Both the position numbers and the translations under genes were made by a program. The notes beneath the pieces were generated by a model that worked only from the letters and a program-made list of their open reading frames with translations, had not been told where the DNA came from and made no database searches. Below, piece after piece: positions 1-64,000 of a stretch of DNA of 64,000 nt (the stretch's first letter is position 1; every line of letters begins with the position of its first letter). Source of the stretch: Escherichia phage vB-Eco-KMB23. Location of the stretch: the sequence record OR525702.1; one strand, given 5' to 3'.

Positions 1-1479
1 TACAATAGAAGCAATATCACGCCAAGTAAATAAAAGAGCAATATCAATTCTTGCCTTTTCACCTTCACTAAATGAAGCATAACTAAAATCTTCACGACCA
101 CGGGATTTAATTGTCTCATTAAATTCTTCATCTAATGTAAACACATAATCCGCTTCCATTATTTTAAGATAATGGTTAATCTGCTTATTAAATAATGGAA
201 TGTACTTTTTAATAATAGCACCTTTAATACCAGAATCTTTGAGCATATCAGTCAAAATTCCTCGGTGGTATTTTTCCATTACTAAATTAGTTTTTGTCTT
301 AACAATTTTATCAAGTTCTTCTTGAAGCAGTGCTATTTCATCAGCATGGTCAATAAACTCAGAAGATGCTTTTTCTATAGCTGCTTTAACTTTTTTAGCT
401 TTATCTACCGTCGTGATTAGAGATTGCTTTTTATTGCGAATATCATTTGCCAACGACTGTTGGGTTTTAATATTATCTCGGTATTCATCAACAAGAACTT
501 TTAAATTATCACGATGTGTTGAAAGCTGTTCAAACGAATGCGTACATTCAGAAACTTTATCTTTAATTTTAGAAACAACTTTATCACCGGAACTTAATTG
601 TGACAAGCAGGTTGGACATAATCCGCCTTCGTGATACATATTAATGACTTTATTATACGAGTCAATTTTTGATTTAATTAAAACTGCTTCTTGACCGATT
701 TTATTAAATGCATCAGTCGGGTCTTCATCTAAAACAATATTAACTAATCTTTCATTAGCTTCTTCTATTTCCGATTTTAGCGTTCTAGCTTCTTTTGCCA
801 AATCATCATACATATTTTGCAGACGAGTAAGGTTGTCACCAGTTAATTTTTTCTGGCGTTCAACGTTATCATTATATATTTTAATTTGTTGGATAATACT
901 ATCTTTTTTAACATCAAGCACTTGGTTTTGTGAATTTAATTCACGTATTAGTGCTTTATTAAGCTTATCCATTTCAGCTAATGTTCCTACCTCGAGCAGG
1001 TCTTCCACAAGCTTTCTTCGCGCAGGGGTCGACAAACCCATGAAAGGGGTATACCCTGCTGTACCAAGGACAACAATCTGCTTGAAACTGGCATATGACA
1101 TTCCGATAAGCTGTTCAAATTCTGCTTGGAAATCTTTACTGCTAGCAGATTCATTAAGACGTGTACCGTTAACGGTGATTTCGAAAACGTTCGGTTTTTG
1201 TCCTCTTTTGATATAGTACTTTTTCTCATCATATTCCATCCACAGTTCAACTAAAAGTTCTTTCTTATTTGTGCTGTTTATTAATTGGCCTTTCTTTACA
1301 TCACGAAATGGCTTGCCAAAAAGCCCAAATGTGATGGCTTCTAACATAGTAGACTTACCACCGCCATTTCGGCCAGTAATAAGAGTTTTTTGAACCTTAT
1401 CTAATTGAATGTCAACTCCATTTTGACCAACTGACATTATATTTTTATATTTTACTCTATTAAGTTTAAATGATTTCAT
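1..1479 (-). CDS. 46: Recombination endonuclease subunit gp46 (SbcC/Rad50-like ATPase), partial; C-terminus lies beyond window start
   Basis: Runs off the window so absent from ORF track; manual minus-strand translation from ATG at 1477-1479 gives MKSFKLNRVKYKNIMSVGQNG...TGRNGGGKSTMLEAITFG (Walker A), matching T4 gp46 N-terminus; lies downstream of gene 47 as in T4. Confidence 0.85.
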   Translation of the reverse strand, partial: MKSFKLNRVKYKNIMSVGQNGVDIQLDKVQKTLITGRNGGGKSTMLEAITFGLFGKPFRDVKKGQLINSTNKKELLVELWMEYDEKKYYIKRGQKPNVFEITVNGTRLNESASSKDFQAEFEQLIGMSYASFKQIVVLGTAGYTPFMGLSTPARRKLVEDLLEVGTLAEMDKLNKALIRELNSQNQVLDVKKDSIIQQIKIYNDNVERQKKLTGDNLTRLQNMYDDLAKEARTLKSEIEEANERLVNIVLDEDPTDAFNKIGQEAVLIKSKIDSYNKVINMYHEGGLCPTCLSQLSSGDKVVSKIKDKVSECTHSFEQLSTHRDNLKVLVDEYRDNIKTQQSLANDIRNKKQSLITTVDKAKKVKAAIEKASSEFIDHADEIALLQEELDKIVKTKTNLVMEKYHRGILTDMLKDSGIKGAIIKKYIPLFNKQINHYLKIMEADYVFTLDEEFNETIKSRGREDFSYASFSEGEKARIDIALLFTWRDIASIV

Positions 1480-1494
1480 TTTGTATCCAATTGT

Positions 1495-2349
1495 TCACAA
1501 TGAAGAAAATTCTTTAACTAAAGCCTGTAATGAAGCCTCTATTGGATATCCATTCTTAACTAACATTTTCCTAAACATCACATGTTTAGGACGATTATAT
1601 GATATCCACAATTCATACAATTTATCTTTATTATCCCAATGATAGCCTTTTCGTCGAGATGCTATATGAGCTTTTCTAATCTCCGGATTTTTCCAACTAG
1701 CAGCTACTGAATTTGATATAGCTATTTTATATTCAGGTTTTGATAAAGCAGCACGAACAGCCTTTTGGTGTTTAATTTTATTTTCTTCGTTATTAAACCA
1801 TTCCCTTGAAGCCATTGAAATTTTTTGTTTTGTTTTAAAATTATTTAATCTTTCTTTGTTATCTTTCCTATTTTTTGCTACTGAAAAATATTTTAATGCC
1901 CTTTCTCTAGCAGCATTTCTATTTTGCGGATTTGAATAATACTGTTGAAGCCTTTTTGATATTGTGTCACTTACATCTTGTTTTATAAAACTATATTCAG
2001 CAGCTATTAAATCAACTTCGGCTAAAGATAAATTTTTATATGTTTTTCCTGACATCATTCTATTTAAAGCATTTAGCATTTTTCCATTTTTACCTTTTGC
2101 TAATAAGAAATGTGCTTTAAAATGATTAAAATGACTTAAATTAACTAAATTCCATGTAGATTTTAAATATTCAGGAAATATTGATTTAGGAAGCACGTGG
2201 TGTGCTTCCGTTTTACCTGGAGTTTTAACAGTTGAATTCATAGAAATAAAATTAATGTAAGACTTGGCGTCTTCTTCACTCAACGCTAATTTTTCAACTA
2301 ATTCCTTTATTAAAAATTCATCATTAATGTCAAGTTTAAAATTCTTCAC
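1495..2349 (-). CDS. HNH-family homing endonuclease (free-standing, mob-like), 284 aa, GTG start
   Basis: HNH-like motif AHHVLPKSIFPE...NLVNLSHFNHFKAHF; C-terminal repeated basic WxNPE(I)RKA-type motifs typical of endonuclease DNA-binding modules; sits between genes 47 and 46. Confidence 0.7.
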   Translation of the reverse strand: MKNFKLDINDEFLIKELVEKLALSEEDAKSYINFISMNSTVKTPGKTEAHHVLPKSIFPEYLKSTWNLVNLSHFNHFKAHFLLAKGKNGKMLNALNRMMSGKTYKNLSLAEVDLIAAEYSFIKQDVSDTISKRLQQYYSNPQNRNAARERALKYFSVAKNRKDNKERLNNFKTKQKISMASREWFNNEENKIKHQKAVRAALSKPEYKIAISNSVAASWKNPEIRKAHIASRRKGYHWDNKDKLYELWISYNRPKHVMFRKMLVKNGYPIEASLQALVKEFSSL

Positions 2350-2536
2350 AAAAGATTCCTTTTAATGTATCTTTTAGACCATTCTATCATATCATCATAA
2401 TCTAAAAAGTATTCATCAAATTCAGCCATGCAAACAACACCTTGTGCTGCTTTTGATGTGATATAAATTATTCCAACATATCTAGAATCTTCTTCGGTGT
2501 AATCAATATTTGCTATGAATTCATCATTAATGTCAA
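2315..2536. repeat. Direct repeat pair (19-bp perfect core TTGACATTAATGATGAATT on minus strand) at 2315-2333 and 2518-2536
   Basis: Both copies encode (F/L)DINDEF at the starts of two adjacent ORFs, the HNH endonuclease and the upstream small ORF. Confidence 0.75.
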
Positions 2537-2609
2537 ATGTCGAAAACTTCACAGTATGCATCCTTAATACAAGATACAGCCATATCTCGTAATGATTTAG
2601 GTGTGTCAT
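2346..2609 (-). CDS. Hypothetical small protein (probable true start near 2561, MHTVKFSTFDINDEF)
   Basis: ORF track; overlaps neighbouring ORF in another frame so the N-terminal extension is doubtful. Confidence 0.45.
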   Translation of the reverse strand: MTHLNHYEIWLYLVLRMHTVKFSTFDINDEFIANIDYTEEDSRYVGIIYITSKAAQGVVCMAEFDEYFLDYDDMIEWSKRYIKRNLL

Positions 2610-2796
2610 TATCTAAAATGTTGAAGTTAAAAGATACAGCCCAGTCAGTGCAGACTGTAACCTTTTTAATACAATTATCTTCAACCTCTAGTGGTTCAAA
2701 CCAATATTCAATAATTTCTTTGTGCCCAATATCATCTTTTACTTCGCATTCAAAATGCTGACTCATCATAACATTTTTAAATTCATCAAAAGTCAT
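2533..2796 (-). CDS. Hypothetical protein, 87 aa
   Basis: ORF track; start overlaps gene 47 stop by 4 nt (typical phage coupling). Confidence 0.5.
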   Translation of the reverse strand: MTFDEFKNVMMSQHFECEVKDDIGHKEIIEYWFEPLEVEDNCIKKVTVCTDWAVSFNFNILDNDTPKSLRDMAVSCIKDAYCEVFDI

Positions 2797-3812
2797 TGTG
2801 TTGCCTCTACATATAACTGATTTGCGTATTGAATAAGTGCTTCGCGATCAGAATCAGTGATGTCTGGAATTGCATTAATGTATTCTTCCATCAATGTCTG
2901 AAGAGATTGAACTTCAACCTCTTCGCTATCATCTGACTCGACAGAGTTATCAATCTTTGACACAACTCGTAATGAATGCACAACTTTTTCTAGTTCAGAT
3001 TCGAACTTCGTCAGATTTTTGTCTACCTCAGTTACTATAACACGTACTGATAGATTTGTAAAATCTTTATAGTCAATTTTTCCCTTAAATGGATATTGAA
3101 TTCGACGATGCCAGGTAGTGTTGTTTGGAATAAATTCCATTCGTTCTGTTTCTGTATCAAACATCCAGAACCCACGAGGGTCATTCTCGTCACCTGCAGT
3201 TAGTGTCCATGGTGTCCCAATATATCTGACGTTTGCAGCCTCAGAGATAGTATGGAAGTGACCAGACCACACTTCTTTATAAGTCTTAAGGAAATCAGGT
3301 TCAAGACCATGAGATTTCATTCCTTTATAAAAATAAAATCCGTTCAGTTCCCAGTGACCAACGCAAAAAGAAGCAGATGAAGTTTTGATGTGCTCAAGAA
3401 TTTCACCAGTATTTTCTTCGCACATCCAAGGAATCAAATCAATCAAACACCCGTCAAAATCTACTGTAGTAGGCTTATCATATACTTTAACATTAGAATA
3501 TTTAGCCAAAAGCTCAGTAGAGGCATTTGGATGCATTACATTTTTGTAGTGGAGATCGTGATTTCCTACAATAGTATGTAATGTGATTCCAGCGTCATCA
3601 AGCATTTGAACTATTTCACGGGCAAACTCCATAGTTTTATGTGTGATTGCTTTTCGCACATCAAAAATATCACCATATTGAATCCATACAGTAATTCCAT
3701 TTTTCTTAGAATATTCTATCGCTTGCTTAATTCCATCAATTTGAATACCGCGAATCCACTCATCATCAGCTTTAACGCCTAAATGCCAATCACCTAAATT
3801 TAAAATTTTCAT
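2793..3812 (-). CDS. 47: Recombination endonuclease subunit gp47 (Mre11-like nuclease)
   Basis: 339 aa as in T4 gp47; phosphoesterase motifs LGDWHLG, GDIFD, GNHD, GHWE, GHFH. Confidence 0.9.
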   Translation of the reverse strand: MKILNLGDWHLGVKADDEWIRGIQIDGIKQAIEYSKKNGITVWIQYGDIFDVRKAITHKTMEFAREIVQMLDDAGITLHTIVGNHDLHYKNVMHPNASTELLAKYSNVKVYDKPTTVDFDGCLIDLIPWMCEENTGEILEHIKTSSASFCVGHWELNGFYFYKGMKSHGLEPDFLKTYKEVWSGHFHTISEAANVRYIGTPWTLTAGDENDPRGFWMFDTETERMEFIPNNTTWHRRIQYPFKGKIDYKDFTNLSVRVIVTEVDKNLTKFESELEKVVHSLRVVSKIDNSVESDDSEEVEVQSLQTLMEEYINAIPDITDSDREALIQYANQLYVEATQ

Positions 3813-3973
3813 ATATCAAGAACCGTCATTGAAATGCAAAATAAAATTATTGAAATAAATCCATCTGGAGTGCTAAAGAACCCAATCCAGCACGCTCTAG
3901 TGAATAGATAAAATGCAAGAAAAAGTATCACATATCCAAGAAATATCATTATATCAAACTCCGTATAAAGCTA

Positions 3974-3991
3974 AAGGGCCGAAGCCCTTTA
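3974..3991 (-). terminator. Stem-loop (GGGCC-tetraloop-GGCCC) overlapping a-gt stop; RNA stability or partial terminator
   Basis: aaagggccgaagcccttt; weak U-tract on minus strand. Confidence 0.35.
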
Positions 3992-5191
3992 TTTTGTAAT
4001 AATGTCAAACTGTTCTTTAAAGCAGAAGCTTGAATCTTGATGTTGATACAAAAATTCATACGCTTTTTCTCGCTCACGGTCATAAAGAGCTCGGTCAGAT
4101 GACAGTTCTTTAATACGTTCAAATGTTGATTCCATATCATTTTCATCAAACCAAATGATACCGCTATCATGCGAGGTCAAAGGAGTATTATCAACACGGA
4201 ATTTTAAATTTTCGCCAGTAGATTTCCAAAATACCGGAATTGTTCCACATGCACCAAGCTCGAGGTGAGTATATTCTAAAGAGCGCTGTAGATATTTTTT
4301 ATCCAACTTACTCAGCTGATAACCAAATCCGGATTTACTCATGCGTTCAAGCATTTCGCTATTTACATAACGGTCAAGAATTTGCGTTGGCAAATTAGGA
4401 GCAATTTTAATTTGGTCTACTTGATGAAGACGATAATACTCGTATGGAATTCCTTTTTCTTTAATAGGAATGAACGCTGGAGAACGTTCCAGACCTTCCA
4501 TAATAGTACTTAGTCCTGCAGGTTTAAGATGTTTTTCATGAAAATCAAACATCTGATAAAAACCTTTCCATGTAGTCGTACGACCAATCCAACGGTTGAT
4601 ATTCATGTTAATTTCAGAAACATCTTTCCAGTAGGTTGACCGAACCTTCGCAATATCCATAGGAGGCTGAAAGTTATATACTGTCGGTGCTTCTTCAATA
4701 TCATCAAACAGAGAAACAGTTTCTGGATACCATTCTTTCATCAGAACTTTATTAAAATCACCATTATCAGAATGGCTAAAAATAACATCAGCTCGACGAA
4801 CAGTTTCTTCTAATCCCAAATTTCGGCGCAAAGAAAGAGAAGAATGGTCATGTTGATAAACTACAACACGAACAGAAGGTTTAATGTTATCAATAATTTT
4901 TTTATAGTTATTAATAGTGTCTTCTTCAACCGAAGTAGCAGGAACTGAATTGATAATTAGAATATCACAATCATTTACCAGCTTAAGTGTTTTATCATAT
5001 TCTTTTGCCAATAAAACCGGAATTGAAAATGATTTATAATCATGCGCGCAATTACGAGTAAATGATTTATCTTTAGCATAAACCAAAGTTACTTCATGAC
5101 CATTCTTAATAAACCAATCACGTTGCTCAAGAGAAAATTTAGTTACACCACAACCTTCAAGACCTCGAGCCATAAAAATACATACTTTCAT
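3989..5191 (-). CDS. a-gt: DNA alpha-glucosyltransferase
   Basis: 400 aa; N-terminus MKVCIFMARGLEGCGVTKFSLEQRDWFIKNGHEVTLVYAKDKSF matches T4 alpha-glucosyltransferase as I recall it. Confidence 0.9.
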   Translation of the reverse strand: MKVCIFMARGLEGCGVTKFSLEQRDWFIKNGHEVTLVYAKDKSFTRNCAHDYKSFSIPVLLAKEYDKTLKLVNDCDILIINSVPATSVEEDTINNYKKIIDNIKPSVRVVVYQHDHSSLSLRRNLGLEETVRRADVIFSHSDNGDFNKVLMKEWYPETVSLFDDIEEAPTVYNFQPPMDIAKVRSTYWKDVSEINMNINRWIGRTTTWKGFYQMFDFHEKHLKPAGLSTIMEGLERSPAFIPIKEKGIPYEYYRLHQVDQIKIAPNLPTQILDRYVNSEMLERMSKSGFGYQLSKLDKKYLQRSLEYTHLELGACGTIPVFWKSTGENLKFRVDNTPLTSHDSGIIWFDENDMESTFERIKELSSDRALYDREREKAYEFLYQHQDSSFCFKEQFDIITK

Positions 5192-5241
5192 TTAATATCC
5201 TCTTTGTTTTGGTTTATTTTACCAAAAATTTATAAAGCAAT

Positions 5242-5261
5242 ATAGGAGCCGAAGCTCCTAT
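5242..5261 (-). terminator. Stem-loop, candidate terminator
   Basis: ataggagccgaagctcctat, tetraloop hairpin with moderately T-rich tail on minus strand. Confidence 0.45.
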
Positions 5262-5434
5262 CCACATAATACGCCATACAGAGGCTCGTTAGAACTTTTA
5301 AATTTTATGCGCTTATATTTTATAGTTCCTTCTGCTTTAGCTTTATCATGAGACGCTTTAAAGAGTCTCATCATTTCCTCTTTAGAGGAACGAATTTTAT
5401 TATAATCTATTTCAGAAGTCTGGGTGTTCATCTT

Positions 5435-5641
5435 TCATAACTGCCACCATTTTTTGACTTGATAAGAATCAACCCACACTTTCATATTAGGGTCTGCTCT
5501 TACAATAGGAGGATTAACTTCTTTAATTGAACTATCATGGTATTCTTTTTCAGAAATTTTCACACAAAGATGACCATTCAAAGATTCAGTAAATCCTGCA
5601 TTAATTTTAAGACGCTTGAATTTTACGTGTGTAAGCATCAA
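5435..5641 (-). CDS. Hypothetical small protein
   Basis: ORF track only; overlaps next ORF. Confidence 0.4.
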   Translation of the reverse strand: MMLTHVKFKRLKINAGFTESLNGHLCVKISEKEYHDSSIKEVNPPIVRADPNMKVWVDSYQVKKWWQL

Positions 5642-5924
5642 TCATATCCTCAATCTGCGATCTAGTAGTCTTCCAAAGAATACTGATAAGTTCATCGTTA
5701 TATGGCTGTTTTAGAATATCCCGACTTTTCTTGATAGCATATTCGTATTGAGCAAAATTATTATTTTCAGCTGCAATCTGAGCGTGCTTATAAAGACGAT
5801 TCAGTTCGCGTTTGTTTTTAGACAATAACTTATTTGCTTTTCTTTCTGCTTCAAGACGGTTCTTTTCTTCAATAGAAGAAATAAGCTTTTCCACTTCATC
5901 ATTAATTTCGGGTTTATCAGTCAT
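5607..5924 (-). CDS. Hypothetical protein, 105 aa, charged/helical
   Basis: ORF track; compact fit between neighbours. Confidence 0.5.
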   Translation of the reverse strand: MTDKPEINDEVEKLISSIEEKNRLEAERKANKLLSKNKRELNRLYKHAQIAAENNNFAQYEYAIKKSRDILKQPYNDELISILWKTTRSQIEDMIDAYTRKIQAS

Positions 5925-5925
5925 A

Positions 5926-6144
5926 TTATTTCTCTAATATAAAATAAAAATCATCATCTGTTAAATGATACCGATAGTTTAATTCTACACCATTAGATTT
6001 AAAAGCGGTATCATACGGATTTTCTGGATCAATATCAATGTCAAGAGCTAAAACTTCCCTGAGATACATTTTAAGTAAATAGGGAATAGCTTCAACTTCA
6101 GGTATTTCTTCCAAGAATCCGGAGAGGTTAATCGTTAGCCTCAT
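5926..6144 (-). CDS. Hypothetical protein, 72 aa
   Basis: ORF track; directly downstream of gene 55. Confidence 0.5.
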
Positions 6145-6685
6145 ATAAAAAATCCAAACTAGGAGAATCGTCTACAACACTTTTCTTTTCAGCCCCCGGT
6201 GTTCTATAGGTTGATTCTTCGTAATGCGTCATTTTATCGTAGATGTCTTGAATAAAAGTTTCATCTACTAACGCAACCATATCGTCGTCACGACTGTCAT
6301 AGACATTGTGAACGAAGTAACTATATTTCTTTGCAACTTCCTTACGTTCTTTTTTAATACGCTGGACGAATGCATTAAAACAAGCTTGAGTTATATATGC
6401 ATGTGGGTTTTTATATTTCGTTTCATCAAAATTATGAAGCCCCTTAATAGAAGCTTCTATACCATCTGCAATCATTTCTTGTTTCCAAGACTGGGTGTAT
6501 CCTGAAAAGTTGAAACGTTTAGATAAGCCTTCTGCAATAAGCATAATGGCTAATCCGATAGTATCATTCTGACGAACTACTTTATTTGGGTCTTTATTAT
6601 TTGCTAATTCTGTTTTCCAATCAATAATAGCTTGTAAAAGCTCTTTATTGTTTACGTAATTATATTTAGGCTTAGTTTCTGACAT
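6128..6685 (-). CDS. 55: Late-transcription sigma factor gp55
   Basis: From [24 protein letters not shown] the product is 185 aa, matching T4 gp55; the ORF track adds a 2-codon upstream extension. Confidence 0.9.
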
Positions 6686-6763
6686 TTTCACCTCTTAGCT
6701 CAATTCATAGATCTATTATATCATAATATTTGAAGATCTATCTTAAAGCATAGAGGATATCAG

Positions 6764-7033
6764 TTATCTAAGTAAACAGTATGCTTGGAACACTTTCTCC
6801 ATCATCTTTTTAAATTCATGAATATCTATATAATGACTAGTTAAATCAGCATGATATAAAAAGTCTAAAAACTTTTCATGTGTGCTAACATATTCACTTT
6901 CATTTAATTCAGAAACATGACTTTCCCAATATCCAACACCAGTCTTATTTGGGAAAAATGAAATTTTCATGTATTGGTCAACATAGAAAATGCCATAATT
7001 TTCAATAGTAATAGAAATATTAATAAATTTCAT
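6764..7033 (-). CDS. Hypothetical protein, 89 aa
   Basis: ORF track. Confidence 0.5.
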   Translation of the reverse strand: MKFINISITIENYGIFYVDQYMKISFFPNKTGVGYWESHVSELNESEYVSTHEKFLDFLYHADLTSHYIDIHEFKKMMEKVFQAYCLLR

Positions 7034-7245
7034 ACATTCATCAACTTAGCCGCTTCAAGAGCTGCATCTAGTGAATCAAATTGGTCAACATATTCAATCA
7101 ATTCGCCATAATTGGCATATAACCACCATTGGCTAAATTCATACTCAAGGATGAATCCGTTTCCTTCAATTTGAGTTAAACCAATGCCATTTGTATTTAC
7201 TTCATATCCAGCAAGACGCAAATCGTTAATAAGAGCTTCGTTCAT
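7030..7245 (-). CDS. Hypothetical protein, 71 aa
   Basis: ORF track; 4-nt overlaps with neighbours. Confidence 0.5.
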   Translation of the reverse strand: MNEALINDLRLAGYEVNTNGIGLTQIEGNGFILEYEFSQWWLYANYGELIEYVDQFDSLDAALEAAKLMNV

Positions 7246-7247
7246 AA

Positions 7248-7574
7248 TTATACCTTAGTAATTTTCAGGTCTGCAAATTTTTTCTTGCGTTGATTTTTCA
7301 TACGACGAATAGTTTTATCGGAAATTTCATGCTTTTGATAAGCTTTAGATTCTACACCAAAAGCTTTAACATCAAATTCTGACAAGATATATTGAACCAA
7401 CAATTCACGGACAGTATTGCGTCCAATCTTCTGATCATTCTGTTTCATCGTCTGATGAAGCTCTTTTTCCCATTTATCCAAAATTTGAGGAGTTACAATA
7501 TCGCCTTTTTCTAGCAAAGAAACTACTTTATCATATGCGTAAGAATTAATGACGTTTTTAATTTGAATAGTCAT
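7248..7574 (-). CDS. Hypothetical protein, 108 aa
   Basis: ORF track. Confidence 0.55.
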   Translation of the reverse strand: MTIQIKNVINSYAYDKVVSLLEKGDIVTPQILDKWEKELHQTMKQNDQKIGRNTVRELLVQYILSEFDVKAFGVESKAYQKHEISDKTIRRMKNQRKKKFADLKITKV

Positions 7575-7606
7575 ACATTATCCTCAATTACGTTAAAATT
7601 TTATTA

Positions 7607-7627
7607 TCCAAAAAGGGCCGAAGCCCT
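7607..7627 (-). terminator. Rho-independent terminator
   Basis: Minus strand AAGGGCTTCGGCCCTT followed by TTTTT; immediately after stop of 7627..7827. Confidence 0.65.
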
Positions 7628-7827
7628 TAGCTAAACTTTTTGGCACCCTTCCAGCCTTCATACATCATTGCGGCTGATATTAATATTGCTCCTGAGCAAC
7701 TTGAATATTTGTGATTCCAAAACCAGTTTAGAAAAACTTCATCATCAATACCTTGGGCTATCATATTTTCAAAGAACTGACGACGAGATTCGGCAATTCG
7801 TTGTGATAATTTAGATTCAGGATTCAT
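7627..7827 (-). CDS. Hypothetical protein, 66 aa
   Basis: ORF track; followed by terminator hairpin. Confidence 0.45.
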   Translation of the reverse strand: MNPESKLSQRIAESRRQFFENMIAQGIDDEVFLNWFWNHKYSSCSGAILISAAMMYEGWKGAKKFS

Positions 7828-8043
7828 TTAAATTTTCCAGTTACCGTTTTCATCAATAAATTTAATCCAGTCATTTACTGACCACTTAGTTGTATCACCT
7901 TTTGGAGTAACATTTAAAGTGTATAACCCCTGCTTAAAAAGCATTCGTTTGATATTCATAATTTCCTCAGCTGTAACGATAACACTCGTTTGATTTACGT
8001 TTAGCAACTCGTTGAGAAGTATTATAATCAAAATCATCGTCAA
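7828..8043 (-). CDS. Hypothetical small protein (start uncertain)
   Basis: ORF track; overlaps 7967..8305 by 77 nt in another frame. Confidence 0.35.
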   Translation of the reverse strand: MTMILIIILLNELLNVNQTSVIVTAEEIMNIKRMLFKQGLYTLNVTPKGDTTKWSVNDWIKFIDENGNWKI

Positions 8044-8305
8044 TGTAAACTGATTTTTTCAACTTTCTTACTTCACCACGTAATTGGCGATTTAGCTCAT
8101 CTTTAACTTCTGAATCAATGCCTTTCATTCTACGCCATTTATCTGAGCGAAAAATGTTTTCAACCATATCTTTATGACTTACACCATCAGGAGCTTTACG
8201 CTTTCCGAAATAGTCATAATCACGTACTTTTAAATCTTTACGACGATACGTTTTACCCATGGAGTTTAATTTCCTTAGCAACTGAACTAAATACAGCACG
8301 ATCAC
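7967..8305 (-). CDS. Hypothetical basic protein (likely start at MGKTYRRK)
   Basis: ORF track; downstream of an early promoter-like element at 8461-8490. Confidence 0.45.
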   Translation of the reverse strand: MIVLYLVQLLRKLNSMGKTYRRKDLKVRDYDYFGKRKAPDGVSHKDMVENIFRSDKWRRMKGIDSEVKDELNRQLRGEVRKLKKSVYIDDDFDYNTSQRVAKRKSNECYRYS

Positions 8306-8460
8306 AAATCATCTGTTTATTCCATTTAAGTACAGTATAATGAACATCTAGATCATCTACTGCTGTAACAATAACAATATGTCCGTTAACACGATAATAC
8401 TGATCCTTTTTAATCTCTTTATCAACCATATCAAATCCTCAAAGGCAATTCATATGTTAA

Positions 8461-8490
8461 TAATACCACGGTTTGAACTTGTTGTAAACA
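8461..8490 (-). promoter_or_regulatory. T4-type early promoter (sigma70-like)
   Basis: Minus strand: GTTTAC -35, 18-nt spacer, TATTAT -10, with upstream AT-rich element ttcacaaagtt. Confidence 0.5.
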
Positions 8491-8560
8491 ACTTTGTGAA
8501 AAATATTTTAGGGAATGACAAGAAGGGAACGATAGCTTAGAATGGTAATATACAGAATGC

Positions 8561-8584
8561 GAGAAAGAAAGGCCCAGAGGGCCC
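8561..8584 (-). terminator. Candidate terminator after nrdH
   Basis: Minus strand GGGCCCTCTGGGCC then TTTCTTTCTC. Confidence 0.5.
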
Positions 8585-8587
8585 GTC

Positions 8588-8896
8588 TTAATCTTCTATG
8601 ATATCTCTATCATATCCAAGTGAAATGAGAGTTTCTTTGAAGTGTTTAATGTTCTTTTGTCTAGAATCATTAATGAAAATGACCGGATAACGAATGTTAA
8701 GAGATGTGAATCCAGCGCGTTTAGCAAGAGATACAATCAGTGGACGATCATACTCAATCTTACCATTATTTGTAAGAACTTTATAGAAAGTAAAAGGAGC
8801 ATTGAGCTCCTTTAGAAGTTTTGTAACTGATTGACATCCAGGACAACGACCTACTTCATCTGGAATTCCATAGACTTCAATCTTATTTTGTTTCAC
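8588..8896 (-). CDS. nrdH: Glutaredoxin-like protein
   Basis: 102 aa with CPGC redox motif; positioned next to nrdG/nrdD. Confidence 0.7.
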   Translation of the reverse strand: MKQNKIEVYGIPDEVGRCPGCQSVTKLLKELNAPFTFYKVLTNNGKIEYDRPLIVSLAKRAGFTSLNIRYPVIFINDSRQKNIKHFKETLISLGYDRDIIED

Positions 8897-8898
8897 AA

Positions 8899-9111
8899 CT
8901 ATTCCTTACTAAGAGCAGCATTCAGCTTGTTAGTAATTTTATCCAGACGCTTATTGAACTCACTAGAAGATAAGCCTTTTTCTGGAGAAATTAAGCTAAT
9001 CACGAAAAATATAGCAATAAAAGGAATAAGAAAAATAGCACCAACTGCCATAAACAAAAAGAACGTTACAGTTGTAAGAAAATCAGCTAAACCTTTACGA
9101 AATTTATACAT
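8899..9111 (-). CDS. Small membrane protein, 70 aa
   Basis: Hydrophobic segment FLFMAVGAIFLIPFIAIFFVISLI. Confidence 0.5.
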   Translation of the reverse strand: MYKFRKGLADFLTTVTFFLFMAVGAIFLIPFIAIFFVISLISPEKGLSSSEFNKRLDKITNKLNAALSKE

Positions 9112-9226
9112 ATTTTACCCTTAATTGATTAACCAAGCATTGATAAGCACTAAACTATATTGCGAATAAAATTCTGGACCAAAATGAAAAATCATATCAT
9201 TTATAGTATCCATAATGTAATTCAAT

Positions 9227-9697
9227 TTAATCATGTGTCCACACCCCATCGGTATTTGACCAAAGTCGCTGATTATCTGATCCTCGCCACAGCTTTTTGG
9301 TCGGAAGATTTTTCTCATACTTCCCATCAATAATAACATCAACATATTTAAGCATTTCTAGTTGTTTAATATCTTCAAACTTATATCCTGTCCACAACCA
9401 AATGCTTTTATTGGGATAAAGATTTTTAATAGTTTGAACCACAGAGTGAATCACGTCTCTGTTATCAGGATAGAGAGGGTCACCTCCGGTTATAGTCAAT
9501 CCTTCTATATAATCATTATTCAAACATTCAATTAATTGTTCTAGTGTTTCACCAGTGAATGGAATACCATTTCTAGCATTCCATGTTGATTTATTATAAC
9601 ACCCTTCACATTTATGCAAACAACCTGTAACGAAAAGAACGACCCTGCAACCAGGGCCATTCACAAAATCACAAGGATAAAATCTATCATAATTCAT
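9227..9697 (-). CDS. nrdG: Anaerobic ribonucleotide reductase activating protein (radical SAM)
   Basis: 156 aa; Cys cluster GCLHKCEGCYN; overlaps nrdD stop by 4 nt. Confidence 0.85.
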   Translation of the reverse strand: MNYDRFYPCDFVNGPGCRVVLFVTGCLHKCEGCYNKSTWNARNGIPFTGETLEQLIECLNNDYIEGLTITGGDPLYPDNRDVIHSVVQTIKNLYPNKSIWLWTGYKFEDIKQLEMLKYVDVIIDGKYEKNLPTKKLWRGSDNQRLWSNTDGVWTHD

Positions 9698-11511
9698 TGG
9701 TGTTTAACCCTATGCATGATTTCTTTATTTTTACCGAGATTAAATCCGCGCTCGTTCGGATTTCCCAAATAACCACATGTTCTTCTTATTGTATTCATCT
9801 TTTTAGGATCAGTTTCTCCACAAATAGAACAAACAAATCCGTTTTCAGTAGGAGTCATTTCATGGGTACTTCCGCATGTAAAACACTTATCTACTGGCAT
9901 ATTAACACCAAAATAATCTAAATGCTGTGCAGCATAATCCCATACGGCCTCAAGGCCTTTCAAGTTATTTTTCATATCAGGAAGTTCAACATAAGAAATG
10001 TGACCACCTGTCGCAATGAAATGATATGGCGCTTCACGAGAAATCTTTTCAAACGGAGTAACATTTTCTTCTACTGAAACGTGGAAACTGTTAGTGTACC
10101 AGCCTTTATCAGTAACATCCTTTACACTTCCATATTTTTCTGTATCGAGTTTACAGAAGCGATAACAAAGGTTTTCAGCAGGAGTAGAATACAAGCTAAA
10201 AGCAAATCCGGTTCTTTCAGTCCACTGTTTAAGACGAGCATTCATTTTAGTTAAAATTTCTTGCCCAATATCACGACCGACAAGAATATTCAATTCGTGA
10301 ATACCAATGTATCCTAAAGACACTGAACTTCTACCGTTTTTAAATAACTCAATTATGTCGTCATCAGGTTTAAGACGAACCCCGAATGCACCTTCTTGGT
10401 AAAGAATAGGAGCAACAGTCGCTTTAACTCCTTTTAAGGAACTAATTCTACACATCAAAGCTTCAAAACATAAATCCATTCGCTCATTGAACAATTCAGT
10501 AAATTTCTGTTCATTGAACTGTGTTCCAATATAAGAATCTAATGCGATACGAGGAAGATTCAGTGTTACAACACCGAGATTATTACGTCCATCAAGAATT
10601 TCATTGCCAGTCGAATCTTTCCATACACTCAAGAAACTGCGGCAACCCATTGGAGAAACAGGAATAGATGAACCAGTGATAGCTTTATTGTTCTTAGCTG
10701 AAATAATATCAGGATACATCCTTTTGCTTGCACACTCTAGAGCAAGCTGCTTAATATCATAGTTCGGATCATCTTTATAAAGATTAACACCTTCTTCGAC
10801 GAACATAACAAGCTTAGGGAAAATAGGAGTTATCCCATCACGACCAAGACCTTTAATACGATTTTTCAGAATTGCTTTCTGAATCATTCGTTCAGTCCAG
10901 TCAGTTCCCGTACCAAATGTAATTGTTACAAAAGGCGTTTGTCCGTTTGAACTAAAGAGAGTATTTACTTCATATTCATAAGCTTGGAATGCATCGTATA
11001 CGTCTTTTTCTGTTTTAGATTGAGCATAATTCAACGCATCAGCGATTTGCCATTTTTCTGCATCCTCAATATGTTTTGCATATGTGCGTTTAACATAAGG
11101 AGAAAGTACTTTATCTACATTCGCAAAAGTCGTTCCGCCATATTGATGGGAAGCAACCTGTGCAGTAATTTGTGCCATAATTGCAGTAGCAACACCGATT
11201 GATTTAGGAGTTTCAATCTGCGCATTACCAAGCTTAAATCCGTTCTCAAGCATTCCTTTTAAATCTACTAAACAACAATTAGTAAATGGAAGAGCAGGGG
11301 AATAATCAATATCATGGAAATGAATAATTCCGCTTTCATGCGCTTTCATAATAAAAGACGGGACCATATTTTTGGCAATGTGTTTAGACACAATACCAGC
11401 CATAAGGTCCCGTTGAGTTGGAAAAACACGAGAATCTTTATTAGCATTCTCGTTCAAAAGGTCTTTATTAGTTTTATGAATCAATCCTTCAATTTCTTTT
11501 TCAATTGTCAT
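9694..11511 (-). CDS. nrdD: Anaerobic ribonucleoside-triphosphate reductase, intronless
   Basis: 605 aa continuous ORF; C-terminal Cys cluster and glycyl-radical tail RRTCGYLG. Confidence 0.9.
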   Translation of the reverse strand: MTIEKEIEGLIHKTNKDLLNENANKDSRVFPTQRDLMAGIVSKHIAKNMVPSFIMKAHESGIIHFHDIDYSPALPFTNCCLVDLKGMLENGFKLGNAQIETPKSIGVATAIMAQITAQVASHQYGGTTFANVDKVLSPYVKRTYAKHIEDAEKWQIADALNYAQSKTEKDVYDAFQAYEYEVNTLFSSNGQTPFVTITFGTGTDWTERMIQKAILKNRIKGLGRDGITPIFPKLVMFVEEGVNLYKDDPNYDIKQLALECASKRMYPDIISAKNNKAITGSSIPVSPMGCRSFLSVWKDSTGNEILDGRNNLGVVTLNLPRIALDSYIGTQFNEQKFTELFNERMDLCFEALMCRISSLKGVKATVAPILYQEGAFGVRLKPDDDIIELFKNGRSSVSLGYIGIHELNILVGRDIGQEILTKMNARLKQWTERTGFAFSLYSTPAENLCYRFCKLDTEKYGSVKDVTDKGWYTNSFHVSVEENVTPFEKISREAPYHFIATGGHISYVELPDMKNNLKGLEAVWDYAAQHLDYFGVNMPVDKCFTCGSTHEMTPTENGFVCSICGETDPKKMNTIRRTCGYLGNPNERGFNLGKNKEIMHRVKHQ

Positions 11512-11981
11512 TTTAAACTCTTTCTAAGCTGCTTCTTAAATGAAGCTATTAACTGTGTTTTAGTGTCAGATTCATTATATTCAAATCCTCTTTGAAGCAT
11601 CTCAGCCATCATTTCCTCTTTTCCTAAACGAGAAAATTCCTTTGATTTATCTCCAATAAAGTTAGGGTGAATATTATTTTGGGTGTAATCAGATTTTAAA
11701 TAAGTAAGTAAATTTTCTAACCATTCAAGATAATCAACACCTTGTCCCTTTAAGCCAGAACGATTAAATTTATGCTTCATTTGACCTTCTGCGGCATTGC
11801 AGAGATTACAAAGCAATCCACGTACCTTTCCTGCTTTTGGTCCATTTAATTCATGGTCATGGTCGAGGTGATTAGCTTGAACATCAGGATTTAGTTCTCG
11901 TTGGCAAATTAAGCATTTACCATTTTGTGCATCATAAAATTTCTGTTTTTCTTCTTTGTATAATTTGCCAGTCAATAACAT
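11508..11981 (-). CDS. 49: Endonuclease VII (Holliday junction resolvase)
   Basis: 157 aa; MLLTGKLYKEEKQKFYDAQNGKCLICQRELN...HLDHDHELNG matches T4 gp49. Confidence 0.9.
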   Translation of the reverse strand: MLLTGKLYKEEKQKFYDAQNGKCLICQRELNPDVQANHLDHDHELNGPKAGKVRGLLCNLCNAAEGQMKHKFNRSGLKGQGVDYLEWLENLLTYLKSDYTQNNIHPNFIGDKSKEFSRLGKEEMMAEMLQRGFEYNESDTKTQLIASFKKQLRKSLK

Positions 11982-12022
11982 AATAAACCCTTACCTTAAA
12001 TAGATAAGGGTATTTATTATTT

Positions 12023-12508
12023 TCAAGTATTGTAAAACATTTGATTCAATCGCTTATATTGCCGAATCTTTTGGTCAGAAAAAGAAATTTGGGTTTCAAG
12101 CCATTCAATATATTCTGCCGCAGCTTGCATCAAATTTCCTTCATAGCCATCGTTATTTTCTTGTGCAGCTAATTTAGCTAATGCGTATGAAATACGTTCA
12201 CCTTGAAAATCGGCTTTAGGCTTCTGAACAACTTGATTAGTTCGCTCTACAACTTCTTCAATTTCGCCATTTTCAATGGATTCAGTATTCCACAAGCACC
12301 AATACGTAATTGGCTTATCATAGATGTTAATAATCTTTCCGTCGGAAAGTTCAATTTCAATAATTCCAGTATCAGGCTCTATATCATCTTCACATTCTTT
12401 TGCAAGTTCACGAACTTTAAAGACAGTACCTGCACTAAGTTCCGGCCAGTAATTACACAGCCCTTTATCAGCACGATTAATTCTAAACCACTTATCTACT
12501 GCAATCAT
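12023..12508 (-). CDS. pin: Candidate protease inhibitor Pin (161 aa)
   Basis: Length and position between 49 and nrdC consistent with T4 pin; sequence identity not verified from memory. Confidence 0.5.
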   Translation of the reverse strand: MIAVDKWFRINRADKGLCNYWPELSAGTVFKVRELAKECEDDIEPDTGIIEIELSDGKIINIYDKPITYWCLWNTESIENGEIEEVVERTNQVVQKPKADFQGERISYALAKLAAQENNDGYEGNLMQAAAEYIEWLETQISFSDQKIRQYKRLNQMFYNT

Positions 12509-12632
12509 ACCCCCATCTCCATATCAATTAAGTCATTTATCGTCGGTTCATTATATACTGTTTCTTCATCAGTGTAAACCGGTTCTTCCGGCTCTGGCTC
12601 TACTGTTTCCCATCTAGCCGCCCACCAAGGTT

Positions 12633-12953
12633 TTATAGCGTAATCCATTCTCGTACTGTCTGAGTTACTACACGTTCACGGGGCTCGACTAGTTCAACAG
12701 TCGGAACTGCATAATACCAGTCAGAATGGTAAGAACCTGAGCGAGATTCATTTACAGACACATGAACGTTATGTTTTGGACTAAAATAAACACACTGACG
12801 ATATTGGCATTTACCATCTTGCACCCAGTCTTCTATTTCGATAGGTTTAAGATAATCCGAAAAATCGAAATCATAATTTTCTGAAAATGCATCATGGTCT
12901 TCGATGATTTCGCTCAGAACTGCATCAACATCTAATTTATTTTCAATATTCAT
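12633..12953 (-). CDS. Hypothetical protein, 106 aa
   Basis: ORF track. Confidence 0.5.
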   Translation of the reverse strand: MNIENKLDVDAVLSEIIEDHDAFSENYDFDFSDYLKPIEIEDWVQDGKCQYRQCVYFSPKHNVHVSVNESRSGSYHSDWYYAVPTVELVEPRERVVTQTVREWITL

Positions 12954-12963
12954 TTTTCACCAA

Positions 12964-13173
12964 TTAATTTCGCAATTTATTAAGTTCTTCATAATCAATC
13001 CAGGATTCTAGTCCTGATGGCAAATCAGATTCAATTTCCCAAAGAAGCTCTTCAATTTTCTGAAGACGATCTAATTCTTCGGCTGGAATAGTAACCATTG
13101 ACGGAGTTCTTGATACACTAATATCGTAGATCATATTTACCCCAGTTTGACCATGCAATCGCCATATTTCCAT
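12964..13173 (-). CDS. Hypothetical protein, 69 aa
   Basis: ORF track. Confidence 0.4.
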   Translation of the reverse strand: MEIWRLHGQTGVNMIYDISVSRTPSMVTIPAEELDRLQKIEELLWEIESDLPSGLESWIDYEELNKLRN

Positions 13174-13352
13174 TTAGAAATAGACTTTTCACCGTTAGAA
13201 TAATAAACTTCGAGTTTAGCACGATTATTTTTAATTTGAATAACCTTTGCTGTCATCAAAGTTCCATACCCGTAATAAACTGCAACCTCATCACCTACAT
13301 ATACCGCGCTTCCGCGGTAGTCATGGATATAATCAGTTCCTTCGAGCATCAT
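13137..13352 (-). CDS. Hypothetical protein, 71 aa
   Basis: ORF track; 4-nt overlap with nrdC stop. Confidence 0.45.
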   Translation of the reverse strand: MMLEGTDYIHDYRGSAVYVGDEVAVYYGYGTLMTAKVIQIKNNRAKLEVYYSNGEKSISKWKYGDCMVKLG

Positions 13353-13612
13353 TTAAAGTATTCCCGCAATTGGTCAAATCCACCAATATGACTTCCATCA
13401 GGAGCAAATACTTGTGGCATTGTCAAACCAATTTGAGTATCACGACCTAGTTTCGTCAGAAGCTCAGCGATTTTCTCATCATCAAAAACACCTTTTTCCG
13501 GCATAATGTTGATAAATTCAAACGGCTGTTTCTTCACGGTCAAAAGACGTTTTGCATTATCACAATACACACATTTGTGGATGTTGCTATCATAACCATA
13601 TACTTTAAACAT
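13349..13612 (-). CDS. nrdC: Thioredoxin/glutaredoxin
   Basis: 87 aa; MFKVYGYDSNIHKCVYCDNAKRLL with CVYC active site, matching T4 thioredoxin. Confidence 0.9.
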   Translation of the reverse strand: MFKVYGYDSNIHKCVYCDNAKRLLTVKKQPFEFINIMPEKGVFDDEKIAELLTKLGRDTQIGLTMPQVFAPDGSHIGGFDQLREYFK

Positions 13613-13613
13613 A

Positions 13614-13856
13614 TTATTCCTTAATTCCTAGTACTTGTTTAAAAGTCTCGTCGTAATCAAGACTTTGGCCCGTTTGTTCTTTATGTTTGTATATAATATC
13701 ACTTACTTCTGATAGCATATTTTTATATGAACGAGTTAAAGCAGATTTAAGCACGCTATATCTATCAGGAAATTTACCGTGTTCATTATAATACGCTATT
13801 GCTAATTCACGGACTGCCTTTTCAGCAGTCTCCATATATTCTTTACGCTTTGTCAT
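13614..13856 (-). CDS. Hypothetical protein (start adjusted to [13 protein letters not shown])
   Basis: ORF track gives 13614..13991, but that extension overlaps the upstream gene by 134 nt; an internal Met gives a tidy junction. Confidence 0.45.
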
Positions 13857-13857
13857 T

Positions 13858-14247
13858 TTAATCCAAAATATTATTAGGCATTGGTTGAACACTCGCAAGT
13901 TCTTTAAAGAACTCAGTAGAGTCAGGTAATTTAACCATTTCAGGAGCATGCTTACTAAATTTATGTTTGCAATGACGGCATTTATATTCAAGTTCCGGTT
14001 TACGCCAGTTAATCAATTGAACTTGTTCAGTACCGCATTCAGGACAATTAGGAACGTTTTTAGAAGCCCTTTCGCGACGTTCAACCATAACCATAATAGC
14101 ATCCCAGGCTGGAGGTTTAAAATCTAAATCGTCGCAGCCGTGAATCTTTCCACGCATTTCCATATCATCTTCCTCACCAGCCATAATAATTTTAATTAAA
14201 CTGGAATTACTTGAAGCTGCAATGTCTTCTAATAAACGCTTTTTCAT
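13858..14247 (-). CDS. Hypothetical zinc-ribbon protein, 129 aa
   Basis: CPECG...CRHCKHKF Cys4 motif. Confidence 0.5.
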
Positions 14248-15173
14248 TTCAATACCTCAATAGCATTACGTAAACCATTTGCTTTTGCATTAAGAGCTTT
14301 TAACAATTTGGTGTGTTCTGCAATTTGGGCTTCAACTTCAATCAAACGGGCATTGAGATATTCACGTTCTTCACTCAGATTATCAACCTTTTCTACTTTA
14401 GGCTCTTTTACAACTGTCTTATATGTATTAGGGTTCTTCAGTTTAATTAGAATGCGTGAACTGTATAACATTGAACCATTATCTTCGGTTTCGTCATACA
14501 TTTCCACTACGTCCATAATTTTTAACATCATGCGGAGTTTATAAGACAACGAACGAATAGTTTTGTTGTGCTTATTAATTTCTTTAGCTGTCATGGTGCC
14601 AAGATTACGTGAGTAATAATAAGGAACCTGGATATTAATTAATACTGATGAACCACCTGGCTTATGTGTTACTTCATCAGCAATAACCCAGTCCTTAACA
14701 TGAACTGTATTTGTACGGTCATCGCCTGCAGTAAACAGCTTGCGAGCATGCTTAAAAAGCATATTCACTTGGTCATTGAATTGACAAGCAAATTTATCAG
14801 CAAATTTAGTTTCAGGAATGGTAGATAACCAATCAGCCAAATGGGTCTTTTTAACATCGTTAACAATAGTAAATTCAACCAAATCAGTTATAGATGTCGC
14901 AGATTTAATGAAGCTCGGCTTCATAAAGTTTTTAATGTTATCACGAGCTACAGTAGAAGATAACATACGAGAACGTTTAAACCATTCAAGCAAATTGCCT
15001 AACGAATGAGAATAAGCGTTTTGAGTATCTTTACAGATATGATTTTCCTGACCAACATATTGAAGGAAATCACGAAGAATATTATTGATTACTGCTCTGT
15101 GCCCGATCTGATAATTACGGTGTTTAGTAATAAGACTGTCAAAATAATCAATATAATGTTTACGAGTTTTCAT
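14244..15173 (-). CDS. Hypothetical protein with C-terminal coiled coil, 309 aa
   Basis: ORF track; C-terminal heptad region [42 protein letters not shown]. Confidence 0.6.
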   Translation of the reverse strand: MKTRKHYIDYFDSLITKHRNYQIGHRAVINNILRDFLQYVGQENHICKDTQNAYSHSLGNLLEWFKRSRMLSSTVARDNIKNFMKPSFIKSATSITDLVEFTIVNDVKKTHLADWLSTIPETKFADKFACQFNDQVNMLFKHARKLFTAGDDRTNTVHVKDWVIADEVTHKPGGSSVLINIQVPYYYSRNLGTMTAKEINKHNKTIRSLSYKLRMMLKIMDVVEMYDETEDNGSMLYSSRILIKLKNPNTYKTVVKEPKVEKVDNLSEEREYLNARLIEVEAQIAEHTKLLKALNAKANGLRNAIEVLK

Positions 15174-15225
15174 GTTCTTCTCACTTGGTTAATGATTTAT
15201 ACTCCGAGCCATCCTTGGCTTTAAA

Positions 15226-16278
15226 TTACTTAATTAACTGTAAAGCTTGTTCTAGACGATCAAGACGATTAACAGATTCTTCCCAAATCCTTTTAGCCTG
15301 CTCATATTCTTTCTGCGCTTTATTAGAAATTTCTAGAACTTCTTTATAAGCTTTTTCTAGTGCAATAACTTCTGGACGAATTTCTACCGGTTCAGGTGAA
15401 TCATCAAGATTATCCATTAGTTCCTCAAGGGTAGTTTCTTCTTTAGGAGTATTCACAATTTCATCACATTTTTGTTGATAAATTTCTTTATCAGTCGGTG
15501 AGTACGCGCACTTTAATTCACGAAGGCTAATTACAATTTTATATCCTTCCCAACCGCATATATTCTTAAAAGGATATGTATGAATATTTTCTACTGTTTC
15601 CATACAAAGTAATGCAGTCTCTAACTGACGAGTTATAGTGCTAGCAATTGAGAAAAATTTATTAATATTCTTTTGGCTAGCGTTTGGTGTAAAAAATCCA
15701 TAATTCACAAAAATAGCTACTTTATTTTCATCAAGCTCATATTCTTTTACGATAATCATATCAGAAGCCAAAGGATGAATTTGACGATAATCGCCATAAC
15801 ATAATTTAGAAGCTGATTTTAGAATTTGTCCTTTGAAAAGTTTGAAATTACTAATCCAACGACGAGTAAAAATATTCTCAGGGTCTTCTTTATTATTAAG
15901 ATGATAAGAATTAACATCACCGAACCAATTATATCCTACTACATCTTTAGTTCGTTTAATTTCTTTCCCAAAATTACCAAGAATATCCCGATTAACCAAA
16001 TATGAAAGAAGACGAGACTCTTTAAAGGTTTTCTTGATAACATCTTTATCTACACGGCTAGAAATTTTACGAATTTCATGAATAAATTTAGTAGAAGAAA
16101 CAATACTTGCATCAACACTATTGAGCCATTGATTGATAATAGAAAGAACGATATTTTGACCAAACATCGGTATAGCTTTATCATCAATAACGCTATTGAA
16201 TGATTTGATATATTCGTTACGAGTCATAATAATCTCCTCAGTAGAAAGTAAGAACATTATACCACATCCTTGTGGCAA
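15226..16278 (-). CDS. Hypothetical protein with C-terminal coiled coil (probable start at MTRNEYIKSF, about 16227)
   Basis: ORF track; C-terminal heptad region KAYKEVLEISNKAQKEYEQAKRIWEESVNRLDRLEQALQLIK. Confidence 0.6.
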   Translation of the reverse strand: MPQGCGIMFLLSTEEIIMTRNEYIKSFNSVIDDKAIPMFGQNIVLSIINQWLNSVDASIVSSTKFIHEIRKISSRVDKDVIKKTFKESRLLSYLVNRDILGNFGKEIKRTKDVVGYNWFGDVNSYHLNNKEDPENIFTRRWISNFKLFKGQILKSASKLCYGDYRQIHPLASDMIIVKEYELDENKVAIFVNYGFFTPNASQKNINKFFSIASTITRQLETALLCMETVENIHTYPFKNICGWEGYKIVISLRELKCAYSPTDKEIYQQKCDEIVNTPKEETTLEELMDNLDDSPEPVEIRPEVIALEKAYKEVLEISNKAQKEYEQAKRIWEESVNRLDRLEQALQLIK

Positions 16279-16284
16279 TGTAAA

Positions 16285-17310
16285 CTAGTTCAGTGCATTT
16301 AGTGCATTGTTCAGTTTAGAACGTTGCTTCGTAAGATTTTTGACTTTTTCTTGAGCTTTTTCCAACATCTTTTCAGCTTCTAGCACTTCATTAGTTGCTT
16401 TAACGAGTTCATCATCTACTGCCTTGATAGACTTCTCAATCGCATCTGCATGCCATTTTTCAACAGGTTTAAGACTCGGATTTTCAATAGGAAGAAAATT
16501 CACTTTATTAAATTTCCATGCATCTTTATTACCTGAACTATACATCCAAAATTTAGGATCGTTTGATAAGTAATTGGATAAATTTAAATTTAAGTTATCT
16601 TGTACTTCCTGCTTTTTCTCTTGCGGGACTTCGTCCTTTCTCAAAAAATCATATTTAAATGAAACAACCATATCAAGTTCATATGTTGTTGTGTCTAATT
16701 TAAATCGTTCAAAACGAGGTAAAATCTTAGATTGAACAGCAGCAACAACATCCATATACTTAAATGCTTCTGTCAACTGTGATTTAAGGCATTCACAAAT
16801 TGAAAGAGAATTTTTAGTATTAGGCTTAAAGCTAATTCGTGCAGTTCTATTATTTTCCTTTAATGGTCTTACTTCCATCTGAAGAGTATAACCATCAAAT
16901 TTAAGATTCTTTAAGTTAATATCAGAACCTTTTAATCGACTAGCAGTAGACAAAATTTGCTTTAATTGTCTACGGAATAGAGCAATAAATCTCCATTCAA
17001 TACGATAATGATTTGGATTGAAAAATCCAGATGATAAATCGACCTTACTTTGACCAACGCCTTGAACAAATAGAGGATTTTTATAATCAATAGTTTTACA
17101 GAAATCGGTGAGTTGCTCACGAGCAGTCATTTGTGTAATATACCCAGCTTTACTAAAATGACGTAACCATTCACTGCTATTCATATATTTAAAGTGAATA
17201 TCACGATTAACTTTATCAAGGTCTAAATTATTTTGGCACAAAAATGTCATAACATCACGAGTATAGCTGGCATTACGAACCATATCTTCAATTTGAGAAC
17301 GAGTTTTCAT
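16285..17310 (-). CDS. Hypothetical protein with C-terminal coiled coil, 341 aa
   Basis: ORF track; C-terminal heptad region VKATNEVLEAEKMLEKAQEKVKNLTKQRSKLNNALNALN. Confidence 0.6.
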   Translation of the reverse strand: MKTRSQIEDMVRNASYTRDVMTFLCQNNLDLDKVNRDIHFKYMNSSEWLRHFSKAGYITQMTAREQLTDFCKTIDYKNPLFVQGVGQSKVDLSSGFFNPNHYRIEWRFIALFRRQLKQILSTASRLKGSDINLKNLKFDGYTLQMEVRPLKENNRTARISFKPNTKNSLSICECLKSQLTEAFKYMDVVAAVQSKILPRFERFKLDTTTYELDMVVSFKYDFLRKDEVPQEKKQEVQDNLNLNLSNYLSNDPKFWMYSSGNKDAWKFNKVNFLPIENPSLKPVEKWHADAIEKSIKAVDDELVKATNEVLEAEKMLEKAQEKVKNLTKQRSKLNNALNALN

Positions 17311-17318
17311 GGTGTTCC

Positions 17319-18221
17319 TTAAGATTTAAGTAAATCAACAATTTTAATTAATTTTTCACGCTCAGATTTAGCTTTACTACTCAATCCAGATAGTCTGAAA
17401 ATTTCATCGTCATACTGTTGAATAGAAATATTCAGCTCTTCAATTTGCTTATTAAAATAATCAATTTGTTCAGAATGTTTTTCGTTACTACGAACTGGTA
17501 CAGGTTTTGTAGGTAATTTAGATGAACTGGATTCATCCGGGCGATAAATTAAAATACAACTTGAACCAATCGGGCATTTTGCACCAGACGAATATTCTAA
17601 TGTTCCGGCTTCTTTTAAAACTTCAAAAGCTAAACAGAGATGATGCCCCATATTGACATAATCTGTAGAGTGAGCTCTGACGTAATAATCATCTCCACGA
17701 GTGCTAAATTTAAAGCATTTAAGGTCTTCTGTATTATTAGTTTTAAAAATCATTTGTTTATCTAGACCTTTAGCCAATCGAGCACCTAATGCTAATAATC
17801 GTCGTTGATTTTCCCACAAATCCGCAATCATTTGATCGAATGACAATTTCGGCATTAGTCGACCGTAAAGATCATAGCCTTTATTATAATTACGAAGAAT
17901 TTCACTCGCATTAATACGAGACAACGCTCCAATTTTATTAAGGGCTTTCATAATACGATTAGATAAACTCATTCCAGACTCGTTTGTTCGCTGTAAATGT
18001 TTTTCTAATCCAAATCCAATATCAACTTTAAACTTATCTAAAATTTCTGCATGAACATCTCTGTCAATAACATTCAAATCCAAAGTTGGGTTAAATCTAT
18101 GAAAAAATTTATCTGGCTCTCCACGACGAAGTACAGTCCATTCATTTAATTTTTTATTAACTAAAGATTTAATTACTGCATTGACATTATTAATTACTAC
18201 TGACATATTTTTCTCACTCAA
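17319..18221 (-). CDS. Hypothetical protein with C-terminal coiled coil, 300 aa
   Basis: ORF track; C-terminal heptad region NKQIEELNISIQQYDDEIFRLSGLSSKAKSEREKLIKIVDLLKS. Confidence 0.6.
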   Translation of the reverse strand: MSEKNMSVVINNVNAVIKSLVNKKLNEWTVLRRGEPDKFFHRFNPTLDLNVIDRDVHAEILDKFKVDIGFGLEKHLQRTNESGMSLSNRIMKALNKIGALSRINASEILRNYNKGYDLYGRLMPKLSFDQMIADLWENQRRLLALGARLAKGLDKQMIFKTNNTEDLKCFKFSTRGDDYYVRAHSTDYVNMGHHLCLAFEVLKEAGTLEYSSGAKCPIGSSCILIYRPDESSSSKLPTKPVPVRSNEKHSEQIDYFNKQIEELNISIQQYDDEIFRLSGLSSKAKSEREKLIKIVDLLKS

Positions 18222-18622
18222 TTTTCAATTTTACTAAATACACAGAATATGATGGAAAAGACTATATAAGCACCGCACACAGATTGAACTAATACCATTC
18301 CAAAGAACCAAACAATATTATCAAACAGTGTCTGTTTTACGTCGAAAGGACGTAAACTTACAGTAATATTATCACCTTTTTCTATTGAAGAATACATCTC
18401 TGGGGAAATATATTCACTAAATCTATAACCGTCTTTAAGTTCATATACGGCAATAAACGATAAACTAGACCCTTTTCCTTGTGTTCCTGTAATGGTATTA
18501 ACTACAGTAACATCATAATCTTTATAATGCATATAATCATTAATTGCGTAATAACCGTATGCAACTACTACACATAAACAACATATCAATAAATTCAATC
18601 TTTTAATTATCAACTGTTTCAT
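18218..18622 (-). CDS. Membrane protein, 134 aa
   Basis: N- and C-terminal hydrophobic helices (LICCLCVVVAYGYYAI; FGMVLVQSVCGAYIVFSIIFCVF). Confidence 0.55.
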   Translation of the reverse strand: MKQLIIKRLNLLICCLCVVVAYGYYAINDYMHYKDYDVTVVNTITGTQGKGSSLSFIAVYELKDGYRFSEYISPEMYSSIEKGDNITVSLRPFDVKQTLFDNIVWFFGMVLVQSVCGAYIVFSIIFCVFSKIEN

Positions 18623-18677
18623 AATAATCTCAATTAAAAGGGCTTAGAACCATTATACCATCCTTGGTATAAAGCGG

Positions 18678-19205
18678 TTATGCGAGTACCGTCTTTAACC
18701 GTTCTTCAAACTTCCGAAGAGTATTTTGGCGTTCAGCTCTTTGCTTTTTGTAAGTTTCAATACGCTCTGAAATGAGAGCGTATCGTTCATTTACTGATTC
18801 TTTCATAAAATCAGGAATTTCACGAGAAGCTTTAATCTCATCAAATTTATCAATAACAGCTTGCTCTTCAGCAATTAAGTTATCATACATTAAAATATCT
18901 TTCTTGATGAACTCAATATCTTCTTGAGTTACACGAGATAATTTAGATGCTTTATCCTTTTTGTACTGTTCGTTAGTATCACGAGACCAGTGTAATGTAC
19001 GATTTTTATTCGTATTTTTGTAAATTTCTACAATACCAATTTCATCAATAATAACGATCCAATTCCAACGGGATTTGTAAATTTGTCCTCCATCAACAGT
19101 GATTTCACCTCCGATTGAGATGTCATTAAAGAACTTACTCTGTGCTTCAGATTTAAATTTACCATCGTTGTAATTTACTAAGTTGAAAATATCTTTAGCG
19201 TTCAT
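18678..19205 (-). CDS. Hypothetical protein (start adjusted to MNAKDIFNLV)
   Basis: ORF-track start 19265 lies inside an early promoter; the internal ATG at 19203-19205 is preceded by a GGAGG RBS. Confidence 0.55.
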   Translation of the reverse strand: MNAKDIFNLVNYNDGKFKSEAQSKFFNDISIGGEITVDGGQIYKSRWNWIVIIDEIGIVEIYKNTNKNRTLHWSRDTNEQYKKDKASKLSRVTQEDIEFIKKDILMYDNLIAEEQAVIDKFDEIKASREIPDFMKESVNERYALISERIETYKKQRAERQNTLRKFEERLKTVLA

Positions 19206-19233
19206 TTTCTGTTCCTCCGTAGTTGATAGTTGT

Positions 19234-19263
19234 ATAGTACCACAGAGGAACAGTCTTGTAAAC
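19234..19263 (-). promoter_or_regulatory. T4-type early promoter
   Basis: Minus strand GTTTAC ... TACTAT; GGAGG RBS and ATG follow. Confidence 0.5.
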
Positions 19264-19265
19264 AA

Positions 19266-19580
19266 CTAAAAGAAACTTCTTTCACAATTTTTTCCACTGA
19301 ACCAAGCACTTACCGCTTTCTTAGTCTCAGGAGCAGTGTTATCCATAAACCATTCAAAGGCAGCCTTTTTATGATTCTGGAGGGCTTCTCGGGCTTTAAT
19401 CTGCTCACGGTCTATTAACACTAACATATGAGCCTTTCTTGTCACCAAGGGCTTCTTATGATTTTTTGAATACTCCCAGTCATTTGTCCATCGCATCGTT
19501 GTTGCGAACTGAAATACTGCTTCTTTAATTTTAGTTTCGTAAATTTCACGAGCCTTTGAGTATAACATCATTACCTCCAT
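19266..19580 (-). CDS. Hypothetical protein, 104 aa
   Basis: ORF track. Confidence 0.5.
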   Translation of the reverse strand: MEVMMLYSKAREIYETKIKEAVFQFATTMRWTNDWEYSKNHKKPLVTRKAHMLVLIDREQIKAREALQNHKKAAFEWFMDNTAPETKKAVSAWFSGKNCERSFF

Positions 19581-19669
19581 TTACCAGTTTAATTCTAGTC
19601 ATCTTTTTGATGGCAGTCCATATAATCTATTTCTGAACTGCCTTTTTATCTTAGAAGGCCTCTTATGAA

Positions 19670-20638
19670 TTATTTCAGAAGAGTAACCTCAGCGATTTCT
19701 TCCCAACCGTTTTTGTCGGTCATAATAAAGTCAGCAAGATAAAGAGCAGTACGCAGTGAAACATTGCGTAAACGATTAACATTGACTTTCATCCATGATA
19801 ATGCTTTATAAGTTTCTTCATCAGAAAGACCACGCTTTTGCATCATGTCAGTTGAAAGAATAACATCTTCAACCCTGACCATAATTTCTTCATTAGTGTG
19901 AACACCCAAATCCAAATAAACTGAGCGGGACACTAATGCTTGTAAATGTGGAGCAAGTTTAGTACCACGGTCTAATTCGCGGTCAATGTCAACGTTTGTG
20001 ATAAAAACAATCGTTCCTTTAAATTCAAACTCACGCTCAATGCCTTTTTCTTCTAAGTAAGAAGATGCGGTGCTCCAGCAGACTTTACGGGTCTCTCCAG
20101 TGTCCAGAGCAGCTTTCAGAAGATTAAGAATGTCCATATCAGAGAAAACATCCACATCATCAATCAAAAGGACAGAATTCTCTTCACGATTATTCCAAAG
20201 CTGCTCATAAAGACCAATACCAGAGATTTTACCATTAATGCTTTTATATTCAATGTATCCAATATCATTTGCTTTATTTAAAGCTTTATCTAAAGAATAC
20301 GTTTTACCAATACCTGCTGCACCAGAGATAATTAATGAACGAATGTTTCCGTTAATAATACCATTCGTCATCATTCCCATAACATTAAATCTTTTATTAA
20401 TGCGGGTTTTCATATCTTCATACGATTCTTTAACTTCTTCAACTTTTACACCATCATATGAAATGTCTGATTTGTAAACCCAAACACCGCGACGTTTACC
20501 GTCAATTTCAACAAAAACTTTACCATCTCCTTGTGCATCTACCGGAGCATTATCTGGGAACCATTCGCCTAAGAGCTCAAAAGTTCCAGAGATTTCTTTA
20601 CCGAAGTAGATACCCTTATTGATAGTTACAGTTTTCAT
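19670..20638 (-). CDS. P-loop ATPase (AAA-like), about 322 aa
   Basis: Walker A ISGAAGIGKT, Walker B VLLIDDVD, sensor-like IVFITN; start taken at MKTVTINK (GGAG RBS), ORF track adds 4 codons. Confidence 0.65.
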   Translation of the reverse strand: MKTVTINKGIYFGKEISGTFELLGEWFPDNAPVDAQGDGKVFVEIDGKRRGVWVYKSDISYDGVKVEEVKESYEDMKTRINKRFNVMGMMTNGIINGNIRSLIISGAAGIGKTYSLDKALNKANDIGYIEYKSINGKISGIGLYEQLWNNREENSVLLIDDVDVFSDMDILNLLKAALDTGETRKVCWSTASSYLEEKGIEREFEFKGTIVFITNVDIDRELDRGTKLAPHLQALVSRSVYLDLGVHTNEEIMVRVEDVILSTDMMQKRGLSDEETYKALSWMKVNVNRLRNVSLRTALYLADFIMTDKNGWEEIAEVTLLK

Positions 20639-20672
20639 TTTATTCTCCAAATCCGTATCAGTTGATAGTTGT

Positions 20673-20702
20673 ATAGTACCATAAAGCTTTATGCTTGTAA
20701 AC
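20673..20702 (-). promoter_or_regulatory. T4-type early promoter upstream of P-loop ATPase gene
   Basis: Minus strand aaaaatttttcacaaaactGTTTACa ... TACTAT; same motif family as the other early promoters. Confidence 0.5.
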
Positions 20703-20726
20703 AGTTTTGTGAAAAATTTTTGAAAT

Positions 20727-20750
20727 AAAAAAGGGAGCCCGAAGGCTCCC
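20727..20750 (-). terminator. Rho-independent terminator after NTase gene
   Basis: Minus strand GGGAGCCTTCGGGCTCCC followed by TTTTTT. Confidence 0.7.
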
Positions 20751-20752
20751 TA

Positions 20753-21766
20753 TCATTTATAATAACTTCGGTGGTTTTCAAGATAGACCTTCTCAAGGAA
20801 GTCATCCCAGAAACTCATGTCTACTGTTTTAGGCATACCATTCTTAGAAGCTTCAGTAGATGCTGCTTCTACTTGATCGACCACATCTTCCAAAAACTCT
20901 TGAACTGTTTTAAATGGATGTTTACCCAACTTCACGTCGAGAATAAATGGAGCATCTTGGAGTGGATAAATCAAGTCGCCAGTTTTGTAAATTTCCAATA
21001 GTTGAAGTCCACCACGACAAGCATGACTTAGTGCTTTCCAATCAATACCTTCATTAGCTTCGGCCTTACGAGCACGTTCACCATATTCAGCATCTAATTT
21101 GTTCAGTGACTGCTTAAGCTCAATAAGAGAAAGCGTTGTCTGATATTTACGACCCAGCACTGTATAGAACGTTTGTGGACCTGTTTTCTCATGATTATGG
21201 AATACCCATTCACAGAATTCGTTCTCTGGAAGACGATGCTTAATATCTTCAACTTTAGTACGACGCTGCTTAATGGAACCGTCTTCTTGGTAATCAACCC
21301 ATTGCTCAGGGATTTGATTAACTACTTTCAATACATCACGTAATGCAGCCAAACGAGAACCCTTGACGCCGTATTTAGAAGCTTGCTTGCGGACATATCC
21401 TAAATAGGATTTCATGTTAGTCGTATAAAAACGAGAACGGTTGTCTTGAATAAACTTCCACACATCAGGCAAATCAGATTTAACCACTAGTTCAGGTGGA
21501 GTGTGAAGCATATCCAATGCTACAGTTTCACCATCTGCTGCTAATTTAAAGAAATATTTAAGACTGTATAGTTCATGGTCAATATCATCTTTAGTGTTTT
21601 TAGATGATGTGTTGTTAGTGTTTTTACTCATGTGCTCTTTGACATTTCCGATAAGAATATCACGAGCAGGAGGAACAAAGATTTCTTTAAAATCTACATC
21701 AGATTCTGGGGTAGAAGTTCCATAAAGATGACTACCAAAATAGCTTTTCATTACTGTTTTCATCAT
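20753..21766 (-). CDS. Predicted pol-beta-superfamily nucleotidyltransferase, 337 aa
   Basis: N-terminal motif YFGSHLYGTSTPESDVDFKEIFV (GS...[DE]h[DE]h NTase signature); followed by strong terminator hairpin. Confidence 0.55.
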   Translation of the reverse strand: MMKTVMKSYFGSHLYGTSTPESDVDFKEIFVPPARDILIGNVKEHMSKNTNNTSSKNTKDDIDHELYSLKYFFKLAADGETVALDMLHTPPELVVKSDLPDVWKFIQDNRSRFYTTNMKSYLGYVRKQASKYGVKGSRLAALRDVLKVVNQIPEQWVDYQEDGSIKQRRTKVEDIKHRLPENEFCEWVFHNHEKTGPQTFYTVLGRKYQTTLSLIELKQSLNKLDAEYGERARKAEANEGIDWKALSHACRGGLQLLEIYKTGDLIYPLQDAPFILDVKLGKHPFKTVQEFLEDVVDQVEAASTEASKNGMPKTVDMSFWDDFLEKVYLENHRSYYK

Positions 21767-22224
21767 TCAGCCTTATATTCAATAACAGGACATACTTTAG
21801 CTTTACGAGCTTTTAAAAATTCAACGATAATCGATTTCTTGGGTTGAATAGGAGGTAAACCTTTATTTTTCCTATCAATGTTTTCTACGTGTAAAGCATA
21901 ATCCTTTTTCCATTTATAATCTTTATATTTTTCACGCAAATGTACAGGAATAACAAATGAACCAATAATAAGTAAAACAACCAAAAGCGCAAGTATAAAT
22001 GCTGATGGAAGCAAAGTCCATAAACTACCAAAAATAAGCCAACGCTGTAAACTTTCTGCACAAATAATTGTTAGCCCTACGAGTATAGCACACCCAAAAA
22101 TAGAAACGAAAAATGTAGGGATAACAATAGACCAAAAATATGCGCATAGTGTCTTAGGTCGTTGCCATTCATCGTTAAACAATTTGAATAATTTATAGTG
22201 CCAAGAGTTTTCATTAATAATCAT
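21763..22224 (-). CDS. Membrane protein, 153 aa
   Basis: Several hydrophobic helices; stop overlaps the NTase start (ATGA). Confidence 0.55.
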   Translation of the reverse strand: MIINENSWHYKLFKLFNDEWQRPKTLCAYFWSIVIPTFFVSIFGCAILVGLTIICAESLQRWLIFGSLWTLLPSAFILALLVVLLIIGSFVIPVHLREKYKDYKWKKDYALHVENIDRKNKGLPPIQPKKSIIVEFLKARKAKVCPVIEYKAE

Positions 22225-22226
22225 AA

Positions 22227-22748
22227 CTATCCTTTCATTGAAGGCGTAACAGTTGTTAAATACTTAATCATAGCTTCAGCTTCTGATTTTGATAGTGAAA
22301 TTTCTTCACCGTTTTGGCGAATAGAAACAAAATCTGGATGACGATCACCACCAGCTTTTAAAACACACATATAAGTATCAGCTTCGCCTTCAATATTTGA
22401 AATGATTGAAGCAGTTCCACATGAATGCGGTTTTTGATAAATCAATACAGCTTTTCTTCCACCATTTGACTGTTCATAGGCTTTTAATACATCAAACAAA
22501 TCAGTTCTTTTATCAATAGCTAAGATGTTATTTTCATCTTCAATATTAAATCCTTCGGATACTTCATAAAGAGTTACCCATAAATCACCGATGTCAATAA
22601 CAGCATTTACTTTTCCACGGCTTTCAAGAGTATGACAAATTTTCTTGATTTCGTCATAACTCATTTTAATAATATCATCTCCTTGACTAAGGAAGATGTC
22701 ATTTTTAAATTCAACACGAATTAAACCACTTCCACTTGAAATAAACAT
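22227..22748 (-). CDS. Hypothetical protein, 173 aa (paralog of 22755..23321)
   Basis: Shares C-terminal motif SKSEAEAMIKYLTTVTPSM with the neighbour's TKDEAIALKTYLDSVIPTM. Confidence 0.55.
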   Translation of the reverse strand: MFISSGSGLIRVEFKNDIFLSQGDDIIKMSYDEIKKICHTLESRGKVNAVIDIGDLWVTLYEVSEGFNIEDENNILAIDKRTDLFDVLKAYEQSNGGRKAVLIYQKPHSCGTASIISNIEGEADTYMCVLKAGGDRHPDFVSIRQNGEEISLSKSEAEAMIKYLTTVTPSMKG

Positions 22749-22754
22749 ATTTCC

Positions 22755-23321
22755 TCACTTTGAAATCATAGTTGGAATGACAGAATCAAGATAAGTCTTT
22801 AGCGCAATAGCTTCGTCTTTGGTAAATGTGACAATATGTGCTCGAAAATCATCAATTTGACGAATAGTTAAGACATCTCCTTCTTCATAACATTTTGATA
22901 CATTTAAAACAGTTTCATCATTCTGATCGCACTGATCGCAAGCGTTAGTAATAATAGCATTGCAATTTTTAAGCCATTTTAAACTATGTTTTCTTTCATT
23001 AGAATAATAAAAATATTTAATGTAAGTTATAAAATTATCCCAATTATTAATTGATAAGCATATTGACTCGCTTTTAATATTAAATCCTGGGCATGAAGAA
23101 TAAAAATGAATTTTATGCTCATCATTAATGCTTACAATTTTATCAGTGTAAGCGTATTCAATTTGGGTTAAACGAACAATTTCACTAGGTGTAAAATATA
23201 GCATATCGTCTTCTTGCGTCAAACGATACATGTTATTTACTTTTTCTATAGCCAATTCGCCAAAAAGCGGACTAACTTCTAATACTAATCGTTTCATATT
23301 GATTCTCTTCGACTCACTCAC
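22755..23321 (-). CDS. Hypothetical protein, 188 aa, GTG start (or ATG at MKRLV)
   Basis: ORF track; paralogous C-terminus to 22227..22748. Confidence 0.55.
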   Translation of the reverse strand: MSESKRINMKRLVLEVSPLFGELAIEKVNNMYRLTQEDDMLYFTPSEIVRLTQIEYAYTDKIVSINDEHKIHFYSSCPGFNIKSESICLSINNWDNFITYIKYFYYSNERKHSLKWLKNCNAIITNACDQCDQNDETVLNVSKCYEEGDVLTIRQIDDFRAHIVTFTKDEAIALKTYLDSVIPTMISK

Positions 23322-23323
23322 AA

Positions 23324-23428
23324 TTACATACTCCTTTGAATAATATCAATAATGTTGTTCACCAGATTATAAGTAAACATTGGGTAATTATATTGAATCA
23401 TCACATACACAACAAACAAAACTTTCAT
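23324..23428 (-). CDS. Candidate 34-aa hydrophobic peptide (MKVLFVVYVMIQYNYPMFTYNLVNNIIDIIQRSM)
   Basis: Below ORF-track cutoff; found by manual translation; AAGGAG RBS 6 nt upstream of ATG, immediately downstream of an early promoter. Confidence 0.3.
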   Translation of the reverse strand: MKVLFVVYVMIQYNYPMFTYNLVNNIIDIIQRSM

Positions 23429-23444
23429 TCTCTTCTCCTTGACA

Positions 23445-23486
23445 GTTGACAAGATTACTATACCATAACCTTGTCAACTTGTAAAC
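23445..23486 (-). promoter_or_regulatory. Early promoter with overlapping dyad symmetry, start of the NTase operon
   Basis: Minus strand GTTTACA -35 and TATAGT -10; 9-bp inverted repeat GTTGACAAG/CTTGTCAAC (23445-23453 and 23470-23478) brackets the -10. Confidence 0.45.
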
Positions 23487-23488
23487 CA

Positions 23489-23662
23489 TTAAATGACGTT
23501 TTCAATAAAATTCTGAAGCTTTGTATGAGCATCAACCATGATTTTCATTTCTTCTTTGGCGAAAGCTGTACCTCTTTCCCGAGAAGAACATTCATAATCA
23601 GAAACTGCATTAGCATATTCTTCAATTAGCTTCATTAAAAACATCTGCTTTTCAGTTTTCAT
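23489..23662 (-). CDS. Candidate 57-aa small protein (MKTEKQMFLMKLIEEYANAV...)
   Basis: Below ORF-track cutoff; manual translation; start overlaps stop of upstream gene (coupling); coordinates approximate. Confidence 0.3.
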   Translation of the reverse strand: MKTEKQMFLMKLIEEYANAVSDYECSSRERGTAFAKEEMKIMVDAHTKLQNFIENVI

Positions 23663-23846
23663 TATTCCACCTAATCATTTCAAGGTATTGAACTAACTTA
23701 GCTTTGGATTTATCCAAATCCTTTTTAGCTGCTTCTATACCATCGTATGAGTATCCTTCACAATGCTCAACTGCCAATTGGTATGAATCTATTTCAACAT
23801 CACGTGCTAATTTAATGATTTTTTCAAACTGTTCACGTGTTAGCAT
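23652..23846 (-). CDS. Hypothetical small protein, 64 aa (EQ-K family)
   Basis: ORF track; N-terminus MLTREQFEKIIKLARDV. Confidence 0.45.
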   Translation of the reverse strand: MLTREQFEKIIKLARDVEIDSYQLAVEHCEGYSYDGIEAAKKDLDKSKAKLVQYLEMIRWNNEN

Positions 23847-23848
23847 AC

Positions 23849-24052
23849 TTAAACTCTCGTATTATGATCGATAATTTCATCAAGAAACATATCTAAAGCT
23901 TCTACAGCATTATCAACTTTAGCTTCAAGTTCTTCAGCACCTTTATTTGCAATGCCTGACGAAAACCAAGCAAAGTCACTAAGTTCCTCATCTGCTTTGC
24001 GAATTAAAGCTACCAATTCCTTAATTTTATCCGCTTGTTCGATACTAATCAT
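23849..24052 (-). CDS. Hypothetical small protein (start adjusted to [16 protein letters not shown])
   Basis: ORF track gives 23849..24088; internal Met avoids overlap with upstream gene. Confidence 0.45.
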   Translation of the reverse strand: MISIEQADKIKELVALIRKADEELSDFAWFSSGIANKGAEELEAKVDNAVEALDMFLDEIIDHNTRV

Positions 24053-24240
24053 TATTCCACCACATATGAAAGAGAGAATATTGCACACGCCATGTGAGTT
24101 GCAACTTCATCACACATATTATAACGTTTCTTAAGAAGTTCTACAAGTTCTTCACTAGTAACTTCATCCATGTCGACGAAAAAATCACCATTAATGATGA
24201 CGTAGATATTTCCTTCTTGATTGAGTGCTTCAATTTTCAT
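24052..24240 (-). CDS. Hypothetical small protein (start adjusted to [10 protein letters not shown])
   Basis: ORF-track start lies inside a promoter; internal ATG preceded by GAGGAG RBS. Confidence 0.45.
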
Positions 24241-24268
24241 GATGTTCTCCTCTTTATCCGATAGTTGT

Positions 24269-24298
24269 ATAGTATCACAGCTCAAACGGAAAGTAAAC
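24269..24298 (-). promoter_or_regulatory. T4-type early promoter
   Basis: Minus strand GTTTAC ... TACTAT; downstream GAGGAG RBS. Confidence 0.5.
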
Positions 24299-24308
24299 CG
24301 GTAAAATG

Positions 24309-24330
24309 AAAAAAGTCTCCCGAAGGAGAC
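24309..24330 (-). terminator. Rho-independent terminator
   Basis: Minus strand GTCTCCTTCGGGAGAC followed by TTTTTT. Confidence 0.7.
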
Positions 24331-24335
24331 TAATG

Positions 24336-24722
24336 TTATTCGAGGGAAAGAAGATACTTACTCTGGTAAAACATTCCAGTAATATCATCTATCGTGCTTT
24401 GAATGGCTGGAGGCATTTCTTTATAAATGCTGTTAGATTGGTCTAGTATGCGATCAATCATTTTAATTGTGTCGGTAGGAAGTTTACTGGCATCTGGAAT
24501 TGAAGGTGTGTATTTTCTACCAGAATACCCCAAATATTGCTCACCAAATTTATCAATCAAATCTGGCAACTCGGAGAAAATAAAATCGTATGCTTTGTGT
24601 CTAGCATAACTTTTAGTTTCAAAATGTGCAGAATGAAAATAAGCTTGTGCAGCCATTAATAAACCTAAGTATTCATCTGCCTTTGAAGGTTTTCCACTTT
24701 GTGAAAAGTCGCTGAATTTCAT
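24336..24722 (-). CDS. Hypothetical protein, 128 aa, downstream of rI
   Basis: ORF track; followed by terminator hairpin. Confidence 0.55.
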
Positions 24723-25012
24723 TCAGTCTCCAATTTAATGTTCATAATTCTAGCGTATGATTGTGCCATCTCCGCGCCTCGTTCTATACATTCAAAATCA
24801 GAAGAGCACGGGTCATTTTTATAGGTCGTTCTCATAAAACTATAGAACTGTTCAGACGATTCTACGCTTTTATTTTCAAAAAGCATATAAACGTGCCTAA
24901 TACCAGATTCCATAAATTTATCAAAATGAGGATCGACATTCGCTTCAATCGATGGAGATAAAACAAATGACAATCCTAGCATGGCAAAAAGTGCCGTTGC
25001 TTTTAAGGCCAT
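24719..25012 (-). CDS. rI: Lysis inhibition regulator RI (signal-anchored periplasmic protein)
   Basis: 97 aa; N-terminal hydrophobic signal MALKATALFAMLGLSFVLSPSIEA; length and position match T4 rI. Confidence 0.8.
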   Translation of the reverse strand: MALKATALFAMLGLSFVLSPSIEANVDPHFDKFMESGIRHVYMLFENKSVESSEQFYSFMRTTYKNDPCSSDFECIERGAEMAQSYARIMNIKLETE

Positions 25013-25024
25013 AAAGGCCTCCTA

Positions 25025-25237
25025 TCATTTTTGTCCTGTATTTACTTTATGCCGATGCACGGCCTTAACTTTATCAAGGTATTTTTCAAAATTTCGCAAT
25101 CTAGTATAGTCTGCCGGAGATTGATTGAGTGATACTTCTCGACGCAAAGCTGAAATGATATTTCCAACTTCCCTACGAATTTCATCTAATTGAAGCACAG
25201 TAAGATTGCGAAGTTGCTTTTCAGTTAATTGTAGCAT
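25025..25237 (-). CDS. Hypothetical protein, 70 aa
   Basis: ORF track; between tk and rI. Confidence 0.5.
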
Positions 25238-25279
25238 ATATACCCCTTTAGTTAGATAAACCTATTTATAACTTTTGCA

Positions 25280-25861
25280 CTAACCGAGCTTTTTAGTTAA
25301 TTCATTCCAATGTTTTCTGCACAAAGAAACATAAATTTCATCACCAATACAGATTTGATTACCTTCTTTAACTGGTGTTCCATCTTCCATTAATCGAGCT
25401 GTCATAATCGCTTTTTTGCCGCAATGACAAACTGCCTTTAGTTCAATAAGTTTATCTGCAATCGCTAAAAGTTCTTTAGAACCTTCAAACAATTTTCCAG
25501 CGAAATCAGTCCTTAATCCATAAGCCATAACAGGAACATTATATGTATCAACAATTCGGCTTAATTGGTGCACCTGTTCAGTTTTTAAAAACTGGGCTTC
25601 ATCTACAAATACGCAATGAATATCTTTTTGTGCTTCAGCCCATTTATAGAACTCGAAAATATCCATATCATCTGTAATAATATTCGCTTCCTGCTTAATT
25701 CCAATGCGAGAAACGACTTCACAGACAGAATCGCGAGTATCAATAGCAGGCTTAAGAACTAATACACTCATTCCACGTTCTTTATAATTATGCGCAGCAG
25801 TCAAAAGAGAAGCAGATTTTCCAGCATTCATTGCTGCATAAGTAAAAATTAAACTCGCCAT
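25280..25861 (-). CDS. tk: Thymidine kinase
   Basis: 193 aa; P-loop YAAMNAGKSASLL; C-terminal zinc-binding Cys pairs. Confidence 0.9.
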   Translation of the reverse strand: MASLIFTYAAMNAGKSASLLTAAHNYKERGMSVLVLKPAIDTRDSVCEVVSRIGIKQEANIITDDMDIFEFYKWAEAQKDIHCVFVDEAQFLKTEQVHQLSRIVDTYNVPVMAYGLRTDFAGKLFEGSKELLAIADKLIELKAVCHCGKKAIMTARLMEDGTPVKEGNQICIGDEIYVSLCRKHWNELTKKLG

Positions 25862-25862
25862 C

Positions 25863-26051
25863 TTAGTCCTTAGTTAAATTTTCTAAATATGTTTCTAAAT
25901 CATTTTCAGCTTTATCGATAGATTTTACTAATTTGTAATATGTTTCGGCATCTCCATATTCAGAAGATATTTCAAAAGACAAATCCTTTTCTAAACTAAT
26001 AATTTCACCAACTAAAAATAATATTTCGTTCTTTTGTTCGCGAGTAATCAT
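25863..26051 (-). CDS. Hypothetical small protein, 62 aa (EQ-K family)
   Basis: N-terminus MITREQKNEILFLVGEI. Confidence 0.45.
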   Translation of the reverse strand: MITREQKNEILFLVGEIISLEKDLSFEISSEYGDAETYYKLVKSIDKAENDLETYLENLTKD

Positions 26052-26233
26052 AAGGAATTTATATAATTAATAAGTTCTTGTTCTTTATTATCGAATTCTT
26101 TAGAAAGTTCTTCGTACTCGTTTGCACTAAAAGGACCGCATTCATTACAAACTTTTTCCAATTCGCTATTTTTATCCATAACTTCGTGGATAAGAGAAAA
26201 GAGTTTGTCTTTTTGTTCTTTGCTTAGGCTCAT
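26048..26233 (-). CDS. Hypothetical small protein, 61 aa (EQ-K family)
   Basis: N-terminus MSLSKEQKDKLFSLIHEV. Confidence 0.45.
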   Translation of the reverse strand: MSLSKEQKDKLFSLIHEVMDKNSELEKVCNECGPFSANEYEELSKEFDNKEQELINYINSL

Positions 26234-26399
26234 ATATTAATTTCCAGAAGTTTTAAAATAATTCGCTTTTGCTTAAATATTTCCATAGTTAAATGATCAG
26301 TATCTTTTTGACCAATTCCAATGGCAAAACCTTTATTAGCAGCGAGTTCAATTAAATTATCAAGTTCACGTAACACTTCGTACTGTAACTCAGAACTAT

Positions 26400-26612
26400 T
26401 CATTTCGGTTTACCTTCTTTAACGAAATCTGGATAAGGATAAAATCCCGAATAAAATCCTTCACCTTTATGATTGACGCATCCTTTATTAGAACAATAGC
26501 ACCAATAATCGAAATCACAAGCCATTTCATCGTTGCATAAAGCAAAAACAACCGGCCACTTACACTTTTCACAATGGGCATTTTTAAGAATACTAGTTTG
26601 GCTCATAACCAT
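26400..26612 (-). CDS. Cys-rich small protein, probable zinc binder (likely start at MSQTS, 26606)
   Basis: HCEKCKW...CYCSNKGCVNH; preferred over the overlapping-frame ORF 26396..26581. Confidence 0.45.
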   Translation of the reverse strand: MVMSQTSILKNAHCEKCKWPVVFALCNDEMACDFDYWCYCSNKGCVNHKGEGFYSGFYPYPDFVKEGKPK

Positions 26613-26830
26613 GTCACCTTTAAGCAGTATTCTTCTACATGCTGTTTACGACCTTTCTTATCAATAAAGGTATATTCAACGAATGTTCCAATGTAGTCTT
26701 TATCTACATCATGTGGACTATTAATTGGACATTTAGTACGGCAAATGCGTTCCCATTGACGAATAATTACTGCCTTATTCTTTGGGTCATACGGATGTGG
26801 ATAATGTATATTCATAATAACGGTTCCCAA
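26603..26830 (-). CDS. Hypothetical protein, 75 aa
   Basis: ORF track. Confidence 0.45.
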   Translation of the reverse strand: MGTVIMNIHYPHPYDPKNKAVIIRQWERICRTKCPINSPHDVDKDYIGTFVEYTFIDKKGRKQHVEEYCLKVTWL

Positions 26831-27279
26831 TCAACAATCACAATTTCTAATTTAGAGGAATATGTATCTAAAATCCCCTCAATAATATCCCAGTTCCCTT
26901 TACCCATGCCTGCACCAATCCTAGGCATATAGATTGTAGGTTTAATCAGTTTATTTTCACCAAACTCATTTAATTCTAACATACAATTCATTAAAGCGGA
27001 ATACTCAAAATTTGGCCCCGGTTGAAATTGAGTATAAAGATTGAAGCAGTAAGCTTTATGAGTCCTAAAGTATTTTTCATAGACTGAGTAAGAACCGAGT
27101 TTAGTTACATCGCCCCATTCTGTCTGTAATTTATCAGCTTCCAAAATTTTAGGGAAAGCTTTGGTTAATTGACCCGCTACGCCTGAACCCATAGTATGAA
27201 AACAATTGCATCCATGCGCAATATTTTTACCTTCAGCGAAAAGGGCGACAATATCGCCCTTGATATATTTTACAATCAT
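26812..27279 (-). CDS. TARG1/OARD1-like macrodomain protein (putative ADP-ribose glycohydrolase)
   Basis: KGDIVALFAEGKNIAHGCNCFHTMGSGVAGQL and IYMPRIGAGMGKGNWDII parallel human OARD1 motifs as recalled (AHCISEDCRMGAGIA; MPRIGCGLD). Confidence 0.7.
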   Translation of the reverse strand: MIVKYIKGDIVALFAEGKNIAHGCNCFHTMGSGVAGQLTKAFPKILEADKLQTEWGDVTKLGSYSVYEKYFRTHKAYCFNLYTQFQPGPNFEYSALMNCMLELNEFGENKLIKPTIYMPRIGAGMGKGNWDIIEGILDTYSSKLEIVIVDWEPLL

Positions 27280-27617
27280 CTAGTACTCAATCCTCGATTA
27301 TAAGAATCTACCAAACGGTCAACCATTGAATGACAAGCGGCTTTATCTTTCTCCTCCGCAACTGAACATTCTAAGGTATTCCACTTTTTAGCATATCGTT
27401 TTAACAATGTATCATTTTTGTATCTGCTTGATTTATCTCTTTCTCCGTCTTTATATGCATATATTAATTTCTGCGCAAATTCAGCTTGGCATGCTTTATT
27501 TTTCCCGCAATAATCCGCTGCAGTACGGTTTACATACTCTCTAATTTCAGTATATGATGTATCTGCTAACGCAGAAAATGAAATTAATCCTATACATAAA
27601 ACCAAAATTTTAGTCAT
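27276..27617 (-). CDS. Secreted/periplasmic small Cys-containing protein, 113 aa
   Basis: N-terminal signal peptide MTKILVLCIGLISFSALA; four Cys in mature part. Confidence 0.55.
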   Translation of the reverse strand: MTKILVLCIGLISFSALADTSYTEIREYVNRTAADYCGKNKACQAEFAQKLIYAYKDGERDKSSRYKNDTLLKRYAKKWNTLECSVAEEKDKAACHSMVDRLVDSYNRGLSTR

Positions 27618-28155
27618 TTACTATTTCCAAAAGTTTATTATTTTTAAGGTAATTAGCCTTTTCTAGGACTTCAGAAGCATATTTAGAACCTGCTTTAACA
27701 TTCCATCCCGAATTATAAGAGGATATTGCTTTTCTTATATCGCCCTTATGTATATTTAACCAATAAGAAAGTTCAATGTACGCCCAGGAAGCTGAATTGG
27801 ATCGTTTATTCAACATTCTTTTTATTTCAGCATCGGTCATATTATAACCAAGTTCCTTAACTCTTGCTCGCATAGTAGGCAAATAATTTTGGAACATTCC
27901 GTAGGCGTGATGCTTTGGTTTAGATTTTAAATTAACTCCGCCAGAGCTTTCTTGCCATAAAATGGCTGCCATTATATGACCTAATCCGCTCTTGTGGATA
28001 TTTTTGTGTGTTTTATATTTTCCATCCTTAGAAAATTGTTCCCCGAATTGATACGCGTAACGCATGTTATCGAGTTGGACATTACTGAAAGTATGCTCGG
28101 AGCTATGTGCCATCATTGAAATGGCCAATAGACCAGCGAGTAGTGCTTTTCTCAT
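27610..28155 (-). CDS. Periplasmic lytic transglycosylase-like (SLT/GH23-like) protein
   Basis: Signal peptide MRKALLAGLLAISMMAHS; SLT motifs WQESSGG (catalytic ES), GMFQ, SYNSGW. Confidence 0.65.
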   Translation of the reverse strand: MRKALLAGLLAISMMAHSSEHTFSNVQLDNMRYAYQFGEQFSKDGKYKTHKNIHKSGLGHIMAAILWQESSGGVNLKSKPKHHAYGMFQNYLPTMRARVKELGYNMTDAEIKRMLNKRSNSASWAYIELSYWLNIHKGDIRKAISSYNSGWNVKAGSKYASEVLEKANYLKNNKLLEIVND

Positions 28156-28162
28156 GCTTACC

Positions 28163-28624
28163 TCATTGAGTTTTAATTACTGCTTTAGAAGCCTTTCCTG
28201 GTAAACGACGACTGTTGATAATTGCCATCCTGCATTGAAGCGACGGGTCTTTGAACTTCGCATTAGGTTTACAAACTGTAAATCCAAGCCAAAGATTTCC
28301 ATCTGTGATTTCTAAACGTCCAGGACGATATTCAACCCCATCAATAAAATCCTCGTCAATGTCAGGACGCGGAGGCATACTCAGGAATTCATTAACTTCT
28401 AAAACATGGTCTTTTATTTTATGGAATAATTCAAAAACGTATGTCTCATCAATCTCCCGTTGAATTGCGCGATCAAGAAGATGCTGAGAATATTTTAGAT
28501 GAAACGATGAGACTCCTGCTGCTTTTGATGCCTCACGAATCTCATTGTTAATTTGACGAAACTCCGACTCAAAGTGACGACGAAGCTTATTTCGACGGAT
28601 AAAAACTTCTGTATTGATAGTCAT
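28163..28624 (-). CDS. regB: Sequence-specific endoribonuclease RegB
   Basis: 153 aa as in T4 RegB; own early promoter and AAGAGGAG RBS upstream. Confidence 0.8.
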   Translation of the reverse strand: MTINTEVFIRRNKLRRHFESEFRQINNEIREASKAAGVSSFHLKYSQHLLDRAIQREIDETYVFELFHKIKDHVLEVNEFLSMPPRPDIDEDFIDGVEYRPGRLEITDGNLWLGFTVCKPNAKFKDPSLQCRMAIINSRRLPGKASKAVIKTQ

Positions 28625-28651
28625 GTTATTCTCCTCTTAACTGATAGAAAA

Positions 28652-28681
28652 ATTATACCACAGTCAAGAGGAAAAGTAAAC
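28652..28681 (-). promoter_or_regulatory. T4-type early promoter upstream of regB
   Basis: Minus strand GTTTAC, 18-nt spacer, TATAAT. Confidence 0.55.
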
Positions 28682-28683
28682 AA

Positions 28684-29004
28684 TTATTCTTTAAATCTAA
28701 TCAATTTATTCATAGACTTTGAAACTTCTGCACGAACCTCATGTAGATTTTTGAGCTGTTCAAGACGCTGCGTATAGTAAGCAATTTCATCTTCTTCGAG
28801 ACAGTCCTGTGAATCTTCTTTAAGATAACGTGCATAGTCCTGAAAAGCGTTACGAACTACTTCCTGAAAATCATCAAGACTTTGAATTTTCTTAGGAGCA
28901 GCAGATACACGACGAGGGGCAGTATAATACTCATAACCAAACCCTGCGCTTAATTGAGCCATTAGTATTTTTCCTCTGGTTGGAACACTGCACGACAAGC
29001 CCAC
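28684..29004 (-). CDS. Hypothetical protein, 106 aa
   Basis: ORF track. Confidence 0.5.
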
Positions 29005-29264
29005 ATACTGGCTTCTTTGAGTTTCGTTTTAGCAATAGTTAACTGATCGAGGCTTTCAGCATAATTCTTCGCGAGTTCATCATCTTCACAGCTATCAAAT
29101 GCTTCCCAAAATTCATCGTATAAAGCATCAAAGATAAGTCCTAAACGAACTTCAGCGTCTTTGATAGCATTCACTTTACTGATTTTCTCTTCGGTATGCG
29201 GCTTATAACCCTTAATATCTTCAATCATATTTGACTTCCTCACCAGTACATAAATCATATTCAA
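28962..29264 (-). CDS. Hypothetical acidic protein, 100 aa
   Basis: ORF track. Confidence 0.5.
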
Positions 29265-29442
29265 CTAAACGAATAGGTTCATGAATGCCATATCCCTGAA
29301 CAGAAATTTCTGTCGTGGGATAAATTCCATCAATATCACCCATATTCCAGGCTTCATTAAATTGCTGTTCGCCTGAATTACTAAACCACTCGGCGAAAGC
29401 ATTTAGCACATCTTCAGAACCTTCAATAATTATCTTTGCCAT
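29221..29442 (-). CDS. Hypothetical acidic protein, 73 aa
   Basis: ORF track. Confidence 0.45.
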   Translation of the reverse strand: MAKIIIEGSEDVLNAFAEWFSNSGEQQFNEAWNMGDIDGIYPTTEISVQGYGIHEPIRLVEYDLCTGEEVKYD

Positions 29443-29804
29443 TACAAACTCTCGGTGAAGGTACGAGCGATAACGTCGCGCTGCTGTTCCGGAGTCAGAG
29501 AGTTAAAGCGAACTGCATAACCGGATACACGGATGGTCAGCTGCGGATATTTTTCCGGATGCTTAACTGCATCTTCCAGAGTTTCACGACGCAGAACGTT
29601 AACGTTCAGGTGTTGACCACCTTCAATTTTAACTGTAGGTTGTGTTTCAATTTCAATTTCACGGGCATGCAAACCATAGAAAATTTCTGGGTCTACAAAA
29701 GAGTCCTCTTTAAAGGTTTTAGAGACAATAATTCGTGCTTGAATACCATCTTCAAAATAAATAGTACCTTTATGTGTGCCTTCAAGAATTTGATATGCTT
29801 TCAT
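29442..29804 (-). CDS. Autonomous glycyl-radical cofactor (GrcA/YfiD-like; T4 Y06I-like)
   Basis: C-terminal pyruvate-formate-lyase glycyl-radical motif [27 protein letters not shown]. Confidence 0.8.
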
Positions 29805-29811
29805 ATAAACC

Positions 29812-30192
29812 TCAATTAGAAAATAAATTTATCCAAGATTGTTCTTTAATTAAAAACGGCTCAGAATCATATGCCATTAAACTTTGCGTAATTAATCCTT
29901 TAAAAGGTCCATCAATAAATTCCATGGTAAAATATGGAATTTTATTCATTAGCCGTGCATTAGGAGCAGTACATAAAACTCTGCATCCTTTGAATACACC
30001 TTTTTGTAATTTGTATTGCTTGGGATAAAATTCGCTCAAAATGTTATTATTTGCTAAAATTTCAAAATGATTCACCAATTTATTTTTAATAGTTTTTGGC
30101 GAAAAATAAAGATATTCGAAAAGTTGCGTATCTGTCATCATTGCATTCCAATTACGAAAAACTGCGGACGAGTAATACCACCAATACAGCAT
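29812..30192 (-). CDS. Hypothetical protein (start uncertain; overlaps upstream ORF)
   Basis: ORF track; 55-nt overlap with 30138..30731 in a different frame. Confidence 0.4.
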
Positions 30193-30731
30193 TTACTATT
30201 GCAGCAATATTGCACAGTTTCAATATGAATATCGTAAATTTTATCCATATCAGGAGATTTAACAGGCTCATCGATTATATACAAAATTCGAGAAAGCGAT
30301 AAACCTCTGAACTTGCTACCTCTATTACCAACAAAACTACGGACAGAATCAGTAAATAAACGGAATCGAATATCATCGCTAGAATAACGAGAAAATTCTT
30401 TTTTAATGCGGCCCACAGAAATTTTAGCGTAAGCTGAAGTATTAGAAAGAACAATAACTGTTCCACCATCATACAACCAATTAGCGGCAAAATTAGTTGC
30501 TGCAGTTGATTTACCGGATTGTCTGCCACCATCTAAACGAAGTGTACAATATTCTTTAAATAAATACGACGAATCAGGTACATAAAATCCACTATTACAA
30601 ATTTCTTCTACTCTAGCGTCAGAATGGTGTGTAAAAGCATTCATCAGGGATAGATAAGGACCAGTTAAAAATGTTCTCATGTTATTTCTCTTAAGGTTTT
30701 TGGGCCATTCCGTGGCGCATGAATTGTCCAT
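30138..30731 (-). CDS. Small P-loop NTPase-like protein
   Basis: Walker A DGGRQSGKST and Walker B-like LYIIDE. Confidence 0.5.
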   Translation of the reverse strand: MDNSCATEWPKNLKRNNMRTFLTGPYLSLMNAFTHHSDARVEEICNSGFYVPDSSYLFKEYCTLRLDGGRQSGKSTAATNFAANWLYDGGTVIVLSNTSAYAKISVGRIKKEFSRYSSDDIRFRLFTDSVRSFVGNRGSKFRGLSLSRILYIIDEPVKSPDMDKIYDIHIETVQYCCNSKCCIGGITRPQFFVIGMQ

Positions 30732-30824
30732 TTCTGTATTTACCCATTACCGCACTTGGGCTCGACCTTATTACAGGTTGGCGGGAATCCCTCATAGAAT
30801 CATGAGGTCCAGGTTGTTCCCATA

Positions 30825-31298
30825 TTATTTGAACGATTTAACGTACTGAATAGAACCTTTACTATTTACAAAGGCAATTTTACCATTTTTATTATACATT
30901 GTAGCAGTACGTTGATAGCCATAAGTTTGTTTACCAGATTGATAACCAACTAATGCAAAATTATCTTCACCCATTTTATTCTGTTTAGCGCGAATGCGTT
31001 CATGACCATGTGCCATAAGAACCTTAGCATCACCAGTTGCAATGGATCGACGAGTTTTTTCATCTTCAACTGTATTAACAAAGTCGTCAAATGAATCAAA
31101 TTTAGCATGAGATTTATTATACAGTTTTCCATCTACTGCATAATTATATCCTTGTACATCCATCTCAATTTCTGTACCATCATCCAATACAGCAGTAATT
31201 TTCTGTCCTTTTTTAAATTTCAAAAGATCAGTAAAAGATTCAGCAATAATTTGAGAATTAATAGCTGCTTCAGTGATAAATTCTTGATATGTTTTCAT
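30825..31298 (-). CDS. Internal (capsid-targeted, injected) protein, IPII/IPIII-class
   Basis: N-terminal capsid-targeting sequence MKTYQEFITEA (T4 IP consensus MKTYQEFIAE with prohead-protease site I-x-E); adjacent to e as ipII/ipIII are in T4. Confidence 0.7.
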   Translation of the reverse strand: MKTYQEFITEAAINSQIIAESFTDLLKFKKGQKITAVLDDGTEIEMDVQGYNYAVDGKLYNKSHAKFDSFDDFVNTVEDEKTRRSIATGDAKVLMAHGHERIRAKQNKMGEDNFALVGYQSGKQTYGYQRTATMYNKNGKIAFVNSKGSIQYVKSFK

Positions 31299-31351
31299 GT
31301 GTTTCCTTTAAATATTTTAATTAGTAATTTGTCTCTTCAAGCAACTGTGAA

Positions 31352-31382
31352 TATACTATCACAATTCTAGGAGAAAGTAAAC
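31352..31382 (-). promoter_or_regulatory. T4-type early promoter upstream of internal-protein gene
   Basis: Minus strand GTTTAC ... TAGTAT. Confidence 0.45.
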
Positions 31383-31386
31383 AACT

Positions 31387-31917
<531 letters not shown>

Positions 31918-32373
31918 TTAAAAGAGGCTGTTCATTATTCGGTAAAGTGAAGGACCCATCACATATTGCCACTGAGTACGAGGAATAAGAGCAAAAGCAT
32001 CCATCTCTGGAATCATAACGCCATCTTTATTTTCAAAATAAGACTCGCAATGGCAATTTCTGAACATCTCATGCTCTACTGGAATCGTATAATAAAATAA
32101 CTGTAAGTCTTTATTACTAGAATATTTAAATACACCTAGGTCTTCTAGAAGGTCTGGATTATAATTGCTAAAACCGGTCTCTTCTAAGCATTCTCTTTTT
32201 GCAGCTTCCAGTGCATTCAAATCAGAACTTTCTACACGGCCCTTTGGAATATCCCAACGATGTGCCATCATTCCAGGCTTACGAGAACCAGTAACCCGAC
32301 CCATAAATAAATCTTTATCTTCTGTCATAAAGATAATACCAGCTGATAGTGTTTTCATTTTAATTTCCTGCAT
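31918..32373 (-). CDS. nudE: Nudix hydrolase
   Basis: 151 aa; Nudix box GRVESSDLNALEAAKRECLEETG. Confidence 0.85.
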   Translation of the reverse strand: MQEIKMKTLSAGIIFMTEDKDLFMGRVTGSRKPGMMAHRWDIPKGRVESSDLNALEAAKRECLEETGFSNYNPDLLEDLGVFKYSSNKDLQLFYYTIPVEHEMFRNCHCESYFENKDGVMIPEMDAFALIPRTQWQYVMGPSLYRIMNSLF

Positions 32374-32843
32374 TCAGTGATAAAGTTATTTAAATTTTGA
32401 GTATATTTCTTTTCATCAAAAATCTTTTGTTGTCTGCGTAAACGCCATGGCATTTCAATGAACACGCACCACATTCCTGATAATATTGCTGCTGTCAAAA
32501 TATTAACAAGCATAATTAAAAGAATCCAATCTCCTGTTCTGCCTATTGGACTTTCACCAAAGAAGCAAAATACAAATGATGTCACAGGAAAACTAATGAT
32601 ATACCACAGAATCATAATCTTATTTGTAAACCAATCAGCGTTCGTTAGCTTAGCGCGACCATTATGAATACACACGAATTTATCATCTGTTATAATAGAT
32701 GGCTTAGCTGCTTGATATCCCATTCTAAACTCCCTAATCAACAAATTTTTCATATCTTCGGAACAACCATTCCAGTCAACTCTATTAACTGAAATGCCAT
32801 CATCCCCATCATCTAAATCATACCAGCGAGTTTTTAAAATCAT
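32355..32843 (-). CDS. Membrane protein, C-terminal CRKLK tail
   Basis: Two hydrophobic helices; C-terminus FITECRKLK. Confidence 0.5.
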   Translation of the reverse strand: MILKTRWYDLDDGDDGISVNRVDWNGCSEDMKNLLIREFRMGYQAAKPSIITDDKFVCIHNGRAKLTNADWFTNKIMILWYIISFPVTSFVFCFFGESPIGRTGDWILLIMLVNILTAAILSGMWCVFIEMPWRLRRQQKIFDEKKYTQNLNNFITECRKLK

Positions 32844-33202
32844 TTAATTTTCCTGCAATCACTCACAAACTCTTCCATTGATTCTTTTTCAATATAAGAC
32901 ATGTAGTTGTTATATTCCTTTAATTGTATTTTGTAATCCTTTTTTCTTTGCCAATTTATTTTAAAATTATCATAATGAAAATATAACATGGTACCAAAGA
33001 ATGAAAATAATGAAATAATTTTAGTATAGTGAAGTTCACTCCAAACTTCTATTATATTTACTGTGCCGTCAATGTTTAAAATAATACAGTCAATTAACAA
33101 TCCAAAAAGACTACCCGCAAGAGCTGCAGCCAACGCCACAGCAAAAATTAAAAATGACTCAGGAAGAGAATATTTGACTTTATTTAGTTTTGGCTTTTGC
33201 AT
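32840..33202 (-). CDS. Small 2-TM membrane protein, C-terminal CRKIK tail
   Basis: Hydrophobic helices LIFAVALAAALAGSLFGLLI and IISLFSFFGTMLYF; C-terminus EEFVSDCRKIK. Confidence 0.55.
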   Translation of the reverse strand: MQKPKLNKVKYSLPESFLIFAVALAAALAGSLFGLLIDCIILNIDGTVNIIEVWSELHYTKIISLFSFFGTMLYFHYDNFKINWQRKKDYKIQLKEYNNYMSYIEKESMEEFVSDCRKIK

Positions 33203-33576
33203 CGTGATTCCTTAACAAATTTCATAATTTCATCAAATTCATGTGCAGCAAGTTTAAGCTGATGTTCCTTTTTAATCTTTTTACACTGGGCTTTCCAATC
33301 ACGTACACGTTTACGATAGTGTCTTCCTTGATACCAGTATCCCACCCAATTTACAGGTACTAATAAAAATGGAACTATCATTGGAAGAATTAGTGTTGAC
33401 GCAAATATTACATTAGATTCAATATCAGTCATAACATCTATAACTATTCCAACCCCCAGTAGAATTACAAATGATACAGCTATTACAGGACCTATTAATA
33501 CATCAGTAGAAATTAGCTGGCGCTTTAATTCATACTTCAACGGTTTACTTGGAAGATACATTGATGGCTTTGACAT
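33184..33576 (-). CDS. Small 2-TM membrane protein, paralog of previous two
   Basis: Hydrophobic helices; C-terminal segment QCKKIKKEH...MKFVKESRCK. Confidence 0.55.
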   Translation of the reverse strand: MSKPSMYLPSKPLKYELKRQLISTDVLIGPVIAVSFVILLGVGIVIDVMTDIESNVIFASTLILPMIVPFLLVPVNWVGYWYQGRHYRKRVRDWKAQCKKIKKEHQLKLAAHEFDEIMKFVKESRCKSQN

Positions 33577-34159
33577 ATTCTCTACATTCCTTCACAAATT
33601 TTTCTAATAATAAATCGCTTTCAAAATTGGGATTTTCCACGAATTTATCAAAAAGATCATCAACAATAGTTAAGATATTCTTTTTACTAAGAATACGCTT
33701 ATTTTCATGCTTCGTTTCAGAATCAACTATAAGAGTAAAGAAATATTTCTTGCCCTGAAATTTTACAGTAGTATCAATATAGAATAAATTTGACTTTTGT
33801 AAATTACGTTTAAACCATGCATCACTTAAACTATAAACGCCAAGATAATCATAATCGTCGTTTAAATAACAGACCGTCCATTCAGGAGAAACAAAATCAG
33901 TAAATTCAACGTCAAAATCGCATGTTAATGAATGAATTGATTCAATACTGTTAATAAGTATTCCAGGACGTATTAAAGACTTTTTACCTCTAGAAAATCT
34001 TCCAGAAAGATTTTCATCAGTTTCATATGAAGAACCCCAATAATAATTACGTCCTTCTGCCATGCGTTTAAGAGCATTTAGTAATTGGTCTGGAACATCA
34101 ACCTGTCTTTGGAACTCTTCAAACATTGAATTAAAATCACTTTGCATTTTCATTTTCAT
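33545..34159 (-). CDS. Hypothetical protein, 204 aa
   Basis: ORF track. Confidence 0.55.
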   Translation of the reverse strand: MKMKMQSDFNSMFEEFQRQVDVPDQLLNALKRMAEGRNYYWGSSYETDENLSGRFSRGKKSLIRPGILINSIESIHSLTCDFDVEFTDFVSPEWTVCYLNDDYDYLGVYSLSDAWFKRNLQKSNLFYIDTTVKFQGKKYFFTLIVDSETKHENKRILSKKNILTIVDDLFDKFVENPNFESDLLLEKFVKECREYVKAINVSSK

Positions 34160-34180
34160 TCCTATTTACTCCAAGTAATA

Positions 34181-34194
34181 GGGGCCGAAGCCCC
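34181..34194 (-). terminator. GC-rich tetraloop stem-loop (RNA stability element or weak terminator)
   Basis: ggggccgaagcccc; no clear U-tract. Confidence 0.3.
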
Positions 34195-34200
34195 TTATCA

Positions 34201-34794
34201 TTATTTCAGAGAATTAATGTATTCCTGAACATCGGCAGAGGTAGTTTCAACCCCAGAAGTATTACCATTAAAGGTTTCAACTCGAGCAAGGGTATCTTCA
34301 ATATCAACCTTAGTCAGTGCTGCAATTTCAACTACATCATCTGCAGTACTAATTCCAAGGGCATTTGCTGCACGAGTTTCACGGATATATTCCAATTTAA
34401 CTGCAAGTTCTTGGCGAGCATCATCTAACTCAACTACTTTCTTGGCAATTTCAATTCGCATTTCAGCATAACCATCAGCTTTAGTAGTCAACTGCTCAGC
34501 TGTTCGACGATATAGTAAACCGAGTTTAGCATGCATTGTTACATCTTGACCTTCAGAAAGGAGCTTGCGAATTTCGCGCTCTTTTGATTCGGCCTGCTTA
34601 TTCTTTTCGACAATAAGTTCACGAATACGCTTTTCTTCGTTAATAGATTTAATGGAAGCAGTTTTTAGGTCTTTAATCTTATCAAGTAGTTTTGCTGCTG
34701 CAGCAGTATACTGTTCTTCAACAGATAGATTTTTAGCCATAGCAGAACCAAGTTTAGTGCGAATAAACTCAACAATTTTCTTCAGTGTGTTCAT
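34201..34794 (-). CDS. Coiled-coil protein with PspA/IM30-like character, 197 aa
   Basis: Long heptad-repeat helices; loose resemblance to PspA (e.g. [10 protein letters not shown] vs PspA DEAMARFESF); weak. Confidence 0.5.
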
Positions 34795-34836
34795 AGTATT
34801 TCCTTAGGTTGATTAAAATTAAAATCCACAGAAAAA

Positions 34837-35370
34837 TTATATCATGCTATTTAAGAGATGTAAACTATTTTTAATTTTACAAATTCGTTCAGCTTCTTCA
34901 ACAGCGGCAGTGATAATGCTTTTAGCTATAGGAGTACTAATACTAGTAGCTTTTACACTTAACACGATTTCTTTATCTTTACCAGGCCAACCCCACGATT
35001 TTTCACCATGAGTGCCTTTAATTACAGCAGACACCTCAAGTGAGCATCCATTATCACATGTTTTTACATTAACAACCCAAGTGTCACTTTTCTCAACCGG
35101 TTTATCCCAGTAAATATTAAGAATACGTGGGACATCAAATTTAGCAGGGCAAATCTTAACAGTAAGACCTTCGCTTTCTAGCCAATTAATAAGAGGGCGT
35201 TCATACATGCGGCGATGTGGGCTTTGAACTCGACAAGCTTTGTACCCATTGCTTGCGGCTTCACTAAGCTCTTCTAATACCTGCTTTTGCATTATTGATA
35301 AGATACCATCAAAAGATTTTTCGGAAGTTTCATTCAGTTCGGTATAAAGAGACATAACAGTTTTCCTCAA
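34837..35370 (-). CDS. Hypothetical protein, 177 aa
   Basis: ORF track. Confidence 0.55.
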   Translation of the reverse strand: MRKTVMSLYTELNETSEKSFDGILSIMQKQVLEELSEAASNGYKACRVQSPHRRMYERPLINWLESEGLTVKICPAKFDVPRILNIYWDKPVEKSDTWVVNVKTCDNGCSLEVSAVIKGTHGEKSWGWPGKDKEIVLSVKATSISTPIAKSIITAAVEEAERICKIKNSLHLLNSMI

Positions 35371-35411
35371 ATTATAGGCTCATAATATCTCAATCATGAG
35401 CCTATGTAAAC

Positions 35412-35687
35412 TTATTTCATATTATTGAAATATTCTTCTGCAATTTCGTCGTTATCATGATAAACTTTAGAAGACAGTTTAACATAACCTTCAGCAGTGA
35501 ACATGTTAATCACAACCTTTACAGTATACCACTGACCATCTTCATTACCCATTACTGCGTAAGTTTCAAACATCGGATGATCAGGACCGATAACTTTAAT
35601 ATCATTCACTGTACGACCAAAATCTTCTGAAACACATTTCATAAAGAAGTTGAACAGTTCGCCGTAATTATCCATTTCATTCTCCAA
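35412..35687 (-). CDS. Hypothetical protein, 91 aa
   Basis: ORF track; early promoter immediately upstream. Confidence 0.5.
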   Translation of the reverse strand: MENEMDNYGELFNFFMKCVSEDFGRTVNDIKVIGPDHPMFETYAVMGNEDGQWYTVKVVINMFTAEGYVKLSSKVYHDNDEIAEEYFNNMK

Positions 35688-35718
35688 GTTGTTTTCTGTA
35701 TCAGTAGTTGATAGTTGT

Positions 35719-35748
35719 ATAGTACCATAGAAGAACAGGGATGTAAAC
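35719..35748 (-). promoter_or_regulatory. T4-type early promoter
   Basis: Minus strand aaaaaatttttcacaaaactGTTTACa ... TACTAT. Confidence 0.5.
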
Positions 35749-35881
35749 AGTTTTGTGAAAAATTTTTTAAAAAGTTTTGGGGAATTCTAGGGCAAGGAGG
35801 GGAAATTAAAGGATAGGATAATATATTATAAAGGGTAGAAACTAAATGATGCCTAGAGAGGCCTGGAAAGGCCTAGATACC

Positions 35882-35906
35882 AAAAAGCCCCAACCTTTTG
35901 GTCGGG
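35882..35906 (-). terminator. Rho-independent terminator
   Basis: Minus strand CCCGACC-AAAA-GGTTGGG then GCTTTTTG. Confidence 0.6.
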
Positions 35907-35916
35907 ACTAAGAATG

Positions 35917-36390
35917 TTATTTGATTTGTTTAGCAGACCAAATGCGGTCTTTAATAATTTTTTGGATGTCTTCAACATACTCGAGAGAATGAGCATGTGG
36001 GTTATCTTTAAAGCTATGAGCACGAGCTAGCTTTTGGCCTTCAGTTTTGATTACTAAAAGCTCTTTAAGGATAGCTTCATATTTGGAGATAATTCCTTTA
36101 ACGATATTTTTTTCTTGTGCGACTTTAGGATCTGCTTTAGGAGCAGGTTTACCCGAAGCCTTTGCAAAAGCAGCGCCAGTAGCAACTAAACTTTTCCAGG
36201 CCATACTAACTGCATTTCCCGTAAATCCTTCCGCTTTCATGTCGCGTGCGAACTGGAATCGTGATTCATCAGAAGCATCTTTGTAAGAATATTTACCCGC
36301 TGCAATGGCTGCTTTTGCGACAGCTTGAATTTCGGTGCTAGATGCTTCATTTAACACCGCTTCATTTAAAAATTGAGTATATGATTTCAT
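35917..36390 (-). CDS. Internal-protein-like (capsid-targeting sequence) protein, 157 aa
   Basis: N-terminus MKSYTQFLNEA resembles the IP capsid-targeting sequence with L-x-E cleavage motif; Ala/Lys-rich body. Confidence 0.6.
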   Translation of the reverse strand: MKSYTQFLNEAVLNEASSTEIQAVAKAAIAAGKYSYKDASDESRFQFARDMKAEGFTGNAVSMAWKSLVATGAAFAKASGKPAPKADPKVAQEKNIVKGIISKYEAILKELLVIKTEGQKLARAHSFKDNPHAHSLEYVEDIQKIIKDRIWSAKQIK

Positions 36391-36440
36391 CTTATTTCCT
36401 GTTTTAATTCGTGGTTTTAATATACTACTATATTTATACC

Positions 36441-36468
36441 AAAAAGCCCCAACCTTTCAGTCGGGGCT
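36441..36468 (-). terminator. Rho-independent terminator (homologous to the 35882-35906 element)
   Basis: Minus strand AGCCCCGAC-TGAAA-GGTTGGGGCT then TTTTT; ends the tRNA/small-RNA transcription unit. Confidence 0.6.
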
Positions 36469-36479
36469 AAGCCTTGCGG

Positions 36480-36780
36480 CAACCTTGTCGGGGTTCCACC
36501 TGCTAAGGCAAGTGTTTGTACGAAACGCCGGGATTCGAACCCGGTTATTAAGTAGTTGACGCTACTCAATATTTTAAAAGGCCATATCTCGACCATATCC
36601 GAACGTTCCGTCAAAAACGCTACTCGGTTTACGGCAAACATATTTCCTCGAATCGATAATTCGGTGCGCCGTTTCTGCTGTGATAGTAAAGAGCCAGAAC
36701 ACAGTAAAACTGTGGGAGGAAACTATACTCCAGGGAACATCAGTCCGACGACTTACCGGTAGCGACCCGGTTTCTTAGTA
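36480..36780 (-). ncRNA. Putative stable small RNA region (T4 species 1/2 RNA-like), partly tRNA-like
   Basis: Non-coding stretch between tRNA cluster and a strong terminator; contains a perfect T-arm-like CCGGGTTCGAATCCCGG (minus strand) but no canonical cloverleaf found by eye. Confidence 0.25.
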
Positions 36781-37125
36781 TTCTTTTAAAGCATCAACCT
36801 GTTCACGACGTTTACGCCATAAATCAATTACTTCATACGCAGATTCAGCATTTCGAATTGGACGGCATTTATATAAAGACTTGTGATTTTGATATTGTGT
36901 AGATAACGGAATTTTATCTAAAAGGTCTTTACGTTCAAAATATTCGTAACCATCTAAACCAAATGAACGATTTTTGAGAAATTGCCAATGACCAAATTCG
37001 TTTTCGACATAAACATAATCTGCATGCTGATAAAGCAAATTAATTACACGTTCAGAAATAACAGTATCATTATGATTAAAATAGAATGTTAAATCATGAA
37101 CTACTAAATAAACATTACCTTTCAT
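36775..37125 (-). CDS. Hypothetical protein, 116 aa, inside the tRNA region
   Basis: ORF track. Confidence 0.45.
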   Translation of the reverse strand: MKGNVYLVVHDLTFYFNHNDTVISERVINLLYQHADYVYVENEFGHWQFLKNRSFGLDGYEYFERKDLLDKIPLSTQYQNHKSLYKCRPIRNAESAYEVIDLWRKRREQVDALKEY

Positions 37126-37143
37126 ATTTTCCTCACTTATAAT

Positions 37144-37219
37144 TGGTCGAGGCAGTAGGGATCGAACCTACGACCCAGGACTTAGAAGGTCCTTGCTCTT
37201 CCTTCTGAGCTATGCCCCG
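37144..37219 (-). tRNA. tRNA-Arg (anticodon UCU), CCA encoded
   Basis: Manual cloverleaf: acceptor CGGGGCA/TGCCTCG, anticodon loop CTTCTAA, T-arm GTAGG-TTCGATC-CCTAC. Confidence 0.8.
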
Positions 37220-37223
37220 TAAT

Positions 37224-37299
37224 TGGGGTGACCGATGGGAGTCGAACCCATGACTACGAGAATCACAATCTCGAGTTCTACCAACTGAACTACGGCCAC
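37224..37299 (-). tRNA. tRNA-His (anticodon GUG), CCA encoded, no encoded G(-1)
   Basis: Manual cloverleaf: acceptor GTGGCCG/CGGTCAC, anticodon stem CGAGA/TCTCG, loop TTGTGAT. Confidence 0.7.
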
Positions 37300-37413
37300 A
37301 TTAATACCTACTCCAACAATCATGATGTCTTCACACGAAATTAAGAGAAGAGTGATCAGTTCAACCCCTATAATCGCGTCAAGTAGATATTAATGTGACA
37401 GTTGTCACAAATT

Positions 37414-37488
37414 TGGCGGACGTGATAGGATTCGAACCTATAACCAATCGCTTAACAGGCGATCGCTCTGCCATTGAGCTACACATCC
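37414..37488 (-). tRNA. tRNA-Asn (anticodon GUU)
   Basis: Manual cloverleaf: acceptor GGATGTG, anticodon stem ATCGC/GCGAT, loop CTGTTAA, T-loop TTCGAAT. Confidence 0.7.
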
Positions 37489-37492
37489 AAAT

Positions 37493-37579
37493 TGGTGGGG
37501 AGTGGTGGAGTCGAACCACCCGAGTCGCAATGACAATGGATTTACAGTCCACACCGCTACCTCTACGGGATAACTCCCC
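37493..37579 (-). tRNA. tRNA-Tyr (anticodon GUA), long variable arm
   Basis: 87 nt; anticodon loop CTGTAAA; class II variable arm; T-loop TTCGACT. Confidence 0.7.
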
Positions 37580-37591
37580 TAATTCATAATT

Positions 37592-37666
37592 TGGTGGCCC
37601 TGGGTGGAATTGAACCACCATCTGGCGATTATGAGTCGCTTGCTTGAACCTTCCAGCTACAGGGCC
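37592..37666 (-). tRNA. tRNA with CAU anticodon (Met, or Ile if lysidine-modified as for T4 tRNA-Ile)
   Basis: Anticodon loop CTCATAA; acceptor GGCCCTG/CAGGGCC. Confidence 0.65.
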
Positions 37667-37667
37667 T

Positions 37668-37743
37668 TGGTGCTGATTGACGGAATCGAACCGCCGACCT
37701 TCTCATTACAAGTGAGTTGTTCTACCTACTGAGCTAAATCAGC
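37668..37743 (-). tRNA. tRNA-Thr (anticodon UGU)
   Basis: Acceptor GCTGATT/AATCAGC; anticodon stem ACTCA/TGAGA, loop CTTGTAA; 1-nt spacer from previous tRNA. Confidence 0.8.
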
Positions 37744-37748
37744 AAAAC

Positions 37749-37838
37749 TGGCGGAGGCGATAGGATTTGAACCTATGAGTCGCCGGAGCGACTGCCGGTT
37801 TTCAAGACCGGTGCATTAAACCACTCTGCCACGCCTCC
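37749..37838 (-). tRNA. tRNA-Ser (anticodon UGA), long variable arm
   Basis: 90 nt; anticodon stem CCGGT/ACCGG, loop CTTGAAA; T-loop TTCAAAT. Confidence 0.8.
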
Positions 37839-37844
37839 AAATAT

Positions 37845-38495
37845 TTATATATTGTTAATTTGATTTAGAATTCTTTTTGCTTGAGTATGACTTACACCAA
37901 TATGCTTAGCATATTTAGATAATTCACCACGTTTAGAAAAATCATATAATTTAGAAATTTCTATTCTTCTTTTTCTTTCATCCGCAGAAACTTTTGATTC
38001 GTTTGCTTTTGCTATTTTACGTTTAGCTTCTTGAGAATGAGTTTTACCAGCAAAGCCATTCTTCATTAATCCATTTGAAGACCATCCTTTTAATTTTCCG
38101 TTAGAATGTGCCTTTTTAACACCCAATGAAATTAATTCGCGTTGCTGATCTGTCATAGGATAATTATTTATATGATCCCATCCACCTTCACCGCCGAGTT
38201 TTAAATTATACACATCTGGTTTATTTAAAAACTCTTCTGTGACAATATTTTTCTCAGCTTCAAGCATAGATTCTTTATCATCAAAATACTCTAATATTTC
38301 TTTAGAAAAATTTTCTATACCATATTTATCTTGGGCTCTTTTTAATAATTTACCAGAACCCATATATCCATCATCTAAATTTTCGGTAGAATGCACACCA
38401 ATATAAATTTTATTATTAATTTTATTTGTTATTTTATAAAGATAAAAATGCATATCAGTCCCTAATAAAGAACTGAGCGTCTCACGACGAGTCAT
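37845..38495 (-). CDS. segB: GIY-YIG homing endonuclease (SegB-like) embedded in tRNA cluster
   Basis: GIY-YIG module FYLYKITNKINNKIYIGVHS; C-terminal basic helix-turn-helix-like region; start codon ambiguous (38495 or MHFYLYK at about 38453). Confidence 0.75.
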   Translation of the reverse strand: MTRRETLSSLLGTDMHFYLYKITNKINNKIYIGVHSTENLDDGYMGSGKLLKRAQDKYGIENFSKEILEYFDDKESMLEAEKNIVTEEFLNKPDVYNLKLGGEGGWDHINNYPMTDQQRELISLGVKKAHSNGKLKGWSSNGLMKNGFAGKTHSQEAKRKIAKANESKVSADERKRRIEISKLYDFSKRGELSKYAKHIGVSHTQAKRILNQINNI

Positions 38496-38499
38496 AAAT

Positions 38500-38573
<74 letters not shown>

Positions 38574-38578
38574 AAATT

Positions 38579-38665
38579 TGGTGCGAGAAGTGGGACTCGA
38601 ACCCACAAGGAAATCATTCCGCAGCATTTTAAGTGCTGTGCCTTTACCAATTTGACCATTCTCGC
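38579..38665 (-). tRNA. tRNA-Leu (anticodon UAA), long variable arm
   Basis: 87 nt; anticodon stem CAGCA/TGCTG, loop CTTAAAA; acceptor GCGAGAA/TTCTCGC. Confidence 0.8.
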
Positions 38666-38666
38666 G

Positions 38667-38739
38667 CTGGGAATAAAGGACTCGAACCTTTGCATCCTGG
38701 AATCAAAATCCAGTGCCTTACCAACTTGGCTAATTCCCA
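38667..38739 (-). tRNA. tRNA-Gln (anticodon UUG), 3' CCA not encoded
   Basis: Anticodon stem CTGGA/TCCAG, loop TTTTGAT; acceptor TGGGAAT/ATTCCCA; abuts tRNA-Leu with 1-2 nt spacer. Confidence 0.75.
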
Positions 38740-38740
38740 A

Positions 38741-38790
38741 TTATTAACAAAGGCTCTTAAGCAAGAACCCTTGATGATAGAGGGTATTAA
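38741..38790 (-). promoter_or_regulatory. Candidate middle (MotA-box) promoter for tRNA cluster
   Basis: Minus strand cTTGCTTAa (MotA-box-like) 12-14 nt upstream of TAATAA/ATAATT, just 5' of tRNA-Gln; weak. Confidence 0.3.
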
Positions 38791-38836
38791 TCAGTGCGGT
38801 ATGAGTTAATAATAACAAATAATTCTTAAAGCATAT

Positions 38837-39121
38837 TTACCATTTATGATACGTATTTACGATGCATTCAAGACTTAAAGGATTCTTGAAAATATCATAT
38901 TCAAGAGGACCTTTTTCTGTTTCAATAAAGAAATCAAAATTTACTGTATTAAATTTACGGTCTTCCTTCACTAATTTAACCTGAGAAGATGAACGGTCAA
39001 TGTAAACCTTTTCAACTTCAAAACATGTTAAAATGCCATAATCATCAATCAAGGCTTTAGCTGCTTCTTGATCATATTTATATCCATTTTCAATGGACGA
39101 TACTTTAGCATAAAGAATCAT
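38837..39121 (-). CDS. Hypothetical protein, 94 aa
   Basis: ORF track. Confidence 0.5.
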   Translation of the reverse strand: MILYAKVSSIENGYKYDQEAAKALIDDYGILTCFEVEKVYIDRSSSQVKLVKEDRKFNTVNFDFFIETEKGPLEYDIFKNPLSLECIVNTYHKW

Positions 39122-39123
39122 TG

Positions 39124-39534
39124 TCAGCCTCTATCAACGATAGCATGAGTATGGGCATTTACGATTTGCCACCAGTCGAAACGATTGAAACCATAATCTG
39201 GTTTATTTTCATTTTCTTTAATGATATCACGCAGCTTATCTTCTGTTTCAGCATACGCAATTAAATCATCATATCCACCACAAGGGTAATAATTATCACC
39301 TGCGAATAAAAGAAAATTTACCTTAGATGGATTTACATAATAATGGTCTTTAGGATATTTAGTTCCTCTCCAATCAGTTACTTCAACATAACGGTAAGAA
39401 AATCCATTTTTACTTTCAATCCAACTCCACGCTTCAAAAGGAGTATTAAAAACTTTATCAGGTATTAAATTACCTTCAAAATGAGAAGGATTTGCATAAT
39501 CCCCAGCATAAACATAATATTCGTTAATACTCAT
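39124..39534 (-). CDS. Hypothetical protein, 136 aa
   Basis: ORF track. Confidence 0.55.
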   Translation of the reverse strand: MSINEYYVYAGDYANPSHFEGNLIPDKVFNTPFEAWSWIESKNGFSYRYVEVTDWRGTKYPKDHYYVNPSKVNFLLFAGDNYYPCGGYDDLIAYAETEDKLRDIIKENENKPDYGFNRFDWWQIVNAHTHAIVDRG

Positions 39535-39720
39535 TTATTCACCTTTAGAAATTTTATCCATAACGATAGCAATTAAACCAATTAAAAATGCTACTACAAG
39601 TGAAAACGCATTTTCTGCTGTAGTTAATAATCCGCATATAAATCCAACAAACATTGAAAAACTAAAAGCAGAAGCAGAAATTGCAATAGCAACATTTCGA
39701 ATTAATTCACAACGTTTCAT
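39535..39720 (-). CDS. Small membrane protein, 61 aa
   Basis: Two hydrophobic helices; GAGGAG RBS and early promoter upstream. Confidence 0.5.
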   Translation of the reverse strand: MKRCELIRNVAIAISASAFSFSMFVGFICGLLTTAENAFSLVVAFLIGLIAIVMDKISKGE

Positions 39721-39748
39721 TTTATTCTCCTCGGTAGTTGATAGGGTA

Positions 39749-39778
39749 ATAGTATCACTACCCTATCTAAAAGTAAAC
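39749..39778 (-). promoter_or_regulatory. T4-type early promoter with -10 centred in a 9-bp inverted repeat
   Basis: GTTTAC -35; -10 core atagtatcac flanked by GATAGGGTA / TACCCTATC (39740-39748, 39759-39767). Confidence 0.5.
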
Positions 39779-40012
39779 TTATTTTTTACGAAAAATTGAT
39801 TTATTTTCTGCTGCCCATTTTTCAATAACTGCAGCAGGACCAGTAACAACAATTTTATCACCGTAATCTTCTGCGGCGAGTTGACCGAAATTATCTAATG
39901 CATCACGAAGAACTCCATGAGGCATTTCACCCATTTTATCTTTCTTGCCGGTGTAAATAAACTCAACTTTTACATCAGAAGATTCAGCGATAAACTCTTT
40001 GAAAGTTTTCAT
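39779..40012 (-). CDS. Internal-protein-like (capsid-targeting sequence) protein, about 78 aa
   Basis: Start placed at MKTFKEFIAESS (capsid-targeting consensus) rather than the track's upstream extension; own early promoter at about 40047-40076. Confidence 0.6.
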   Translation of the reverse strand: MKTFKEFIAESSDVKVEFIYTGKKDKMGEMPHGVLRDALDNFGQLAAEDYGDKIVVTGPAAVIEKWAAENKSIFRKK

Positions 40013-40046
40013 TTTGATTTCCATTTGGTTTTGTTTTGATAGAGTA

Positions 40047-40076
40047 ATAGTATCACTACTAAAACCCTGTGTAAAC
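40047..40076 (-). promoter_or_regulatory. T4-type early promoter upstream of internal-protein-like gene
   Basis: Minus strand ttcacaaagttGTTTACac ... TACTAT; upstream 30 nt duplicated at 40402-40431. Confidence 0.5.
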
Positions 40077-40088
40077 AACTTTGTGAAA

Positions 40089-40346
40089 TTATTTTAAATC
40101 TTCTAATCGTTTCTTCATCTTAGAACCATTTTTAGCAATTTCTCCTGCATCTGAGCATAATGCTAAAAGTGCTTTAACTTTAGTTTGGTCTCCTTTAAAA
40201 GATGAAGGATCGACTGCAGCAGCAAGTTCTTTAATACGAGAGAAAAGACGCTCAGCTTCAGCTAAAGCCATTCCAAGCTTTACTTCCATACCGTGGGAAG
40301 ATTCGGTGATAGTAGTTTTTGTAGCAAACTCTTTGAAAGTTTTCAT
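40089..40346 (-). CDS. Internal protein I-like (capsid-targeted, injected), 85 aa
   Basis: N-terminus MKTFKEFATKTTITES with I-x-E cleavage motif; adjacent to 57B as ipI is in T4; own early promoter. Confidence 0.65.
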   Translation of the reverse strand: MKTFKEFATKTTITESSHGMEVKLGMALAEAERLFSRIKELAAAVDPSSFKGDQTKVKALLALCSDAGEIAKNGSKMKKRLEDLK

Positions 40347-40377
40347 TTTTATTTTCCTAATTAATTTTGATGAGGTA

Positions 40378-40407
40378 ATAGTATCACTACCTCATCAGTA
40401 TGTAAAC
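40378..40407 (-). promoter_or_regulatory. T4-type early promoter upstream of ipI-like gene, -10 centred in inverted repeat
   Basis: GTTTAC -35; -10 core atagtatcac flanked by GATGAGGTA / TACCTCATC (40369-40377, 40388-40396). Confidence 0.5.
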
Positions 40408-40419
40408 AACTTTGTGAAA

Positions 40420-41116
<697 letters not shown>

Positions 41117-41117
<1 letters not shown>

Positions 41118-41842
41118 TATAGTACCTTTAGTGTATTTTTAATTTTAGAAAAAAGTTCTTCAAGAGAACCATCGTTTGTAATTACTAAATCACCATCACG
41201 AATTGGCAATCCAGCTTCTGTAATATGTGTATCATTGGATTTTTGACCAGGACGAACTACATGAATTACTGTAGCACCCATCGCCCTAGCCGCATCCATT
41301 TCATGATCTTGACGAGTATCAGGAACGATATAATAATCATAACCTGAGTTAAATTTATCAAGATAATCTAAAGCAAATAATTTTACCCAATACATGCGGT
41401 CGAAGTTATTAACAATCAAATCCGTACCTAGGGCTTGCATCAGACGACGGACTGACCATTGATCTTCAATATTATTTATAACGTCAGCAATCTTATTAAA
41501 TGCTACGAAAGTAACTGATTCTTTTCCTTCGTCATCAAAAACAAACACACCTTTAATTGGGCTTTTACTATTAAGATAGCAAAATGCTTGTTCCATAATC
41601 GTGATTACTTCTAATTTAGTCAGATTTAAATTAGTCTCACGATCATAGTCAATTCCTTCAAACTCTTTACGAGTTAAGCAAGGATAGTCAGTGTTTGCTG
41701 CAAATACTCCCCATGCATAAGCCAATGCATCCTTAATAGGACCAGCAAGTTGGTATTTAACTGCAGAATAATTATTCATGATAAAATCTGCAGTAGTATC
41801 TTTTCCGCTACGCTTTACACCACTTAAAAAGATTAGTTTCAT
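41117..41842 (-). CDS. 1: Deoxynucleoside monophosphate kinase
   Basis: 241 aa; P-loop MKLIFLSGVKRSGKDTTADFI. Confidence 0.9.
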
Positions 41843-41891
41843 ATGTTTCTCCTCAAATTTAGTTAAGATTATAACACATGAAACTGAAGCA

Positions 41892-42422
41892 TTAAACTTC
41901 TGCTATAATTTTTCCATCTTTTTCTACTTGAAAATAGGTGTAAGGAATCGTTGCAGTACATACTAAAGCCGGGTCTGAATCTTCCGTATAGCTAAATTCT
42001 ACTTCAGATAGGTCAGAAACCCAAGGCTTATAAAAATTTATTGACATCACGATTTCAGTTTTGCTATTATCTAAGATGTAAAGCGTAATGTACTCAGGAC
42101 CTGTTTTTTGGGCAGTATTTTCACCTGTAAGATAGTTGCTAGTTCCTAGCATCCATTCATACATTCCTATCCACGACTTAAGTTCTTCATCAACTATAAA
42201 TCTCACAATGAGTGGATCATACTCGAATGTAACACCTGGACGTTGTGCTCGGCCCAGTCCAAACGGCCCAGTCACGGTATCAGTAACAGGTATTCTAATT
42301 CCTGGAATAGGAACTGACTGAGCATTTAAAGTAAAAGCAGATGTAGTATTACTATGTGGTATTGATACTACAAAGTTAGTTGTATTTGCTTGGTTAAAAA
42401 TTTGTTGTAGAGCTTGCGACAT
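41892..42422 (-). CDS. 3: Tail completion and sheath stabiliser protein gp3
   Basis: 176 aa from MSQALQQIFNQ as in T4; the ORF-track 202-aa version adds 26 codons that run into a tandem repeat. Confidence 0.8.
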   Translation of the reverse strand: MSQALQQIFNQANTTNFVVSIPHSNTTSAFTLNAQSVPIPGIRIPVTDTVTGPFGLGRAQRPGVTFEYDPLIVRFIVDEELKSWIGMYEWMLGTSNYLTGENTAQKTGPEYITLYILDNSKTEIVMSINFYKPWVSDLSEVEFSYTEDSDPALVCTATIPYTYFQVEKDGKIIAEV

Positions 42423-42474
42423 ATATTCCTCATAATGCTTTATAACTGTTGGTGGTATAATGGGTCTAAGTCCC

Positions 42475-42511
42475 TTCCATTCAATTCCATTCAATTCCAT
42501 TCAATTCCATT
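42475..42511. repeat. Tandem repeat, 10-bp unit TTCCATTCAA x3 plus partial copy
   Basis: ttccattcaattccattcaattccattcaattccatt read directly; lies in the gene 2 / gene 3 intergenic region. Confidence 0.9.
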
Positions 42512-42548
42512 TAGAACAAACAACAGAAAAGAATGGAAGATAATAGAA

Positions 42549-43373
42549 TTAGATATTTGACCAGACTTTGTTTGCAGAGAAACGTTTTCCTTTTGAAACG
42601 AACTGCTGAAGTGGCATCAACACAACGTTCGCCCAGTCTTTCGGGGCGATTTCAACAAGGCTACCCATAATATTACCAGGTATATATGCCTTAATCATTT
42701 GGTCTGCACCCCTAAATCCTTTCACTTGACTCCAATCAATTTTTAATTTCGTTTTATTAGTAATAGTAGGTGTATTTGAATATTGCTTTAAAAGCTCTTC
42801 TAGAAATTGCTGACGAGCTTTAGGTGGAATATAGTGCAAGTTTAATCCGTACATTAAATTATGCTTACCTAAACCAAGGTAAATTATCAAAGGAAATTTA
42901 TCCCAGTAAGGAAGAGTTTCCTTGTGTTTAGCATCATAAGCAAAAGCATATATTCGTCCCGGCTGCGGGCGAACAACTTTATGTCCTTTTACTTGCTTAA
43001 TAGTTTCAGCAAACCACTTTCTGGTTTTATTATTAATTGCTGCACCTTCATTACGAATTTTATCACGCAATGTTTGTCTGAATGAATTTATCATAAGCAG
43101 TTGTCTTTCTTGCTTATTGAGTTTATTCATTGGTTTTGATTCAAGCTTTTGAATCTTTTCAGCCGTTTTAATTCCTGAAGCATATTTTGACATTGCTGAA
43201 GTAAACGTAGAGTATTTGATTCCTCTTTCTTCAGCAAATTGCTTTCCTGTCATTCCTTTTGCTTTGGCCTTTTTATATTCAAGACCTATCTGAATCCATT
43301 TCTTTTCGTTTAATGATTGCTTAACCTTTGGAACTTGGGGAGTGCTTTCATTAATTATTTGAAAAATAGCCAT
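42549..43373 (-). CDS. 2: DNA end protector protein gp2
   Basis: 274 aa as T4 gp2; basic protein; stop overlaps gene 4 start region. Confidence 0.85.
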
Positions 43374-43825
43374 TATGCCCCCTTAAAGCCAAGAGCTCGT
43401 AATCCATCTTCTGTTAGAATTCTAAATTTTATTCCACGCTTTTCAGCTAAAGCTTGCGCTGCTTTCCATTTGTCGGTATTAACGGAATATGTATAAATTT
43501 CATTCATAAATCTTTTCTTCGCTGCAGTTGTTAGATGTGCTGGTTTAACTGGTGGTTGTGTTTCTTTTTTAGGTTTTATTTCAATAAAAAATTCTTGTCC
43601 AGAAGAATCTTTCATCCAAATATCCATGAAGTATCTACGTTTTTTCCCTTCTGCATTACAAAAATAAGGAATTACTGCTGTTTCACTACCCCATGCAATA
43701 ATTTCTGGATTTTTATCTAACCATTCAAAAAAGAATTTTTCCCAATTTGATCTATACGTAATTTTTTTAGGGTCACCTCTATACTTTGATATATTTTTAG
43801 GAACCCATTTTCCAGAATATGCCAT
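43373..43825 (-). CDS. 4: Head completion protein gp4
   Basis: 150 aa as T4 gp4; divergent from gene 53 across a late-promoter region. Confidence 0.85.
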
Positions 43826-43846
43826 TGGATTCTCCTTATAAATAGA

Positions 43847-43854
43847 TAATATAT
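43847..43854 (+). promoter_or_regulatory. Late promoter (TATAAATA) for gene 53
   Basis: Exact TATAAATA about 20 nt upstream of gene 53 ATG, in the divergent 4/53 intergenic region. Confidence 0.6.
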
Positions 43855-43872
43855 TTATAAACAGGAGGGCCC

Positions 43873-44463
43873 ATGCTCTTTACATTTTTTGATCCGATTG
43901 AATATGCGGCCAAAACGGTGAATAAAAACGCGCCGACTATTCCTATGACAGATATTTTTAGAAACTATAAAGACTATTTTAAACGCGCTCTTGCGGGATA
44001 CCGCTTACGTACTTATTATATCAAAGGTTCACCACGCCCGGAAGAATTAGCAAATACTATATATGGAAATCCACAGTTGTATTGGGTTTTATTGATGTGT
44101 AATGATAATTATGACCCGTATTATGGATGGATTACTTCACAAGAAGCTGCTTATCAAGCATCTATACAAAAATACAAAAATGTGGGTGGAGACCAGATAG
44201 TATATCATGTGAATGAGAACGGTGAAAAATTTTATAATTTAATATCATACGATGATAATCCATATGTTTGGTATGACAAAGGTGATAAAGCTAGAAAATA
44301 TCCTCAATATGAAGGAGCACTTGCTGCGGTCGATACGTATGAAGCTGCTGTTCTTGAAAATGAAAAACTTCGTCAAATAAAAATAATAGCAAAATCCGAC
44401 ATTAATTCATTTATGAACGACCTTATACGTATAATGGAGAAATCTTATGGAAATGATAAGTAA
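43873..44463 (+). CDS. 53: Baseplate wedge protein gp53
   Basis: 196 aa as T4 gp53; TATAAATA late promoter upstream. Confidence 0.9.
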   Translation: MLFTFFDPIEYAAKTVNKNAPTIPMTDIFRNYKDYFKRALAGYRLRTYYIKGSPRPEELANTIYGNPQLYWVLLMCNDNYDPYYGWITSQEAAYQASIQKYKNVGGDQIVYHVNENGEKFYNLISYDDNPYVWYDKGDKARKYPQYEGALAAVDTYEAAVLENEKLRQIKIIAKSDINSFMNDLIRIMEKSYGNDK

Positions 44464-46174
44464 TAACCTTAATTGGTTTGTTGGTGTTGTTGAAGATAGA
44501 ATGGACCCATTAAAATTAGGTCGTGTTCGTGTTCGTGTGGTTGGTTTGCATCCACCCCAAAGAGCACAAGGTGATGTAATGGGTATTCCAACTGAAAAAT
44601 TACCATGGATGTCAGTTATTCAACCTATAACTTCTGCAGCGATGTCAGGAATTGGAGGTTCTGTTACAGGGCCAGTAGAAGGAACTAGAGTTTATGGTCA
44701 TTTTTTAGACAAATGGAAAACTAACGGAATTGTCCTTGGCACATATGGTGGAATAGTTCGCGAAAAACCGAATAGACTTGAAGGATTTTCTGACCCAACT
44801 GGGCAGTATCCTAGACGTTTAGGAAATGATACGAACGTATTAAACCAAGGCGGAGAAGTAGGATATGATTCGTCTTCTAACATTATCCAAGATAGTAACT
44901 TAGACACCGCAATAAATCCCGATGATAGACCACTATCAGAGATTCCAACCGATGATAATCCAAATATGTCAATGGCTGAAATGCTTCGCCGTGATGAAGG
45001 ATTAAGACTAAAAGTTTATTGGGATACAGAAGGATATCCGACAATTGGTATTGGTCATCTTATCATGAAGCAGCCAGTTCGTGATATGACCCAAATTAAT
45101 AAAGTTTTATCAAAACAAGTTGGTCGTGAAATTACCGGAAATCCAGGTTCTATTACAATGGAAGAAGCGGTAACTTTATTTGAACGCGATTTGGCTGATA
45201 TGCAACGTGACATTAAATCACATTCTAAAGTAGGACCAGTCTGGCAAGCTGTAAACCGTTCTCGTCAAATGGCATTAGAAAATATGGCATTTCAGATGGG
45301 CGTTGGCGGTGTAGCTAAATTTAACACAATGTTAACTGCTATGTTAGCCGGAGATTGGGAAAAGGCATATAAAGCTGGTCGTGATTCATTGTGGTATCAA
45401 CAAACAAAAGGCCGTGCATCCCGTGTTACCATGATTATTCTTACAGGGAATTTGGAATCATATGGTGTTGAAGTGAAAACCCCAGCTAGGTCTCTATCAG
45501 CAATGGCTGCTACTGTAGCTAAATCTTCTGACCCTGCTGATCCTCCTATTCCAAATGACTCGAGAATTTTATTCAAAGAACCAGTTTCTTCATATAAAGG
45601 TGAATATCCTTATGTGCATACAATGGAAACTGAAAGTGGACATATTCAGGAATTTGATGATACCCCTGGGCAAGAACGATACAGATTAGTTCATCCAACT
45701 GGAACTTATGAAGAAGTATCACCGTCAGGAAGAAGAACAAGAAAAACTGTTGATAATTTGTATGATATAACCAACGCTGATGGTAATTTTTTGGTAGCCG
45801 GTGATAAAAAGACTAACGTCGGTGGTTCAGAAATTTATTACAACATGGATAATCGTCTTCACCAAATAGATGGAAGCAATACAATATTTGTACGTGGCGA
45901 TGAAACTAAGACGGTTGAAGGTAATGGAACTATCCTAGTCAAAGGTAATGTTACTATTGTAGTTGAAGGCAATGCTGACATTACAGTTAAAGGAGATGCT
46001 ACCACTTTAGTTGAAGGTAATCAAACTAATACAGTAAATGGAAATCTTTCTTGGAAAGTTGCTGGGACAGTTGATTGGGACGTTGGCGGTGATTGGACAG
46101 AAAAAATGGCATCTATGAGTTCTATTTCATCTGGTCAATACACAATTGATGGATCGAGGATTGACATTGGCTAA
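44447..46174 (+). CDS. 5: Baseplate hub / tail-associated lysozyme gp5
   Basis: 575 aa; internal lysozyme domain MAEMLRRDEGLRLKVYWDTEGYPTIGIGHL; C-terminal beta-helix VEGN repeats. Confidence 0.95.
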   Translation: MEMISNNLNWFVGVVEDRMDPLKLGRVRVRVVGLHPPQRAQGDVMGIPTEKLPWMSVIQPITSAAMSGIGGSVTGPVEGTRVYGHFLDKWKTNGIVLGTYGGIVREKPNRLEGFSDPTGQYPRRLGNDTNVLNQGGEVGYDSSSNIIQDSNLDTAINPDDRPLSEIPTDDNPNMSMAEMLRRDEGLRLKVYWDTEGYPTIGIGHLIMKQPVRDMTQINKVLSKQVGREITGNPGSITMEEAVTLFERDLADMQRDIKSHSKVGPVWQAVNRSRQMALENMAFQMGVGGVAKFNTMLTAMLAGDWEKAYKAGRDSLWYQQTKGRASRVTMIILTGNLESYGVEVKTPARSLSAMAATVAKSSDPADPPIPNDSRILFKEPVSSYKGEYPYVHTMETESGHIQEFDDTPGQERYRLVHPTGTYEEVSPSGRRTRKTVDNLYDITNADGNFLVAGDKKTNVGGSEIYYNMDNRLHQIDGSNTIFVRGDETKTVEGNGTILVKGNVTIVVEGNADITVKGDATTLVEGNQTNTVNGNLSWKVAGTVDWDVGGDWTEKMASMSSISSGQYTIDGSRIDIG

Positions 46175-46703
46175 TATACTTCCAATGAGCGCTGATTTAG
46201 GAGAATCCATGGAAGGTTCTTCTATCGACGTCACCTTTACCGCTCAATTAGAAACAGGTGAAACGTTAGTATCTATAAATATAACTAGTTACGAAGAAAC
46301 TCCTGGAGTTTTAGTAGAAGAAAATCGCTTATATGGAACATATGAATCTGTATTTGGTTTCGGAAATGACGCGTTGAAATATCGTTTAGGCGATGAATTT
46401 AAAACTGCTGCTTCATGGGAAGAACTTCCTACTGATTCTGATACTCAGTTGTATTTGTGGAAAGCTCCTCAAAATCTCCAGAAGACATTCACTTACGAAG
46501 TAACATTAATATATGACTACCAAGAACAAAGTGAATCTGGAGGTTCTGGCAGTAATTCTAGGTCATCTTCTGATACTACTGAACCGGCAGATCCTCCTGC
46601 TCCAGTAAGAAAAACTCTCGTTAAAAATTATACTAAAACTATAGTTGGAAATTGGAGTCGTTGGGCTAATAAACTGAGAAGCTATGTGTATGAGAGGCCA
46701 TAA
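46146..46703 (+). CDS. 5.1: gp5.1-like protein
   Basis: ORF between 5 and 5.4 in T4 order; start may be at an internal Met. Confidence 0.6.
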
Positions 46704-46997
46704 ATGTCAGGATTAAGTTATGATAAGTGTGTTACTGCTGGCCATGAAGCGTGGCCTCCAACAGTTGTGAATGCTACACAAAGTAAAGTATTCACTGGAG
46801 GAATTGCTGTTCTCGTAGCAGGCGATCCAATTACAGAACATACAGAAATTAAAAAGCCATATGAAACACATGGCGGAGTGACACAACCCAGAACTTCTAA
46901 AGTATATGTCACTGGAAAGAAAGCTGTTCAAATGGCTGATCCAATATCATGCGGTGATACTGTGGCTCAGGCATCATCTAAAGTATTCATTAAATAG
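46704..46997 (+). CDS. 5.4: Baseplate spike tip protein gp5.4 (PAAR-like)
   Basis: 97 aa as T4 gp5.4. Confidence 0.85.
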
Positions 46998-47005
46998 GAT
47001 TTAAA

Positions 47006-48988
47006 ATGGCAAATACCCCTGTAAATTATCAATTAACAAGAACAGCAAATGCTATTCCCGAGATATTCGTCGGGGGTACGTTTGCTGAAATAAAACAAAA
47101 CCTCATTGAATGGCTTAATGGTCAAAATGAATTTTTGGATTATGATTTTGAAGGCTCAAGATTAAACGTTCTGTGTGACCTTTTAGCTTATAATACATTA
47201 TACATTCAACAGTTTGGTAATGCTGCTGTGTATGAAAGCTTTATGCGTACTGCTAACTTACGAAGTTCAGTTGTTCAAGCTGCACAAGATAACGGATATT
47301 TACCTACTTCAAAATCCGCTGCGCAGACCGAAATTATGTTAACATGCACCGACGCATTGAATAGGAATTACATTACTATTCCTCGCGGAACTCGCTTTTT
47401 AGCATATGCAAAAGATACTTCTGTTAATCCATACAACTTCGTTTCTACCGAAGACGTTATTGCTATTCGTGATAAAAATAACCAATATTTTCCGCGTTTA
47501 AAATTGGCCCAGGGACGTATAGTAAGAACTGAAATCATTTATGATAAATTAACACCTATTATCATTTATGATAAAAATATTGATAGAAACCAGGTTAAAT
47601 TATATGTTGATGGAGCGGAATGGATTAACTGGACGAGAAAGTCAATGGTTCATGCTGGTTCAACATCAACGATTTATTATATGCGTGAAACTATTGATGG
47701 AAACACTGAATTCTATTTTGGTGAAGGTGAAATTTCTGTTAATGCTTCTGAAGGAGCTTTGACCGCTAATTATATCGGAGGTCTTAAACCTACTCAGAAC
47801 TCTACGATTGTTATTGAGTACATTAGTACTAATGGTGCTGACGCGAACGGAGCAGTCGGATTTTCATACGCAGATACATTAACAAATATAACTGTCATCA
47901 ATATTAATGAAAATCCAAACGATGACCCAGATTTTGTTGGGGCAGATGGCGGCGGTGATCCAGAAGATATTGAGCGTATTCGCGAATTGGGTACTATTAA
48001 ACGCGAAACCCAGCAACGATGCGTAACTGCGACTGACTATGATACATTCGTTTCAGAGAGATTTGGTTCTATTATTCAAGCAGTTCAAACTTTCACTGAT
48101 TCTACTAAACCTGGGTATGCATTTATTGCTGCTAAACCTAAATCAGGTCTGTATCTAACTACTGTACAACGTGAAGATATTAAAAATTATCTCAAAGACT
48201 ATAATTTAGCTCCTATTACGCCATCAATTATTTCTCCTAATTATCTTTTTATTAAGACTAATTTAAAAGTCACATATGCTTTAAATAAACTGCAAGAATC
48301 CGAGCAGTGGCTTGAAGGTCAAATAATTGATAAAATTGATCGCTATTATACCGAAGATGTAGAAATTTTTAACTCGTCTTTTGCCAAGTCTAAGATGTTG
48401 ACATATGTAGATGATGCAGATCATTCTGTCATTGGTTCATCAGCGACTATTCAAATGGTTCGTGAAGTACAAAACTTCTATAAAACACCTGAAGCAGGTA
48501 TTAAATACAATAATCAAATAAAAGATCGTTCTATGGAATCTAATACGTTTTCATTTAATTCTGGACGAAAGGTTGTAAATCCTGATACTGGTTTAGAAGA
48601 AGATGTATTATATGACGTTCGTATAGTATCAACAGACCGAGATTCTAAAGGAATCGGTAAAGTTATTATTGGTCCATTTGCTTCTGGCGATGTTACAGAA
48701 AATGAAAACATTCAGCCGTATACAGGCAACGATTTTAACAAATTAGCAAATTCTGATGGACGCGACAAATACTATGTTATCGGTGAAATAAATTACCCAG
48801 CTGACATGATTTATTGGAATATCGCTAAAATTAATTTAACATCTGAAAAATTTGAAGTTCAGACTATTGAATTATATTCTGACCCAACCGATGATGTTAT
48901 CTTTACTCGCGATGGTTCACTGATTGTATTTGAAAATGACTTACGTCCGCAATACTTAACTATCGATTTGGAGCCTATATCACAATGA
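47006..48988 (+). CDS. 6: Baseplate wedge protein gp6
   Basis: 660 aa as T4 gp6. Confidence 0.9.
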   Translation: MANTPVNYQLTRTANAIPEIFVGGTFAEIKQNLIEWLNGQNEFLDYDFEGSRLNVLCDLLAYNTLYIQQFGNAAVYESFMRTANLRSSVVQAAQDNGYLPTSKSAAQTEIMLTCTDALNRNYITIPRGTRFLAYAKDTSVNPYNFVSTEDVIAIRDKNNQYFPRLKLAQGRIVRTEIIYDKLTPIIIYDKNIDRNQVKLYVDGAEWINWTRKSMVHAGSTSTIYYMRETIDGNTEFYFGEGEISVNASEGALTANYIGGLKPTQNSTIVIEYISTNGADANGAVGFSYADTLTNITVININENPNDDPDFVGADGGGDPEDIERIRELGTIKRETQQRCVTATDYDTFVSERFGSIIQAVQTFTDSTKPGYAFIAAKPKSGLYLTTVQREDIKNYLKDYNLAPITPSIISPNYLFIKTNLKVTYALNKLQESEQWLEGQIIDKIDRYYTEDVEIFNSSFAKSKMLTYVDDADHSVIGSSATIQMVREVQNFYKTPEAGIKYNNQIKDRSMESNTFSFNSGRKVVNPDTGLEEDVLYDVRIVSTDRDSKGIGKVIIGPFASGDVTENENIQPYTGNDFNKLANSDGRDKYYVIGEINYPADMIYWNIAKINLTSEKFEVQTIELYSDPTDDVIFTRDGSLIVFENDLRPQYLTIDLEPISQ

Positions 48989-51900
48989 CAGTAAAAGCAC
49001 CTTCAGTCACTAGTCTCAGAATTTCCAAGTTATCCGCAAATCAGGTGCAAGTACGCTGGGATGACGTTGGTGCTAATTTCTACTATTTTGTAGAAATCGC
49101 TGAGACAAAAACAAACTCGGGGGAAAATCTCCCGAGTAATCAATACAGATGGATTAACTTAGGATATACTGCAAATAACAGCTTCTTTTTTGATGATGCT
49201 GACCCATTGACATCATACGTTATTAGAGTAGCTACAGCTGCACAAGATTTTGAGCAGTCTGATTGGATTTATACCGAAGAGTTTGAAACTTTTGCTACAA
49301 ATGCTTATACATTTCAAAACATGATTGAAATGCAATTAGCTAATAAATTCATTCAGGAAAAATTTACTCTTAATAATTCTGATTATGTTAATTTTAATAA
49401 TGACACTATAATGGCTGCATTGATGAATGAATCATTTCAATTCAGCCCATCATATGTTGACGTTTCATCAATAAGTAATTTTATTATTGGTGAAAATGAG
49501 TATCATGAAATACAGGGTTCTATTCAGCAAGTATGTAAGGATATTAACCGAGTTTATTTGATGGAATCAGAAGGGATTTTATACCTTTTTGAGCGCTATC
49601 AACCTGTAGTTAAAGTATCCAATGATAAAGGACAAACTTGGAAAGCTGTAAAGCTCTTCAATGACCGCGTAGGATATCCTTTATCTAAGACAGTATATTA
49701 CCAATCTGCGAACACAACATACGTTCTAGGATACGACAAGATTTTCTATGGCCGCAAATCTACTGATGTTAGATGGTCAGCTGATGATGTCAGATTTAGT
49801 TCGCAAGATATAACATTTGCTAAACTTGGTGACCAATTACATCTAGGATTTGATGTAGAAATTTTTGCCACTTACGCGACTTTACCAGCGAATGTATACC
49901 GCATTGCAGAAGCTATTACTTGTACAGATGATTACATTTACGTTGTCGCCAGAGACAAAGTTAGATACATAAAAACGAGTAATGCACCTATAGATTCTGA
50001 TCCATTATCTCCAACATATTCGGAAAGACTTTTTGAACCCGATACAATGACTATAACTGGAAATCCTAAAGCAGTATGCTATAAAATGGATTCTATCGGT
50101 GATAAAGTTTTTGCTCTTATTATTGGTGAAGTTGAAACATTAAATGCTAATCCTAGAACATCAAAAATAATTGATTCCGCTGATAAAGGAATATATGTTT
50201 TAAATCATGACGAAAAAACATGGAAAAGAGTTTTTGGTAATACTGAAGAAGAAAGAAGACGTATTCAACCCGGATATGCGAATATGTCAACTGATGGTAA
50301 ATTAGTTTCTCTATCATCGAGTAATTTTAAATTTTTAAGTGATAATGTTGTTAATGACCCTGAAACTGCAGCAAAATATCAGTTAATCGGTGCTGTTAAA
50401 TATGAATTTCCTCGTGAATGGTTAGCTGATAAGCATTATCATATGATGGCATTTATAGCAGATGAAAAGTCTGATTGGGAAACTTTTACGCCTCAGCCGA
50501 TGAAATACTACGCAGAACCGTTCTTTAACTGGTCTAAAAAATCTAACACACGTTGTTGGATAAACAACTCCGATAGGGTTGTAGTAGTTTATGCTGATTT
50601 AAAATACACTAAAGTTATAGAAAATATTCCGGAAACATCACCAGATAGATTAGTTCATGAATACTGGGATGATGGCGATTGTACTATAGTAATGCCAAAT
50701 GTTAAATTCACTGGATTTAAAAAATATGCATCTGGGATGCTTTTCTATAAAGCCTCTGGTGAAATAATTTCTTACTATGATTTTAACTATCGCGTGAGAG
50801 ATACAGTAGAAATTATTTGGAAGCCAACTGAAGTATTTTTAAAAGCATTTTTACAAAACCAAGAGCATGAAACTCCTTGGTCGCCCGAAGAAGAGCGTGG
50901 ATTAGCTGACCCTGATTTAAGACCATTGATTGGCACAATGATGCCTGATTCTTATTTGTTGCAGGATTCGAATTTTGAGGCATTTTGCGAAGCATATATT
51001 CAGTATCTTTCTGATGGATATGGAACTCAGTATAACAATTTACGAAATTTAATTCGTAACAAATATCCACGAGAAGAGCATGCATGGGAATATTTGTGGT
51101 CAGAGATATATAAAAGAAACATTTATTTAAATGCTGACAAACGTGATGCTGTTACAAGATTTTTCGAATCACGTAGCTATGATTTTTATTCTACTAAAGG
51201 AATTGAAGCATCATACAAATTTCTTTTTAAAGTTCTTTATAATGAAGAAGTTGAAATTGAAATTGAATCTGGGGCTGGTACTGAATATGATATAATCGTT
51301 CAATCTGATTCTTTGACTGAAGACTTAGTAGGACAAACGATTTATACAGCTACAGGAAGATGTAATGTTACTTATATAGAAAGAAGCTATTCTAATGGTA
51401 AATTGCAATGGACCGTAACTATTCATAATCTTTTGGGAAGATTGATTGCCGGTCAAGAAGTTAAAGCAGAAAGACTTCCTAGTTTTGAAGGCGAAATTAT
51501 TCGTGGGGTTAAAGGAAAGGATTTGCTTCAAAATAATATAGACTATATTAATAGAAGTCGATCATATTATGTAATGAAAATTAAATCCAACTTACCTTCT
51601 TCCCGCTGGAAATCTGACGTTATTCGTTTTGTTCATCCAGTAGGATTTGGATTTATAGCAATTACCCTTTTAACTATGTTTATTAATGTTGGTTTAACTC
51701 TTAAACATACAGAGACCATAATTAATAAATACAAAAACTATAAATGGGATTCTGGATTGCCTACTGAATATGCTGATAGAGTAGCTAAATTAACTCCGAC
51801 TGGTGAAATTGAGCATGATTCGGTAACAGGCGAAGCAATTTATGAGCCTGGCCCAATGGCTGGTGTAGAATATCCTCTTCCTGATGACTATAATGCTGAA

Positions 51901-52083
51901 AATAACAATTCAATATTTCAAGGTCAATTTCCGTCTGAACGACGTAAATTAATGAGTCCTCTATTTGACGCATCTGGAACAACATTTGCACAATTTAGGG
52001 ATTTAGTTAATAAACGTCTAAAAGATAATATAGGAAATCCAAGAGACCCTGAAAATCCAACACAGGTTAAAATAGATGAATGA
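48985..52083 (+). CDS. 7: Baseplate wedge initiator gp7
   Basis: 1032 aa as T4 gp7; 4-nt overlap with gene 6. Confidence 0.9.
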   Translation: MTVKAPSVTSLRISKLSANQVQVRWDDVGANFYYFVEIAETKTNSGENLPSNQYRWINLGYTANNSFFFDDADPLTSYVIRVATAAQDFEQSDWIYTEEFETFATNAYTFQNMIEMQLANKFIQEKFTLNNSDYVNFNNDTIMAALMNESFQFSPSYVDVSSISNFIIGENEYHEIQGSIQQVCKDINRVYLMESEGILYLFERYQPVVKVSNDKGQTWKAVKLFNDRVGYPLSKTVYYQSANTTYVLGYDKIFYGRKSTDVRWSADDVRFSSQDITFAKLGDQLHLGFDVEIFATYATLPANVYRIAEAITCTDDYIYVVARDKVRYIKTSNAPIDSDPLSPTYSERLFEPDTMTITGNPKAVCYKMDSIGDKVFALIIGEVETLNANPRTSKIIDSADKGIYVLNHDEKTWKRVFGNTEEERRRIQPGYANMSTDGKLVSLSSSNFKFLSDNVVNDPETAAKYQLIGAVKYEFPREWLADKHYHMMAFIADEKSDWETFTPQPMKYYAEPFFNWSKKSNTRCWINNSDRVVVVYADLKYTKVIENIPETSPDRLVHEYWDDGDCTIVMPNVKFTGFKKYASGMLFYKASGEIISYYDFNYRVRDTVEIIWKPTEVFLKAFLQNQEHETPWSPEEERGLADPDLRPLIGTMMPDSYLLQDSNFEAFCEAYIQYLSDGYGTQYNNLRNLIRNKYPREEHAWEYLWSEIYKRNIYLNADKRDAVTRFFESRSYDFYSTKGIEASYKFLFKVLYNEEVEIEIESGAGTEYDIIVQSDSLTEDLVGQTIYTATGRCNVTYIERSYSNGKLQWTVTIHNLLGRLIAGQEVKAERLPSFEGEIIRGVKGKDLLQNNIDYINRSRSYYVMKIKSNLPSSRWKSDVIRFVHPVGFGFIAITLLTMFINVGLTLKHTETIINKYKNYKWDSGLPTEYADRVAKLTPTGEIEHDSVTGEAIYEPGPMAGVEYPLPDDYNAENNNSIFQGQFPSERRKLMSPLFDASGTTFAQFRDLVNKRLKDNIGNPRDPENPTQVKIDE

Positions 52084-53080
52084 TTCAAGTGTTATCTATC
52101 GTGCGATAGTTACTTCAAAATTTAGAACAGAAAAAATGTTGAATTTTTATAATTCAATTGGAAGTGGTCCGGATAAAAACACTATCTTTATCACATTTGG
52201 AAGATCAGAACCGTGGTCATCAAATGAAAATGAGGTGGGCTTTGCTCCACCTTATCCTACCGATTCCGTATTAGGTGTAACTGACATGTGGACTCATATG
52301 ATGGGAACAGTAAAAGTTCTTCCATCAATGCTTGATGCAGTTATTCCTCGCAGAGATTGGGGAGATACTAGATATCCGGATCCATACACATTTAGAATTA
52401 ACGATATTGTAGTATGTAACTCAGCTCCTTACAACGCTACTGAATCAGGCGCAGGCTGGTTAGTATATCGTTGTTTAGATGTTCCTGATACCGGAATGTG
52501 TTCAATAACATCTTTAACTGATAAGGATGAATGCCTTAAGTTAGGTGGAAAATGGACTCCTTCTGCTAGGTCAATGACTCCGCCTGAAGGCCGAGGAGAT
52601 GCTGAAGGAACAATTGAACCTGGAGACGGATATGTTTGGGAATATTTATTTGAGATTCCGCCCGATGTATCTATAAATAGATGCACGAATGAATATATCG
52701 TGGTTCCTTGGCCTGAGGAATTAAAAGAAGACCCGACTAGATGGGGATATGAAGATAATCTCACTTGGCAACAAGATGATTTTGGATTAATTTACCGTGT
52801 TAAGGCAAATACTATCCGTTTTAAAGCATATTTAGATTCAGTTTATTTTCCTGAAGCTGCATTGCCAGGAAATAAAGGATTTAGACAAATATCAATAATC
52901 ACGAATCCTCTTGAAGCTAAAGCTCATCCAAATGACCCAAACGTTAAAGCTGAAAAGGATTATTATGATCCGGAAGATTTAATGAGGCATTCGGGCGAAA
53001 TGATTTATATGGAAAATAGGCCACCTATTATCATGGCAATGGATCAAACAGAAGAAATCAATATTCTGTTTACATTTTAA
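52076..53080 (+). CDS. 8: Baseplate wedge protein gp8
   Basis: 334 aa as T4 gp8; followed by terminator hairpin. Confidence 0.9.
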   Translation: MNDSSVIYRAIVTSKFRTEKMLNFYNSIGSGPDKNTIFITFGRSEPWSSNENEVGFAPPYPTDSVLGVTDMWTHMMGTVKVLPSMLDAVIPRRDWGDTRYPDPYTFRINDIVVCNSAPYNATESGAGWLVYRCLDVPDTGMCSITSLTDKDECLKLGGKWTPSARSMTPPEGRGDAEGTIEPGDGYVWEYLFEIPPDVSINRCTNEYIVVPWPEELKEDPTRWGYEDNLTWQQDDFGLIYRVKANTIRFKAYLDSVYFPEAALPGNKGFRQISIITNPLEAKAHPNDPNVKAEKDYYDPEDLMRHSGEMIYMENRPPIIMAMDQTEEINILFTF

Positions 53081-53085
53081 CTTAA

Positions 53086-53110
53086 GGGAGCCCATGGGCT
53101 CCCTTTTTCT
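53086..53110 (+). terminator. Rho-independent terminator after gene 8
   Basis: GGGAGCCCATGGGCTCCC followed by TTTTTCTTT. Confidence 0.7.
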
Positions 53111-53111
53111 T

Positions 53112-53119
53112 TATAAATA
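53112..53119 (+). promoter_or_regulatory. Late promoter (TATAAATA) for gene 9
   Basis: Exact TATAAATA right after the gp8 terminator and about 25 nt before gene 9 ATG. Confidence 0.6.
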
Positions 53120-53143
53120 CTATAAACTCATAAGGAAACCGCT

Positions 53144-54010
53144 ATGTTCATTCAAGAACCAAAGAAATTGATTGATACCGGCGAAATTGGTAACGCTTCT
53201 ACTGGTGATATCTTATTCGACGGTGGTAATAAAATTAATAGTGATTTTAACGCAATTTATAATGCGTTTGGCGATCAACGTAAAATGGCAGTAGCAAATG
53301 GAACTGGAGCAGATGGCCAAATTATCCATGCTACTGGATATTATCAAAAACACTCTATTGCAGAGTACGCAACTCCGGTAAAAGTTGGCACTAGGCATGA
53401 TATTGATACCTCTACTGTAGGTGTTAAAGTTATCATTGAAAGAGGCGAACTCGGCGATTGTGTTGAATTCATTAACTCAAATGGATCAATATCAGTTACT
53501 AATCCTTTAACAATTCAAGCTATTGATTCAATTAAAGGTGTTTCGGGTAATTTAGTAGTAACTAGTCCATATAGTAAAGTAACTTTACGCTGTATTTCAT
53601 CTGATAATTCTACGTCGGTTTGGAATTATTCTATTGAAAGTATGTTTGGACAAAAGGAATCACCAGCTGAAGGTACATGGAATATTTCTACATCTGGATC
53701 AGTTGACATTCCATTATTTCATCGCACTGAATACAATATGGCTAAATTGCTAGTTACGTGCCAATCAGTAGATGGAAGAAAAATTAAAACGGCAGAAATA
53801 AATATTCTTGTGGATACTGTTAATTCAGAGGTCATTTCTTCTGAATATGCTGTCATGCGAGTTGGGAATGAAACCGAAGAAGACGAAATCGCTAATATTG
53901 CATTTAGTATTAAAGAAAATTATGTAACGGCGACTATAAGTTCTCCAACTGTCGGTATGAGAGCAGCAGTTAAAGTTATCGCTACGCAGAAAATCGGGGT
54001 GGCTCAATAA
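53144..54010 (+). CDS. 9: Baseplate wedge / long tail fibre connector gp9
   Basis: 288 aa as T4 gp9; late promoter TATAAATA at 53112-53119. Confidence 0.9.
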   Translation: MFIQEPKKLIDTGEIGNASTGDILFDGGNKINSDFNAIYNAFGDQRKMAVANGTGADGQIIHATGYYQKHSIAEYATPVKVGTRHDIDTSTVGVKVIIERGELGDCVEFINSNGSISVTNPLTIQAIDSIKGVSGNLVVTSPYSKVTLRCISSDNSTSVWNYSIESMFGQKESPAEGTWNISTSGSVDIPLFHRTEYNMAKLLVTCQSVDGRKIKTAEINILVDTVNSEVISSEYAVMRVGNETEEDEIANIAFSIKENYVTATISSPTVGMRAAVKVIATQKIGVAQ

Positions 54011-55818
54011 TGAAACAAAATATTAATATCGGTAATGTTGTAGATGATGGTACCGGTGACTACCTGCGTAAAGGTGGTATAAAAATAAATGAAAACTTTG
54101 ATGAGCTTTATTATGAACTCGGTGATGGTGATGTTCCATATTCAGCTGGTGCCTGGAAAACTTATAATGCTTCATCAGGACAAATATTAACAGCAGAATG
54201 GGGAAAATCATACGCTATTAATACATCTTCTGGAAGAGTGACTATAAATCTTCCAAAGGGCACAGTCAATGATTACAACAAGGTAATTAGAGCTAGAGAC
54301 GTATTTGCTACATGGAACGTCAACCCCGTTACACTAGTAGCTGCTTCCGGCGATACGATTAAAGGGTCTGCAGTACCAGTTGAAATTAATGTTCAATTCA
54401 GCGATTTAGAACTAGTGTATTGTGCCCCAGGACGTTGGGAATATGTCAAAAATAAACAAATTGACAAAATTACCAGTTCAGACATTAGTAATGTAGCTCG
54501 TAAAGAATTTTTAGTCGAAGTCCAAGGACAAACAGACTTTTTAGATGTTTTCCGTGGAACCAGTTATAATGTAAATAACATCAGAGTAAAACATCGTGGT
54601 AACGAATTGTATTATGGCGATGTGTTTAGCGAAAACAGTGATTTTGGCTCTCCGGGCGAAAATGAAGGAGAACTAGTTCCTCTTGATGGATTTAATATTC
54701 GATTAAGACAGCCTTGTAATATTGGTGACACTGTTCAAATTGAAACATTTATGGATGGTGTATCACAGTGGAGAAGTTCATATACAAGACGTCAAATTAG
54801 ATTGTTAGATTCAAAATTAACGTCAAAAACTTCTTTAGAAGGAAGCATTTACGTTACTGATTTATCAACAATGAAATCAATTCCATTTTCTGCTTTTGGA
54901 TTAATTCCAGGAGAACCTATTAATCCTAACTCTCTTGAGGTTCGTTTTAATGGAATTTTGCAGGAATTAGCTGGCACAGTTGGAATGCCATTATTTCATT
55001 GTGTTGGTGCCGATTCAGACGATGAAGTAGAATGCTCTGTTTTAGGTGGAACTTGGGAACAATCTCATACCGATTATTCAGTTGAAACTGATGAAAACGG
55101 CATACCGGAAATTTTACATTTCGATAGAGTATTTGAGCATGGTGACATTATCAATATCACCTGGTTTAATAATGATTTGGGTACATTATTAACAAAAGAT
55201 GAGATTATTGATGAAACTGATAATCTTTATGTATCGCAAGGACCGGGAGTAGATATTTCTGGTGATGTAAATTTAACAGACTTCGATAAAATTGGTTGGC
55301 CAAATGTAGAAGCAGTTCAATCTTACCAACGCGAATTTAATGCTGTTTCAAATATCTTTGATACGATTTATCCTATTGGAACTATATATGAAAACGCTGT
55401 TAATCCAAACAACCCTGTTACATATATGGGATTCGGCTCATGGAAATTATTTGGGCAAGGAAAAGTTTTAGTTGGATGGAATGAAGATATTTCGGATCCG
55501 AATTTTGCTCTAAATAACAACGATTTAGATTCTGGCGGAAATCCTTCACATACTGCAGGTGGAACAGGTGGTTCTACTTCTGTTACATTGGAAAATGCTA
55601 ATCTTCCTGCAACTGAAACAGATGAAGAAGTTCTAATAGTTGATGAAAATGGATCAGTCATTGTTGGTGGATGTCAATACGATCCAGATGAATCTGGTCC
55701 AGTTTACACGAAATACCGTGAAGCTAAAGCATCTACTAACTCTACTCACACTCCGCCAACATCAATAACTAACATTCAACCATACATTACAGTTTATCGT
55801 TGGATAAGGATTGCATAA
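54010..55818 (+). CDS. 10: Baseplate wedge protein gp10
   Basis: 602 aa as T4 gp10. Confidence 0.9.
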
Positions 55819-56477
55819 TGAGTTTACTTAATAATAAAGCGGGAGTTATTTCCCGCTTAGCCGATTTTCTTGGTTTTAGACCTAAAACTGGCGACATCGA
55901 TGTAATGAATCGTCAATCAGTTGGGTCAGTGACAATTTCTCAACTAGCGAAAGGATTTTATGAACCAAACGTAGAATCAGCTATTAATGATGTTCATAAT
56001 TTTTCTATAAAAGACGTTGGTACAATTATTACTAATAAAACTGGTGTTTCTCCTGAGGGTGTTTCTCAAACTGATTATTGGGCGTTTTCGGGAACTGTAA
56101 CAGATGATTCGCTTCCTCCTGGTTCTCCTGTTACTGTATTAGTATTTGGTCTTCCGGTTTCAGCAACAACAGGAATGACAGCTATCGAGTTTGTTGCCAA
56201 AGTTCGCGTTGCGCTGCAAGAAGCTATTGCGTCATTTACTGCTATCAATTCATATAAAGACCATCCAACTGACGGTAGTAAATTAGAAGTTACTTATTTA
56301 GATAATCAGAAACATGTATTAAGCACATATTCTACATATGGAATAACTATTTCCCAAGAAATTATTTCAGAATCTAAGCCTGGATATGGCACATGGAATT
56401 TGCTTGGTGCACAAACTGTAACTTTAGATAATCAGCAAACTCCAATAGTACTTTATCATTTTGAGAGAACAGCATGA
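55818..56477 (+). CDS. 11: Baseplate wedge / short tail fibre attachment protein gp11
   Basis: 219 aa from [19 protein letters not shown] as T4 gp11; ORF track adds 6 codons. Confidence 0.9.
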
Positions 56478-58057
56478 GTAATAATACATATCAACACGTT
56501 TCTAATGAATCTCGCTATGTAAAATTTGATCCAACCGGTACAAATTTTCCGGCAGAGATTACTGATGTTCAGGCTGCTATAGCAGCCATTTCTCCTGCTG
56601 GTGTAAATGGAGTTCCTGACGCATCATCAACAACAAAGGGAATTTTATTTCTTGCCACTGAACAGGAAGTTATCGACGGAACTGATAATACCAAAGCAGT
56701 TACACCAGCAACGCTGGCAACAAGATTATCTTATCCAAACGCAACTGAAACTGTTTATGGATTAACAAGATATTCAACCAATGATGAAGCAATTGCCGGA
56801 GTTAATAATGAATCTTCTATAACTCCTGCTAAATTTACTGTTGCCCTTAATAATGCCTTTGAAACTCGTGTTTCAACTGAATCATCAAATGGAGTTATTA
56901 AAATTTCATCTCTACCGCAAGCATTAGCTGGCGCAGATGATACTACTGCAATGACTCCGTTAAAAACACAGCAGTTAGCTATTAAATTAATTGCGCAAAT
57001 CGCTCCTTCTGAAACCACAGCTACCGAATCTGACCAAGGTGTTGTTCAATTAGCGACAGTAGCTCAAGTTCGTCAAGGAACATTAAGAGAAGGCTATGCA
57101 ATTTCTCCTTATACGTTAATGAATTCTACTGCTACTGAAGAATATAAAGGCGTAATTAAATTAGGAACACAATCAGAAGTTAACTCGAATAATGCTTCTG
57201 TTGCGGTTACTGGCGCAACTCTTAATGGTCGTGGTTCTACAACGTCAATGAGAGGCGTAGTTAAATTAACTACAACCGCCGGCTCACAGAGTGGAGGTGA
57301 TGCTTCATCAGCACTAGCTTGGAATGCTGATGTTATCCACCAAAGAGGTGGTCAAACTATTAATGGAACACTTCGCATTAATAATACGCTCACGATAGCT
57401 TCAGGTGGAGCAAATATTACCGGAACAGTTAACATGACCGGTGGTTATATTCAAGGTAAGCGTGTCGTAACACAAAATGAAATTGATAGAACCATTCCTG
57501 TCGGAGCTATTATGATGTGGGCCGCTGATAGTCTTCCTAGTGATGCTTGGCGTTTTTGCCATGGCGGAACTGTTTCAGCATCAGATTGTCCATTATATGC
57601 TTCTAGAATTGGAACAAGATACGGCGGAAGTTCATCAAATCCTGGATTACCTGATATGCGCGGTCTTTTTGTTCGTGGCTCTGGTCGTGGCTCTCACTTA
57701 ACAAATCCAAATGTTAACGGTAATGACCAATTTGGCAAGCCTAGATTAGGCGTAGGTTGTACTGGTGGGTATGTTGGTGAAGTACAAAAACAACAGATGT
57801 CTTATCATAAACATGCTGGCGGATTTGGTGAGCATGATGATTCTGGAGCATTCGGTAATACCCGTAGATCAAATTTTGTTGGTACACGTAAAGGACTTGA
57901 CTGGGATAACCGTTCATATTTCACCAATGACGGTTATGAAATTGACCCAGCATCACAACGAAATTCCAAATATACATTAAATCGTCCTGAATTAATTGGA
58001 AATGAAACACGTCCATGGAACATTTCTTTAAACTACATAATTAAGGTAAAAGAATGA
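56474..58057 (+). CDS. 12: Short tail fibre protein gp12
   Basis: 527 aa as T4 gp12. Confidence 0.9.
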
Positions 58058-59517
58058 CAGATATTGTACTGAATGACTTACCATTCGTTGACGGCCCTCC
58101 TGCAGAGGGCCAGAGCCGCATTTCCTGGATTAAAAACGGCGAAGAAATATTAGGAGCTGACACACAGTATGGAAGCGAAGGTTCAATGAATAGACCTACA
58201 GTTTCTGTACTAAGAAATGTTGAAGTTCTTGATAAAAACATTGGAATACTCAAAACATCTTTAGAATCCGCGAATAGTGATATTAAAACAATTCAGGGCA
58301 TCTTAGATGTATCTGGTGATATTGAAGCTTTGGCCCAAATAAGTATCAATAAAAAGGATATTTCTGACCTTAAAACGCTAACCAGTGAACATACAGAAAT
58401 ATTAAATGGGACTAATAGTACGGTTGACAGCATTCTTGCTGATATTGGTCCATTTAACTCCGAGGCCAACTCTGTATACAGAACGATCAGAAATGATTTA
58501 CTGTGGATAAAGCGTGAACTTGGACAATATACAGGCCAAGATATTAATGGTCTTCCTGTTGTAGGAAATCCTAGCACAGGAATGAAGCATCGCATTATTA
58601 ATAATACTGATGTCATCACTTCACAGGGAATACGTTTAAGCGAATTAGAAACAAAATTCATTGAATCTGATGTAGGTTCTTTAACTATTGAAGTTGGTAA
58701 TCTTCGCGAAGAGCTTGGACCTAAACCACCGTCATTTTCACAAAACATCTACAGTCGTTTAAATGAAATTGACACTAAACAGACAACAGTTGAGTCTGAC
58801 ATTAGTGCTATTAAGACCTCAATAGGATATCCAGGAAATAATTCGATTATCACGAGTATTAATACAAACACTGATAATATTGCATCTATTAATTTAGAGC
58901 TAAATCAAAGTGGAGGTATTAAACAGCGTTTAACCGTTATTGAAACTTCTATTGGTTCAGATGATATTCCTTCGAGTATTAAAGGCCAAATCAAAGATAA
59001 TACAACTTCAATCGAAGCTCTAAATGGAATCGTCGGTGAAAACACTTCATCCGGTTTAAGAGCGAATGTTTCGTGGTTAAACCAAATTGTTGGAACTGAT
59101 TCTAGCGGTGGACAACCTTCTCCTCCTGGGTCTCTTTTAAACCGAGTTTCTACAATTGAAACTTCTGTTTCAAGCTTGAACAACGATGTTCAGAACCTAC
59201 AAGTAGAGATTGGTAATAACAGCACAGGAATTAAAGGGCAAGTTGTAGCGTTAAATACTTTAGTAAATGGAACTAATCCAAATGGTTCAACTGTCGAAGA
59301 ACGTGGATTAACCAATTCAATAAAAGCTAACGAAACCAACATTGCATCAGTTACACAAGAAGTGAATACAGCCAAAGGTAGTATATCTTCTCTGCAAGGT
59401 GATGTTCAAGCTCTACAAGAAGCAGGTTATATTCCTGAAGCTCCAAAAGATGGTCAAGCTTACGTTCGTAAAGACGGCGAATGGGTATTACTTTCTACCT
59501 TTTTATCACCAGCATAA
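58054..59517 (+). CDS. wac: Fibritin (whisker/neck antenna)
   Basis: 487 aa; coiled-coil segments; C-terminal foldon [27 protein letters not shown]. Confidence 0.95.
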
Positions 59518-59520
59518 CAT

Positions 59521-59546
59521 GGGGCCGCAAGGCCCCAAAGGATTTT
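59521..59546 (+). terminator. Stem-loop after wac, candidate terminator
   Basis: GGGGCCGCAAGGCCCC followed by aaaggattttt. Confidence 0.4.
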
Positions 59547-59549
59547 TAA

Positions 59550-61251
<1,702 letters not shown>

Positions 61252-61292
61252 TAAATATTATAAACTAATTAAAGCCCAGATTAGGAGAAATC

Positions 61293-64000
<2,708 letters not shown>

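Follow-up and report, generated by a model that had tools for sequence, protein, structure and literature searches.

The locus considered here poses a simple question: is an inverted repeat that brackets the -10 hexamer of an early promoter the binding site of a regulatory protein, or does it owe its symmetry to a structure formed by a single nucleic acid strand? The repeat lies in a 64,000-nt stretch of the genome of Escherichia phage vB-Eco-KMB23 (OR525702.1), hereinafter the window, which belongs to Tequatrovirus (the T4-like phage group), has a G+C content of 32–38% and has its first 44 kb coded on the minus strand. A preliminary description of the site had read it as an operator conferring operon-specific regulation. 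We propose instead that the repeat is probably the stem of a cassette of the promoter-early stem-loop (PeSL) type. Most likely, the mobD.2 stem-loop is an ordinary feature of T4-like phages and a representative of a class already described, its promoter being annotated in the T4 record and its hairpin in the record of a relative.

The 1.4 kb around the repeat is 90–97% identical to about 500 Tequatrovirus genomes, and comparison with T4 gives the gene order in the sense direction as mobD.5, mobD.4, mobD.3, mobD.2a, a 60-bp gap, mobD.2, MobD.1, a 173-aa paralogue, a 153-aa membrane protein and nrdC.11 (Table 1). As the preliminary description had it, the promoter in the gap heads an NTase operon: the unit that begins there ends in the nrdC.11 nucleotidyltransferase. 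The counterparts of the upstream boundary are annotated in the T4 record U76612.1 as a terminator and 'early promoter 57.9'. Three tandem DUF7438 paralogues, namely mobD.2a, mobD.3 and a 79-aa ORF, occupy positions 23489–24088 (minus strand) of the window. Here, mobD.2a ends 2 nt before the G of the -35 element; in T4 a small indel reduces it to 38 aa and leaves a gap of 116 bp (6050–6166 of the T4 locus L001). The mobD HNH homing-endonuclease gene of T4 is missing from the window, which has the second y05I-like paralogue and the 153-aa membrane protein instead (21763–22748, minus strand). Among the relatives, RB3 has two ORFs inserted after mobD.2, one DUF7438 and one 'phage tudor', and the MobD.1 allele of Sf22 is merely 47% identical to that of the window.

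Both nine-nucleotide arms first reported for the repeat, GTTGACAAG (23445–23453) and CTTGTCAAC (23470–23478), are found at exactly these positions, and the -10 hexamer TATAGT (23462–23457, minus strand) does lie between them. The repeat is nonetheless longer than first described: 14 pairs, one of them a G·T (G·U in RNA), join AGTTGACAAGGTTA (23479–23466) with TAATCTTGTCAACT (23457–23444), the sense strand being the minus strand, and the T4 counterpart is a perfect 14+14 repeat. The combination of TTTACA, a 17-nt spacer, a TG motif and TATAGT is the best promoter match of the region, and the same -35 and -10 bases were annotated by the depositors of the T4 record U76612.1 as minus_35_signal and minus_10_signal. 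Given the usual distance of 7 nt past the -10, transcription would start near G23450, which is within the 3' arm, and the promoter's own RNA would thus lack the 5' arm.

Table 1. Coordinates of the mobD.2 promoter cassette, of the genes and boundaries around it, and of two further promoter stems in the window.
Feature	Position	Strand	Remarks
AT-rich stretch upstream of the -35	23487..23515	-	Overlaps the end of mobD.2a; read from the sequence
-35 element GTTTACA	23480..23486; hexamer TTTACA 23485-23480	-	T4 early-promoter form; invariant in 14/14 homologues
Stem 5' arm AGTTGACAAGGTTA	23466..23479	-	Within the 17-nt spacer; includes the arm 23470-23478 of the preliminary description
Loop TGGTATAG	23458..23465	-	8 nt; TGn motif and five -10 bases
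-10 hexamer TATAGT	23457..23462	-	Preceded by TGg, giving an extended -10 (TGgTATAGT)
Stem 3' arm TAATCTTGTCAACT	23444..23457	-	Includes the arm 23445-23453 of the preliminary description
mobD.2 Shine-Dalgarno AAGGAG	23435..23440	-	4 nt past the stem; contains GGAG, then an A-rich run
mobD.2a	23489-23662	-	57-aa ORF; TAA stop 23491-23489
mobD.2	23324..23428	-	34-aa ORF, first downstream of the promoter; ATG at 23428; phrog_3515
MobD.1	22755-23321	-	188 aa; Pfam T4_y05I_N/C
Second y05I-like paralogue of MobD.1	22227-22748	-	173 aa
Membrane protein	21763-22224	-	153 aa; phrog_944
nrdC.11, RlaP-family nucleotidyltransferase	20753-21766	-	End of the unit
Intrinsic terminator closing the unit	20732..20751	-	Canonical: GC-rich stem, UUCG loop, T-run
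Upstream unit boundary	24269..24331	-	Intrinsic terminator 24331-24314, then early promoter with -10 TACTAT 24274-24269, preceding mobD.5
regB promoter stem CCTCTTGACTG / CAGTTAAGAGG	28624-28690; -10 TATAAT 28657-28652	-	RegB by Pfam PF10715
15-pair stem CTGTTCCTCTGTGGT... / ...ACGGAGGAACAG	19190-19262; -10 TACTAT at 19239	-	Strongest such hairpin of the window, z = -7.0

Two further promoter assignments were considered for the gap and set aside. A divergent promoter on the plus strand (TTGACA-16-TACCAT, 23439–23466) is probably fortuitous, its -35 reading TTGGCA in T4 and in the majority of relatives, and being absent from Mosigvirus. A middle promoter is not indicated: the site has no MotA box, and the T4 list gives PmobD at 57389 and PmobD.3 at 58381 with none at ~57957. 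A scan of the region against Rfam returned no family at the stem, the sole match being a sub-threshold, chance one elsewhere in the region.

Taken alone, the repeat is within chance expectation for 64 kb. Perfect repeats of at least 9 nt with a spacer of 3–30 nt number 21 in the window as against 12.1 ± 3.4 in dinucleotide shuffles, and a repeat with at least 13 of 14 positions matching occurs once, at the mobD.2 site, where 0.85 are expected; a test of the exact pattern of this repeat is trivial as a test of chance. Hence, the evidence has to be comparative. On the folding side, the local fold gives z = -5.4 when the flanks are shuffled around a fixed -10, and the 36-nt hairpin alone reaches -18.5 kcal/mol (z = -6.6); a z of -3.5 or below is attained by 5 of 300 random segments.

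We assembled homologues from GenBank phages, IMG/VR and metagenomes, using pattern searches anchored on the -35 element and the mobD.2 start and not on the stem, and aligned the 14 distinct ones, drawn from Tequatrovirus, Mosigvirus and metagenomes. Pairing of the helix is kept in 94.4% of the cells of this alignment and five pairs are changed on both sides (e.g., C-G to U-A, A-U to G-C and U-A to C-G), these being counts that overstate the number of events since few independent lineages are represented. The covariation score is 0.381 as against 0.208 for shuffled alignments, none of 500 of which reaches 0.381, and at most 0.133 when the partners are slid. The one-sided changes are mostly to G·U on the sense strand (nine cells), and just two non-pairs are seen, one C·A and one U·U. 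According to the preliminary description, its reading would fall if the repeat were missing from close relatives; the stem is in fact conserved across Tequatrovirus and Mosigvirus, a conservation no less suited to an RNA stem than to an operator. The Gaprivervirus VR25, which has MobD.1 and nrdC.11 while the gap, promoter and hairpin are absent at the equivalent place, is uninformative with regard to the stem.

The two strands differ in their capacity to form the hairpin. The sense hairpin comes to -18.5 kcal/mol in the window, -19.1 in T4 and -17.9 in the Tequatrovirus form met most often, whereas the antisense hairpin comes to -12.1, -16.8 and -7.0 kcal/mol, respectively. Across nine promoters of the window with stems spanning the -10, the sense strand is the stabler one in eight, by 2.4–9.4 kcal/mol, as against a mean sense–antisense gap of 0.96 kcal/mol for random 51-mers from the same coding strand. 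The comparison demonstrates, at the level of sequence, that the stem has been maintained in evolution, and that it is on the sense strand that it has been maintained, with the caveat that the compensatory changes could come from template switching in a quasi-palindrome instead of selection. The bias towards G·U together with the collapse of the antisense hairpin speaks more for folding of the sense RNA (or of the sense strand of the DNA) than for a dyad in duplex DNA or a cruciform with both sides folded. A modest novelty of the analysis lies here: covariation and strand asymmetry together are evidence of selection on the T-even stems as structures of the sense strand.

The mobD.2 promoter is not alone in this geometry. 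Among 17 promoters of the GTTTAC type with a downstream ribosome site in the window, six have a hairpin spanning the -10 with z of -3.5 or below, their -10 elements being at 19239, 23462, 28657 (regB), 35387, 39754 and 40383 (IP gene), and weaker stems that span the -10 are found at three more (16261, 31358 and 40052). The arm sequences are unrelated among these promoters, save for the paralogous copies of the IP locus. The preliminary description was thus right in both its remarks on the IP-gene promoters: the same layout with the -10 in the loop recurs at 40383, 40052 and 39754, and the arms differ from one promoter to another. A geometry that recurs with unrelated arms points to a generic structural element as opposed to a binding sequence. 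At two of these promoters the 3' arm holds a ribosome site (Table 1). The regB Shine-Dalgarno has a predicted unpaired probability of 0.00 in read-through RNA as against 0.18 in the promoter's own RNA, and the stem at 19239 is predicted to mask the Shine-Dalgarno of a 175-aa ORF (18678–19205) in read-through RNA only.

Some further observations concern these other promoters. The dyads that had been compared with the mobD.2 site as 'IP-gene dyads' are those of the IP locus at 39720–40410 (minus strand), where three neighboring promoters (-10 at 40383, 40052 and 39754) have the loop gtgatactat in common. Compensated changes set their arms apart (GATGAGGTA/TACCTCATC as against GATAGGGTA/TACCCTATC), and two ORFs downstream of them start with MKTFKEF, as T-even internal proteins do. 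An association of y05I-like proteins with the other stem-loop promoters was also considered, and no link emerged; the ORF after the 19239 promoter has no Pfam match.

The class to which such elements may be assigned is that of the PeSLs, cassettes that join an early promoter to a stem-loop, occupy intergenic positions in the hyperplastic regions of T4-like genomes, and are laid out as an AT-rich upstream part, the early promoter, the stem-loop, and the following gene's Shine-Dalgarno and ATG at the 3' end (Arbiol et al. 2010, PMC2839356; Comeau et al. 2014, PMC4122927). According to the same studies, the stems mostly lie in the -35 to -10 interval or overlap the -10, and are drawn with G-T pairs; the T4/PST promoter consensus is TTTACW-N17-TAYWAT; one RB49 stem (PeSL211/210) cut lacZ expression as much as rrnB T1; and PeSLs have been proposed to be recombination joints (PMC2839356; PMC4122927). 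The mobD.2 site has every structural attribute of the class: a promoter of the form TTTACA-17-TATAGT with a TGn motif and a single departure from TAYWAT (G at position 5); a 14-pair stem of the subclass overlapping the -10 box; the full succession of parts in the sequence 23515–23426; and a location in the 60-bp gap that separates mobD.2a from mobD.2, among small ORFs and alongside gene content that differs between relatives. It shares with the described members the intergenic position between small non-essential early ORFs and the -10-overlapping stem with G-T pairs. It differs from the RB49 and phi1 stems, which are GC-rich (GGGG...CCCC) and one of which was shown to terminate, in that its own stem is AU-rich and without a U-tract; further, 'just upstream' of the promoter is where the legend of the PST figure puts the T-even stems, whereas the mobD.2 site has the -10 in the loop. 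The assignment to this type would place the site in a described class whose presumed roles are the insulation of small early gene modules and an aid to their shuffling between phages.

Closer in composition are the elements of the T-even IP loci, which Arbiol et al. (2010, PMC2839356), drawing on Repoila et al. 1994, call PeSL analogues with weaker AT-rich stems. As far as that summary describes them, they have in common with the mobD.2 site a T4-type early promoter and a weaker AT-rich stem of variable size, and the IP promoters of the window have the -10 in the loop; however, they have other arms and another loop (the IP loop being gtgatactat), and the mobD.2 stem is not a homologue of theirs in sequence.

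A second point of comparison is offered by the T4 hairpins at the genes e, soc, 49 and I-TevI, by which translation of read-through transcripts is blocked (reviewed in PMC3014915). As at mobD.2, the promoter is inside the hairpin, so that only RNA begun upstream can fold it; in contrast, the helix of these genes takes in the Shine-Dalgarno or AUG, and their inner promoter is a late or middle one, whereas the mobD.2 ribosome site lies 4 nt beyond the stem and is predicted to be open, and the inner promoter is early. For the mobD.2 Shine-Dalgarno, the predicted unpaired probability in read-through RNA is 0.71, and that in RNA from the promoter itself 0.75, and with the ribosome site predicted to be open in both transcripts no direct effect on translation is visible at mobD.2. 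In this respect it is unlike the regB (28657) and 19239 promoters, which do mask the Shine-Dalgarno.

Nor does the stem have the make-up of an intrinsic terminator. It resembles one in being a stable hairpin right after a stop codon, but it is long and AU-rich with a loop of 6–8 nt, unlike the GC stems with T-runs at 24331–24314 and 20751–20732; no U-tract follows it (CUGUCAAGGAG stands in that place), and the terminator scan did not list the site. Thus, the 'terminator' function, shown for one RB49 PeSL, is doubtful at mobD.2. The same hairpin is labelled as a rho-independent terminator by an automated tool in the record of phage ASO78A. That T-even stems are without terminator tails is the other modest novelty of this work, and the published 'terminator' label deserves an experimental check.

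Briefly, we advance the following mechanism for the mobD.2 cassette. A strong T4-type early promoter occupies the gap between mobD.2a and mobD.2, with a spacer complementary to what would be the first transcribed bases, such that the -10 comes to lie in the loop. As the promoter's own transcripts would start in the 3' arm, the hairpin could probably fold only in RNA arriving from further upstream, the likely sources being the early promoter at ~24274 and, in T4, also the middle promoter PmobD.3 (start at 58381). The hairpin would then mark the border between the upstream message and the mobD.2–nrdC.11 unit, and might either slow or attenuate the RNA polymerase reading through, or protect the 3' end of the upstream RNA, while promoter-proximal transcripts would stay unstructured. 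Accordingly understood, the element would act neither as a protein operator nor via a hidden ribosome binding site at mobD.2; its role would be that of a boundary or insulator on read-through RNA by way of attenuation, pausing or a protected 3' end. The conserved cassette may double as a recombination joint between gene modules, as has been proposed for PeSLs.

The sequence just past the stem might also be drawn into this scheme. The target of RegB/S1, as described, is a GGAG followed by an A-rich run, and the GGAG with its A-rich run 4 nt past the stem fits as a candidate for such a target. More tentatively, and as a possibility that we regard with some doubt, hairpins with the -10 in the loop might be a general device of T-even early promoters for marking RNAs by where they start, with the end of the 3' arm setting the outcome. 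At regB and the ORF 18678–19205 this would be a read-through RNA that cannot be translated. At mobD.2 it would be a boundary hairpin which, jointly with a RegB cut at the GGAG 4 nt past it, would protect the 3' end of the upstream message and sever the downstream one, i.e., a post-transcriptional insulator and not a PeSL 'terminator'.

As against an RNA-level function, the cassette might have no regulatory role at all, being instead a structural by-product or recombination joint that is kept symmetric by intrastrand template switching (quasi-palindrome correction), and serving at most as a homology patch for module shuffling along the lines of the mini-circle idea for PeSLs. It was in T4 that such correction of quasi-palindromes was first demonstrated. 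Between Mosigvirus and Tequatrovirus, similarity of the DNA is confined to mobD.2 and its promoter and stops at the -35 edge, the genes upstream of the cassette being unrelated (DUF7189 in Mosigvirus as against DUF7438 in the window). This end of homology is consistent with the recombination idea for PeSLs, and the ending of inter-genus homology at the cassette edge, like the very proposal of recombination sites for that class, speaks for a joint. So does the gene content just downstream of mobD.2, where close relatives differ (RB3 has extra ORFs and Sf22 a replaced MobD.1), although the breakpoints on that side are at the mobD.2 stop codon, outside the cassette. A further case is that of Escherichia phage FL18 (Mosigvirus; ~1320–1345 of its locus L013), in which the 8-nt loop is exactly inverted, CTATAACA for TGTTATAG, with both arms intact. 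The inversion turns the -10 into TAACAT and removes the TGn motif, a natural variant in which stem and promoter are separated, and it is a mark of hairpin-mediated template switching in DNA. Nevertheless, template switching would tend to symmetrize both strands and leaves the sense G·U bias of the imperfections unexplained, and a mere by-product or joint would not account for the -10 being in the loop at many promoters. We therefore hold it unlikely that this is all there is to the repeat.

The operator of the preliminary description can be put in its strongest form as a dyad over the -10 and the start that is bound by a dimeric DNA-binding protein (e.g., MobD.1 or its paralogue) which autoregulates the unit. 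Repressor operators that overlap the -10 and +1 of sigma-70 promoters are known, as in the case of LexA or of phage repressors, and the mobD.2 site is like them in having a dyad, with one G·T position in the window, centered on the core promoter. The dyad covers both the -10 and +1, the classic position for a repressor; its arm centers are 22 bp apart, about two helical turns; and MobD.1 and its paralogue, the two genes after mobD.2, fall in the Pfam family 'y05I-like putative transcription factor'. The preliminary description had suggested a search for the same dyad elsewhere in the genome. Neither the window nor a complete relative genome was found to contain a second copy, the full-dyad pattern occurring once per contig in IMG/VR, including a 167,948-bp genome, which is what an autoregulator predicts; a half-site search of the window allowing up to two mismatches gave nine matches as against 4.5 expected, none of them convincing. 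The symmetric two-arm changes between the genera could likewise reflect a co-evolving protein.

What distinguishes the mobD.2 site from operators of the LexA or phage-repressor type are its strand-specific imperfections, the want of co-variation with the candidate regulator and a layout common to unrelated promoters. On these three grounds, and on the further one that the dyad occurs but once in the window and in the complete relative genome, the claim of an operator with operon-specific regulation is not supported; nor did the analysis turn up a partner protein. First, the duplex symmetry is perfect in T4, but the window and most of its relatives have one or two G·T positions, which spoil the symmetry of the duplex while keeping the sense hairpin. 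Second, the dyad does not follow MobD.1, the candidate regulator considered here: the MobD.1 of Sf22 is 68% identical to the Mosigvirus protein and 47% to that of the window, yet Sf22 has the Tequatrovirus dyad, identical to that of RB3, whereas the Mosigvirus dyad differs at 3–4 pairs. Third, the layout is shared with unrelated arms by six of the 17 early promoters, five of them besides this one, and these have unrelated downstream genes as well. A review of prereplicative transcription describes no operator-type repressor of T4 early promoters. Such a protein-bound operator thus appears quite improbable to us, and the label would invent a repressor circuit that is otherwise unexpected in T4 biology. 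As for MobD.1 itself, a comparison with the PDB found no relative and PHROGs gives it as 'unknown function'; its homologue search yielded a shallow alignment, and the AlphaFold model (pLDDT 51.9) was too poor for a fold search. A literature search on y05I and mobD.2 returned nothing useful.

It is very unlikely, in our estimate, that the stem works by tuning the promoter at the DNA level, with a cruciform under negative supercoiling, or a hairpin of the sense strand, removing or exposing the -10. The -10 lies exactly in the loop at six promoters, the FL18 loop inversion implies that a DNA hairpin forms at least occasionally, and single-stranded DNA hairpins are also relatively tolerant of G·T mismatches, all of which such tuning would accommodate. 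However, a cruciform needs both strands to be folded, and the antisense one is weak (-7 kcal/mol) in the commonest variant; the place of the stems with respect to the promoter takes five different forms in RB49 and phi1, a variety that speaks against a role tied to -10 melting; and nothing in the present data favors a mechanism of this kind at sigma-70 promoters. Finally, that the repeat is a chance one without meaning is next to negligible as a prospect, for although such repeats arise about once, and 9-mers about twelve times, per shuffled window, this reading is already contradicted by the comparative data, with five compensated pairs conserved across genera, an exact centering on the -10 and a recurrence at other early promoters far above the rate in random segments.

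Certain annotations of this region in the records of related phages also call for comment. In the Yersinia phages fPS-65 (891–929 of its locus L010) and fPS-2 (385–414 of its locus L040), a 'predicted early promoter' is annotated inside the unannotated mobD.2 ORF and not at GTTTACA-17-TATAGT, which is probably a misplaced automated call. Likewise, the tiny mobD.x ORFs of RefSeq relatives are labelled as 'molybdopterin-guanine dinucleotide biosynthesis protein MobD' or 'helicase loader', labels that look like ones spread from the gene symbol or from weak matches as opposed to real functions.

Follow-up and report, generated by a model that had tools for sequence, protein, structure and literature searches.

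A Gln-type macrodomain protein in the tk-regB region of a T4-like phage, orthologous to T4 Tk.4 (AdfM), and its probable action on DarT2-modified DNA

The question raised by this locus is whether a small macrodomain protein encoded among the early genes of a T4-like phage is an eraser of ADP-ribose and, if so, whether the marks that it removes are those of a host defence or those of the phage itself. The window under study, a stretch of 64,000 nucleotides from Escherichia phage vB-Eco-KMB23 (OR525702.1), holds a gene that had been predicted from its letters to encode a TARG1-type macrodomain, serving either as counter-defence against DarTG or in tuning the ADP-ribosylation carried out by the phage enzymes Alt, ModA and ModB. 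Both the reading frame of 155 aa and its two paired motifs (residues 19-36 and 118-128) were recovered, and the placement in the tk-regB early region was borne out by the flanking positions of tk and regB. The features of the region are as follows.

25280-25861: tk, thymidine kinase gene (Pfam TK, E 6e-61)
26603-26815, minus strand: tk.3 (DUF7202), downstream of tk.4 (Pfam DUF7202, E 2e-38, and annotation)
26812-27279, minus strand: tk.4 / adfM coding sequence, 155 aa with an ATG start, a single macrodomain and no other domain
27276-27617, minus strand: vs, valyl-tRNA synthetase modifier, upstream of tk.4 (by the annotation of e11/2 and T4)
27610-28155, minus strand: vs.1, with an SLT lytic transglycosylase domain (Pfam, E 1.4e-5)
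28163-28624: regB (Pfam REGB_T4, E 1.4e-68)
28652-28680, minus strand: of the sigma-70-like promoter matches in the region, the best one (TTTACT-17-TATAAT with TG), lying upstream of regB

The gene is the orthologue of T4 tk.4, also named adfM. The two proteins share 154 of 155 residues (99.4%), the one difference being a conservative exchange of Ile125 in T4 for Met125 in the window phage, and at the codon level the genes are separated by six synonymous changes and one non-synonymous change. As in T4, vs lies upstream and tk.3 downstream within the tk-regB block; the gene is annotated tk.4 in both e11/2 and T4, and the gene order is that of T4. Over a segment of 2.7 kb around tk.4 the window phage is nearest to Escherichia phage e11/2 (Tequatrovirus), with 99.2% identity, and 579 phage records span at least 80% of this segment. 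The window phage departs from T4 by two extra small reading frames between tk.2 and tk.3, at 26230-26403 (minus strand, 57 aa) and 26400-26612 (minus strand, 70 aa), the second of which matches Pfam Phage_zn_bind (PF23895, E 4e-29). In T4, tk.3 follows directly after tk.2 without them, and the insert is frequent among Tequatroviruses, with 495 matching records.

At the junctions, the TGA stop of vs overlaps the ATG of tk.4 as ATGA, and the TGA stop of tk.4 overlaps the ATG of tk.3 in the same manner. From these overlaps, the three genes were taken to form a single compact co-directional unit. Judged by its likeness to the consensus, the promoter-like site before regB is a candidate start for a transcript running through regB, vs.1, vs and tk.4, and promoter-like sites in the region were not in excess overall (25 against a shuffled expectation of 22.6 +/- 3.8). 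Terminator-like sites were likewise not clearly above expectation (5 in the region against 3.2 +/- 2.0 when shuffled). One of these hairpins, at 27241-27261 on the plus strand with an 8-bp stem, five GC pairs and a T-rich tail, lies antisense within the 5' end of tk.4 and was taken as a chance structure. A scan of the window for RNA families matched the tRNA cluster alone, distant from tk.4. This cluster at 36518-38739 (minus strand) comprises 11 genes according to ARAGORN (Lys, Arg, His, Asn, Tyr, Met, Thr, Ser, Gly, Leu and Gln), and 10 of the 11 were confirmed by Rfam, the exception being a 94-nt tRNA-Lys(ttt) at 36518-36611. T4 has eight tRNAs, and the set of the window phage is different.

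The neighbouring vs encodes 113 aa in the window phage and 115 aa in T4. Its N-terminus, MTKILVLCIGLISFSALA/D, resembles a cleavable Sec signal peptide, which would be unexpected if, as is said, the protein acts on a synthetase in the cytoplasm. The N-terminus of vs.1 is signal-like too. An SLT-domain gene was also found on a metagenomic T4-like contig (L011, 6387-6893), two genes from the macrodomain gene. In a transposon screen of T4 by HIDEN-SEQ, vs was the strongest conditionally required gene in minimal medium (bioRxiv 10.1101/2025.11.20.689424).

The counter-defence role of tk.4 against DarTG2 is already known from T4. In the same screen, described in a preprint of November 2025, tk.4 was the sole significant hit when the host expressed DarTG2; clean removal of the gene rendered T4 sensitive to DarTG2, and the authors gave it the name adfM (bioRxiv 10.1101/2025.11.20.689424). 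The conditions were plasmid-borne DarTG2, 30 C and minimal medium, and the authors suggested that ADP-ribose is removed enzymatically from the DNA (bioRxiv 10.1101/2025.11.20.689424). The requirement of tk.4 for growth on DarTG2 hosts has thereby been shown by published genetics for T4, with its Ile125, rather than for the window phage, with its Met125, and the part of the original prediction that concerned counter-defence against DarTG is upheld through this orthologue, 99.4% identical. A second protein named AdfM, gp104 of phage PhiKZ, strips DarT2 marks from a TNTC oligonucleotide, and its N23A mutant is lowered in activity (PMC13309987). An enzymatic assay of Tk.4 itself was not found in the searchable literature, which yielded the note of 2006 on its domain, the 2025 preprint and the PhiKZ paper only.

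That Tk.4 has the macrodomain fold is established, far beyond chance, by several lines of evidence. At 26.2 bits, the score for Pfam Macro (PF01661) over residues 22-132 exceeds the curated threshold of 22 (E 8e-6), PHROG 335 was matched at 1.5e-64, and the DarG model of PADLOC at 8.6e-10. A search of solved structures with the single sequence returned BT1257 (1.3e-9), yeast Poa1p, SCO6735, Thermus DarG and human TARG1. When a family profile built from 78 homologues was searched against solved structures, BT1257 ranked first (1e-24), followed by SCO6735 (3e-20), TARG1 (6e-18), Poa1p (4e-17) and DarG of M. tuberculosis and T. aquaticus (1e-14 and 3e-13), while coronavirus and alphavirus macrodomains reached 1e-4 or weaker. 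A second list of scores was led by BT1257 (18.1), Poa1p (17.7), M. tuberculosis DarG (17.0), Thermosipho DarG (16.6) and TARG1 (16.5), with all other macrodomain types at 13.8 or below. In its model, Tk.4 has a three-layer alpha/beta/alpha fold around a central mixed sheet, like the solved macrodomains. By profile and by structure the nearest relatives are those of the ALC1-like class, ahead of the MacroD, viral, PARG and macroH2A types, and since the best sequence and structure matches are the TARG1, DarG and SCO6735 members, Tk.4 is a macrodomain of the ALC1-like class, together with TARG1, DarG, SCO6735, BT1257 and Poa1p. In tblastn, relatives of Tk.4 were found in 2755 of 50,697 phage records. 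Among these homologues some are longer, as in Salmonella phage SP116 (Felixounavirus; L004, 1495-2280, 261 aa) and a Kuttervirus (L006, 1429-2034, 201 aa), with extensions after the macrodomain of about 100 aa and about 45 aa, respectively. In Pseudomonas phage vB_PaeS_B8 (Pakpunavirus; L005, 1-1980) a nicotinamide phosphoribosyltransferase gene is followed by one small gene and then by the macrodomain homologue, an arrangement suggesting that, in this phage, the removal of ADP-ribose may be connected with the replenishment of NAD.

Another possibility is that Tk.4 is a Poa1p-like ADP-ribose-1''-phosphate phosphatase, or processes other soluble ADP-ribose derivatives such as by-products of RNA repair or NAD-derived signals. 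Weak phosphatase activity on Appr1p in vitro is common among macrodomains and is not their role; it would be compatible with an activity on DNA. Poa1p (PDB 6lfq), whose known substrate is a small molecule, is longer (177-180 aa) and has Ser rather than Gln after the conserved Thr (…LFTSS…). The macro (A1pp) domain of tk.4 was noted in 2006 through a CDD match (PMC1524935), and it is from there that RefSeq took the label "phosphatase", which reflects an old domain name and not an assay; this label and "O-acetyl-ADP-ribose deacetylase" are best treated as carry-overs of domain names. As the sole phenotype on record is sensitivity to DarTG2 (bioRxiv 10.1101/2025.11.20.689424), a phosphatase or soluble-derivative role is very improbable. 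An eraser of DNA-linked ADP-ribose remains the preferred reading, and its chemistry is addressed by the active site, which is composed as follows.

27172-27225, minus strand: motif 1, NIAHGCNCFHTMGSGVAG, residues 19-36, strand beta-2 and the first ADP-ribose-binding loop (GxG)
27028-27030, minus strand: codon CAA of Gln84, which aligns with the catalytic Lys in TARG1 (K84), DarG (K80) and PhiKZ AdfM (K78)
26896-26928, minus strand: motif 2, MPRIGAGMGKG, residues 118-128, the phosphate-binding loop

Motif 1 includes His22, Asn25, Gly31 and Gly33, and its glycine loop G31-S-G33 follows strand 2, while the second loop, G122-A-G124-M-G126-K-G128, precedes the last helix. All 78 homologues share Asn25, Gly33, Ala35 and Gln84, and 74 of 78 have His22; conservation of at least 94% was seen for His22, Gly23, Cys24, Gly122 and Gly124. 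By column, G122 was counted in 76 of 78 and G124 in 73 of 78, position 126 is Ala in 63 and Gly in 15, and position 127 is Gly in 72 and Lys in three. The Gln and the Asn are both retained in homologues of Vequintavirus, Felixounavirus, Pakpunavirus and Kuttervirus and of a Streptomyces phage. In the alignment, Asn25 corresponds to Asn27 of SCO6735 and Asn22 of DarG, and residues of the motif-1 type matter functionally in SCO6735 (PMC9411070) and in PhiKZ gp104 (PMC13309987).

The positions of Gln84 and Gly126 were placed by three independent alignments. They correspond to the Lys84/Asp125 dyad of TARG1/OARD1 (PDB 4j5r/4j5s), Gly126 standing where TARG1 has Asp125 and where the family consensus is Ala, and TARG1 has Ser in place of the invariant Asn25. 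An identification with TARG1 proper was rejected for want of this dyad, so that of the predicted "TARG1-type" macrodomain the class, shared with TARG1 and DarG, has stood, and the particular TARG1 assignment has not. Nor is Tk.4 a DarG antitoxin: DarG (PDB 5m31/5m3e, 5m3i and 7omu) has a catalytic lysine (K80 in Taq DarG) where Tk.4 has Gln84, and carries a C-terminal DarT-binding domain and an adjacent darT, both of which Tk.4 lacks, and the NCBIfam model antitoxin_DarG was matched at model positions 2-146 of 338 only, its macrodomain half, with 30.9 bits against a cut-off of 250. The original prediction had regarded absence of the TARG1 Lys and Asp as speaking against it. Both residues are indeed absent, yet hydrolase activity is not contradicted, because SCO6735, which is without both, hydrolyses thymidine-ADP-ribose DNA efficiently.

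The residue pattern of Tk.4 is that of SCO6735 and BT1257, stand-alone members of the ALC1-like class (PDB 5e3b and 2afc/2fg1). Q84, N25, G122 and G124 of Tk.4 are equivalent to Q85, N27, G126 and G128 of SCO6735, although the identity of Tk.4 to these two proteins is just 21-30%. SCO6735 removes the thymidine-linked ADP-ribose made by DarT from DNA and protects cells from DarT, although the catalytic residues of TARG1 and DarG are absent from it (PMC9411070). Activity is lost in its Q85A mutant, nearly lost in N27S and impaired in G128E, and a water-based mechanism has been proposed from molecular dynamics (PMC9411070). Two lysines position the DNA in SCO6735, and Val25 was deemed characteristic by the authors (PMC9411070). 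In these respects the phage protein differs: Lys34 is replaced by Ser32 and Val25 by Gly23, the motif reads HGCNC rather than the HVCND of the SCO6735/BT1257 type, and the mobile-loop residues Lys89 and Lys94 are missing from a loop that is about three residues shorter, with eight residues between Q84 and Y93 and no Lys or Arg among them. The phosphate loop of the T4 clade has Lys127 and Asn129, unlike SCO6735 and BT1257, Lys127 being restricted to that clade and replaced by Gly elsewhere in the family; these two residues could make up for the missing DNA-binding lysines.

From this homology and the genetics of T4 it is most probable that Tk.4 erases thymidine-ADP-ribose from single-stranded phage DNA on DarTG2 hosts by a chemistry based on Gln84 and Asn25. 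As the packing of the genes suggests, tk.4 would be expressed early, within the run regB-vs.1-vs-tk.4-tk.3. On a DarTG2 host, according to the literature, released DarT2 would ADP-ribosylate thymidines in single-stranded phage DNA and block replication. The GxG loop (residues 31-33) together with the phosphate-binding loop (residues 122-128) makes up the cleft of Tk.4, which would then hold the ADP-ribose, and the bond between ribose and thymine would be hydrolysed, as by SCO6735, so that the base is restored and ADP-ribose is freed. A lysine-independent reaction is probable, in which Asn25 would hold Gln84, Gln84 would position the distal ribose and a water would act, a scheme unlike the Lys/Asp mechanism of TARG1 and the Lys mechanism of DarG. 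We infer the participation of Gln84 and Asn25 in the hydrolysis by analogy with SCO6735.

The same work on SCO6735 also points to another possibility, namely that Tk.4 mainly binds and inhibits DarT2, or shields the modified DNA, so that catalysis is not needed. In vitro, DarT is inhibited by each of the catalytically dead mutants SCO6735 Q85A, DarG K80A and TARG1 K84A, most strongly by SCO6735 (PMC9411070), and the genetics of T4 does not separate binding from catalysis (bioRxiv 10.1101/2025.11.20.689424). However, little or no variation was seen at Asn25, Gln84 and the glycine loops, even between distant phage lineages that infect very different hosts and presumably meet different DarT2 proteins; such constancy fits selection acting on the active site and not on a surface that binds the toxin. 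With its 155 aa Tk.4 also has no counterpart of the C-terminal DarT-binding domain of DarG, as the low NCBIfam score also reflects. Protection by binding is thus very unlikely, and hydrolysis of the DNA-linked mark is favoured.

The substrates of Alt, ModA and ModB bear on the further suggestion that Tk.4 erases or tunes the ADP-ribosylation, or the ModB RNAylation, of host proteins by the phage itself. These enzymes modify arginine, and it is hydrolases of the ARH type that cleave Arg-ADP-ribose, an activity not known from macrodomains of the ALC1-like class. Homologues are also present in many phages without known Alt or Mod enzymes (among them Felixouna-, Vequinta- and Kuttervirus and a Streptomyces phage), and tk.4 was only conditionally required in the screen, on DarTG2 hosts (bioRxiv 10.1101/2025.11.20.689424). 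The presence of three ADP-ribosyltransferases in T-even phages (reviewed in PMC9503650) and the ability of SCO6735 to hydrolyse protein-linked ADP-ribose as well, on PARP1 E988Q (PMC9411070), lend the suggestion some plausibility. It is nevertheless extremely improbable, and this part of the original prediction has gained no support.

A wider role in defence has also been considered, in which the range of Tk.4 would extend to further ADP-ribosylating systems, for example those directed at RNA or protein, DarTG2 being just the one that was tested. Both SCO6735 and TARG1 act on DNA and protein (PMC9411070), and among the ADP-ribose-processing domains of phages none is as widespread as Macro, which 41% of myoviruses carry (PMC9503650). 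By analogy with SCO6735, the Gln type may act on protein-linked ADP-ribose too, and if this is true, such an activity would be a second role for Tk.4 during infection. Against breadth, CmdTAC, an mRNA ADP-ribosyltransferase system, is robust against wild-type T4 despite its tk.4 (PMC11618068), and DarTG1, which modifies guanine, is countered in T4 by the NADAR enzyme AdfN and not by tk.4 (PMC11825919). We consider a broad eraser improbable, and removal of the DarT2 mark from DNA remains the reading to which the evidence points.

The two proteins named AdfM are distinct in their sites. Where Tk.4 has Gln84, PhiKZ gp104 has Lys (K78); the two share about 20% identity (E 0.003), and the structure matches of gp104 were to DarG only. 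In a neighbour-joining tree, a simple distance method applied to few reference sequences, the Tk.4 family groups with BT1257 and SCO6735, and gp104 falls within the DarG group, beside TARG1 (bootstrap 89-100). On account of the tree, the Lys/Gln difference and the low identity, the T4-type and the PhiKZ-type AdfM appear to have been recruited independently from two sub-clades of one fold. The homologues looked up in assemblies are stand-alone genes, one "MAG" contig being clearly T4-like phage DNA, and no annotated darT was seen beside three non-T4 homologues in genome and metagenome assemblies, where most neighbours had no Pfam assignment. The fuller proposal, that T4-type AdfM derives from the lysine-independent, Gln-type stand-alone branch and is not a captured DarG, while PhiKZ AdfM is DarG-like and was recruited separately against DarT2, is in our judgement about evenly balanced.

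The principle that phage enzymes reverse the chemical mark of a defence toxin on phage DNA has been documented, and the window adds nothing new to it, the T4 gene having already been named and tied genetically to DarTG2. What is refined is the nature of the T4 protein, which has the Gln-type site of SCO6735 and not the Lys-type site of DarG, TARG1 and PhiKZ AdfM. Fitting catalytic-dead controls would accordingly be Q84A and N25A, as Tk.4 offers no Lys to mutate, and the Gln-type site bears on how the origin of the gene is inferred.

Follow-up and report, generated by a model that had tools for sequence, protein, structure and literature searches.

Do three consecutive small membrane proteins that end in related basic residues come from one gene, or does the likeness of their ends have another source? 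We followed this question in a stretch of 64,000 nucleotides from Escherichia phage vB-Eco-KMB23 (OR525702.1; hereafter the window), in which the original prediction, made from the letters alone, had placed three small membrane ORFs at 32355-33576 and had read them as the tandem triplication and divergence of one membrane protein. The observation is confirmed and its interpretation is partly supported. The coordinates are exact, and comparison with T4 identifies the three ORFs as e.2, e.3 and e.4.

The stretch is that of a Tequatrovirus with 99.4% identity to vB_EcoM_G4507, and 594 phage records match its e.2-e.4 region. The three genes lie on the minus strand, each being called as an ORF and matched at nearly full length by a PHROG profile: e.2 (32355..32843, 162 aa) by phrog_2203 "membrane protein" (E = 4e-78; 1-160/166), e.3 (32840..33202, 120 aa) by phrog_2330 (E = 2e-60; 1-118/122) and e.4 (33184..33576, 130 aa) by phrog_2604 (E = 2e-69; 1-130/130). 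Protein identity with the T4 orthologues is 80-88%, and 100% identical proteins were found for all three (e.2 and e.3 in ECP52, e.4 in G4507). The name e.2 is used in RB51, RB14 and T4, and its homologues carry PF26896; e.3 is annotated as a "predicted membrane protein" in T4; e.4 is T4 e.4 by annotation, with PF26873 on its homologues. Compared with T4 e.2-e.4 nothing substantive differs, and e.2 is intact here (162 aa). These are T4 genes that have already been catalogued, as uncharacterised small inner-membrane proteins; there is no novelty at the gene level, and the motif and the junction behaviour described below are modest new detail. The "sulfurtransferase" names given to e.3 and e.4 homologues in some bacterial assemblies are annotation noise, which no HMM library backs.

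The gene order e.6-e.5-e.4-e.3-e.2-nudE-e is common to RB51, RB14, T4, G4507 and OR525702.1. In this string, e.5 (33545..34159, minus strand, 204 aa, phrog_2607) encodes a soluble protein with no hydrophobic segment that ends ...EKFVKECREYVKAINVSSK, and the Nudix hydrolase gene nudE (31918..32358, minus strand; PF00293, E = 4e-13) is the last of the overlapped cistrons. In the direction of transcription e.2-e.4 are therefore upstream of nudE, not downstream of it as had been written.

Two hydrophobic helices had been proposed for each protein, and TM prediction bears this out. In Kyte-Doolittle profiles (19-residue windows), the segments are at residues 75-96 and 103-131 in e.2 and at about 26-48 and 56-80 in e.4, while e.3 has a strong segment at 16-42 and a shorter, weaker one at 62-76. 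The predicted TM hairpins cover aa 75-130 of e.2 (nt 32454-32621), 16-76 of e.3 (nt 32975-33157) and 26-81 of e.4 (nt 33334-33501), followed by cytoplasmic tails at aa 131-162, 77-120 and 82-130, respectively. The three proteins have in common two hydrophobic helices joined by a short acidic loop and followed by a basic C-tail, and e.2 alone has an additional N-terminal soluble domain of 74 aa (aa 1-74). An N-in/C-in topology is predicted for all three, and it fits the distribution of lysine and arginine (4-10 in the N-terminus, 0-1 in the loop and 9-15 in the C-tail). In the AlphaFold2 model of e.3 (mean pLDDT 76.8), helices span residues 13-42, 50-56 and 58-119, so that TM2 and the tail form a single helix (58-119) with a tail pLDDT of 84-90; the model of e.2 has a mean pLDDT of 50.4 and does not resolve the N-terminal domain.

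The tails end ...NNFITECRKLK in e.2, ...EEFVSDCRKIK in e.3 and ...QCKKIKKEH...KFVKESRCKSQN in e.4. Translating the full 64 kb in six frames yields exactly three instances of F[IV]x[ED]C[RK] (0.02 expected), at the C-termini of e.2, e.3 and the soluble e.5. The e.4 variant is FVKESR, and a terminal FVKE[S/I/V]R is the true e.4 counterpart. Of the basic motifs originally listed as related, those of e.2 and e.3 stand, together with this variant; the internal QCKKIK of e.4 does not correspond to CRK(I/L)K, since it reads QCAKAQ or KCVSLQ in other genera and its match is not significant, and it was rejected as a second motif copy. At the DNA level, the 18-nt string TGCAGGAAAWTWAAATGA is present in two exact copies, against 0.07 expected. 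Smith-Waterman alignment of e.2 with e.3 gives z = 4.3, a score attained in 3 of 1000 shuffles, and hhalign of these two tails only gives a probability of 95%. For the hhalign matches in the tails, the probabilities are 67-95% for e.2-e.3, 88% for ORF133c-e.2, 86% for ORF133c-e.3 and 84-88% for e.3-e.4 (over 41-43 columns), with real scores of 33-39 and all 16 reversed-sequence controls at or below 26.6. By these measures the C-terminal similarity, whose significance had been singled out for checking, is beyond chance.

The motif is kept in orthologues from five genera. It is not restricted to membrane proteins or to e.2-e.4, since e.5 and RB69ORF133c, a Mosigvirus hairpin protein, also bear it. 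The consensus tail is (L/M)-(E/N)-x-F-(I/V)-x-(E/D)-C-(R/K), which is degenerate in e.4. An alignment of 11 sequences contained no stretch of sufficient conservation to query IMG/VR for more tail-bearing proteins; scanning with a 5-sequence alignment returned 167 stretches with the pattern, among which only copies of ORF133c were confirmed, and the scan with e.4 returned only 9 loci.

Translational coupling, with a Shine-Dalgarno (SD) sequence inside the 3' codons of the upstream gene and ATGA overlaps, is a general principle, and the junctions here follow it. The overlaps along e.5>e.4>e.3>e.2>nudE are 32, 19, 4 and 4 nt; those at e.3/e.2 and e.2/nudE are ATGA overlaps, and the nudE ATG overlaps the e.2 stop codon. 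The motif DNA holds the SD and start codon of the next cistron. The e.2 motif (F154-K162, FITECRKLK; 32358..32384, minus strand) contains the nudE SD AGGAAA at 32364-32369, and the e.3 motif (F112-K120, FVSDCRKIK; 32843..32869, minus strand) contains the e.2 SD AGGAAA at 32849-32854. In the e.4 motif (F120-R125, FVKESR; 33202..33219, minus strand), the K-E codons AAGGAA are the SD of e.3, whose ATG is 5 nt downstream, and in the e.5 motif (F188-R193, FVKECR; 33581..33598, minus strand) AAGGAA precedes the e.4 ATG by 10 nt. These last two tails also share a repeat (D8; 33586-33601 and 33207-33222, 94%). Of 12 tails, 10 have AAGGAA, GAGGAA, AAGGAG, AAAGGA or AGGAAA within the motif, where it takes up the x-E or R-K codons and precedes the next ATG by 5-10 nt; the two that differ are Mosigvirus e.5, with no clear SD there, and VR26 gp139. 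Because they serve as the SD and ATGA of the next gene, the K-E (AAGGAA) or R-K (AGGAAA) codons and the terminal K-stop (AAATGA) are fixed. General coupling explains these positions, but leaves unexplained the conserved F, I/V, C and R as well as the absence of F[IV]x[ED]C[RK] from the 17 remaining ATGA overlaps of the window (19 in all, among 110 genes). For the junction RNA, no Rfam match was found at E <= 1 in 31300-35000, and folding was not significant (z-scores 0.28, 0.24, -1.73 and 0.45).

Tail and hairpin evolve at quite different rates. The hairpin is the fastest-evolving part of all three proteins, with dN/dS of 0.49 in e.2, 0.40 in e.3 and 0.76 in e.4, against 0.09-0.13 in the tails. 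The evolving interaction with the host envelope that had been suggested is compatible with the hairpin values and is unproved by them, because none exceeds 1. Tail dS (0.17) is the same as that of the rest of the gene, and the motif codons vary: Cys is TGT or TGC, Arg is AGA, AGG, CGT or CGA, Phe is TTT or TTC, and the Ile/Val position is ATT, ATC, GTG or GTT. In VR26 gp139 and ORF133c, the motif is retained though the working SD is elsewhere. These substitution patterns show that purifying selection acts on the amino acids of the tail peptide. The synonymously variable fraction of the last 14 codons is 0.07-0.21, compared with 0.14-0.29 elsewhere, therefore some conservation at the nucleotide level exists as well; the two layers are separable in part, not fully.

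The distribution of the genes argues against a simple triplication in place. In Tequatro-, Mosig- and Gaprivervirus, e.4 and e.3 are always adjacent and stand with e.5/e.6. In Mosigvirus, e.2 is about eight genes away from e.3, and in Dhaka- and Kanagawavirus, where e.3/e.4 were not seen, e.2 is linked to nudE/e. On this comparative evidence e.2-e.4 are not a simple in-place triplication; what stands of the tandem triplication and divergence is the shared architecture and the tail motif, and what lacks support is similarity over the whole length and an origin in place.

Within Tequatrovirus, e.2 forms an insertion/deletion cassette, and the direct repeats of 30-60 nt on either side of it come from the tail-coding junctions. 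The left copy (32809..32869) covers the e.3 tail and then the e.2 start, the right copy (32325..32384) covers the e.2 tail and then the nudE start, and both are imperfect. Within them, D2 (30 nt, 80%) and D6 (19 nt, 79%) flank e.2 at a spacing of 485/484, and the alignment of the e.3/e.2 with the e.2/nudE junction ranks among the best 0.15% of 5995 junction pairs. Only the 30-nt core of the repeat can be relied on; the 60-nt extent depends on the D6 extension, which could be chance. At the level of Tequatrovirus records, e.2 is present in about 447, compared with 498 for e.3 and 498 for e.4. For example, e.2 is missing in T2 and in one further locus (L010), where e.3 ends CRKLK and the junction is a hybrid of the e.3-left and e.2-right ones; the linkage of e.2 to nudE in other genera is the one basis on which we infer that e.2 was deleted in T2 and not inserted elsewhere. 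The gene is also frameshifted in the T4 record OZ209023 and in fPS-2. P0051 has an in-frame e.4::e.2 fusion without e.3, and a Mosigvirus contig (L013) has an internal deletion of e.3 in which the tail and the ribosome-binding site are retained. For e.2, the tail-coding repeats thus act as joints where cassettes are lost or joined. As natural insertion/deletion cassettes, e.2 and e.3 are dispensable accessory genes.

This behaviour resembles the shuffling by PeSLs, which accounts for modular exchange in the hyperplastic regions of T4-type phages (Arbiol et al. 2010, PMC2839356; Comeau et al. 2014, PMC4122927). In both cases, short boundary repeats in a hyperplastic region are recombination substrates, and non-essential ORFs (here e.2 and e.3) are present or absent. 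PeSLs, however, are intergenic cassettes composed of a promoter (sigma-70-like, early) and a terminator stem-loop, whereas the repeats around e.2 are part of coding sequence, in genes that leave no intergenic space between them, and encode a peptide motif and the ribosome-binding site of the next gene. At the e.5-nudE junctions, which overlap by 4-32 nt, neither a promoter/terminator pair nor a stable hairpin was found.

Similarity among e.2, e.3 and e.4 is detectable just in the last 13-25 residues, and dropping the last 12 abolishes the profile signal. With profiles built from Tequatrovirus only, the pairs score 9%, 1.8% and 1.4% probability, and cross-genus profiles match in the tail only; for e.3-e.4, hhalign of the tails only gives 41%, which falls to 5.7% once the last 12 aa are removed. 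Hairpin-only hhalign comparisons were none of them above the reversed-sequence controls. Paralogy of the whole proteins cannot be demonstrated from such alignments and is not supported as stated. Tequatrovirus e.3 hits phrog_2604 (E = 0.03) and Gaprivervirus e.4 hits phrog_2330 (E = 0.0034), both full-length and collinear. Because they are always adjacent and show these weak reciprocal hits, e.3 and e.4 probably go back to an old tandem duplication. A search of 1.84 billion representative proteins with the e.3 profile gave 6 hits, all e.3-like or fragments, with no bridging family and nothing that points to a function. C-terminal similarity between overlapping genes, it should be cautioned, need not mean simple paralogy.

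In an ancient version of the original reading, the C-terminal half of e.2, e.3, e.4 and ORF133c would all come by gene duplication from one hairpin-plus-tail ancestor; the rapidly evolving hairpins would have lost all recognisable similarity, leaving the functionally constrained tail alone alignable, and e.2 would later have gained its N-terminal domain and moved. This is possible but doubtful. Architecture and topology are alike in all of these proteins, the N-terminal pattern M-x-K-P-x-L is common to e.3 and e.4, and hairpins with the dN/dS given above are predicted to lose their similarity quickly. The PHROG cross hits, moreover, are collinear over hairpin and tail: besides the reciprocal e.3/e.4 pair, Gaprivervirus e.3 hits phrog_2203 at E = 7e-4 (residues 37-116 against 91-165) and ORF133c hits it at E = 2.8e-4, and several queries have, of all 38,880 PHROGs apart from their own, the neighbouring family as their best match. 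Such hits may, however, be driven by the tail and extended through hydrophobic segments; hairpin-only comparisons stay within the reversed-sequence controls; the same tail on soluble e.5 is unexplained by descent of hairpin proteins, and the genus distribution of e.2 is separate from that of e.3/e.4.

At the other extreme, the resemblance could be an accident of small, unrelated proteins having tails rich in lysine and arginine. Pairwise BLASTP E-values are just 0.007 to 0.09 and shuffling gives z = 2.65 for e.4 with e.6, a control pair, but the motif count, with all occurrences at adjacent C-termini, the conservation across five genera and the profile scores above every reversed control leave this explanation effectively refuted. 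The tail might instead be a by-product of translation, in which similar codons arise convergently under the demands of the SD (AAGGAA/AGGAAA), of an A/U-rich enhancer (UUUAUU, translated as F-I) and of the ATGA overlap, with no shared ancestry or protein function. The K-E, R-K and terminal K-stop codons coincide exactly with the SD and ATGA, and synonymous variability is slightly lower in the last 14 codons; another gene of the window ends ...DFVKEGKPK in the same SD context, and convergent "...RNG.." ends in Kanagawavirus e.2 and Gaprivervirus e.4 come from CGN-AAT-GGN with an embedded ATG. We consider it improbable, since F[IV]x[ED]C[RK] is confined to these junctions, the Cys and Arg codons fall in the spacer and vary synonymously (for Arg, across both codon families), the motif stays where the SD is elsewhere, tail dS equals that of the gene body, and the junctions have no conserved RNA structure or Rfam match.

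The reading that we prefer, at a rough probability of 0.55, is that e.2, e.3 and e.4 are T4 accessory hairpin proteins whose shared tail is at once a motif, a ribosome-binding site and a repeat joint, with e.3 and e.4 as old paralogues and e.2 as a separate module. They would be dispensable inner-membrane proteins made from the overlapped string e.5>e.4>e.3>e.2>nudE, each ending in a long cytoplasmic helix continuous with TM2, in whose last turns the motif lies. The motif DNA has a triple role, as the code for a selected peptide, as the SD and start of the next cistron, and, as seen for e.2, as a short direct repeat at successive boundaries. The e.2 module would be ancestrally linked to nudE and a neighbour of e.3 only in Tequatrovirus. 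The region is a clean case of a single short stretch that answers to three constraints at once (peptide, ribosome-binding site, recombination joint).

As to function, the conserved tail could be a common cytoplasmic docking or oligomerisation helix, also carried by e.5 and RB69ORF133c; the basis for this suggestion is conservation and a heptad-like hydrophobic spacing. The fast-evolving TM and periplasmic hairpin would then supply the variable part, a specificity at the level of the envelope that might serve exclusion or counter-defence, for instance. A stronger version, in which one portable docking or oligomerisation helix joins the early proteins e.2-e.5 and RB69ORF133c, unrelated in other respects, to a single partner or complex and its DNA doubles as ribosome-binding site and cassette-swap joint, we regard as unlikely; if true, protein motif, translation signal and recombination joint would be united in one module, a coding counterpart of PeSLs. 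In either case, a clear tail motif that runs through four neighbouring T4 gene products and a Mosigvirus protein offers a handle for finding a partner or function.

T4 encodes other small inner-membrane accessory proteins, among them Imm and Sp, which act in superinfection exclusion, and rI, which acts in lysis inhibition. Like them, e.2-e.4 are small, dispensable membrane proteins among the T4 accessory genes, for which envelope-level roles are plausible, but there is no sequence relationship between the two sets. Scans of e.2-e.4 against PHROGs, Pfam, NCBIfam and PADLOC returned their own uncharacterised families only, with no exclusion, holin, spanin, defence or anti-defence match; a PDB sequence search with the e.4 profile gave nothing meaningful, and literature searches on e.2-e.6 found no functional study. 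Below threshold, e.4 scores 18.7 bits against the Bfi1 immunity family (cut-off 100), and Gaprivervirus e.4 matches an Rz-like family at E = 0.28. The idea that e.6 is a PspA/IM30-like partner of small membrane proteins was dropped, having no support from Pfam, PHROG, NCBIfam or PDB sequence searches.

Upstream of e.6 we located an early-type promoter-like site (34836..34864, minus strand), TTTACA-17-TATAAT with TG, recognised by consensus match only (11/12 matches). It is the probable source of an e.6-e.5-e.4-e.3-e.2-nudE transcript, and e.2, e.3 and e.4 are probably expressed early.

The window belongs to a Tequatrovirus. Positions 31300-34900 share 99.4% identity with Escherichia phage vB_EcoM_G4507, and the region matches 594 phage records. 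The three consecutive small ORFs of the original prediction were delimited exactly, and they are the already known T4 ORFs e.2 (32355-32843; 162 aa; PHROG 2203), e.3 (32840-33202; 120 aa; PHROG 2330) and e.4 (33184-33576; 130 aa; PHROG 2604), all on the minus strand and matching these PHROGs at E = 1e-60 to 1e-78. In RB51, RB14 and T4 they carry the same names and are described as “conserved hypothetical, predicted membrane proteins”. Homologues of e.2 and e.4 carry Pfam PF26896 and PF26873, respectively, and those of e.3 carry no Pfam domain. Downstream of an early-type promoter-like site before e.6, the genes e.5 (33545-34159), e.4, e.3, e.2 and nudE (31918-32358) make up a cistron string in which neighbours overlap by 32, 19, 4 and 4 nt.

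Two hydrophobic helices had been proposed for each protein. Hydropathy analysis agrees for e.2 and e.4, while e.3 has one strong helix and a shorter second one. In the AlphaFold2 model of e.3 (pLDDT 76.8), TM1 (13-42) leads into a short helix in the loop and then a single long helix (58-119) that extends from TM2 through the entire tail. Lys and Arg cluster in the N- and C-terminal segments of the three proteins, with hardly any in the loop, a pattern that fits an N-in/C-in topology.

Translated in all six frames, the whole window contains the motif F[IV]x[ED]C[RK] three times (0.02 expected), each time at the C-terminus of one of the adjacent genes e.5, e.3 and e.2, and e.4 carries the variant FVKESR. 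The C-terminal similarity noticed originally is thus correct and non-random; other genera do not conserve the second e.4 element, QCKKIK, and its match is not significant. Across genera, the tails read NLNxFIxECRK in e.2 (FIKGCR in Kanagawavirus), ExFIKEC(R/K) in e.3, EFVKE(S/I/V)R in e.4 and FxxECREY in e.5, and F and C/R belong to the small number of invariant columns in every alignment. A fifth motif protein is the Mosigvirus-specific RB69ORF133c (150 records; 101 aa), a two-TM hairpin protein ending in LENFIKECRGK. For example, it is gp120 in PhAPEC2 (L023:1208-1513), which ends in STNLENFIKECRGK. Its tail matches those of e.2 (88%) and e.3 (86%), and it has a weak collinear match to the e.2 PHROG (E = 2.8e-4). 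The motif and junction analysis adds modest new detail, with limited surprise.

Within the motif, the x-E codons are AAGGAA, GAGGAA, AAGGAG or AAAGGA, and the R-K codons of Tequatrovirus e.2 and e.3 are AGGAAA. These Shine-Dalgarno (SD)-like codons lie 5–10 nt upstream of the ATG of the next gene, and the terminal K-stop forms an AAATGA overlap. Part of the motif is thus imposed by translational coupling. However, the motif is more than a by-product of coupling, because the window's other 17 ATGA junctions (stop/start overlaps) all lack it, the Cys (TGT/TGC) and Arg (AGA/AGG/CGT/CGA) codons in the spacer vary synonymously, VR26 gp139 and RB69ORF133c keep it although a working SD lies elsewhere, tail dN/dS is 0.09–0.13 while tail dS equals that of the gene body, e.5 and nudE, and the junctions have neither RNA structure nor an Rfam match. 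Judged from sequence, the analysis shows an overlapped and translationally coupled cistron string, in which the tail-coding segment has a dual role as protein and ribosome-binding site. A C-terminus is independently shaped by a ribosome-binding site in a small minus-strand ORF at 26406-26612: it terminates in DFVKEGKPK-stop, its K-E-G codons contain the next gene's SD, and the two genes overlap at ATGA.

The hairpins evolve faster than the tails, with dN/dS of 0.49 (e.2), 0.40 (e.3) and 0.76 (e.4) at unchanged dS, and indels and mosaic variation are concentrated in them. Hydrophobic residues recur at i, i+3/4 and i+7 in the conserved last part of the long cytoplasmic helix; this part may be a docking or oligomerisation element common to the hairpin proteins and the soluble e.5, and the variable hairpin could provide envelope-level specificity. 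Searches of PHROG, Pfam, NCBIfam and PADLOC, and of PDB with the e.4 profile, found no homology to a characterised family, and among 1.84 billion proteins the very narrow e.3 family has 6 representatives. Residues 29-107 of e.4 (33184-33576) match NCBIfam NF053699 (“Bfi1 family immunity protein”) at E = 0.0013 and 18.7 bits (cut-off 100), probably driven by TM composition. NCBI names e.3/e.4 homologues in Salmonella, Shigella and E. coli assemblies “sulfurtransferase” and one e.3 homologue “DNA primase”, names supported by no profile library.

In pairwise BLASTP and shuffle tests of paralogy, support was limited to 13–14 residues of the e.2/e.3 tail, and the shuffle z-score of 2.8 for e.3/e.4 was matched by the control pair e.4/e.6 (2.65). 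Using Tequatrovirus-only profiles, hhalign gave probabilities of 9%, 1.8% and 1.4%. With orthologues from Mosig-, Gapriver-, Dhaka- and Kanagawavirus added, they were 84–88% for e.3-e.4 (41–43 columns), 67–76% for e.2-e.3 (17–18 columns) and 43–49% for e.2-e.5, and the 16 reversed-sequence controls all scored <=26.6. The signal was gone when the last 12 residues were removed; tail-only comparisons gave 95% (e.2-e.3) and 41% (e.3-e.4), and hairpin-only comparisons gave no signal above the reversed-sequence controls. PHROG scans found weak cross-family matches, collinear over hairpin and tail: the e.3 family was hit by Gaprivervirus e.4 (E = 0.0034), the e.4 family by Tequatrovirus e.3 (E = 0.03) and the e.2 family by Gaprivervirus e.3 (E = 7e-4). 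Given the tail-confined signal and these collinear matches, the three proteins, above all e.3 and e.4, may have an ancient common origin, which is demonstrable no further than the tail.

Gene order is e.6-e.5-e.4-e.3 followed by unrelated small ORFs in Mosigvirus MM02 and Gaprivervirus VR26. In Dhakavirus QL01 and Kanagawavirus PEi20, e.2 adjoins nudE/e with a 228-aa ORF upstream, and e.3/e.4 were not found at this locus; in Mosigvirus PhAPEC2, e.2-ORF130c-nudE-e lies ~8 genes from e.3. Therefore, the adjacency of e.3 and e.2 is confined to Tequatrovirus. The proposed tandem triplication is correct only in part. Directly 3' of e.3 in MM02 (L004:2857-3651) and VR26 (L006:3191-3979), three consecutive small soluble ORFs (65–101 aa) all end in G(G/A)WV(S/A)SS..C-stop (e.g. 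WVSSSALC, WVASSHTC, WVSSSYSC), giving this hyperplastic region a second tandem group that shares a conserved C-terminal motif.

In Tequatrovirus, e.2 is bounded by imperfect direct repeats (32355-32384 and 32840-32869; 80% identity, 485-nt spacing), possibly extending to ~60 nt. In phage T2 and IMG/VR contig L010, which are without e.2, e.3 overlaps nudE directly and its tail is CRKLK (AGG AAA TTA AAA TGA), compared with CRKIK in e.2-containing phages. Their junction is a hybrid that reads as e.3 to the left and as e.2/nudE to the right, the expected product of recombination between the repeats. At Tequatrovirus level, ~447 records contain e.2, and 498 each contain e.3 and e.4. In T4 record OZ209023 (L017:1601-2088) and Yersinia phage fPS-2 (P0050), e.2 is frameshifted after codon ~95–102 and the rest runs in another frame as far as FITECRKLK. 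The two halves of such a gene are apparently represented by PHROGs 35263 and 35580. Escherichia phage vB_EcoM-UFV05 (P0051) has a natural in-frame fusion in which residues 1-31 of e.4 are joined to residues 87-162 of e.2 through a “PV” common to both where TM1 starts, with e.3 and most of both parents deleted. In a Mosigvirus IMG/VR contig (L013:3380-3495), ~240 nt are missing inside e.3, which removes the hairpin; 12 nt at the 5' end and ~95 nt at the 3' end remain, with the tail and the next ORF's ribosome-binding site. These cases show that e.2 and e.3 are dispensable cassettes with insertion/deletion polymorphism, e.2 being lost via the repeated tail junctions and e.3, in L013, by internal deletion.

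Nearby, the ORF at 35911-36384 lies between two near-identical terminator-like hairpins (35886-35909 and 36445-36468, minus strand; AGYCCCGAC....GGTTGGGGCT and then a T-run), and its counterpart in the RB51 record is annotated “flanked by 34 bp imperfect direct repeat”. The arrangement looks like a cassette boundary of the PeSL type (promoter and terminator stem-loop cassettes of T4-type phages).

Follow-up and report, generated by a model that had tools for sequence, protein, structure and literature searches.

Two small stable RNAs of bacteriophage T4, species 1 and species 2, have been known since the 1970s. In the T4 record (NC_000866) both are annotated right after tRNA-Arg: rnaD ("small, stable RNA; species 2 RNA", locus tag T4s002) at 71171..71053 and rnaC ("species 1 RNA", T4s001) at 71046..70908. 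The T4 cluster is transcribed as a single primary transcript of ~1.75 kb, which ends after the species I gene (SegB paper, PMC2330249). RNAC was seen by Northern blot in T4 infection in a 2022 omics study, which placed both RNAC and RNAD among late RNAs "of yet unknown functions" (PMC9697503). No function for rnaC or rnaD was reported in the literature searched (2010-2025); papers of 2010, 2022 and 2025, reviews and omics studies among them, all call it unknown. No secondary structure was given in that literature (2010-2025) either.

The DNA analyzed here (the window) is a stretch of 64,000 nucleotides from Escherichia phage vB-Eco-KMB23 (OR525702.1), which is a Tequatrovirus, a T4-like phage. 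A cluster of ten tRNA genes was found on the minus strand at 38739..37144 by ARAGORN and Rfam, each scoring 30-74 bits in the Rfam scan. Downstream on this strand were an ORF of 116 amino acids (37125..36775), then ~385 bases without a convincing ORF, and then an ORF of 157 amino acids that starts at 36390. An earlier note on this DNA had singled out the interval 36480-36780 as non-coding, and the analysis bore this out: it is situated between the stop of the 116-aa ORF (36775) and the start of the 157-aa ORF (36390), the ORFs within it are small (42-74 aa, on both strands), and close relatives differ by 1-base indels there. The closest DNA relatives over the interval were Escherichia phages ECP52, EC121, and G4507, with 98.5-99.8% identity. 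The features assigned to the interval and its downstream edge, in the direction of transcription, are as follows.

36663..36778, minus strand: rnaD ortholog, ~116 nt; ends set by homology only; the first bases overlap the TAA stop (36777..36775) of the 116-aa ORF.
36519..36656, minus strand: rnaC ortholog, 138 nt; ends set by homology to the T4 annotation; followed by an invariant CAA (36518..36516).
36469..36515, minus strand: 3' trailer of the primary transcript, from rnaC to the terminator; conserved with T4.
36468..36445, with a T run to 36440, minus strand: intrinsic terminator of the tRNA/rnaD/rnaC transcription unit; 10-pair stem with 6 G-C pairs, then TTTTTGG.

The strong terminator at which the interval was said to end is thus real, but it is located just outside the span given for the interval. 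A terminator is annotated at the matching site in the records of G4507 and Aplg8. The position of the annotated 3' end in T4 suggests that the trailer (36469..36515) is removed in processing.

Because sequence, order, and position all match those of T4, the interval almost certainly holds the Tequatrovirus orthologs of the T4 stable RNAs rnaD (species 2) and rnaC (species 1). The window aligned to T4 rnaD and then rnaC in the same order, and the alignment extended across the trailer as far as the first part of the terminator stem, at which point the compared T4 stretch ended. The rnaC sequence was identical to that of T4 at 135 of 139 positions (97%) over its full length, and that of rnaD at 95 of 121 aligned columns, with a 6-nt linker between the two RNAs. 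The same stretch is annotated as rnaC or rnaD in the records of Aplg8, RB68, Kha5h, and T2L. The two RNAs share with those of T4 the sequence family, the order, the strand relative to the tRNA genes, and the terminator: rnaC is encoded on the same strand as the tRNAs, downstream of the ten tRNAs and rnaD and upstream of the terminator. The suggestion in the earlier note that the interval might encode a stable tRNA-like small RNA, of the kind found near the T4 tRNAs, proved correct, given these matches and the Northern detection of RNAC in T4 infection (PMC9697503). The locus is already known, and its reading as rnaD and rnaC is a rediscovery of a known feature.

There were also differences from T4. 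In T4, rnaD begins one base after tRNA-Arg, whereas in the window the 116-aa ORF (phrog_3355) is inserted between tRNA-Arg and rnaD, and no tRNA directly precedes rnaD. A single substitution, C to G at RNA position 18 (36639), is unique to the rnaC of the window and disrupts a P2 pair. The rnaD of the window differs from T4 rnaD in a diverged middle section of ~45 nt.

The earlier note had pointed to a perfect T arm on the minus strand followed by a plausible acceptor 3' strand, and both were confirmed. The 17-base T-arm motif, CCGGGTTCGAATCCCGG, was found once in the window, at 36544..36528 on the minus strand; it remained the sole match even when 2 mismatches were allowed, and there was none in 100 shuffles. 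Directly 3' of it is CGTTTCGT-A (36527..36519), which resembles the 3' strand of an acceptor stem. In the predicted structure this strand pairs with the 5' end of the RNA itself. rnaC is likely to adopt a fold other than the cloverleaf, modeled here as an acceptor-like stem of 8 positions, a 5-bp T arm, an arm of ~60 nt with four helices, and a 10-bp hairpin. The parts of this model, in 5' to 3' order except that the two strands of the terminal stem are placed together, are the following.

36649..36656, minus strand: P1 5' strand, UCGAUUCG, which is the 5' terminus of the RNA itself; predicted to pair with 36527..36520 (pair probabilities 0.79-0.97).
36520..36527, minus strand: P1 3' strand, CGUUUCGU; A36519 is in the discriminator position.
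36584..36643, minus strand: long arm, P2-P3-P4-P5, with tip loop UUGACG (36614..36609); RNAalifold and the single-sequence fold agree on it.
36580..36583, minus strand: conserved GGCC; the single-sequence fold has G10 and G11, at the long arm's base, paired to its CC and leaves its GG unpaired.
36546..36571, minus strand: hairpin 2 (H2), 10-bp predicted stem with a six-base loop, CGUCAA (36561..36556); 8 of the 10 pairs vary on both sides.
36528..36544, minus strand: T arm, CCGGG UUCGAAU CCCGG; 5-bp stem; a unique motif.

The model was evaluated on an alignment of 31 distinct homologues from at least nine T-even genera (Tequatrovirus, Mosigvirus, Gaprivervirus, Dhakavirus, Karamvirus, Winklervirus, Tegunavirus, Kanagawavirus, and a group of Klebsiella phages), plus a few viral and metagenome contigs. 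RNAalifold analysis of the 31 homologues (alignment A2) predicted the terminal stem, the four-helix arm, H2, and the T arm, with compensatory changes in 29 of the 39 predicted pairs. The window rnaC folded identically by itself, at -46.4 kcal/mol (z-score -3.7). The full model, which includes a loop-loop helix discussed below, was 91.4% paired and 31 of its 50 pairs had changed on both sides, though the sequences are kin and part of this covariation signal is shared descent. This level of pairing was reached in none of 500 shuffles, and sliding the partners by 1-3 columns reduced it to 33-44%. Within the long arm, pairing was 92.5% for P2, 95.7% for P3 and P4 together, and 96.2% for P5, and 17 of its 21 pairs varied on both sides. 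The T stem was 100% paired and changed in a compensatory manner, its middle pair being G-C in 16 sequences, U-A in 14, and A-U in one.

P1 was just 65% standard-paired overall, with two U.U mismatches in tandem (columns 5:137 and 6:136) in 30 of the 31 sequences; phiR1-RT instead had U-A and C-G at these columns. Column pair 4:138 was paired in all 31 sequences, as G-C in 17 and A-U in 14, and column pair 3:139 also changed on both sides. The 3'-strand base of pair 4:138 is diagnostic: it is U in Tequatrovirus and C in the other genera, and it matches column 4 as A-U or G-C in 31/31, whereas with the partner that a cloverleaf would assign to it (pair 49:138) it is left unpaired in 15/31. In phiR1-RT the whole 3' strand was rewritten as CGGACUGU, the 5' end matched it as UCAGUCCG, and pairing of the internal "acceptor" strand was lost. 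The variants from Karamvirus (KaAlpha), Kanagawavirus (PEi20), and the Klebsiella phages had an unrelated hairpin-1 stem and lacked the internal ACGGAACG, yet both loops persisted in them, as did the 5' end and the 3' strand. In T4, the annotated ends of rnaC are the first base of P1 and the base just past its 3' strand, which is what tRNA-like end processing of the proposed fold predicts and what a cloverleaf does not.

The two hairpin loops of rnaC, UUGACG at the tip of the long arm and CGUCAA in H2, are exact six-base complements. All six positions paired in 31 of the 31 sequences, in three different forms: UUGACG/CGUCAA, UUGAUG/CAUCAA (phiR1-RT), and UUGGCG/CGCCAA (Klebsiella phages). The complementarity ended at the loop boundaries in three of the four lineages. 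Because the loops are complementary and change together, with the covariation coming from two lineages only, their sequences moderately favor a loop-loop (kissing) contact. Well-known examples of kissing complexes are the HIV-1 dimerization site and ColE1 RNA I/RNA II. Like these systems, rnaC has two hairpin loops that are complementary, here over a full six Watson-Crick bases; in rnaC, by contrast, both loops are in one molecule of 138 nt and the contact is predicted from sequence. The arms are of unequal length (~24 bp in the long arm and 10 bp in hairpin 2), so a kiss within one molecule would need a sharp bend, and the contact could instead be made between two molecules.

A further co-change involved the conserved GGCC: CGCC replaced it in 4 sequences, precisely those with UGCAU.. 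instead of UUCGAAU as the T loop. This recalls tRNA, in which the GG of the D loop contacts the T loop. The unpaired GG of rnaC may similarly contact its T loop in an elbow-like arrangement, a lead that perhaps reflects one evolutionary event. ARAGORN drew part of hairpin 2 as a long variable arm.

The end of rnaC has several features of class II tRNAs and tRNA-Sec: a discriminator-like base follows a stem of 7-8 positions, the T stem has 5 bp and a UUCGAAU loop, and a long hairpin precedes the T arm. The 8+5 arrangement presumably resembles that of bacterial tRNA-Sec. Unlike those tRNAs, rnaC lacks an anticodon arm and a normal-sized D arm, ~60 nt are inserted at the D-loop site, the stem takes its 5' strand from the 5' terminus of the RNA, ~130 nt upstream, and the score is far below both Rfam thresholds, for tRNA and for tRNA-Sec. 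Non-tRNA substrates of RNase P, such as the tRNA-like domain of tmRNA and the C4 RNA of phages P1 and P7, offer another comparison. In these RNAs, as in the rnaC model, paired ends form an acceptor-like stem beside a T arm, the body is not that of a tRNA, and processing by tRNA enzymes is expected. rnaC differs from tmRNA in that no G3.U70 pair was evident and in that its body consists of two predicted kissing hairpin arms. No tmRNA was found by the ARAGORN tmRNA search or with the Rfam tmRNA models.

The tRNA-like parts of rnaC could be read as those of a true tRNA that decodes, namely tRNA-Lys(UUU) with a long variable arm, or of a functionless, decayed tRNA pseudogene carried along in the cluster. 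The former is what ARAGORN reported, as a 94-nt tRNA-Lys(ttt) at 36611..36518, and what some records annotate (tRNA-Lys in G4507, G29, and G4500; tRNA-Met in PG7). In its cloverleaf the T arm is perfect, and the 3' strand and the internal ACGGAACG can form a helix of 8 positions, a perfect match in Tequatrovirus. Yet the D stem had one Watson-Crick pair and the anticodon stem two mismatches, and the Rfam tRNA model (RF00005, threshold 29 bits) had no match in 36300..36900 even at an E-value of 10; the best Rfam match was tRNA-Sec (RF01852) at 16.8 bits (E-value 1.7, threshold 47). The 94 nt folded alone formed only the acceptor stem, the long hairpin, the T arm, and one further 4-pair hairpin that matched neither a D nor an anticodon arm, in agreement with the report of the earlier note that no canonical D or anticodon arm could be folded. 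Among the homologues, the anticodon stem of the cloverleaf was just 72.7% paired, its acceptor helix showed no compensatory change, and the internal acceptor strand was missing altogether in several lineages. The "anticodon" itself varied, being Lys(ttt) in the window and Met(cat) in PG7, with no call in Winklervirus, phiR1-RT, PEi20, MY02, and MY742. Forcing the cloverleaf acceptor cost 11.4 kcal/mol, its pairs had a probability of 0.0 in the ensemble, and the T4 RNA is annotated as 139 nt, not 94. The ARAGORN cloverleaf was ruled out as the conserved fold by covariation, energy, and inconsistent anticodons, although a cloverleaf-like conformer, less stable by the same 11.4 kcal/mol, may form as an alternative in Tequatrovirus. 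rnaC is thus extremely unlikely to be a decoding tRNA; without an anticodon arm, it cannot decode. The pseudogene reading, which the earlier note had raised, accounts for the tRNA-derived look of the T arm and the acceptor-like strand, for the position of hairpin 2 at the site of a class II variable arm, and for a stretch after GGCC that resembles half an anticodon loop; Dhakavirus MX01 and Yersinia phage P8, moreover, have kept rnaD while rnaC is cleanly absent. Against it, rnaC has been retained by at least nine genera at a constant length of 141-144 nt (including the CAA that follows it), 31/50 modeled pairs show compensatory changes, its loop-loop complementarity has been upheld across three sequence variants, and a search of the window for a paralogous tRNA found similarity to rnaC limited to the T loop. 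The RNA also accumulates as a stable species in T4 (PMC9697503), and decay is a very improbable account of it.

Two other readings were considered. One is that the interval encodes protein, for instance in the small ORF at 36641..36417 (74 aa). ORFs of 42-74 aa are present on both strands, and small CDSs are annotated over the homologous stretch in the records of AS6, Clarke_MM3, and Yersinia P8, but the ORFs annotated over rnaC differ in strand and frame between records and the substitutions in rnaC track base-pairing, not codon positions. Within a single genus, 1-base indels inside the ORF gave elements of 141, 142, and 143 nt (with the trailing CAA), and these frame-shifting differences among close relatives put the protein-coding reading out of consideration, with next to no probability left to it. 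The other is a purely cis-acting role, in which rnaC would be a processing or stability module of the tRNA operon transcript (an entry site for RNase P or RNase E, or 3' protection) and the stable RNA a by-product. The spacing of rnaC is like that of a tRNA: it begins 4-6 nt (7 nt in one lineage) past rnaD or past the CCA of the tRNA before it, with a few nt to the next tRNA or the trailer. No other structured unit comes between it and the terminator in Tequatrovirus. The genera Karamvirus, Winklervirus, and Tegunavirus, however, have rnaC in mid-cluster with tRNAs after it, so it is no 3' cap there; a 60-nt arm and kissing loops that co-vary are more than a processing signal would require, and MX01 has lost it. 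A solely cis-acting role is therefore improbable, though less so than the tRNA, pseudogene, and coding readings. Taken as a whole, the best explanation of the interval is that it encodes the orthologs of rnaD and rnaC, the latter with a non-cloverleaf fold, and this is highly probable.

The fold of rnaD was weakly supported. Among 13 distinct sequences, ~44 nt at the 5' end and ~25 nt at the 3' end were nearly invariant and the middle had diverged. All 13 sequences share one unvarying 5' hairpin, ACCGG/CCGGU with GUCGCUA as its loop, along with variable hairpins in the middle, and the 3' CGGCG-AC pairs with an internal GUCGUCG that is also invariant in the 13 sequences. The fold was no better than that of shuffled sequence (z-score -0.28) and the conserved stems never vary, and the structure modeled for rnaD is accordingly tentative. 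A tRNA-like rnaD was considered and rejected: it has no T arm, its stem never varies, and its fold does not surpass that of shuffled sequence. In an evolution study of the T4-like phage BW1, one convergent SNP, inside rnaD, was reported in every line adapted to E. coli ECOR34 (2025, PMC12685909).

Transcription from the minus strand would make rnaD and rnaC the tail of the tRNA operon, ending at the terminator at 36468..36445. The end of rnaC formed by the stem and the T arm would be a substrate for the host enzymes of tRNA maturation, with RNase P acting at the 5' end and trimming at the 3' end. RNase P cleavage, 3' trimming, CCA addition, and base modification of species 1 RNA are extrapolated from general tRNA processing. 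Processing by tRNA enzymes, together with a compact fold, would account for the stability of rnaC and for the location of the T4 ends at P1. rnaC is best interpreted as a conserved tRNA mimic, one that does not decode but would undergo tRNA-type processing. Such a mimic, lacking an anticodon arm, might bind, titrate, or distract a protein that recognizes tRNA, in a host-dependent manner. A decoy or titration function for rnaC is possible and is put forward tentatively. A more specific and more doubtful version is that rnaC is a purpose-built mimic, with its acceptor/T-arm end, possible elbow, and kiss-locked body, that distracts a host factor such as a tRNA-targeting defense nuclease or an enzyme of tRNA maturation or repair. 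The loss of rnaC in some phages and the adaptation SNP in rnaD hint at a host-dependent accessory role. If the purpose-built mimic is real, species 1 RNA, an orphan for ~50 years, would gain a role in host range or counter-defense. The comparative fold makes this orphan testable, as it excludes decoding and predicts specific compensatory mutants; the value added here consists of this testable fold and the evidence against the tRNA annotation.

Annotation of these RNAs is uneven among T-even phages. Many genomes leave rnaC and rnaD unannotated, and in others rnaC is mislabeled as tRNA-Lys, tRNA-Met, or small hypothetical proteins. At both the gathering threshold and an E-value of 10, Rfam returned only chance-level matches and contained no family for rnaC or rnaD. 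The earlier note had proposed an Rfam scan, with the lack of a covariance-model hit to count against the RNA; the scan was run and gave no tRNA match, but as a refutation it is void, because Rfam holds no family for these RNAs and the lack of a match says nothing against rnaC or rnaD. Unless it is already described in papers of the 1970s-80s, the rnaC fold would constitute a new structured-RNA family absent from Rfam, and a covariance model would mend the annotation of T-even genomes, as Rfam has a model for neither RNA. One such covariance model, built here (R1), gave a single match in the window, rnaC, at 153 bits, and did not pick up the true tRNAs.

The distribution of the family was examined by several searches. 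In bacterial genomes, a pattern composed of the loop and the T arm gave 68 chance matches, none of them confirmed by R1, and no cellular homologue was found with this pattern. A scan of metagenomes with a loose two-anchor pattern gave 120 matches, which were mostly ordinary neighboring tRNA genes; R1 confirmed six, all T4-like. Within the patterns searched, the rnaC family was found only in T-even phages, nearly all from enterobacterial hosts. At ≥ 80% identity, 739 phage records matched the interval, almost all of them carrying the names of enterobacterial hosts, and scans of IMG/VR gave only 17 T4-like contigs in all, which added few new variants.

In Dhakavirus MX01 (homologous locus L011, about 800-994), rnaD (T4 species 2 RNA) has been kept and rnaC (T4 species 1 RNA) precisely deleted, and in Yersinia phage P8 (L012, 801-1487), rnaD has been kept with other sequence in place of rnaC. 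Because both phages carry rnaD without rnaC, the two RNAs form modules that can be separated, and some lineages can do without rnaC. The features that bear on the surroundings of the two RNAs are listed here, the first three in the window and the last in another phage.

37845-38495, minus strand: 216-aa GIY-YIG/NUMOD3 homing-endonuclease ORF, between tRNA-Gly and tRNA-Ser
36775-37125, minus strand: 116-aa ORF (phrog_3355), between tRNA-Arg and rnaD
35917..36390, minus strand: 157-aa ORF (phrog_2280), flanked by two terminators
L004 1129-1205 (Erwinia phage Virsaitis27): unannotated element of ~77 nt, just upstream of rnaC

In T4, rnaD begins one base after tRNA-Arg, whereas in the window the 116-aa ORF, for which there was no Pfam match, is inserted between the two. 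The TAA stop of this ORF overlaps the 5' end of rnaD, as that end is defined by homology, and therefore the 5' end cannot arise in the window through processing of an adjacent tRNA. In the Winklervirus copies the slot held by rnaD in T4 is filled instead by the ~77-nt element, the same sequence being found upstream of rnaC in L016 and L028 as well. It combines an acceptor-like stem of 7 bp (GGGAGUU/AGCUCCC) with an ACCA end that is encoded and, at the T-arm position, a 5-bp hairpin whose loop, AUCGUUA, is similar to the loop of the rnaD 5' hairpin (GUCGCUA). ARAGORN made no call on this element.

Downstream of rnaC, near-identical minus-strand terminators (36468..36445 and 35909..35886) stand one on each side of the 157-aa ORF, and each is followed by TTTTTGGTAT. 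T4 has one terminator and lacks the ORF, whereas the window has two terminators and the ORF; this region (35886-36468) has the appearance of a gene cassette inserted with duplication of the terminator. Within the tRNA cluster, the homing-endonuclease ORF occupies the exact slot of tRNA-Pro in G4507, Aplg8 and T4, and tRNA-Pro is absent from the window, whether whole or as a remnant; T4 segB lies elsewhere in the cluster. The tRNA-Tyr gene (37498-37577, minus strand) scored 30.3 bits with the Rfam tRNA model (threshold 29 bits), and the other nine tRNAs of the window scored 59-74 bits.

Among the 31 distinct rnaC homologues aligned, the conserved GGCC motif was CGCC only in L004, L028, L029 and L038, the four sequences with the T loop UGCAU(N)C in place of UUCGAAU. 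L016 had the canonical state of both, despite an upstream context shared with the Winklervirus copies. This co-change may reflect a tertiary contact or, alternatively, a single recombination event. Position 18 of rnaC (36639, minus strand) is G in the window and C in nearly all other type-A homologues, including G4507, the closest relative in the alignment. A C-G pair was found there in 27 of the 31 sequences, and the change turns this pair of helix P2 into G.G.

Annotation of rnaC over the homologous stretch was inconsistent between GenBank records, as seen in L002, L003, L013, L026 and L012, and in most records the RNA carried no annotation. It was called "tRNA-Lys" in the G4507, G29 and G4500 records and a 95-nt "tRNA-Met" in that of PG7, and the AS6, Clarke_MM3 and Yersinia P8 records placed small hypothetical proteins over the rnaC stretch on either strand.

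Follow-up and report, generated by a model that had tools for sequence, protein, structure and literature searches.

The window analysed here is a 64-kb stretch of Escherichia phage vB-Eco-KMB23 (OR525702.1), a Tequatrovirus whose sequence in this region is ~96-97% identical to RB18, AR1, and teqdroes. Its tRNA genes follow the order Gln-Leu-Gly-[ORF]-Ser-Thr-Met(CAU)-Tyr-Asn-His-Arg, and the longest open reading frame (ORF) between tRNA-Gly and tRNA-Ser (38495-37845, minus strand, 216 aa) is intact. This maximal ORF begins 4 nt after tRNA-Gly (38499-38496, ATTT) and ends 6 nt before tRNA-Ser (37844-37839, ATATTT), so the gap of about 5-6 nt on each side given in the original prediction was essentially right. 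The tRNA-Gly is identical to that of T4, and the tRNA-Ser equals its T4 counterpart except at the extreme 3′ end. For comparison, the T4 order is Gln-Leu-Gly-Pro-Ser-Thr-Ile-[segB]-Arg, PST has ...Tyr-[segB]-Arg, and T2 has Gly-Pro-Ser, with tRNA-Pro occupying the Gly/Ser slot in all three phages. The ORF was expected to sit where T4 has tRNA-Pro, and T4 indeed carries that tRNA exactly there rather than a slot free of tRNA, while its segB lies between tRNA-Ile and tRNA-Arg. The Tyr-Asn-His-Arg stretch of the window contains no endonuclease gene. The features of the locus are collected in Table 1.

Table 1. Features of the endonuclease locus and the surrounding tRNA operon (window coordinates).
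Feature	Position	Strand	Basis or detail
Candidate MotA-type middle promoter of the tRNA operon	38834-38809	minus	own reading of the sequence
tRNA-Gly(UCC), CCA encoded	38573-38500	minus	ARAGORN and Rfam (65.8 bits)
Endonuclease gene leader (5′ UTR), 46 nt	38499-38454	minus	homology to segB leaders
Most likely endonuclease CDS, 202 aa + stop	38453-37845	minus	start-codon alignment with SegB homologues
GIY-YIG catalytic domain module, aa 1-96, Tequatrovirus segB type	38453-38166	minus	DNA identity, Pfam, Foldseek
Putative recombination breakpoint GGATGGGATCATATAAAT	~38183-38166	minus	identity shift between modules
Linker and C-terminal predicted DNA-binding module, class A	38165-37848	minus	DNA identity, profile scores, AlphaFold
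NUMOD3-like stretch	~38054-38010	minus	NUMOD3 19.4-20.2 bits vs cut-off 20.4, i.e., just below
Predicted helix-turn-helix (HTH) ELSKYAKHIGVSHTQAKRILNQ	~37925-37851	minus	HTH_10 E 0.09, below curated cut-off
Right junction, 14 nt ATATATAAATATTT	37852-37839	minus	last sense codon ATA + stop TAA + 6-nt spacer
tRNA-Ser(UGA), right flank of the endonuclease gene	37838-37749	minus	ARAGORN and Rfam
rnaD	36775-36663	minus	
rnaC	36656-36519	minus	
Intrinsic-terminator-like hairpin after rnaC	36468-36445	minus	terminator scan: 10-bp stem, 6 GC pairs, then TTTTT

The protein matched the Pfam GIY-YIG profile PF01541 with 26.8 bits (cut-off 22.6) and PF19835 with 25.7 bits (cut-off 25), and it was assigned to PHROG 314, 'homing endonuclease', with an E value of 3.4e-55. 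A sequence search of the PDB gave a marginal I-TevI match alone (E 0.75), and the N-terminal domain of the AlphaFold model matched the I-TevI catalytic domain in Foldseek (1MK0/1LN0, probability 1.0, TM 0.63-0.65). Residues Y6, Y17, G19, E67, and N83 were invariant in 35 homologues; mutation of Y17 and G19 kills T6 SegB (PMC13096335). At the DNA level, the catalytic module was identical to PST segB at 281 of 288 nt (98%) and showed 71-72% identity to the Jiaodavirus genes, with dS values of 0.10 versus PST and 2.2 (2.17) versus KP13MC5-5 and an N-domain dN/dS of 0.08-0.10. Judged by sequence and predicted structure, the gene is a member of the GIY-YIG homing endonuclease family. The original prediction of a GIY-YIG, segB-like ORF between tRNA-Gly and tRNA-Ser was thus borne out by ARAGORN and Rfam for its neighbours and by Pfam and PHROG for the ORF.

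No RBS-like sequence precedes ATG 38495, where the upstream bases are the acceptor end of tRNA-Gly, whereas a Shine-Dalgarno sequence, AGGGA (38463-38459), lies 5 nt ahead of the second in-frame ATG at 38453. The methionine encoded there aligns with Met1 of T4 SegB and is the counterpart of the T6/PST SegB start; it agrees with the annotated starts in PST, RB68, and Mineola and is consistent with the residue numbering of T6 SegB in which the dead mutant is Y17A/G19A. The KP13MC5-5 homologue is an intact ORF of likewise 202 aa. Translation therefore most likely starts at ATG 38453 (202 aa), not at 38495. The start without an RBS that had been remarked on originally is real for ATG 38495, but the problem disappears with the likelier start. 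Since the start is probably 38453, behind AGGGA, the gene would possess a leader with an RBS, and the true 5′ gap between tRNA-Gly and the start codon is probably 46 nt.

In addition to the upstream in-frame ATG (38495-38493) and a small hairpin (38489-38478), this leader can form a 9-bp hairpin at 38476-38455 whose 3′ arm includes the Shine-Dalgarno sequence, and its predicted fold has an energy of -14.1 kcal/mol with a modest z score of -2.6. The leader shares 98% identity with that of PST/T6 segB, located behind tRNA-Tyr, and 85% with the Jiaodavirus leaders, located behind tRNA-Gly. PST and Mineola form the same hairpin, and three one-sided changes keep the pairing in all three sequence types, the distinct leader sequences numbering only three or four among 102 records. 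In Mineola and KP13MC5-5 the upstream leader codon is GTG and is out of frame owing to a 1-nt indel, so that conservation of the leader is at the level of nucleic acid and not of protein. We also considered a decayed 5′ half of tRNA-Pro as the source of the leader, in which ACTCGTCGTGAGACGCTCAGTT resembles the T4 tRNA-Pro start CTCCGTGTAGCTCAGTT by eye; this was ruled out, as the 46 nt are a segB leader.

The C-terminal half, by comparison, showed no similarity to the T4/PST SegB C terminus. DNA identity to PST dropped to 39-44% here, and in BLASTP against T4 SegB only residues 15-131 of the 216-aa form aligned, with T4 SegB residues 1-117. The C-terminal module was 86-88% identical in DNA to the endonuclease of Klebsiella phage KP13MC5-5 (Jiaodavirus), and the Mineola gene showed 85% DNA identity to the C-terminal domain over the second half (megablast, 93% over 112 nt). 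Against KP13MC5-5, dS drops from 2.17 to 0.35 across the domain boundary, and the C-domain has a dN/dS of 0.34. The C-terminal tails of the homologues split into two classes, namely, a class A HTH tail and a class B 'IPEGWFKGRK' tail. AlphaFold predicted helices at residues 102-117, 141-151, 157-167, and 177-201 (pLDDT ~93 over the last two), with a low-confidence linker (124-131) and a confident terminal two-helix unit (177-201), and Foldseek matches of the C-terminal part to HTH domains were weak (probability ~0.4). An IMG/VR search with the C-terminal domain returned six distant, short matches alone. On the identity shifts above, the gene is a chimera of two modules, a segB-type leader with catalytic domain and an unrelated C-terminal half. 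The term segB-like consequently suits the leader and catalytic half (98% DNA identity to PST/T6) but not the predicted DNA-binding half, which is a different module. Strict orthology to T4 SegB does not hold, as there is no full-length homology and the genomic slot is a different one (not upstream of tRNA-Arg).

We found tRNA-Pro nowhere in the 64-kb window. In the close relative RB18, no tRNA genes were detected in 1-50 kb or 94-167 kb, and in 66.4-71.8 kb there were none besides those of the cluster; RB18 50-66.4 kb and 71.8-94 kb are covered by assumed collinearity with the window alone. As far as checked, these data support that tRNA-Pro was lost, not moved. Of the two fates proposed originally for the tRNA, replacement is upheld by the disappearance of tRNA-Pro, while no displaced copy was found in the window or the scanned parts of RB18. 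On the left, the endonuclease cassette begins at the tRNA-Gly 3′ end ...CTCCAA, a CCAR motif. The 14-nt right junction, which contains TATAAATA at 37849-37842, is kept in RB18 and RB68. It resembles neither the 3′ end of T4 tRNA-Pro nor the Jiaodavirus sequence; the octamer TATAAATA occurs in the window at chance frequency (12 versus 10.4 expected). A Gly-endonuclease-Pro-Ser intermediate was not found in Tequatrovirus, and all matches of a synthetic junction query were to Klebsiella and Raoultella phages.

The window-type C-domain (at least 95% identity) was present in 55 records of the Tequatrovirus census, compared with 439 records with Gly-Pro-Ser, and no Tequatrovirus record combined the endonuclease with tRNA-Pro at the Gly/Ser slot. 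The ~55 carriers are 97-99% identical in the endonuclease gene, belong to several species with Escherichia, Shigella, Citrobacter, and Serratia as hosts, and vary in flanking content, e.g., with or without tRNA-His. Such identity among carriers is as compatible with vertical inheritance in one sub-lineage as with recent spread. In Jiaodavirus, the reconstructed empty site (Mineola tRNA-Gly + AAATTA + tRNA-Pro) was found in one piece and at 100% identity in endonuclease-free Klebsiella phages; it was covered to at least 80% in 121 records versus ~14-17 endonuclease-carrying records. Presence/absence polymorphism at the precise site was thus found among Jiaodavirus and among Tequatrovirus. Aeromonas phage Aes012 has the arrangement Gly-[homologue]-Pro, in which the homologue is full length and 44% identical, and tRNA-Pro(UGG) is directly adjacent in 5 of 8 further lineages. 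Elsewhere in these tRNA clusters, T2 has a decayed, binding-domain-only relative, trna.1, located where T4 has tRNA-Thr, and T6 carries a hybrid gene that arose by deletion between tRNA-Pro and tRNA-Thr.

The candidate promoter of the operon, composed of ATGCTTTA (38834-38827), 12 nt, and TATTAT (38814-38809), immediately follows the stop codon of trna.2. Over the 111 nt preceding tRNA-Gln, identity to T4, PST, and RB68 is ~97-99%, and the candidate promoter stretch is invariant. In T4, segB is transcribed mainly from a middle promoter just upstream of the tRNA cluster, and the transcript terminates after species I RNA (PMC2330249). The hairpin after rnaC is probably the end of the tRNA operon transcript in the window. 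By analogy with T4 segB and tRNA-Arg, RNase P cleavage at the tRNA-Ser 5′ end would cut this transcript 6 nt after the endonuclease stop codon. Dependence of endonuclease expression on processing of the polycistronic tRNA precursor is plausible, and the idea is not new: for T4 segB, a model in which tRNA processing limits expression from the polycistronic transcript has been put forward before (PMC2330249). Within the interval, sigma-70-type promoters and terminators were not above the counts in shuffled controls, and the sole terminator-like call was the Shine-Dalgarno hairpin. A late promoter that exposes the RBS, known from I-TevI and T4 segB, was ruled out, as the leader is devoid of TATAAATA; the two such octamers on the gene strand lie inside the ORF (38172-38165) and at the stop codon.

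The closest known parallel, T4 segB (Brok-Volchanskaya et al. 2008, PMC2330249), is like the window gene a free-standing GIY-YIG gene inside a T-even tRNA operon. The proteins share 82% amino-acid identity over 117 residues, reaching the first residues past the domain boundary, and the DNA is near-identical up to the breakpoint. Both genes have a stop codon 5-6 nt before the next tRNA, a translation start sequestered in a hairpin, and presumed transcription from a middle promoter upstream of tRNA-Gln. They differ in slot (Ile|Arg in T4 versus Gly|Ser in the window), in the retention of tRNA-Pro by T4, and in the C-terminal tail, which is of class B in T4 SegB and of class A in the window protein. 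The T4 leader is unrelated and its hairpin much stronger (-19.4 kcal/mol versus about -14 in the window). The targets of T4 SegB are known (T-psi-C motif GGTTCRANTCC, cut after CCAR; best in T2L tRNA-Asn), and both enzyme assays and phage crosses have been carried out for T4 SegB and, in part, for T6 SegB. T4 SegB makes secondary cuts in T2L tRNA-Gly and prefers cutting immediately 3′ of CCAR (PMC2330249); the left boundary of the cassette, directly after CCAA of tRNA-Gly, is the sole and indirect hint toward SegB-like CCAR cutting.

For SegB of T6 and Yersinia phage PST, the likeness extends to the leader plus catalytic domain (98% DNA identity) and to a cassette lying directly after a tRNA CCA, but their gene follows tRNA-Tyr and has a class B C terminus. 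T6 SegB shows cleavage activity in vitro and amplifies tRNA-Tyr against Septu (Chihara et al. 2026, PMC13096335). The endonucleases of Jiaodavirus (Mineola and KP13MC5-5) and Aes012 share the class A C-terminal domain and tRNA-Gly as left neighbour with the window gene; Jiaodavirus, unlike Aes012, additionally has a homologous leader that forms the same Shine-Dalgarno hairpin. In contrast to the window, these phages retain tRNA-Pro, overlapped or abutted by the last codons of the ORF, and their catalytic domain DNA is only ~71% identical. I-TevI of the T4 td intron has the same layout of an N-terminal GIY-YIG domain, a flexible linker, and a C-terminal NUMOD3-type element with a terminal HTH, the parts after the GIY-YIG domain being predicted for the window protein, and its expression is controlled by RBS sequestration (review PMC2988022). 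However, I-TevI differs in being encoded within an intron, in having a zinc finger, and in depending on a late promoter to lift repression, whereas no intron accompanies the window gene, no zinc finger was recognised in its product, and its leader was free of a late-promoter consensus.

Taken together, we favor the reading that the gene is a free-standing, T-even SegB-family GIY-YIG homing endonuclease in the tRNA operon, a two-module recombinant that replaced tRNA-Pro, and we give this whole model, including its inferred steps, a probability of roughly 0.7. Transcription would begin at the conserved middle promoter ahead of tRNA-Gln and include the endonuclease in the polycistronic tRNA precursor. 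Translation would start at AUG 38453, where the 9-bp hairpin would partly lock the Shine-Dalgarno sequence and so hold expression down. tRNA maturation would cut the message on both sides, through tRNA-Gly 3′ processing and through RNase P at tRNA-Ser. During mixed infection, the enzyme would cut endonuclease-free genomes in or near the Gly-Pro junction, a target suggested by the insertion sites, and recombinational repair from the carrier genome would convert Gly-Pro-Ser into Gly-endonuclease-Ser, such that the gene spreads and tRNA-Pro is deleted. In KP13MC5-5, the closest C-domain donor, the endonuclease adjoins a tRNA-Pro differing in sequence from those of T4 and Mineola; therefore, the T4 Gly-Pro junction may not be the cognate target.

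Alternatively, the chimera could be a stranded, non-mobile relic, inherited vertically in one Tequatrovirus sub-lineage and either left with no usable target or co-opted for another role, e.g., amplifying nearby tRNA or anti-defence genes by inducing breaks, as shown for T6 SegB. We consider this unlikely, albeit the stronger of the competing explanations. While the identical junctions and 97-99% identity of all Tequatrovirus copies fit a single origin, and no endonuclease-plus-Pro intermediate is present among Tequatroviruses, the carriers span several species and hosts with differing flanking gene content. Likewise, the catalytic module could have lost its coupling to the binding module at the chimeric join, and decayed trna.1 in T2 indicates that such genes do decay in the tRNA cluster, but the ORF here is intact, as long as its Jiaodavirus relative, and conserved in its catalytic residues, with dN/dS values (C-domain, 0.34; N-domain, 0.08-0.10) that argue against a relic. 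A non-homing role, for its part, is documented for T6 SegB (PMC13096335).

A further explanation, which we regard as improbable, concerns expression: translation would start at ATG 38495 on a (nearly) leaderless mRNA generated by tRNA-Gly 3′ processing, and ribosomes would melt the Shine-Dalgarno hairpin, coupling synthesis to tRNA maturation. Both leader families do have a start codon at this position, an ATG in Tequatrovirus and a GTG in Jiaodavirus, and the Jiaodavirus GTG begins a uORF of 13 codons that stops 1 nt short of the endonuclease AUG, but the extension is out of frame in Jiaodavirus and has no counterpart in T4 SegB. In the related loci L021, L022, L025, and L027, the homologous start codon is 0-3 nt from the end of tRNA-Pro, leaving no room for a leader, and automatic gene callers picked the 216-aa form (cluster P0001); against this, a correctly spaced Shine-Dalgarno sequence precedes 38453, and the T6 enzyme numbered from the Met aligned to 38453 is active in vitro. 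It is just as doubtful that such coupling operates across phages, with ATG 38495 serving as the 5′-proximal start here, the GTG doing so in Jiaodavirus, and a start codon adjoining tRNA-Pro in Erwinia FBB1-like phages. If so, synthesis of the enzyme would draw solely on processed transcripts, and enzyme levels would follow the output of the tRNA operon.

With the recombinant homing endonuclease as the preferred reading, the locus would provide a natural example of modular homing endonuclease evolution, in which one cutting head and regulatory leader occur in two alleles with different putative DNA-binding tails, and these alleles occupy different slots of the same tRNA array. It would also illustrate how homing endonucleases remodel the phage tRNA set, tRNA-Pro being replaced here (compare trna.1 of T2 and the T6 hybrid gene). 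Recent work links phage tRNAs and SegB to the evasion of tRNA-targeting defences (PMC13096335), so the tRNAs added or removed by the endonuclease may affect fitness. The tRNA-Asn of the window phage is identical to that of T2, the preferred target of T4 SegB, and T4 carries a Gly-Pro junction; as each phage carries the other's target or presumed target, the T4 segB and window alleles may be reciprocal invaders. New in this work are the 38453 start with its leader, the chimera, the loss of tRNA-Pro, and the frequency of the allele. In public records, the gene is variously named 'segB', 'segD', or 'truncated SegB-like', the T6 gene appears as 'serine recombinase', and the annotated starts also disagree.

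In the window, a tightly packed, mosaic endonuclease gene with a conserved, masked ribosome-binding site (RBS) has replaced tRNA-Pro as the allele of its slot. The phage, a Tequatrovirus (T4-like coliphage), matches RB18, AR1, teqdroes and some 50 further records at 96-97% identity over the 2.8 kb around the endonuclease, and its minus strand carries Gln, Leu, Gly, the ORF, Ser, Thr, Met/Ile(CAU), Tyr, Asn, His and Arg, ten tRNA genes on which ARAGORN and Rfam agreed. The sequence 5′ of tRNA-Gln is conserved and includes a MotA-box-like ATGCTTTA followed, after 12 nt, by TATTAT, and a strong terminator-like hairpin lies downstream of rnaC. An eleventh ARAGORN call, a 94-nt "tRNA-Lys," sits within rnaC and had no match to the Rfam tRNA model.

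Features of the endonuclease gene and the surrounding tRNA cluster
Feature	Coordinates	Strand	Remark
tRNA-Gly	38573-38500	minus	left flank of endonuclease
Longest ORF between tRNA-Gly and tRNA-Ser	38495-37845	minus	216 aa
Leader			DNA identity: PST segB 98%, KP13MC5-5 85%, Mineola 85%
9-bp leader hairpin	38476-38455		predicted
Catalytic domain	38453-38166		DNA identity: PST segB 98%, KP13MC5-5 71%, Mineola 72%
C-terminal half	38165-38000		DNA identity: PST segB 39%, KP13MC5-5 86%, Mineola 35%
C-terminal half	37999-37860		DNA identity: PST segB 44%, KP13MC5-5 88%, Mineola 85%
Late-promoter consensus TATAAATA	37842-37849	minus	overlaps endonuclease stop
tRNA-Ser	37838-37749	minus	right flank of endonuclease
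tRNA-Met/Ile (CAU)	37592-37666	minus
tRNA-Asn	37414-37488	minus
tRNA-His	37224-37299	minus
116-aa ORF	37125-36775	minus
rnaD	36775-36663	minus	T4 rnaD only 79% identical
rnaC (species 1 RNA)	36656-36519	minus	97% identity to T4 rnaC
"tRNA-Lys" (ARAGORN only)	36518-36611

The GIY-YIG ORF is indeed wedged between tRNA-Gly and tRNA-Ser as first noted, the maximal ORF leaving spacers of 4 nt and 6 nt, respectively. T4 has the order Gln-Leu-Gly-Pro-Ser-Thr-Ile-(segB)-Arg-rnaD-rnaC; its tRNA-Gly and tRNA-Ser are essentially identical to the window copies, and between them lie a 10-nt spacer, tRNA-Pro and 2 nt where the window has the endonuclease gene. The original prediction that the endonuclease sits in the T4 tRNA-Pro slot was borne out, and T4, with Gly-Pro-Ser, does not share the window arrangement. 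The Gly-Pro-Ser order was also found in T2 and PST.

By sequence and predicted structure, the assignment of the ORF to the GIY-YIG endonucleases is sound. The Pfam models GIY-YIG and SegE_GIY-YIG both exceeded their cutoffs, PHROG 314 matched at an E value of 3.4e-55, the N-terminal domain of the AlphaFold model (mean pLDDT, 83.9) resembles the I-TevI catalytic domain, and the catalytic Tyr/Gly/Glu/Asn positions were unchanged across 35 homologues. BLASTP aligned window residues 15-131 with T4 SegB residues 1-117 (82% identity), and the second Met, ATG 38453, is therefore the equivalent of the T4 start. T6 SegB numbering, in which Y17/G19 fall in the IYIG motif (PMC13096335), also points to this start, as do the 202-aa ORF of Klebsiella Jiaodavirus KP13MC5-5 and the annotations of PST, RB68 and Mineola. 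AGGGA precedes this likely start with a 5-nt spacer, which resolves the puzzle of the missing RBS; the RBS exists but is masked by structure, and such masking is usual for T4 homing endonucleases (PMC2988022).

The 46-nt leader from tRNA-Gly to the ATG was 98% identical to the segB leader of T6 and Yersinia phage PST, there 3′ of tRNA-Tyr, and 85% identical to Klebsiella Jiaodavirus endonuclease leaders, there 3′ of tRNA-Gly; this likeness ruled out that it is a tRNA-Pro remnant or a random spacer. The Jiaodavirus upstream codon is a GTG placed out of frame by a 1-nt indel, and thus the leader is conserved as nucleic acid, not as protein. It is predicted to fold into two hairpins, one small and one of 9 bp, the latter with the Shine-Dalgarno sequence as its 3′ arm; the 9-bp hairpin also forms in PST and Mineola, with pairing kept at all three base differences. 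In contrast, the T4 segB leader is unrelated, and a much stronger hairpin, described previously (PMC2330249) and recomputed here at -19.4 kcal/mol (z, -6.8), covers its Shine-Dalgarno sequence and AUG.

Judged by the DNA identities in the table, the window gene is a chimera. The identity switch falls where the catalytic domain ends, at the conserved GGATGGGATCATATAAAT (GGWDHIN), and synonymous divergence from KP13MC5-5 is 2.17 for the N-domain but only 0.35 for the C-domain. Two types of C-terminal protein tail were distinguished: class A, with a "...IGVSHTQA(K/R)RILN" predicted helix-turn-helix tail, in the window, KP13MC5-5, Mineola, Aeromonas phage Aes012 and the T2 trna.1 remnant, and class B, ending "...IPEGW(F/R)KGRK," in T4, PST and Karamvirus fGh-Ecl04. 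Strictly speaking, then, the window protein is no orthologue of T4 SegB: its cutting module is that of SegB, but its putative DNA-binding module is a different one, of class A. NUMOD3 and HTH calls in the protein were subthreshold. The ORF is intact, and dN/dS is 0.34 for the C-domain and about 0.1 for the N-domain; these observations speak against a dead relic, without proving activity.

The original prediction had left open whether tRNA-Pro was replaced or displaced. No tRNA-Pro or tRNA-Pro-like sequence was found anywhere within the 64-kb window; in RB18, which is closely related and shares the arrangement, there were no tRNA genes at 1-50 kb or 94-167 kb and none besides the cluster at 66.4-71.8 kb, while 50-66.4 kb and 71.8-94 kb were covered only through assumed collinearity with the window. 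Replacement thus stood; nothing in the window or the scanned parts of RB18 pointed to displacement. The window-type C-domain (95% identity or more) occurred in 55 Tequatrovirus records, all with identical junctions, Gly-Pro-Ser was carried by 439 records, and the endonuclease adjoined tRNA-Pro in 0 Tequatrovirus records. The endonuclease and tRNA-Pro behave as allelic alternatives at this slot, and all carriers may belong to one vertical lineage.

The Mineola and KP13MC5-5 genes are flanked by tRNA-Gly and tRNA-Pro, with their final codons overlapping the latter. The presumed empty site, reconstructed as Mineola tRNA-Gly + AAATTA + tRNA-Pro, occurred without interruption and at 100% identity in Klebsiella phages that lack the endonuclease. 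In 121 records at least 80% of it was covered, versus about 14-17 filled records, the classic presence/absence polymorphism of mobile endonuclease genes. The flanking tRNAs showed no "immunising" substitutions, so the insertion itself presumably disrupts the target. Aes012 (Tulanevirus) has a full-length homologue (44% identity) between Gly and Pro, and tRNA-Pro(UGG) was the immediate neighbour in 5/8 further lineages from metagenomes and genomes. The gap to the downstream tRNA is 5 nt in T4, PST and Marzo, 3 nt in fGh-Ecl04 and 1 nt in Aes012, and Mineola overlaps; tight packing against this tRNA is a family trait.

By analogy with T4 SegB (PMC2330249), the gene would be transcribed inside a roughly 2.4-kb tRNA precursor, its translation would be throttled by the hairpin, and tRNA maturation would cut the message directly 5′ of the leader and 6 nt past the stop codon. 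A small amount of enzyme would cut endonuclease-free co-infecting genomes, and repair would copy the gene across, with tRNA-Gly (plus Leu and Gln) and tRNA-Ser (plus Thr and beyond) as homology arms, deleting tRNA-Pro. On its left, the cassette begins directly 3′ of the tRNA-Gly CCAA and, in PST and T6, directly 3′ of the tRNA-Tyr CCAA; at tRNA 3′ ends, T4 SegB prefers to cut just 3′ of CCAR, and T2L tRNA-Gly is one of the genes that it cuts (PMC2330249). A history in which the cassette entered new slots through breaks at tRNA 3′ ends would fit these data. The Gly 3′ end/Pro 5′ half of Pro-containing phages is a tentative candidate, at less than even odds, for the class A target, and the T4 Gly-Pro junction may be the target of the window enzyme. 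As caveats, the tRNA-Pro adjoining the KP13MC5-5 gene is not the same in sequence as those of T4 and Mineola, and the right junction, 14 nt (ATATATAAATATTT), is not accounted for by the proposed route.

That SegB-type endonucleases occur as free-standing genes wedged among phage tRNA genes is well known (PMC2330249). A survey of 1832 SegB homologues and their tRNA association appeared in 2026, in a study that also showed a second role of T6 SegB, tRNA-Tyr amplification against Septu defence (PMC13096335). The window gene is already in many records, with inconsistent naming as "segB, C-terminus divergent," "segD" or "truncated SegB-like." A search limited to open-access papers found no description of the module swap, the Gly/Pro-slot lineage or the tRNA-Pro loss. 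The locus is a tidy case of modular retargeting and endonuclease-driven tRNA turnover, with no new mechanism.

The tRNA complement differs between close relatives of the phage; tRNA-His is present in the window and RB18 and missing from RB68, T2 and T4. The CAU tRNA-Met/Ile had no blastn match to T4 tRNA-Ile at an E value of 1e-3 or better and is therefore a different gene from that of T4, T6 and PST. The window tRNA-Asn is identical to that of T2 (that of RB68 differs at several positions), and the phage is therefore a predicted recipient for T4-type segB, whose preferred cleavage site lies in T2L tRNA-Asn (PMC2330249). The 116-aa ORF ends in a stop codon that rnaD adjoins or overlaps with its 5′ end.

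T6 (L013, AP018814.1) has a "tRNA-Thr" (717-643, minus) that starts with the tRNA-Pro 5′ end (CTCCGTGTAGCTCAGT) and continues as tRNA-Thr, the remainder of tRNA-Pro, the whole of tRNA-Ser and the tRNA-Thr start being missing; its acceptor stem appears mismatched, and it looks like the product of a deletion by recombination between two tRNA genes. The T6 segB (record positions 65756-66421) is misannotated as "serine recombinase." In T2 (L005, MH751506.1), trna.1 (2929-3330) is found at the position of T4 tRNA-Thr, between tRNA-Ser and tRNA-Met. This ORF lacks the GIY-YIG domain, is 34% identical (E value, 3e-16) to window endonuclease residues 84-198, predicted terminal helix-turn-helix included, and looks like a class A SegB-like gene that has decayed or been truncated in another tRNA slot. 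In L021, L025 and L027 (Erwinia phage FBB1-like, about 1198-1210) and L022 (1200-1201), the TTG/ATG start lies 0-3 nt past tRNA-Pro(UGG), and nothing resembles a Shine-Dalgarno sequence except GGAG in the acceptor strand of the tRNA (...TATGGAGACCAAATTG); these starts leave no room for a separate RBS and raise the question of leaderless or processing-coupled translation. The TATAAATA at the window endonuclease stop, 3 nt before tRNA-Ser, matches the T4 late-promoter consensus and is conserved in RB18 and RB68; with 12 such octamers in the window versus 10.4 expected, it may be a chance occurrence, and if active, it would restart downstream tRNA transcription late in infection.
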